Of a DNA stretch of 20,000 nucleotides, positions 1 to 20,000 are shown piece after piece. Under the pieces are notes generated by a model. That model had not been told where the DNA came from, searched no databases, and was given only the letters and a program-made list of their open reading frames with translations. The position numbers and the translations under genes were made by a program. Every line of letters starts with the position of its first letter. The first letter of the stretch is position 1. The stretch comes from an uncultured virus (IMG/VR IMGVR_UViG_3300042191_000126) (Duplodnaviria; Heunggongvirae; Uroviricota; Caudoviricetes): IMG/VR virus record IMGVR_UViG_3300042191_000126. One strand, given 5' to 3'.

Positions 1-23
1 AGTTTCACGAGGAAGGACAACGC

Positions 24-386
24 GTGCCGAAGATCTCCCGCCATGGCGGGCCGTCGGACAAGACCTTGCCCGCGCCGGACCATGTCGTCGTGGTGCTCGA
101 GCCGCTCACCACGGCGGAGGTCGAGGATCTGCGCGAGCGTGGGCCGGCCGTGCACCAGGCCGTTCCCGATCCAGACCCGGAGGGAGGTGAGCTGTCATCG
201 CCTGGGAGCAGCTCCTCAGCATCTACGCCGAAGCCGCCGACGAGCAGCGAGCCGAGCAAACCCGACCCCCGGTCGCGTGCCCGAATGACGGGGAACCGCT
301 CGGCCAGGGGCCGGACGGAATCCTCTTCTGCCAGTTTGACGGCTGGACAGAGGACGGCTCCTACGTCGGGGCCTGACCGCGACTGA
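24..386 (+). CDS. Phage hypothetical protein, Ser/Pro-rich C-terminal half
   Basis: GAGGAAGGA RBS before GTG at 24. The 5' half has high GC3; the 3' half overlaps a second reading frame (197-376). Confidence 0.7.
   Translation: MPKISRHGGPSDKTLPAPDHVVVVLEPLTTAEVEDLRERGPAVHQAVPDPDPEGGELSSPGSSSSASTPKPPTSSEPSKPDPRSRARMTGNRSARGRTESSSASLTAGQRTAPTSGPDRD
197..376 (+). CDS. Nested small protein (59 aa, CPND...CQFD, possibly metal-binding), probable non-canonical ATC start
   Basis: Frame reads (I)AWEQLLSIYAEAADEQRAEQTRPPVACPNDGEPLGQGPDGILFCQFDGWTEDGSYVGA*. Strong SD GGAGGTGA at 183-190, very high GC3. No in-frame ATG/GTG/TTG, so it is absent from the ORF track. Confidence 0.65.
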   Translation: MAWEQLLSIYAEAADEQRAEQTRPPVACPNDGEPLGQGPDGILFCQFDGWTEDGSYVGA

Positions 387-404
387 TAGCCAGGGGAGGC
401 CGTA

Positions 405-815
405 GTGGCTGGCAGCATCGCGTTCAGCAGCTCCACCGTCGGATCGCTGATCATCCGGTACACGTATGTGTGGACATCGGACGCGGCCGGTGTGGTCAGT
501 GGCATCAGCCACGATCTGATCCATGGGGCGGTCATTGCGGCGACGTTTTCCCCCGGTGCTGGCGGAGTCCAGCCGACGAACCTCTATGACGTCGCCCTGC
601 GGTGCGATCAGCACAGCGTGGACGTCCTCAACGAAGAAGGCCTGGACAAGTCGAACACGGCCGGATCGCACCACGCGATCTTCTCCTACAACGCCGCGAA
701 GGGTGTGTTCTTCCGGCAGTTCGTCCACGGCGGCGGATACACACTCGGCGTCACCAACGCCGGCGCTTCGAAGCAAGGGACCATGGAGATCTACGTGTCC
801 CACGGGGTTCTGTAG
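405..815 (+). CDS. Hypothetical virion-associated protein (beta-rich)
   Basis: GGGGAGG RBS, high GC3, located in the head/neck region. Confidence 0.75.
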   Translation: MAGSIAFSSSTVGSLIIRYTYVWTSDAAGVVSGISHDLIHGAVIAATFSPGAGGVQPTNLYDVALRCDQHSVDVLNEEGLDKSNTAGSHHAIFSYNAAKGVFFRQFVHGGGYTLGVTNAGASKQGTMEIYVSHGVL

Positions 816-827
816 GAGGGGTGACAG

Positions 828-1889
828 GTGGCGATCACCACTCCGGTCTACGCGACGCGTGAGGACGTCAAAGACGCCCTCGACGTCAAGGAGACCGCGC
901 GGGCGAACAGCCGGATCGACCGGGCAATTGAGGCAGCGTCCCGAACGGTGGAAGGCCTGCTGCACCGCAGGTTCTACCCGCAGACCGCGACCCGCTACTT
1001 CGACTGGCCCAACGCTCAGCGCGCGCGGCCGTGGCGGCTGTGGCTGGACGACAACGAGCTGATCAGCATCACCACCCTGTCATCCGGGGGGACTACGATC
1101 GCCGCCTCTGACTTCTTCCTCGAACCCAACAGGAACGGCCCGCCGTACAACCAGCTGCAGATCGACCTCGACAGCTCGGCCGCGTTCGGCGGCGGATCAA
1201 CCCACCAGCGAGACATCACCATCACCGGCCTGTACGGCTACACCAACGACGAGACCCTCGTGGGCGACGTCGACGAGGCCATGACCGCCACGGAGACAGA
1301 CCTCGACGTCACCGACACCGCAGGCATCGGCGTCGGCAGCATCCTCCGCACCGGCACCGAACGCCTCCTCATCACCGAGAAGGCCATGAAGGACACCGGT
1401 GTGAACATCGACGCCGCCGACTCCCTCACCGCCAGCGTGGCCGACGTATCGATCACCATGTCCACCACCACCGCCGCGCCCACCGTCGGGGAGACGATCC
1501 TCATCGACTCCGAACGGATGCTCGTCGTCGACAAGGCCGGCGCCGTGCTGACCGTGAAACGCGCGTGGGACGGAAGTGTCCTCGCCACCCACGCAGCAGG
1601 CGCGGACATCTACGCACCCCGCACGTTGACCGTCACCCGCGGGGCACTGGGCACCACCGCCGCGACCATGGCCGCCGGAGACGACCTGTACCGGTGGGAC
1701 CCGCCCAGCCCGGTGCGGGAACTGACAATCGCCGAGGCCCTCAACACCCTGCTCCAGGGCCAGTCCGGGTACGCGCGCACTGTCGGCTCGGGCGAGAACA
1801 CGCGCGAGATGCACGGCCGCGGCCTGCGGGAACTCCGCGAATCCGTCTACACGTCGCACGGCCGCAAGGGCCGCATTCGGGGAGTGTAG
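828..1889 (+). CDS. Head-to-tail adaptor (SPP1 gp15/HK97 gp6-like) with inserted beta domains
   Basis: N-terminal YATREDVKDAL...IDRAIEAASRTVEGLLHRRF motif typical of actinophage adaptors. AGGAGGGGT RBS and position. Confidence 0.75.
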   Translation: MAITTPVYATREDVKDALDVKETARANSRIDRAIEAASRTVEGLLHRRFYPQTATRYFDWPNAQRARPWRLWLDDNELISITTLSSGGTTIAASDFFLEPNRNGPPYNQLQIDLDSSAAFGGGSTHQRDITITGLYGYTNDETLVGDVDEAMTATETDLDVTDTAGIGVGSILRTGTERLLITEKAMKDTGVNIDAADSLTASVADVSITMSTTTAAPTVGETILIDSERMLVVDKAGAVLTVKRAWDGSVLATHAAGADIYAPRTLTVTRGALGTTAATMAAGDDLYRWDPPSPVRELTIAEALNTLLQGQSGYARTVGSGENTREMHGRGLRELRESVYTSHGRKGRIRGV

Positions 1890-1891
1890 GC

Positions 1892-2284
1892 ATGCCAGAT
1901 TTCGACGTCCGGGTCAACGTCAATGCCAGCGGACCGATGTTCAACGGGCAGGCGCAGCGGGCCGCCAACACGTACAGCGACCAGCTCCGCTACGAAGTCG
2001 CCCGGCAGGCCGAGGACATGATCCACGCCCGGCTGCGGCAGGTGCTGAAGCATCCGACCGGCTACTACGAGTCCCGCATCAGCGTGGAGCGGTCCGGGAA
2101 CACCTACCGGGTCAACGACGGCAGAGTCGTGTACGGGCCATGGCTTGAGGGTCAGGGGAGCAGGAATTTCCCGGTGACCCGCTTCCGGGGCTACCAGACG
2201 TTCCGCAGGGTCAAGGCGTTGATCGACCGGCGGGCGAACGGCATCGCTCAGCGGATGCTGCGCCGCTACATCGGCCGGATGTGA
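1892..2284 (+). CDS. HK97 gp10-like neck/tail-completion protein
   Basis: Basic 130-aa protein with PTGYYESRI and VVYGPWLEG motifs. ATG at 1892 after GGGGAG; the longer start in the ORF track overlaps the adaptor. Confidence 0.7.
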   Translation: MPDFDVRVNVNASGPMFNGQAQRAANTYSDQLRYEVARQAEDMIHARLRQVLKHPTGYYESRISVERSGNTYRVNDGRVVYGPWLEGQGSRNFPVTRFRGYQTFRRVKALIDRRANGIAQRMLRRYIGRM

Positions 2285-2290
2285 TCCGCG

Positions 2291-2746
2291 GTGGCACTGG
2301 ACGTACAGGGAATCCTCAACGCCGTCGTCTCGCACGTCGCGGCGTCCGGGTGGTTCGAGCGGGTCAATGCCCACGAGCCTGCTAACGCTCCCGGGCATGG
2401 GCTGACGGCAGCGGTGTGGGTGGACCGGATGGACACGGTGCTGTCCTCCGGCCTGGCCTCCACAACCGGACGGCTGGTCTTCAACGTCCGCGTGTACACG
2501 TCGATGCAGCAGGAACCGGCCGACGCGATCGACCCGAACATGACCGCCGCGGCTGACGCCCTGTTCCGCGCGTACATCGGCGATTTCACGCTGGGCGGCC
2601 TGGTCCGCCAGGTCGATGTACGAGGCCAGCACGGGATCGGCCTGGAGGCGCGGGCGGGCTACCTCGAGCAGGACGGCATGCTGCTGCGGGTCCTGACGAT
2701 CACGCTTCCATGCATAGCTAATGACTTGTGGGACGAGACGCCGTAA
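2291..2746 (+). CDS. Tail terminator-like protein
   Basis: 151 aa, position between the gp10-like gene and tail tube, GDFTLGGLV motif, high GC3. Confidence 0.65.
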
Positions 2747-2765
2747 CTGGTACGGTAGTCGTGTG

Positions 2766-3560
2766 ATGAAACGAGGTAAATACGAGCGCACTCCGGAGAT
2801 GCGCGCCGCTGCAAGCGCGGCACGCAAGGGCCAGAAGTGCGCTGAAGGGTGTACCTGCAAGAAGCATTTGACCTATGAGCGGACGCCAGAGTCGCTCGCG
2901 AAGTTCGCCGAGTCGACCCGAGGTAGGAAGCAATCTCCGGAGGCTATTGCCAAGCGCACGGCTACACGCAAAGCCCGAGGCACGCTTGTAAAGCACGGCC
3001 ACGGCAGCGCGAAAGAAGGACGTTCGCGCACCTACTTCACGTGGATGAACATGATCCAACGCTGCACCAACGCGAGCGCTCCCGTTTACAAGTACTACGG
3101 CGGTCGCGGCATCGTGGTATGCGATCGCTGGCGTGACTTTGCGAACTTCCTCGCTGACATGGGCGAGCGGCCCGATGGTCTGTCTATCGAACGCATCGAC
3201 AACAACGGCAACTACGAACCGGGCAACTGCCGATGGGCAACCCAGGTTGAGCAGTGCAACAACAAGCGCCGAAACTCTAACTATGATCGGCCACCAAGAA
3301 CGCCGGAATGCGGCCACCCCGATCGTCCGCACAAAGCACGCGGCATGTGCGGAGCCTGCTATTTCCGTTGGCGCGTCGGCCCGCAGAAGAAGGAAGTAGA
3401 CCGACGTACGAAACTCACTGATGAGAACGTGGCCTGGGTCAAGGCAAATGCAGGCAGGCGCTCCCAGCGGGCTATGGCTGAAGCTCTTGGAGTGAGTTCG
3501 AGTACTATTTCCATGATCATCAACGGAAAGCGAAGGGCTAAGGGCCCCGTAAGACCCTGA
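2766..3560 (+). CDS. Free-standing HNH (homing) endonuclease with Cys-rich and C-terminal HTH modules
   Basis: Y..WMNMIQRC...[49 protein letters not shown] phage HNH-type signature. CGH...CGAC motif; C-terminal [23 protein letters not shown]. Lower GC than flanks. Start is GTG 2763 or ATG 2766. Confidence 0.85.
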
Positions 3561-3609
3561 GCACATCGACTTAGCCTGCGCGGCGGCCAATGTCCGCGCT
3601 TCGACAACG

Positions 3610-3643
3610 AGCCCTACCAGCCCGCGGCTGGTGGGGCTTTCTC
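3610..3643 (+). terminator. Intrinsic terminator-like hairpin after the HNH gene
   Basis: AGCCCTACCAGCC-CGC-GGCTGGTGGGGCT, 13-bp stem with one G:U, then TTCTC. Confidence 0.55.
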
Positions 3644-3658
3644 GTGAAGGGAGGACGC

Positions 3659-4399
3659 GTGGCAAAGTCCTCGGGGCTTGGAGACTCATTCTACTTGTCC
3701 GGATATGACCTGTCTGGTGACCTCGGCAGCATCAGTACCTCTGGCGGCCCGGCCGCGCTGGAGGTCACCGGGATCGACAAGTCCGCTCCCGAGCGGATCG
3801 GTGGCCTGCGGACCGGTGGCATGTCCTGGTCCGCCTGGTTCAACCCAGCCGCGAACCAGGCGCACGACCGACTGGAAAACCTTCCGACAACGGACGTCAT
3901 AGCGACCTACTTCCGGGGCACGACACTGGGCGACCAGTCGGCGAACCTGGTCGCGAAACAGCTCAACTACGACGGCACCCGCGGTAACGACGGAGCATTC
4001 AGCTTCGCTGTGGAGGCGCAGTCCAACGGCTACGGCGTCGAGTGGGGCCGCTCCCTGACTGCGGGGAAGCGCACCGACACTGCGGCCACCAACGGCACTT
4101 CGGTGGATTTCGGCACCGGCTCCACGACATTCGGGCTGCAGGCCTACCTCCACGTTTTTGCTTTCACCGGGACCAGCGTGACGGTGTCGCTGGAGGAGTC
4201 CTCGGACAATGGCACCGATCCGTGGGCTGCGGTCACCGGAGGTGCGTTCACCGCGGCGACGGGGATCACGTCGCAGCGGATCGCGACCTCTGCCGTCCAG
4301 ACGGTGGAGCGGTATCTGCGGGTCGTCACGACCGGCACGTTCACCAACGCGGTGTTCGCCGTATCCGTGGTGCGCAACGACACGGCGACGGCCTTCTAG
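3659..4399 (+). CDS. Tail tube-like protein with C-terminal beta-sandwich extension (paralog 1)
   Basis: GTG at 3659 after AAGGGAGG. N-terminal half aligns by eye with 4957-5367 (EVTGIDKSAPER vs DVTGLDKSAMER). Confidence 0.7.
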   Translation: MAKSSGLGDSFYLSGYDLSGDLGSISTSGGPAALEVTGIDKSAPERIGGLRTGGMSWSAWFNPAANQAHDRLENLPTTDVIATYFRGTTLGDQSANLVAKQLNYDGTRGNDGAFSFAVEAQSNGYGVEWGRSLTAGKRTDTAATNGTSVDFGTGSTTFGLQAYLHVFAFTGTSVTVSLEESSDNGTDPWAAVTGGAFTAATGITSQRIATSAVQTVERYLRVVTTGTFTNAVFAVSVVRNDTATAF

Positions 4400-4407
4400 G
4401 GGGCGTG

Positions 4408-4845
4408 ATGCGTGAGATGAACCGAAATGACCGTCTGCTTCTGGCGCCGGGCGCGTACCAGACGTACAGCATCACCAAACCGCGGGACACCCTCATCCGA
4501 GCAGTGTGTGAGCAGGTCGGGTGTGCGGCGTGGCGGTACGGGTGGGAGTCGACAGTCGACGAGTCCACCGGACTGGGCCGGTCGCAGGCTGTGTACATCC
4601 GGCAGCGGTCGCGGCGGACGTTCACCGAGACGTGCACCGGAGCCGGGCTGACGGTGTTCCGATTCGAGTCCGGCCAGAGGTGCTTCGCGAATCACGAGAC
4701 GAGGCCGGAGATCTACGTGGTCCGGGATGGGGACTGGCGGGGAAACCCGACCGGGCGGGCGCGTACCCATCAGCGGCCGGCGGATTGGGTCGAGGATTTC
4801 GGACTCAATCAGCAGCGACTCGGAGACGACAAGCAGCGCGGTTAG
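4408..4845 (+). CDS. Phage hypothetical protein (CEQVGC ... CFANH)
   Basis: Fills the gap between the two tube paralogs, high GC3. ATG at 4408 (alternatives 4405/4417). Confidence 0.7.
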   Translation: MREMNRNDRLLLAPGAYQTYSITKPRDTLIRAVCEQVGCAAWRYGWESTVDESTGLGRSQAVYIRQRSRRTFTETCTGAGLTVFRFESGQRCFANHETRPEIYVVRDGDWRGNPTGRARTHQRPADWVEDFGLNQQRLGDDKQRG

Positions 4846-4866
4846 CTACCGCTTTCCCATTTTTCG

Positions 4867-4898
4867 AGGTCCGGACTTTTTTGGTCCGGGCCTTTCTC
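4867..4898 (+). terminator. Terminator-like hairpin
   Basis: AGGTCCGGAC-TTTTTTG-GTCCGGGCCT, 10-bp stem, then TTCTC. Confidence 0.5.
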
Positions 4899-4922
4899 GT
4901 ATCTGGATAAGAGGAGCGGCGT

Positions 4923-4959
4923 CGGCTGCCCTCTTGATTAATGGAGGGCAGTCGCTTTG
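4923..4959 (+). promoter_or_regulatory. RBS-sequestering hairpin before tail tube paralog 2
   Basis: CGGCTGCCCTC (4923-4933) pairs with GAGGGCAGTCG (4944-4954), covering SD GGAGGG (4943-4948). TTG start at 4957. Confidence 0.55.
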
Positions 4960-5367
4960 GCCAAGGAAGCAGGGATCGGATGGTCGGTGTGCAGCATCGA
5001 CGATAGTGGCGGCACCCCGGTCGCCATCGTGAATGACATCACGAACCTTCAATTCGCCACCCCCCGCGCAGTACAAGACGTCACCGGCCTCGACAAGTCG
5101 GCGATGGAACGCCTCCTCCTCCTCGCCGACTTCTCCATCACCCTCAACGGCGTCTTCAACGACGACGCCTCGGTCGGCAGCCACACCGTGTTCAAGACCG
5201 TGCCATCCACATCCGTGGCACGCACAACAACACTCACCGTGTCCGGGCAGACCCTCGCGAACGAGGTCTTCTACACGGACTACCCGCTCAGCAGGTCCGA
5301 CTCCGGCGAGCTCACATTCGCTGTTCCGGGCGTGCTGTCCGGTGGTGTCGTTCCGACTTGGTCCTGA
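4957..5367 (+). CDS. Major tail tube protein (paralog 2, 136 aa)
   Basis: Size, position immediately before the tail chaperone, DVT..D....E motif, C-terminal GVVPTWS. Confidence 0.75.
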   Translation: MAKEAGIGWSVCSIDDSGGTPVAIVNDITNLQFATPRAVQDVTGLDKSAMERLLLLADFSITLNGVFNDDASVGSHTVFKTVPSTSVARTTTLTVSGQTLANEVFYTDYPLSRSDSGELTFAVPGVLSGGVVPTWS

Positions 5368-5379
5368 AGGGGGAGCGCT

Positions 5380-5778
5380 GTGGGCTACCGGCACAAGCCG
5401 AAGAACATCGTTCTCAAATTCGACGAGGGCTCCGACTATCCCGGGTTCGAGTGCACTCTCCGGGGTCTCACCCTCGGCGAGTACCGGGAGGTCATCGGGA
5501 TTGACGAGGTCGACAACGTCGCGATCGGCAGCATGCTCGACTCGTTCGCCACGGCTCTCATCTCCTGGAATCTGGAGGACGAGCAGGGCCATCCCGTGGC
5601 GCCGACTCCGGAGGCCGTGCTTGCGCAGGACAAGGACCTCATGCTGAAGGCCGCCGAATCCTGGATCGATGCGATCCACGGGGTGCCCGCCCCTTTGGGG
5701 CAGAGCTCGCCCGATGGCGCGCCGTCCCCGGAGGTGTCGATTCCGATGGACGTCCTGTCACCAAGCCTGGCGAGCTAG
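5380..5778 (+). CDS. Tail assembly chaperone (gpG-like)
   Basis: LISWNLEDEQGHPVAPT motif. Lies between tail tube and tape measure; slippery site near the 3' end. Confidence 0.85.
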   Translation: MGYRHKPKNIVLKFDEGSDYPGFECTLRGLTLGEYREVIGIDEVDNVAIGSMLDSFATALISWNLEDEQGHPVAPTPEAVLAQDKDLMLKAAESWIDAIHGVPAPLGQSSPDGAPSPEVSIPMDVLSPSLAS

Positions 5779-5921
5779 CCGAGGCCGAGATGATCCTCGG
5801 CCTGTGCGACCGGTTTCACTGCCTTCCCTCCGAGCTGCTTGCTGAGGATGCCGTGCTGTTGCGGCTCCTGGCGATCGAGCGGCTCGGCACCCCAGAGACG
5901 TACGGCGATGCGGAGGGGTGA
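5691..5921 (+). CDS. -1 frameshift extension of the tail chaperone (gpGT-like; join 5380-5697, 5697-5921)
   Basis: C CCT TTG heptamer (X XXY YYZ) at 5691-5697 in the correct frame. The -1 frame is open to TGA 5919-5921 and encodes GAELARWRAVPGG...ILGLCDRFHCLPSELLAEDAVLLRLLAIERLG. Confidence 0.8.
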   Translation, partial: PFGAELARWRAVPGGVDSDGRPVTKPGELAEAEMILGLCDRFHCLPSELLAEDAVLLRLLAIERLGTPETYGDAEG

Positions 5922-5927
5922 CGGGCT

Positions 5928-8531
5928 GTGGCTGATGACGTGAACATCGTCGTACGGGTCCGGAATGCGACCCGCGCGGGTTTCGATTCGGTCAGCTATT
6001 CGCTATCGCGGATGGTGCGGCAGGCGTCCGAGGGCGAGAAGAGTTTCGGCCGGTGGCAGGCGTCGGCGATCAGTCTGGCGCCGGCCCTAATTCCGGTGGC
6101 TGCGGCGGCTGTTCCGATTGCTGCGTCGCTGGCTTCTGCTGGTGCTGCTGTGGGTGCGTTCGGCGCTGCCGTTGGCGGCCAGGTAGTGGCGCTGGGGGAA
6201 GCTTCCGATGCGGAGACCAAATACTCCGATGCGGTCGATGAGCACGGTAAGGCCAGTAAGGAGGCCGTGCAGGCGGAGCTGGCGTTCACGCGGGCAGTGG
6301 CGAAGTTGCCGCCTGCTACTCGTCAGGCGGCGGCTGGTTTGTCGTCGATGAAGGAGCAGTACAAGGCGTGGTCCGATTCGCTGGCGGACGACACGATGCC
6401 GGTGTTCACGAAAGCGTTCGCGACGCTGAGTGGTCTTTTCCCGAAGCTGACGCCGATGGTGAAGGGCGCGGCAGGTGAACTTGACCGGTTCGTGACGATC
6501 ATCGCAGGTGGTATGGAGTCGCCAGGCTTTGACCGTTTCATGGCGAAGTTCTCCGATTTTGCGACGAAGGGCCTGCAGCGGGTCAACGACTCCATGGTCC
6601 GGTTCATGCGCACACTGGATGTCGGGAAGGTCGGCGGCGGGCTGTCCGAGTTCATGGACTACGCGCGGGCGAATGGCCCGTTGGTGGGCGAGACGCTCGG
6701 CAACATTGCGCGGGCCATGATCAAAGTGCTGGTGGCTGCGTCTGATGTGGGCGTGGGTCTACTGCAGGTAGTCAACGCGTTCGCGAAACTTGTGGCGGCG
6801 CTGCCGACGGGGTTGGTGAGCACGCTCCTGCAGGTGGCGGTCGCGTTCAAGGCGGTGAAGCTGGCGGCGGCTGGGTTCTCGGTGGTGTCCGCCGGCCTGT
6901 TGGCGGTATCGGCGAATATCGTTGCGATGCGCTCGGCGGCCGGTGGCGCGACTGGCCGTGTTGCTGGGCTGGCGGCTGCGCTGGGCGCGCTGTCGACCAA
7001 GGCGAAGATTGCGCTCGCGGCGACGGGCATCGGGCTGCTGGTGACGGCTGTAACGCAGTTGTCGAAGTCGAGCCGTCAGACTCCGCCTGATGTCGACCGG
7101 TTGACGACGTCGCTGGGGAAACTCGGGCAGTCCGGCAAGGTCAGTGGTGAGGCCGCGCGGCTGTTCGGCAAGGACTTGGACGGGCTGTACGAGTCGATCA
7201 GGGCTGTCGCGGATCCGTCCGCAGCAGACAAAATCGAGCAGGGCATCGGCAAGGCCCTGGGGAAGATCGACTCCAGTTCGGCGAAAGAGGCAGCGGAGCA
7301 GCTCGACGGGATCGACAAGGCGCTCGCGAACCTCGTGCGAGGTGGCAAGGCCGAGCTGGCAGCGGCTGCGCTGGACGGCATGGCTGCTGCGTATTCCAAG
7401 ACCGGCAAGGACGCGGACAAGTTCCGTGCGCGGCTGGACGACTACAAGGCTGCGCTGGCGGATGCGGCGTTCGAGCAGGAGCTGGCGGCAAAGGCGCAGG
7501 GCCTGTTTGGTGAGCAGGCATTGGTGACCGGCCGCAAGCTCGCCGAGCAGAAAGCCTCCGCGGATGGGCTGCGCGGGGCGATCCAGGCGCTGAACGATGT
7601 CCAACGGCAGGGCCTGGGCGGAATGATTGGTTTCGAGGCTGCGATCGACGCAGCATCCAAAGCTGCGAAGGAAAACGCTGGCTCGCTGAACATGGTCGGC
7701 GGGAAGCTCGACCTCAATAGCGAGAAGTCGAGGACGGCCGCGACGGCGTTGCAGGATCTGGCCTCGAAAACTGATGAGGCAGCTGGAGCTGCGCGGGAGT
7801 CCGGCGAGTCGTGGGAAACCGTGAATGGTATCTATGACCGGGGCCGGAAGAAACTGATTGAGTCGGCTATGCAGATGGGCCTCACCAGGACCGAGGCTAA
7901 GAAGCTGGCGGACCAGATCCTGAAAACGCCAGACAAGACCGCCCGCCTGAAGGGGGACGTCGAGGACCTTCGGCGGAAGGTCAATATTGCGAAGGATCGG
8001 CTCAGGTCGGTGCCGCAGTCCAAGCGGTCGCGCCTGCTGCTGAACATTCGGGATGTGGAGTCGAGCGTCCGCCGGGCGAAGAGAAGCATCGCCTCGGTCA
8101 AAAGCAAGTCGGTCACCATCCACGCCAACTATGTGAGCACGTCGTCCGGGTCGGCGTTCAACGTGGCGAAAAACCGCCGCGCCACGGGTGGTGTTGTTGG
8201 TGGTCATGCGCAGGGTGGTGGGCCGCGCTCGGCGTTGACGCTGGTGGGTGAGCAGGGCCCGGAGTTGGTGCAGTTGCCGTTCGGGTCGATGGTCCGGTCC
8301 AATGCGGACACGCGGCGCATGATGCGGTCCCGGCCGTGGTGGGAGGGCTCGTCCGGCGGGGCCGCGCTGCAGCAGCGGCGGCGGCAGGAGATCCAGCCGT
8401 CGTCCGGCGAGCCGATGATCGTGAACCTGTCCCTCGACGGGAAAAGCCTCGTGCGGCTGCTGGTCGACCCTCTGCGCCGGGAGATCAAAAACCTGAGCGG
8501 CGGGAACGTGCAGGCCGCCCTCGGCCGGTAA
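5928..8531 (+). CDS. Tape measure protein (867 aa)
   Basis: Long Ala/Gly-rich helical protein after the chaperone, hydrophobic central segment, C-terminal LVGEQGPELV motif, GGAGGGG RBS. Confidence 0.92.
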   Translation: MADDVNIVVRVRNATRAGFDSVSYSLSRMVRQASEGEKSFGRWQASAISLAPALIPVAAAAVPIAASLASAGAAVGAFGAAVGGQVVALGEASDAETKYSDAVDEHGKASKEAVQAELAFTRAVAKLPPATRQAAAGLSSMKEQYKAWSDSLADDTMPVFTKAFATLSGLFPKLTPMVKGAAGELDRFVTIIAGGMESPGFDRFMAKFSDFATKGLQRVNDSMVRFMRTLDVGKVGGGLSEFMDYARANGPLVGETLGNIARAMIKVLVAASDVGVGLLQVVNAFAKLVAALPTGLVSTLLQVAVAFKAVKLAAAGFSVVSAGLLAVSANIVAMRSAAGGATGRVAGLAAALGALSTKAKIALAATGIGLLVTAVTQLSKSSRQTPPDVDRLTTSLGKLGQSGKVSGEAARLFGKDLDGLYESIRAVADPSAADKIEQGIGKALGKIDSSSAKEAAEQLDGIDKALANLVRGGKAELAAAALDGMAAAYSKTGKDADKFRARLDDYKAALADAAFEQELAAKAQGLFGEQALVTGRKLAEQKASADGLRGAIQALNDVQRQGLGGMIGFEAAIDAASKAAKENAGSLNMVGGKLDLNSEKSRTAATALQDLASKTDEAAGAARESGESWETVNGIYDRGRKKLIESAMQMGLTRTEAKKLADQILKTPDKTARLKGDVEDLRRKVNIAKDRLRSVPQSKRSRLLLNIRDVESSVRRAKRSIASVKSKSVTIHANYVSTSSGSAFNVAKNRRATGGVVGGHAQGGGPRSALTLVGEQGPELVQLPFGSMVRSNADTRRMMRSRPWWEGSSGGAALQQRRRQEIQPSSGEPMIVNLSLDGKSLVRLLVDPLRREIKNLSGGNVQAALGR

Positions 8532-8564
8532 CAGCAAGCCCCCAATCCTCGGAGGACAGCACCA

Positions 8565-9077
8565 GTGCACCGCTACAAAATTTACAACGGCGCCATGCCG
8601 ACCACCTCGAACCGGACCGGGGTGACCACCGGCACCGCCATCAAAACGATGCTGCAACTGGCCACCCCGTCGAACCGCCAACTCCAGGTCATCTCCTGGG
8701 GATTCAGCATGGACCGGGCTCCTGCCACCACCGGATCCGGCGTCGTCGAGCTCATCCAGACCGATGTGGCTGCCACCGTCACGGCCAGCGTGGCAGCCGA
8801 TGTGCACCCGCTGGACCCCGGTGCTCCGGCGTCGCTCCTGACCCTCGGCACCACGTCCACCGGCTACACGTCCACCTCCGAGGGGACGCCGACCGCGACC
8901 CGCCTGTTCGACGCCACTCACGTCACGGGGGTTTCCAACGGGGCGTCTCCGACCAGCTACGGCTACCAGTTCATGCCGGATGAACGGCCCGTTGTGGCCG
9001 TGTCAAGGTTTCTGCGGGTGAGGGCGAATTTCACCGCCGCAGTCAACTTGATCGCATGGGTTTGCTGGGACGAGTGA
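8565..9077 (+). CDS. Putative minor tail/virion protein
   Basis: GGAGGA RBS, Thr-rich beta protein directly after the tape measure. Confidence 0.7.
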   Translation: MHRYKIYNGAMPTTSNRTGVTTGTAIKTMLQLATPSNRQLQVISWGFSMDRAPATTGSGVVELIQTDVAATVTASVAADVHPLDPGAPASLLTLGTTSTGYTSTSEGTPTATRLFDATHVTGVSNGASPTSYGYQFMPDERPVVAVSRFLRVRANFTAAVNLIAWVCWDE

Positions 9078-9086
9078 GGGGTGGCC

Positions 9087-11903
9087 ATGGGCGTAGCAGC
9101 CCGCGTCGCAGGGTGGCGGCAGCGCACCGGTGGCTGGCCGGCCGTGGCCGCCGCATCGGGGTCGGCTCAGCCGACGCATCCGGTGGTGGAGATGTACATC
9201 CGGGAGGCGTGGACGGACATCTCTCAGTGGGTGCGGTACGAGCAGGGTGTCGCCATCCGCCGTGGCGGGAGTGACGCGTCGACGTCGTTGCAGTACGGGC
9301 GGTGCACGCTGACGCTCGACAATCGGGATGGGCGGTTCACTCCGCGGAATCCGGCCGGGCCCTGGTATGGGCAGATCGGCCGGAACACTCCGATCCGTGT
9401 GTGGCGGGCGGATGGTGACGTCCGCCGGTTCCGGTTTCACGGTGAGGTGACGTCCTGGCCTCTGCGGTGGGACACCACCGGCCAGGACATGTACATGCCG
9501 CTGGAGGCTGCTGGGATAGTGCAGCGGCTGACGCAGAGCGGTTCTACGCGATCCACGCTGTACCGGGCGCTGGCCATCCTGGCCACGACACCGCCGATCG
9601 CGTACTGGCCGTGCGAGGACGCGTCCGGGTCCACGGCGCTGGCATCGGGTTTGCCGGGCGGGCAGTCGATGATCGTCAGCGGAACGCCGACGCTGGCCAC
9701 CTATGACGAGTTCGCCGCGTCGGCGGCGATCCCCACGGTCGGTACCAGCACGTGGCTCGGAAACGTTCCGGCGCACGAGGCGACTGGCGCGTCGCAGGTC
9801 CGGTTCATCATCGGTATCCCAGCAGCGGGGCTGACGACCGGGACGATCCTCGTCCGCGTGTGGACCACGGGGACTGCTCGTCGTCTCGATCTGGAGTACG
9901 ACAGCTCCTCCAGTGGCGGGTTCGGGGTGCGGGCGTACGACCAGGACGGGACACTCCTCGACTTCACGGGATACCTCTCAGACGCGTACAACGGCAAAAA
10001 TCTTCGCGTCTCGCTCTACGCCACACAAAGCGGAGCAAACTTCACCTTCGGGTACAACGCGACCGAGGTCGGCTCAGCGGACGGCCCCGGCCTCAGCGTC
10101 GAAGTCCTCGGCAGCAACTTCGGCCGTATCGACGCGGTACGGGTAGGACCCAACAGCGACATCGGTGACGCGGCGATCGGACACATCTCGGTACACGCCG
10201 AGGTCACGTCCATCCTCGACCTCACTGACGAACTCGCCGCCTACGTCGGAGAGACCGCCGGCCGAAGAGTTGAGCGCCTCGCACGCGAGGAAGGCATTGC
10301 CTTCCTGTCGGTGGGCGACCTGGATGACACCGCGGCCATGGGCACGCAGCAGCCAGGCTCGCTGATGGGCCTCCTCCAGGAGTGCGTGGACGCCGACATG
10401 GGGGTGCTGTACGAGCCGCGGGACATGCTGGGACTGGGCTACCGAACCCGGGTGTCTCTGTACAACCAGGCTGCTGCCCTGGCGCTGGATTATGCAGCGG
10501 CCGAGCTGTTTGGCTCACTGGAGCCGACTGACGACGACAAAGACCTGGCCAACCGGGTTACCGCGACGAGGCAGGGCGGGTCATCGCGCACCGCTGAGCT
10601 GCTGTCCGGGCCGCTGTCGGTCCTGGCGCCACCGGACGGCGTGTACCCGTACGAGCAGTCGGTCACCGTCAACGTCGAGGCGGACGACCAGCTCAGCAAC
10701 ATCGCCGGATGGCGGGTCCGGCTGGGCACCGTCGACGAGACCCGCTACCCGAAAATCAGCATGTGGCTGCACAACCAGCGGATTGCAGCCGACACCGATC
10801 TGGTTCGCACCGCCCTGGTGACAGACCTCGGTGACCGCGTCACCGTGTCGAACCTGCCGTCGCAGCTCCCGCCGGGCGATGTGCAGCAGCTGGTGCAGGG
10901 CACCGAGGAGGTTCTCCGGAATCCGGAGCATGAGATCACCTTCGTGTGTGCGCCGGCGGCGCCGTGGAATGTGGCGACGGTGGACGGGGCAACGTATGCG
11001 CGGGCCGACACGGGTGGCAGCACGGTTGCCCAGAGCGTGGTGGCGGCCGCGGATACGAGTATCGACGTGCACACCACGCTGGGCACATCCCCGGTGTGGA
11101 TCACCTCCGATGGTGTGGGTGGCACCGGGTACGCCGCCCAGTTCCCGTTCGACGTCGTGATCGGCGGGGAGCAGATGACGGTCACCGCATGCGAGTCGAA
11201 AACGTGGGACACGTTCACTCGATCGGAGACCGATGCGTGGGGGACATCCGACTCGGGACATACGTGGGATCTCGCGGCCGGGTCGGTCACGGAGCGGTCC
11301 GTTGACGGGAGTCAGGGCCTGGTGGTCCTTTCGTCGGCGCCGTCCACGATCCGGTTTCAGCAGATCATCGCCGATGTGACTGATTCCGAGACGATGGTTG
11401 CCATCACCCCTGACCAGGTCGCTACGGGCGCTGGGTTTCTGCCCGGGCTGCTGTTCCGTGGTGACGGGTCGAGGTTCTACCGGTGTCGTCTGGTGCTGGG
11501 CACGGATCAGTCGGTTGGTTTGCAGGTGGTGGAGAACGTCACGGCGATCGGGTCGACGGTGTCGCTGCGGTGGACGTACAGTGCGGCGACGAAAATCTGG
11601 CTGCGGGCCCGGATGGATGGGTGGCGGATCCGTGGCCGGGCGTGGGCGGACGGCTCCAGTGATCCGGTGACGTGGCAGATTGATGAGGTTGTGCCGGCCG
11701 GTCCGAACACGTTCGGTTCGTTCGGGGTGACGACGTCGACGTTCGCCGGTAACACGAACGTGAGCCCGACGTTCGCGTACGACGGGTTCGATGTGATCAC
11801 ACCGCAGGCGATGACAGTGACCCGCAGTGTCAACGGTGTGACGAAATCCCATGCCCGGGACGATGCGGTGAAGTTGGCGAATCCGGCGTACATCCCCCTG
11901 TAG
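9087..11903 (+). CDS. Large minor tail protein (baseplate hub/tail tip-like, with LamG/concanavalin-like regions)
   Basis: LTLDNRDGRFTPRNPAGPWYGQIGRNTPIRV and PIAYWPCED motifs typical of actinophage minor tail proteins. Start is ATG 9087 or GTG 9081. Confidence 0.8.
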   Translation: MGVAARVAGWRQRTGGWPAVAAASGSAQPTHPVVEMYIREAWTDISQWVRYEQGVAIRRGGSDASTSLQYGRCTLTLDNRDGRFTPRNPAGPWYGQIGRNTPIRVWRADGDVRRFRFHGEVTSWPLRWDTTGQDMYMPLEAAGIVQRLTQSGSTRSTLYRALAILATTPPIAYWPCEDASGSTALASGLPGGQSMIVSGTPTLATYDEFAASAAIPTVGTSTWLGNVPAHEATGASQVRFIIGIPAAGLTTGTILVRVWTTGTARRLDLEYDSSSSGGFGVRAYDQDGTLLDFTGYLSDAYNGKNLRVSLYATQSGANFTFGYNATEVGSADGPGLSVEVLGSNFGRIDAVRVGPNSDIGDAAIGHISVHAEVTSILDLTDELAAYVGETAGRRVERLAREEGIAFLSVGDLDDTAAMGTQQPGSLMGLLQECVDADMGVLYEPRDMLGLGYRTRVSLYNQAAALALDYAAAELFGSLEPTDDDKDLANRVTATRQGGSSRTAELLSGPLSVLAPPDGVYPYEQSVTVNVEADDQLSNIAGWRVRLGTVDETRYPKISMWLHNQRIAADTDLVRTALVTDLGDRVTVSNLPSQLPPGDVQQLVQGTEEVLRNPEHEITFVCAPAAPWNVATVDGATYARADTGGSTVAQSVVAAADTSIDVHTTLGTSPVWITSDGVGGTGYAAQFPFDVVIGGEQMTVTACESKTWDTFTRSETDAWGTSDSGHTWDLAAGSVTERSVDGSQGLVVLSSAPSTIRFQQIIADVTDSETMVAITPDQVATGAGFLPGLLFRGDGSRFYRCRLVLGTDQSVGLQVVENVTAIGSTVSLRWTYSAATKIWLRARMDGWRIRGRAWADGSSDPVTWQIDEVVPAGPNTFGSFGVTTSTFAGNTNVSPTFAYDGFDVITPQAMTVTRSVNGVTKSHARDDAVKLANPAYIPL

Positions 11904-11912
11904 GAGAATGTT

Positions 11913-12425
11913 GTGGCTTTTCAGCAGTGGCTCGCCGGGGAGCAGATCACGGCGGATCGGCTGGCGTCGATCTCCCCGGTGTGGGCGGACTGGACGCCGA
12001 CGTGGACGACAGCAACCGGCTCCGCGACCCCATCATTCGGGGACGCGACGATCACCGCCCGGTACGCGCAGTCCGCGGACATCGTGTTCTGGCGCCTGGA
12101 GATCACGTTCGGGGCGACGACAAACTTCGGGACGGCCCCGACGGTGTCCGACAACTGGCGGTTTTCGATGCCGGTCACAGCAGCATCAATTGCTCTCGTT
12201 ATCGGGTCGGGCGAGATTGGTGATGCGACGGCATCGGTCGGTTCGCGGCTGCGGGTTCGGTGCCGGTTGACGACGACGACGACGGTTGAGCTGGAGACGT
12301 CGTCGGGACGGGTGGATTCGACAGCTCTCACCACGCCGAACTGGGGCATCGTCGACTCCGTCAGCCCGTGGACGTGGGCCGCGAGCGACTTCATACGCGT
12401 GTCGGGTTTCTACGAGGCGGCCTGA
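11913..12425 (+). CDS. Minor tail protein (tail fibre/RBP-like)
   Basis: AGGAGA RBS; WLAGEQITADRL N-terminus, W..WTPTWT and WRFSMPV motifs. Confidence 0.7.
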   Translation: MAFQQWLAGEQITADRLASISPVWADWTPTWTTATGSATPSFGDATITARYAQSADIVFWRLEITFGATTNFGTAPTVSDNWRFSMPVTAASIALVIGSGEIGDATASVGSRLRVRCRLTTTTTVELETSSGRVDSTALTTPNWGIVDSVSPWTWAASDFIRVSGFYEAA

Positions 12426-12509
12426 CCTATGTCCTGCCGTCCTGCCCCGGCGCCGGTTGACGGCGAGGCCATCAAAGTCGCCTGAATCTGACGGGGGTTG
12501 GTCCTGGGC

Positions 12510-13004
12510 ATGAGTATCTCCACGCCGCCGATCTATCTCTACACGCTGGTTGATGTTCCGGGAGTTGTCGCAGCGAACAATTTCCTGGCGGTATTCAACC
12601 CGGCGAATTCGGGGAAAGTGCACGTCGCGCTCCAGTTGATTGTGGCGAGCTATTCCGGTGGTGTGACAGCTACGGCGAATTCGCTGATCAGCAAGCGGAT
12701 CACCGCGTCCAGTGGTGGGACTCTGGTTTCTGCGAGTACCGTTGCCCGGTTTCGTACCGACTGGGATGATCCTGCGTCGGCGGTCCGGATAGATAATCCG
12801 ACGGTCACGACGTCGGGGCTGGGTCTGGCCGTTGTCTCTCCGGTGGTGTCGGCTGGCGTTGGTCAGTCCAGTGCACAGATTTCTCCTCCGCCGGGTGCTT
12901 CATTCGTCATGACGCCGGGGCAGGGGCTGGTTTTCTACACGGCGGGTGGCGACGTCGATCAGGTCTGGAATATCACGTATTTATGGACGGAGGCGGATGC
13001 GTGA
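12510..13004 (+). CDS. Hypothetical virion-associated beta-rich protein, atypical codon usage, one TTA codon
   Basis: Open frame with many A/T-ending codons; TTA at 12981-12983. Start could also be TTG 12498. Confidence 0.65.
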   Translation: MSISTPPIYLYTLVDVPGVVAANNFLAVFNPANSGKVHVALQLIVASYSGGVTATANSLISKRITASSGGTLVSASTVARFRTDWDDPASAVRIDNPTVTTSGLGLAVVSPVVSAGVGQSSAQISPPPGASFVMTPGQGLVFYTAGGDVDQVWNITYLWTEADA

Positions 13005-13075
13005 TGGCGCATTCCCTCAGTTCAACCCGGCGCCACCGTGGCCCGGGGTTTCCTGCTGCCCCAAGGGAGGGCCCC

Positions 13076-13288
13076 ATGGCCTATGACCTGGATATTCAGA
13101 ATCGCTTCACCTACCACCCGCCGCACGGTGATCAGGCCGCCCGATACGAGCGTCTGCGGGCTGCAGGACGGGAGTTCGCCGAGCTCCTATGCGAGCTGTG
13201 CCCGTCCTCGCCCGAGCTGTCCCGTGCCGTGGCACACGTGGATGAGGCCGTGATGAATGCGAACGCGGCAGTTGCGAGGCACAGCTGA
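13076..13288 (+). CDS. Acb2/Tad1-like helical-hairpin protein (putative anti-defence signal sponge), 70 aa
   Basis: AAGGGAGG RBS. RFTYHPP...Q..RYE.LR...CPSSPELSRAVAHVDEAVMNANAAVAR resembles the RE.S.A.T.LEEA.MW.N.A.AR hairpin motif. Confidence 0.6.
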   Translation: MAYDLDIQNRFTYHPPHGDQAARYERLRAAGREFAELLCELCPSSPELSRAVAHVDEAVMNANAAVARHS

Positions 13289-14199
13289 TGGCTACTCCAC
13301 TCACAGCTGAGGCATTCCTCGCCGCGCTCAAGGCCGAGGGTGTGCGAGTCGTCGAGGTCGGCGACTGGCGTACCCACAACCGCAACCACGTAGGCCCCTG
13401 GGGCCCGACGCATGGGGTGATGATCCACCACACCGTCACCACGGGCACCGCGACCAGCGTGCGGATCTGCCGCGACGGCTACACGTCCCTGCCCGGCCCG
13501 CTGTGCCACGGCGTCATCGACAAGACCGGCACCGTGCACCTCGTCGGCTACGGGCGGGCGAACCACGCCGGCCTCGGTGACGACGACGTGCTGCGCGCCG
13601 TGATCGCCGAGACCACGCTGCCGCCGGACGATGAGGCCACGGTCGACGGCAACCGGCACTTCTACGGCTTCGAGTGCGAGAACCTCGGCGACGGCCATGA
13701 CCCGTGGCCCGAGGCGCAGCTCCTCGCGATCGAGAAGGTGTCGGCCGCGATCTGCCGGGCGCACGGCTGGTCGGCGAGGTCGGTGATCGGGCACATGGAG
13801 TGGCAGCCGGGGAAGGTCGATCCGCGCGGGTTCGCCATGGCGGGCATGCGGGACCGGATCGGTGTCCGGCTCGGCCACCCGGTGCCTGTGGCCGTGCTCC
13901 CGGCCCCGGTGCGGCCGGTGGTGGACCTGTCGCGTCTGGTTGCTGCGGCCCGTACGGATCCGTCCCGGGCCGGGACTCCGGTGTCGTACGGCGGGGTGCG
14001 GATGGTGGAGGCGGCGCTGGTCGATGAGGGGCTGCTCGCCCGGCGGTACTCCGATGGGCACTACGGCTCCCTCACGGTGCGGGCGTACGCGGCCTGGCAG
14101 CGGCGGTGCGGCCATACGGGTGCGGGCGCGGACGGTATTCCCGGCATGGCATCGCTCCGGATGCTGGGCCGGCGGCACGGCTTCGATGTGAGGGACTGA
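13288..14199 (+). CDS. Endolysin, N-acetylmuramoyl-L-alanine amidase (Amidase_2-type) with C-terminal peptidoglycan-binding domain
   Basis: GVMIHHT, GRANHAG, YGFECEN and VIGHMEW...KVDP zinc-amidase motifs. C-terminal DGHYG..T..AYAAWQ...ADGIPG PG-binding pattern. Confidence 0.92.
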   Translation: MATPLTAEAFLAALKAEGVRVVEVGDWRTHNRNHVGPWGPTHGVMIHHTVTTGTATSVRICRDGYTSLPGPLCHGVIDKTGTVHLVGYGRANHAGLGDDDVLRAVIAETTLPPDDEATVDGNRHFYGFECENLGDGHDPWPEAQLLAIEKVSAAICRAHGWSARSVIGHMEWQPGKVDPRGFAMAGMRDRIGVRLGHPVPVAVLPAPVRPVVDLSRLVAAARTDPSRAGTPVSYGGVRMVEAALVDEGLLARRYSDGHYGSLTVRAYAAWQRRCGHTGAGADGIPGMASLRMLGRRHGFDVRD

Positions 14200-14201
14200 T
14201 C

Positions 14202-14426
14202 ATGCGCGTGTTTTTGGTGGATCTCGTCGAGCGGACCGCGGCGACGTACGCTGCCGCGTTCCTCGGTCTGCTCCTTGCCGGCAGCTTCGACTTCACCAGC
14301 CTGTCGGCGTGGCAGGCTGCTGCGGTGGCTGCGCTCCCGGCCGCGGTGACTGTCGTGAAGGGGGGCATCGGATCGCTGATCGGTGACCGGTGGTCGGCTG
14401 CGTGGCTGCCCCGGGACCGGTCGTGA
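14202..14426 (+). CDS. Holin (r1t-like, two TM segments)
   Basis: DLVERTAATYAAAFLG motif, hydrophobic, immediately after the endolysin. Confidence 0.8.
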   Translation: MRVFLVDLVERTAATYAAAFLGLLLAGSFDFTSLSAWQAAAVAALPAAVTVVKGGIGSLIGDRWSAAWLPRDRS

Positions 14427-14680
14427 CGCCGCCGGAACAGCAGGTGGTGGCGTTGGAGTTGGAGCGGCTGCGGGGTTCGGTGGATACGGGGTTTGCCCGG
14501 TTGAACGGGCGTCTGGATGTGTCGCTGCAGCGGACCGATCAGGCAGAGAAGGACATCGGCGATCTTGAGCAGCGGGTGTCGTCGCTAGAGCGATCGCGGT
14601 GGCCGTTGCCGAGTGTGGGCGTGTTGACGGGTGGGGCCGGGTTCGTGTTGGCGTTGTATCAGCTGGCGGATGGCGGGTGA
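14423..14680 (+). CDS. Coiled-coil protein with C-terminal TM helix (lysis-cassette membrane protein)
   Basis: GTGA overlap with the holin; heptad-rich region then RWPLPSVGVLTGGAGFVLALY. Confidence 0.75.
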   Translation: MTPPEQQVVALELERLRGSVDTGFARLNGRLDVSLQRTDQAEKDIGDLEQRVSSLERSRWPLPSVGVLTGGAGFVLALYQLADGG

Positions 14681-14686
14681 GTCGCG

Positions 14687-14890
14687 GTGTTGGCTGATGT
14701 GGTGTGGGGATCGCTGCTTGTGGTTGGCGCGGTGGTGGAGGTGTGGGCGCTGCGGAATGCGCGCGCGGGGGACACGCTGAGCGAGCGGACGCGGGTGTGG
14801 TTCCGGGTGCGGACGCCGTTCGGCCGGGCGGTGTTCGCGGTCGCCTGGGTCGGGTTCGCGGCCTGGTTCCTGGTGCACATCCTCGGGTGA
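14687..14890 (+). CDS. Small two-TM membrane protein
   Basis: Two hydrophobic segments around a GDTLSE motif; continuous with the lysis cassette. Confidence 0.7.
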   Translation: MLADVVWGSLLVVGAVVEVWALRNARAGDTLSERTRVWFRVRTPFGRAVFAVAWVGFAAWFLVHILG

Positions 14891-14920
14891 GTGCTCGAGG
14901 CGTTGAAGAAGGAGAAGATC

Positions 14921-15112
14921 TTGAAGATGAAGATGGCGGCGGTGGCCGGTGTGATGGCGGTTGCCGGTGTGATGACGGTGGCTGGTACGGCTGCGGCGGG
15001 TGAGTGGACCTGCCAGAATCCGGCGGGCAACGAGGTCCACGGCCAGTGCCAGGGTGAGCCGCTGGAGGTTGTCAATCCGGGCGGAAATGTCCCTCCTGGG
15101 AAGAACAAGTAG
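14921..15112 (+). CDS. Small secreted peptide precursor
   Basis: AAGGAGA RBS before TTG 14921/ATG 14927. Signal peptide ending AAA; mature part about 37 aa with two Cys. Confidence 0.65.
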   Translation: MKMKMAAVAGVMAVAGVMTVAGTAAAGEWTCQNPAGNEVHGQCQGEPLEVVNPGGNVPPGKNK

Positions 15113-15123
15113 TCGAACGCTGT

Positions 15124-15156
15124 GCGCCCCCGGCCTTCGCGGCCGGGGGCGTTCTT
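15124..15156 (+). terminator. Intrinsic terminator at the end of the late operon
   Basis: GCGCCCCCGGCC-TTCGC-GGCCGGGGGCGT, then TCTT. Confidence 0.75.
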
Positions 15157-15169
15157 GCCGTGTAGCCGT

Positions 15170-15208
15170 GCCGCCCGCCCTCCTTCGGGAGAGCGGGCGG
15201 CCTGTTTT
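15170..15208. terminator. Second hairpin between convergent genes
   Basis: GCCGCCCGCCCTCC-TTCG-GGAGAGCGGGCGGC (C-UUCG-G loop, one mismatch), then CTGTTTT. Confidence 0.65.
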
Positions 15209-15248
15209 GCGTTGCGGACCGGGCGGGGGCGCTTTCGCCCGTCCGAGG

Positions 15249-15485
15249 TCAGGCTGCCCCGGGGTCGTCGCGTAGGTCGGTGCGGGCGCCGCGGCCGGGA
15301 CGGGCAGCATGAGCGGCACAGACCTGCTCGGCGTCGTAGAGGCTGACACCTGCGCGGCCGGGCTGGCGGGCGACGGCGTGGACGCCCCAGCGGTGAAGCG
15401 TTTTGCGGGCGCTGCCGGTGGAGGCGGCGCCCAGGTAGTCGGAGACCTGAGCGATGGTCCACAGACCAGTTCCGTCCGCCATCAC
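15249..15485 (-). CDS. Small MerR/excisionase-like HTH DNA-binding protein
   Basis: LWTIAQVSDYLG...SLYDAEQV...RPGRGARTDL; start overlaps the upstream stop codon. Confidence 0.7.
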   Translation of the reverse strand: MMADGTGLWTIAQVSDYLGAASTGSARKTLHRWGVHAVARQPGRAGVSLYDAEQVCAAHAARPGRGARTDLRDDPGAA

Positions 15486-15979
15486 AGGCCACCATCGCGG
15501 AGCCCCGCCAGGACACGGCGCTCACCGGCGCTGTGGTGCTCGCGGGACTCGATCTCAGCCTGCCACGCATCGAGGCGCCTCTGCCTGCTCTCTCTGGCAG
15601 CGCTCTCACGGTCGCCGGGCAGGATGTCGTCCCCAGCGCTGGGGAGCATGCCGGGGACGATGACGTCCAGGTGGTCGTAGCAGACACGGGTGAGGATGCC
15701 AGTGCCGGCGCTCTCGTTGAGGCATCCGGGGGCGGTGCACAGGCGGATCACGGGGCCGTCGGGGTCGATCATGTAGCGCAGCGTCTGGGCGACTGTCATG
15801 ACTGGGACGTCGTCTTCCATGGATTCGATGGTGACGTGCAGTTTTCCGGTCTCTGGGAGTCCGTGGAGATGCATTGTGGTGCGGTCGTCGGCGATGGCTG
15901 TCCACAGTCTGGCTGCTGTGGTGGTTGTGAGGATGCTGGTGCCGGTGGTTGCCGCGGTGAGCAGTTCGGTGAGGTTCAT
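15482..15979 (-). CDS. Hypothetical protein (165 aa; CTAPGC...CYDH)
   Basis: AGAAGGA RBS before ATG at 15979, high GC3, own promoter. Confidence 0.7.
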   Translation of the reverse strand: MNLTELLTAATTGTSILTTTTAARLWTAIADDRTTMHLHGLPETGKLHVTIESMEDDVPVMTVAQTLRYMIDPDGPVIRLCTAPGCLNESAGTGILTRVCYDHLDVIVPGMLPSAGDDILPGDRESAARESRQRRLDAWQAEIESREHHSAGERRVLAGLRDGGL

Positions 15980-16008
15980 CGGAGGTCCTTCTCGTTGGCG
16001 ATGACCCC

Positions 16009-16037
16009 AGCATGCCTCACCGTGAGGCAAAGTGCAA
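16009..16037 (-). promoter_or_regulatory. Sigma70/HrdB-type promoter with palindromic operator in the spacer
   Basis: Minus strand TTGCAC-N17-CATGCT. Perfect inverted repeat TGCCTCAC-C-GTGAGGCA at 16013-16029. Confidence 0.65.
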
Positions 16038-16049
16038 GAGCGTTACACA

Positions 16050-16084
16050 GGTCGGCCCTCATCCCGGGTAGATGAGGGCCGACC
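16050..16084 (-). terminator. Terminator hairpin downstream of the GntR gene
   Basis: Perfect 14-bp stem GGTCGGCCCTCATC-N7-GATGAGGGCCGACC. Confidence 0.7.
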
Positions 16085-16101
16085 GCAGCACACCCCCGGC
16101 C

Positions 16102-16845
16102 TCACTCGACCGTGTACTCGTAGCCGATCACAAACCGGGGCGGCAGACACCACTCGCCGTAGACGATGAGTCCCTGCTCGTCTGACCACTCGTGCGCCCC
16201 GGCCAGGATCGGCTCACCTACCCTCACACCCAGGTGAGCGGCTTCCCGAGCATCAGCCTCCCGGCCATGCATGGCATCCCTCCCGGAGGCGACCCGGCGG
16301 CCCAGCTTCTCCTCGATCTGCATCAGCAGGTCATTGCCCCGGCCCGGGTGGCCGGCGGTGCGTTGCCCGGGCTCGGTACCCAGCAGATCGGGCACCGCCT
16401 CGACGAAATGGGCCGGGTATTAGTCGACAGCGAGCATCGTCCGCTGGCGTCCCCGGCCGGTGACGTACTCGCGGCGTACCAGGCGCTCGCCCGGGTCGAT
16501 GTCGAACAGCTCGGCCACGTACAGCGGCGGCACGATGAGTTCGGCCGCGATGACGCGCTTGGTCTCGCCGACTGCGAGGAAACTCCCGGTGCGGTGGGTG
16601 CGTAGCAGCCGGTCGCGGGCGGATGGTCCGGCGTTGGGGCTGTCGGCGACGAACGAGCCGCGCTGGGTGGTGACGATGTAGCCCTCGACCTGGAGCCAGG
16701 ACAGGGCGTGGCGGACGGTGGTGGACGATACGCCGTGGTGTTCGGCGAGGTCCTTGACGCTGGGTAGGCGCTGGCTGGGGGCGAGGTCGCCGTCGCGGAT
16801 CTGCTGCCGGTAGTGCTCGGCGATGCGCTCGTATGGGTGCTGCAT
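16102..16845 (-). pseudogene. GntR-family (HutC/KorSA-like, wHTH plus UTRA) regulator interrupted by an in-frame TAA at 16420-16422
   Basis: PYERIAEHYRQQIRDG...RLPSVKDLAEHHGVSSTTVRHALSWLQVEG GntR HTH. ORFs 16420-16881 and 16102-16395 are in the same frame: LAVD*YPAHFVEAVPDLL. GGAAGG RBS before ATG 16845. Confidence 0.8.
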
Positions 16846-16864
16846 GCGTGCAGCCTTCCACGTC

Positions 16865-16932
16865 CGAGTTAATTCACTCAAGGGTCTTGCGAGTTAACTC
16901 ACTCGCCCTCTACGTTTCGAGTTACCTCACTC
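16865..16932. promoter_or_regulatory. Three operator repeats overlapping a divergent promoter region
   Basis: GAGTTAATTCACTC (16866-16879), GAGTTAACTCACTC (16891-16904), GAGTTACCTCACTC (16919-16932), each preceded by C. Plus-strand TTGCGA-N18-TACGTT at 16887-16916. Confidence 0.8.
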
Positions 16933-16952
16933 GGAGCGAGCAGAGGAGCACA

Positions 16953-17150
16953 GTGAGCGCTGCCGTATGGGCGGAACCACCCCGCATGACCCTGCGCGTC
17001 AGCCGCGACGGCGGACGCACCTGGGGACCCCTCCGCACCATCACCACAGGGGACCCCGAACGCCCGCCAACGTCCATCGGCTACCCGCCCTGCCAGTGCC
17101 CCCAGCACCGCGCCGAGGCGGGCACCACACCACCGAGGAGCAGACGTTGA
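16953..17150 (+). CDS. Small hypothetical protein (LRVSRDGGRTWGP...YPPCQCPQH)
   Basis: AGAGGAG RBS, GTG at 16953, first gene after the operator region. Confidence 0.7.
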   Translation: MSAAVWAEPPRMTLRVSRDGGRTWGPLRTITTGDPERPPTSIGYPPCQCPQHRAEAGTTPPRSRR

Positions 17151-17356
17151 TCAGCCACATCACACCCGACCGGCGGGACCTCCGCTACAGCCACCAGGCG
17201 CAGCACACACAGCTGCCGGTGACCATCCACTACCGCGACGGCCGCACCGAGGCCGCCACCCTGGTCATGGACCCGGACCAGGTCGAGCTGTACGCCATCC
17301 AGCTCGCGCAGTCGATCGCGGCGCGGGAGCGGGCCCTCGAAGCCGCCGGATGGTGA
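17147..17356 (+). CDS. Small hypothetical protein (69 aa)
   Basis: GAGGAG RBS, TTGA overlap with the previous gene, high GC3. Confidence 0.7.
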   Translation: MISHITPDRRDLRYSHQAQHTQLPVTIHYRDGRTEAATLVMDPDQVELYAIQLAQSIAARERALEAAGW

Positions 17357-17389
17357 GCAGCCACACCCGACTAGATGGGGAGACCTACG

Positions 17390-17482
17390 ATGCAGTGCAG
17401 CAAATGCGGTGCGCAGATGACTCCGACGCAGGACGGCTGGTACATCTGCTACGCCTGCGGCAGCAGCATGCCACCACAGTAA
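17390..17482 (+). CDS. 30-aa zinc-ribbon microprotein MQCSKCGAQMTPTQDGWYICYACGSSMPPQ
   Basis: GGGGAG RBS, ATG 17390, TAA 17480-17482, two CxxC motifs. Below the ORF-track length cutoff. Confidence 0.65.
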   Translation: MQCSKCGAQMTPTQDGWYICYACGSSMPPQ

Positions 17483-17497
17483 GGAAACGCAACGTCG

Positions 17498-17710
17498 ATG
17501 GACTGTCCCCGGTGCACGACGCCACTCACACTCGCCGCGCTGGACTGGCGGTGCGATGAGTGCGGCTACCAGATGAGTGATGACGCCCACCGGGCGTACA
17601 GGGAACTCGTCGCAGCGCATGACCGTGATCCCGACGCGTTTTTCGCCTGGGTGCGGGACGTGCGGGATCATCTGCGGTCCCTGAAGCCTGCATGGCAGCG
17701 GTCCCTGTAG
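17498..17710 (+). CDS. Zinc-ribbon protein (CPRC...CDEC) with helical C-terminus
   Basis: TAAGGA RBS, two CxxC motifs. Confidence 0.7.
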   Translation: MDCPRCTTPLTLAALDWRCDECGYQMSDDAHRAYRELVAAHDRDPDAFFAWVRDVRDHLRSLKPAWQRSL

Positions 17711-17724
17711 CGCCCCCTTGAACC

Positions 17725-17768
17725 GGCCCCGGTTGTCCGCTCCCCCGTGGCGGATGGCCGGGGCCTTT
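17725..17768 (+). terminator. Intrinsic terminator
   Basis: GGCCCCGGTTGTCCGC-N9-GCGGATGGCCGGGGCC, 16-bp stem with G:U pairs, then TTT. Confidence 0.7.
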
Positions 17769-17789
17769 GCCGTTTCTGGGACCTGGTGG

Positions 17790-18056
17790 GGGGATGTTCC
17801 AGGCTTCTGAGGGCCGGTGGCGTTCCGGTAGCGTTCCGGTCGGTGCCCAGATTCCGGAAAAATTCCGTAGTTTTATGACCCACGTCGACATCCCATGTCA
17901 CACGTCGTTACGAGTTCCTGTGCAGGTCAGAGCACCTACAAGCTTCTGACCGGCTCAGACGCCATTGGCCTCGAACAGCACCGATGGATGTTCCAGATCA
18001 TGGCCTGGCCTGCGTCGACGGTGCTTTCCGACGGCGGCCTTCCGGGATCCTTCCGC
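17790..18056. repeat. Putative attP region with integrase arm-type repeats
   Basis: Tandem GCGTTCCGGT (17820, 17831); ATTCCG (17851, 17862); CTTCCG (18039, 18050); GGATGTTCCAG twice (17792, 17986). Adjacent to the integrase 3' end. Core not identified. Confidence 0.55.
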
Positions 18057-19257
18057 TCGCGCCAGAAAATCCTCCCTCAGCGTCACCCGGCTGGCTCCAT
18101 GCCGCATCCAGGACCGACCGCGTCTGCTCCTCCGCCTCCGCGAACAGATGCGCATACGTCCGCAGCGTGGTCATCACGTCCTTGTGCCCGAGCCGCTTCT
18201 GAACGACCTTCGGATTCTCCCCGCCGCCGATCAGGACAGAGGCGTAGTGGTGCCGCAGTTCATGCATGTGCCGCTCCTCCAGGCCGGCCCTCCGGCAGGT
18301 GTTCTTCAGCGCCCAGTCGATCGTGCTCTCACCGATTGGGAGCCCACCGGGCATGGTGAAGATGAGCCCGGCCCAGGGACCGTCTGTCGGCGGCGGATGC
18401 TTCGCGACGTACGCAGCCAGGAGATCGATCGCGCGCTGATTGAGCGGCAGCACCCGGCGTCCGGCGCCGGTCTTCAGGTCGTCGAGGAGGAACCCTCCCC
18501 TCTTCTTCTCGTACACCAGCTGCTGCTCAATACGCGCCGCCTTGCGCAGGAAATCGACTCTGTCCAGACACAGGCCGCGCAGTTCACCCGACCGGAGCCC
18601 GGTCAGCGCGTCGAGCTCGAACATGGCCGCCCACAGCGGCTTGTAGGCGTGTGCGACGATCTGGCGTACCTCGGCGATGTCCGGCGGGTGCACCGTCGAC
18701 TCCACCAGCGTCGGAGCCTTGATCCCATCGAACGGCGACACCGGGATCACGCGGTCGACCACGGCCAGCCGGAAAATGCTGCGGACGTAGCGCGCGACCC
18801 GGTTCGGGTAGGACCCCGACAGCCCGTACTCGGACGTCAGCCTCTGCTGCCACGCCCCCGTCTCCGAGGGCTTGATCGACCGAATCTCCCGCGGGCCCCA
18901 ATCGGGGATCAGGTAGCGCCGCAGCACGCCCCGGTACTCAGTCTCGGTGCGGCCGATGATGCCCTGCGCGGGCAGCCATGTCTCCAGCGCGAACGTCTCG
19001 ACCGTGACCAGACCGGCCCTCGGGTCGAGCCACGACCCGGTGAGTTTCGCGTTCTCCTGCTGGACGATGTGCCGGTCGGCCTCGGTGCGGGTGGTGAACA
19101 GCGCGGTGCGCTCGTGGCCGTCGGGCCCGTCGTAGCGGGCCTGCCAGCGTTTGCCCTTGCCGTGCGCGGCGGTGGCAACCTTCCCCTTGTGCTCACCGCA
19201 TTCCGGATCGCCCGGCTTGGGGCGGGTCTTGTGCCAGCGGTCAGCTATGTATCCCAT
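17998..19257 (-). CDS. int: Tyrosine integrase
   Basis: TGLRSGE (R), LKT (K), HELRH (H-x-x-R), LGH and TLRTYAH (Y) all present. N-terminal arm-binding region KRWQARY. Confidence 0.95.
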   Translation of the reverse strand: MGYIADRWHKTRPKPGDPECGEHKGKVATAAHGKGKRWQARYDGPDGHERTALFTTRTEADRHIVQQENAKLTGSWLDPRAGLVTVETFALETWLPAQGIIGRTETEYRGVLRRYLIPDWGPREIRSIKPSETGAWQQRLTSEYGLSGSYPNRVARYVRSIFRLAVVDRVIPVSPFDGIKAPTLVESTVHPPDIAEVRQIVAHAYKPLWAAMFELDALTGLRSGELRGLCLDRVDFLRKAARIEQQLVYEKKRGGFLLDDLKTGAGRRVLPLNQRAIDLLAAYVAKHPPPTDGPWAGLIFTMPGGLPIGESTIDWALKNTCRRAGLEERHMHELRHHYASVLIGGGENPKVVQKRLGHKDVMTTLRTYAHLFAEAEEQTRSVLDAAWSQPGDAEGGFSGASGRIPEGRRRKAPSTQARP

Positions 19258-19447
19258 GCAGCGCTCCGAGGATCGCGCCTGCGTCCAGGCCGGCGCATAG
19301 GAGAGCTGCGAGTGCTTCGGTGTGCATGGTCGGGTTGTGGGCGGCGGAGCGGTTCACGACGGCTGCTGGCTTGCCGTTGATTCGGCAGGTGTAGGCGGCG
19401 ATATGGGGTCCGAGGTCGGCTGTGATGACTCTCGGCGGGGTGTGCAT
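19241..19447 (-). CDS. Small hypothetical protein between repressor and integrase
   Basis: GGGAGG RBS, 17-nt overlap with the integrase start. Confidence 0.6.
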   Translation of the reverse strand: MHTPPRVITADLGPHIAAYTCRINGKPAAVVNRSAAHNPTMHTEALAALLCAGLDAGAILGALHGIHS

Positions 19448-19543
19448 GGACGGCCTCCCGGGTAGGTGGCCGGGGCTGATCGCTCCGGGTGTCGGAGCAT
19501 ATGCAGTGTGTCCGGATGCTCGCTATGCGCTCACAAAAATTGT

Positions 19544-19975
19544 TCATGGTTGTACTGCATCTGTCGTAGTGATGAGGCCCTGCCGGCGCATCTCCTCCAC
19601 GGCGATGCGCGTGGCTGCACGGATTTCGGCTGTTGTGGCGTGCTCGGTGGCGCGGACCATTGCGTTGGTGATGATCGCCTCGATGCGGCTCGCGTCGACC
19701 TGAGGCTGTACTGGCACATCGCGCCATCCGCCCGGCGGTTCGGCGCCTCCGAGGACTGCGTCGACTGCGCCGGGGGGCCAGCCCAGGACTCGGGCGATGG
19801 GGCCGATGGTGTAGGGCATCCGGGACCGGGGGGGCTTGCCGGCCTCGGCTGTCTGGACGCTGGCCATGGACACGTCGGCCATCTCGGCGACCTGCCCCTG
19901 GGACAGTCCGCGGGCGAGGCGGCGTTGCTTGAGGGCTTGGCCGAGCCGGGCCCACATTTTGGGGTCGCGGTTCAT
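19544..19975 (-). CDS. XRE-family HTH regulator, probable immunity repressor
   Basis: LGQALKQRRLARGLSQGQVAEMADVSMASVQTAEAG HTH_3 pattern. AGGAGA RBS; co-oriented upstream of int. Confidence 0.85.
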   Translation of the reverse strand: MNRDPKMWARLGQALKQRRLARGLSQGQVAEMADVSMASVQTAEAGKPPRSRMPYTIGPIARVLGWPPGAVDAVLGGAEPPGGWRDVPVQPQVDASRIEAIITNAMVRATEHATTAEIRAATRIAVEEMRRQGLITTTDAVQP

Positions 19976-20000
19976 GGCGGTGGGGGCTCTCCTCTGCGTT

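Follow-up and report, generated by a model that had tools for sequence, protein, structure and literature searches.

Among bacterial genes, infC and pcnB begin with AUU or AUC, codons that are subject to discrimination by initiation factor 3 (IF3) (PMC5499595; bioRxiv 10.1101/063800), and why such rare start codons persist is described as an open question in the former source. The gene that we describe here, ORF2, lies within another reading frame of the window, by which we mean the whole 20-kb stretch of viral DNA that was analyzed. It resembles infC and pcnB in that a near-cognate AUH codon behind a normal Shine-Dalgarno (SD) sequence appears to have been kept over a long evolutionary distance. 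The SD lies at a working distance, and the AUH codon sits at the position of the family N terminus in a frame without a canonical start. In contrast to ORF2, infC and pcnB are host genes that are not nested, and the infC codon serves autoregulation; ORF2 is a phage gene of the morphogenesis region, is fully overlapped, and is not known to be subject to feedback.

Genes that share their bases with another frame are also familiar from the nested genes of phiX174 and from lambda Rz/Rz1. As treated in a review of overprinted viral genes (PMC8227390), one frame can lie wholly inside another, with the younger product disordered and narrower in distribution, and the same holds for the locus studied here. 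However, in our case the nested gene appears to be the older, folded one and has no canonical start, while the younger element would extend the product of the upstream gene at its C terminus. The locus also differs from Rz/Rz1 in its setting, since it precedes the head-tail adaptor in the head/neck region and is not part of a lysis cassette. Polerovirus ORF3a is reportedly a hidden, conserved, overlapping ORF that lacks an AUG. Sobemovirus ORFx, which was recognized by comparative analysis, is another (PMC3791421). Low-level near-cognate initiation is predicted for both, as it is for ORF2, but they belong to plant RNA viruses and depend on leaky scanning, whereas ORF2 would rely on SD-led bacterial initiation in double-stranded DNA phages. 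Finally, the tail chaperone G/GT frameshift, as in SPP1 17.5/17.5* (PMC6316719), gives a second product at a low ratio from the -1 frame of a structural-region gene, as might ORF2, but it needs a slippery heptamer, which is absent at ORF2 and present elsewhere in the window. We found no description of this type of locus in the largely open-access literature searched.

The window covers the neck, tail, lysis, and integration functions of a temperate siphophage of high GC content, with PHROGs matches for a head-tail adaptor, major tail protein, tape measure, endolysin (13288-14199), and integrase. Its relatives are found in Streptomyces genomes and in phage Dagobah. The conserved downstream neighbor of ORF2 is the head-tail adaptor gene (828..1889, plus strand; phrog_442, E 2.8e-12), which lies inside the fetched flank in 106 of the 129 loci considered below, and between the two is a variable accessory gene of no known family (405..815, plus strand) that is present in 7 of these loci. 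An HNH endonuclease with a C-terminal helix-turn-helix (HTH) (2766-3560) sits between the neck and major tail genes, and a GntR-family regulator (16420-16881, minus strand) and an HTH repressor (19544-19975, minus strand) are near the integrase. In the tail assembly chaperone gene (5380-5778), the heptamer C CCT TTG at 5691-5697 is a canonical slippery site, and the -1 frame is open for 76 codons, to 5921, in the manner of a G/GT-type frameshift. We obtained no match for promoters, terminators, or Rfam families. The nearest record (G001) gave no match, and contigs from four DNA runs contained no indel across window positions 1-900.

The sequence GGAGGTGA occurs once on the plus strand of the window, at 183-190, and the TGA within it (188-190) closes the frame 2..190. 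It is followed by GCT GTC ATC and then by a frame that stays open up to a TGA at 374-376; counted from the ATC at 197, this frame, ORF2 (197..376, plus strand), has 59 codons and is predicted to encode an N-terminal helix and a small beta domain. There is no ATG, GTG, or TTG among codons 191-373. Third positions are G or C in 50 of the 59 codons (85%), in 316/353 codons of the adaptor gene, and in 46/63 codons of the host frame, ORF1, over the same bases. The SD with its TGA, the GCT GTC ATC, the 59 codons with G/C-rich third positions, and the lack of an in-frame ATG, GTG, or TTG had been pointed out in an earlier note on this DNA and are present as described there. The note's ORF 24-386 is not a whole gene, as ORF1 (3..386, plus strand) is open at the 5' end of the window and starts upstream in relatives.

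A protein search returned 20 candidates, all of them ORF2 homologs and nearly all beginning M-S/A-W-E-Q-L, and an ORF2 profile matched 761 cluster representatives at E<=0.001. The ATC at 197 aligns exactly with the Met codon (ATG/GTG) of free-standing family members. One homolog, Dagobah HUN42_00015 (QMP84393.1, a hypothetical protein; 43% identity), is annotated as an ATG gene directly upstream of a head-tail adaptor homolog; unlike ORF2, it is not nested, and its normal ATG overlaps the stop codon of an unrelated upstream gene. We calculated pN/pS over 87 ungapped ATC/ATT loci, which are 61-79% identical in DNA (5th-95th percentile), and obtained 0.42-0.56 for the ORF2 frame versus 1.36-1.40 for the ORF1 frame. 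The W, A-C-P, D-G, and C residues of ORF2 are invariant across loci, whereas ORF1-frame residues turn over, and no ORF2 shorter than about 50 codons was found among the loci listed. Thus, ORF2 is the sequence-conserved frame. Neither ORF2 nor ORF1 matched a PHROGs, NCBIfam, or Pfam family above chance, and no second copy of the ORF2 domain was seen in the window or in the 129 loci. The earlier proposal of a real small gene in the -1 frame is supported by these comparisons: as judged by its conservation, ORF2 is a real phage gene family. Since it is nested out of frame and begins with ATC, gene finders miss it, or they mis-extend it, as in the family proteins P0036 and P0126, which carry off-frame N-terminal extensions.

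To compare start codons, we gathered loci in three ways: a scan with a single sequence, profile scans covering viral contigs and metagenomes, and an HMM search in which 401 genomes were examined. The profile scans retained the best 80 of 420 confirmed loci from viral contigs and the best 80 of 326 from metagenomes, ranked by likeness to the peptide of the window. Three contig-edge loci and five weak matches were dropped, and 174 loci were reduced to 129 representatives at 90% identity. The codon at the ORF2 start position is ATC in 90 of these, ATT in 2, ATG in 22, GTG in 9, and another codon in 6, which gives ATC/ATT in 92 and ATG/GTG in 31; because the samples were ranked by likeness to the window, the ATC share is that of the sample and not of the family, and the loci are relatives, so that the counts are not independent. 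In two of the six others, an SD and ATC are displaced upstream, in frame, by one or five codons, and the remaining four are N-terminally extended forms. In the genome HMM searches, which did not use N-terminal residues as patterns, the new strong matches had ATC in 8/8 cases in the genus sample and 10/12 in the family sample (together 18/20), and the two new matches in the class sample both lacked it. A motif-bearing ORF1 (see below) reads through ORF2 in 82 sampled loci, with ATC/ATT in 78, ATG/GTG in 3 (one of them probably a false motif match), and an ATC five codons further up in 1; no codon besides ATC, ATT, ATG, and GTG was seen in the 82.

The SD of ORF2, GGAGGGAGGTGA (179..190, plus strand), has its GGAGG core at 183-187, 9 nt before the ATC (197..199, plus strand). 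For all pairing energies, the anti-SD motif is one that we presume to apply. The predicted SD/anti-SD duplex at 179-190 is 12 bp long with an energy of -20.9 kcal/mol, the strongest among 12 window starts tested. Across the 92 ATC/ATT loci, the spacing from SD to ATC is 9 nt in 52 and 6-10 nt in 75, and the pairing energy is -16.1 kcal/mol at ATC loci versus about -5 kcal/mol in flanking controls. The median for ORF2 equals that for the adaptor gene of the same phages (-16.4 kcal/mol for each, 71 pairs), and we rejected the idea that the SD is extra strong as compensation for the ATC.

The A of the ATC is invariant even though it is a wobble base in ORF1, where it closes six different codons, each fourfold degenerate or for Ile: TCA in 44 loci, CCA in 27, GTA in 16, ACA in 3, GCA in 1, and ATA in 1; A is the third base of only 128/1622 such ORF1 codons upstream. 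The next ORF1 codon encodes Ser, or Phe where the start is ATT, so ORF1 does not require the ATC bases. The ORF1 Gly codons over the SD are likewise skewed to GGA/GGT, with GGT in 46/71 at -11 versus 43/379 upstream. The bases on either side of the ATC vary freely. An upstream in-frame canonical start is absent in 78/92 loci, and in 54/92 an in-frame stop is no more than 3 codons upstream. In L050, L149, L190, and L193, which have extra codons ahead of the Trp, the SD and ATC have moved as a unit. One locus (L056) has a GTG start in an identical nested layout. In L005, from Streptomyces hazeniae, ORF1 stops at the TGA before the ATC and ORF2 is intact. The shift of ORF1 in this locus (L005:2099-2680) is caused by a seven-G run in which one G is additional and may be a recent change or a mistake in the sequence; its ORF1 linker is unusually basic, and A-ending ORF2 codons are fewer (10.5%). 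The invariant A, the varying flanks, the strong SD, and the lack of a slippery site favor AUC initiation over frameshifting, and we consider it very probable that ORF2 is initiated at AUC 197-199. The earlier note had named this ATC as a possible start, and the sampled loci bear it out: the codon stands at the Met position of relatives, and SD plus ATH is the constant element of the loci.

The same note had offered a second route, a -1 frameshift from ORF1. If programmed, such a shift (or a hop) would make a zinc finger-linker-ORF2 fusion at a low ratio. ORF2 does occupy the -1 frame of ORF1, and its domain is naturally C-terminal in long proteins, with an N-terminal extension of >12 residues in 68 of the 150 best matches; P0108 joins a PKITxxGG N terminus to an ORF2 domain, and P0154, a database singleton, is an in-frame ORF1-ORF2 fusion. 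An upstream SD-like tract can stimulate frameshifting, as in dnaX. However, the 92 loci have no X XXY YYZ heptamer in common at any one position, only 4 scattered upstream homopolymer matches, and they show no stable downstream structure (31/92 loci folded, median z of +0.46/+0.88; window z of 0.77-1.45). The stops just upstream in 54/92 loci and the variation in every way of the bases beside the ATC also argue against a shift, and a fusion would not need Ile at the ATC position, where fused forms have Gly. The textbook C CCT TTG site in the tail chaperone gene of the same phage indicates that slippery sites are recognizable here. Thus, the frameshift route does not stand up well, and we regard it as very unlikely. 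We give somewhat less weight again to entry by read-through or reinitiation at TGA 188-190 after slippage on the G tract, or by initiation at a neighboring codon such as GTC 194. A TGA is found 9 nt before the ATC in many loci, and the extra G in the SD tract of L005 ends ORF1 at that TGA, but its T is present in only 53/92 loci and the G run is not conserved. The codon before the ATC (GTC 44, GCC 27, CGT 14, GAC 3, others 4) varies, which argues that it is no start. Least credible of all is a silent remnant that lost its start and is conserved by inertia while only the ORF1 tail is made, since, although ORF2 has no canonical start and the ORF1 tail is under selection, the pN/pS below 1 and invariant residues across loci of such divergence, the lack of shortened ORF2 frames among the loci listed, and the invariant wobble A and SD codons all speak against it.

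Initiation at AUC in Escherichia coli has been put at 1-2% or 0.1-3% of that at AUG, with Met at the N terminus (bioRxiv 10.1101/063800). By analogy, a low stoichiometry of the ORF2 product is plausible, the efficiencies being those of E. coli and not of Streptomyces.

In relatives, ORF1 begins upstream with a CxxC..CPxC zinc finger, which is followed by a PKITxHGG motif, an acidic linker, and a Ser/Thr-rich tail; its true start is inferred from these relatives. In the window, a purine-rich SD-like tract (9-17) and GTG 24-26 (together 9..26, plus strand) precede the PKI(S/T)xHGG motif. An ATG or GTG lies one or two codons ahead of the motif in 90/90 motif matches, which makes GTG 24 most probably a conserved in-frame start inside ORF1, in addition to the one upstream. 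In seven loci (L036, L051, L060, L074, L081, L137, and L149), ORF1 has a further and longer Cys-rich domain that lies after the zinc finger and ahead of the internal start. A PKITxHGG-type peptide also stands at the start of the otherwise unrelated P0108 (472 amino acids), which has the ORF2 domain at its end.

Over ORF2, ORF1 has a Ser/Thr/Pro/Glu/Lys-rich tail (195..386, plus strand) in the +1 frame relative to ORF2, which ends 10 nt past the ORF2 stop in the window and 4-31 nt past it in 77/92 loci. When the +1 frame of ORF2 recoded with ordinary codon usage was taken as the expectation, Cys plus Trp made up 0.2% of the tail versus 3.7-5.1% expected, E/K/Q/D/N made up 18.9% versus 4.6-5.8%, and the frame was open in 79/92 loci versus 49-53. 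The tail avoids hydrophobic residues as well as Cys and Trp. CTG accounts for 9/324 CTN codons in ORF2 versus 122/225 in the adaptor gene, both from one set of 80 phages. Eleven loci have an ORF1 stop within ORF2; there the skew is seen up to the stop and is lost beyond it, with A at third positions falling from 24% to 9% and Cys plus Trp rising from 0 to 4.1%. As the skew vanishes past the ORF1 stop, the composition indicates translation of a tail that is held hydrophilic without conservation of its individual residues, and the earlier view of this frame as a mere off-frame shadow of ORF2 is not upheld. An ESM Atlas model of an ORF1 has a pLDDT of 0.28, and the Atlas returned unnamed clusters only. 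In loci whose ORF2 start is canonical, ORF1 usually stops ahead of it, and its last domain is often SAP or Rho-N (Pfam); such a motif is found in 9/31 canonical-start loci versus 2/92 nested loci, and the overprinted tail may have replaced this domain.

The predicted structure of ORF2 has a 20-residue helix and a small beta domain (mean pLDDT of 78.6). Its C-P-x-D-G and C-x-x-D-G motifs, with two invariant Cys and two near-invariant Asp residues, are zinc-ribbon-like, and Pfam zinc-ribbon matches were obtained for single ORF2-family members only (E 0.013-0.09). Foldseek found nothing in the PDB at E<=0.001 (best E 1.3), and in the search for solved relatives the best VIA-align Z was 2.2 and the best two BFVD rows were unnamed. 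Many long proteins (P0024-P0165) also end in the ORF2 domain, a module that carries no name and is sometimes present in tandem copies. In a scan of 51 long extended proteins, we found DUF4082 in 17, Laminin_G_3 in 3, GDSL in 1, and DUF4185 in 1, with the ORF2 domain C-terminal. The fixed place of ORF2 between the head genes and the adaptor, together with its use as a C-terminal module of long proteins, suggests a module that attaches cargo to the particle. The chances seem to us roughly even that ORF2 is the bare form of such an anchor, a small module that binds metal and belongs to the virion head or neck. A search of the phage Dagobah paper (PMC7650747) showed no proteomics in the passages covered.

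We propose that 30S subunits would bind the strong SD at 179-190 on late mRNA and set fMet-tRNA on AUC 197-199, which would yield a 59-residue protein beginning fMet-Ala-Trp-Glu-Gln. Ribosomes on ORF1, from the upstream zinc-finger start or from GTG 24, would read through these bases in the +1 frame, extending ORF1 by a disordered, hydrophilic tail of about 64 residues. The substitution and composition patterns indicate that selection acts on both frames. ORF2 is found free-standing and fused, and the ORF1 tail occurs only in nested loci; from this distribution, and not from a rooted tree, we infer that ORF2 is the older frame and that the ORF1 tail was overprinted on it. In six canonical loci (L007, L022, L028, L144, L150, and L157), the ORF1 stop overlaps the ORF2 start as ATGA or GTGA. 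A single G-to-C change in an ancestral ATGA overlap could have created the weak ATC start and removed the ORF1 stop together, giving the read-through tail. We built a tree from 101 adaptor fragments (the other 28 loci were omitted). In it, ATC is spread over deep branches, but the tree is poorly resolved, with 12 label changes of which the starred branches force only 2, and it is too weak to give the direction or a single origin of ATC.

Why ATC has been kept may have several answers. That it throttles ORF2 output is, in our estimate, about as probable as the alternatives taken together. ATG, GTG, and TTG would each force a TGN codon (Cys, Trp, or stop) on ORF1, which its tail avoids, and this clash between the two frames competes seriously with throttling as an explanation; we hold it to be possible, if less probable. 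Retention for IF3-dependent regulation seems doubtful. A broader and rather unlikely proposal is that one base change in a stop/start overlap made a cassette with three products (long ORF1, ORF1 from its internal start, and ORF2 from AUC) in which the AUC acts as a dial that ties the copy number of a virion anchor to the IF3 and ribosome state of the host.

Conserved AUC/AUU starts in bacteria are known almost only from infC and pcnB, and here about 90 divergent loci with ATC, set against 31 relatives with ATG/GTG, offer a natural comparison within one protein. The locus would be a clear instance of overprinting that could plausibly have arisen in one step, in which one short stretch of DNA appears to encode two different proteins, and the nested gene belongs to a family that has been overlooked wholesale in the annotation of Streptomyces-type prophages. 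The ORF2 module ends sugar-binding-like phage proteins and is possibly useful as a display anchor. If the proposal of an AUC dial is true, start-codon proofreading would set the copy number of a head/neck accessory protein in these phages, which would be its first such role beyond autoregulation of the infC type.
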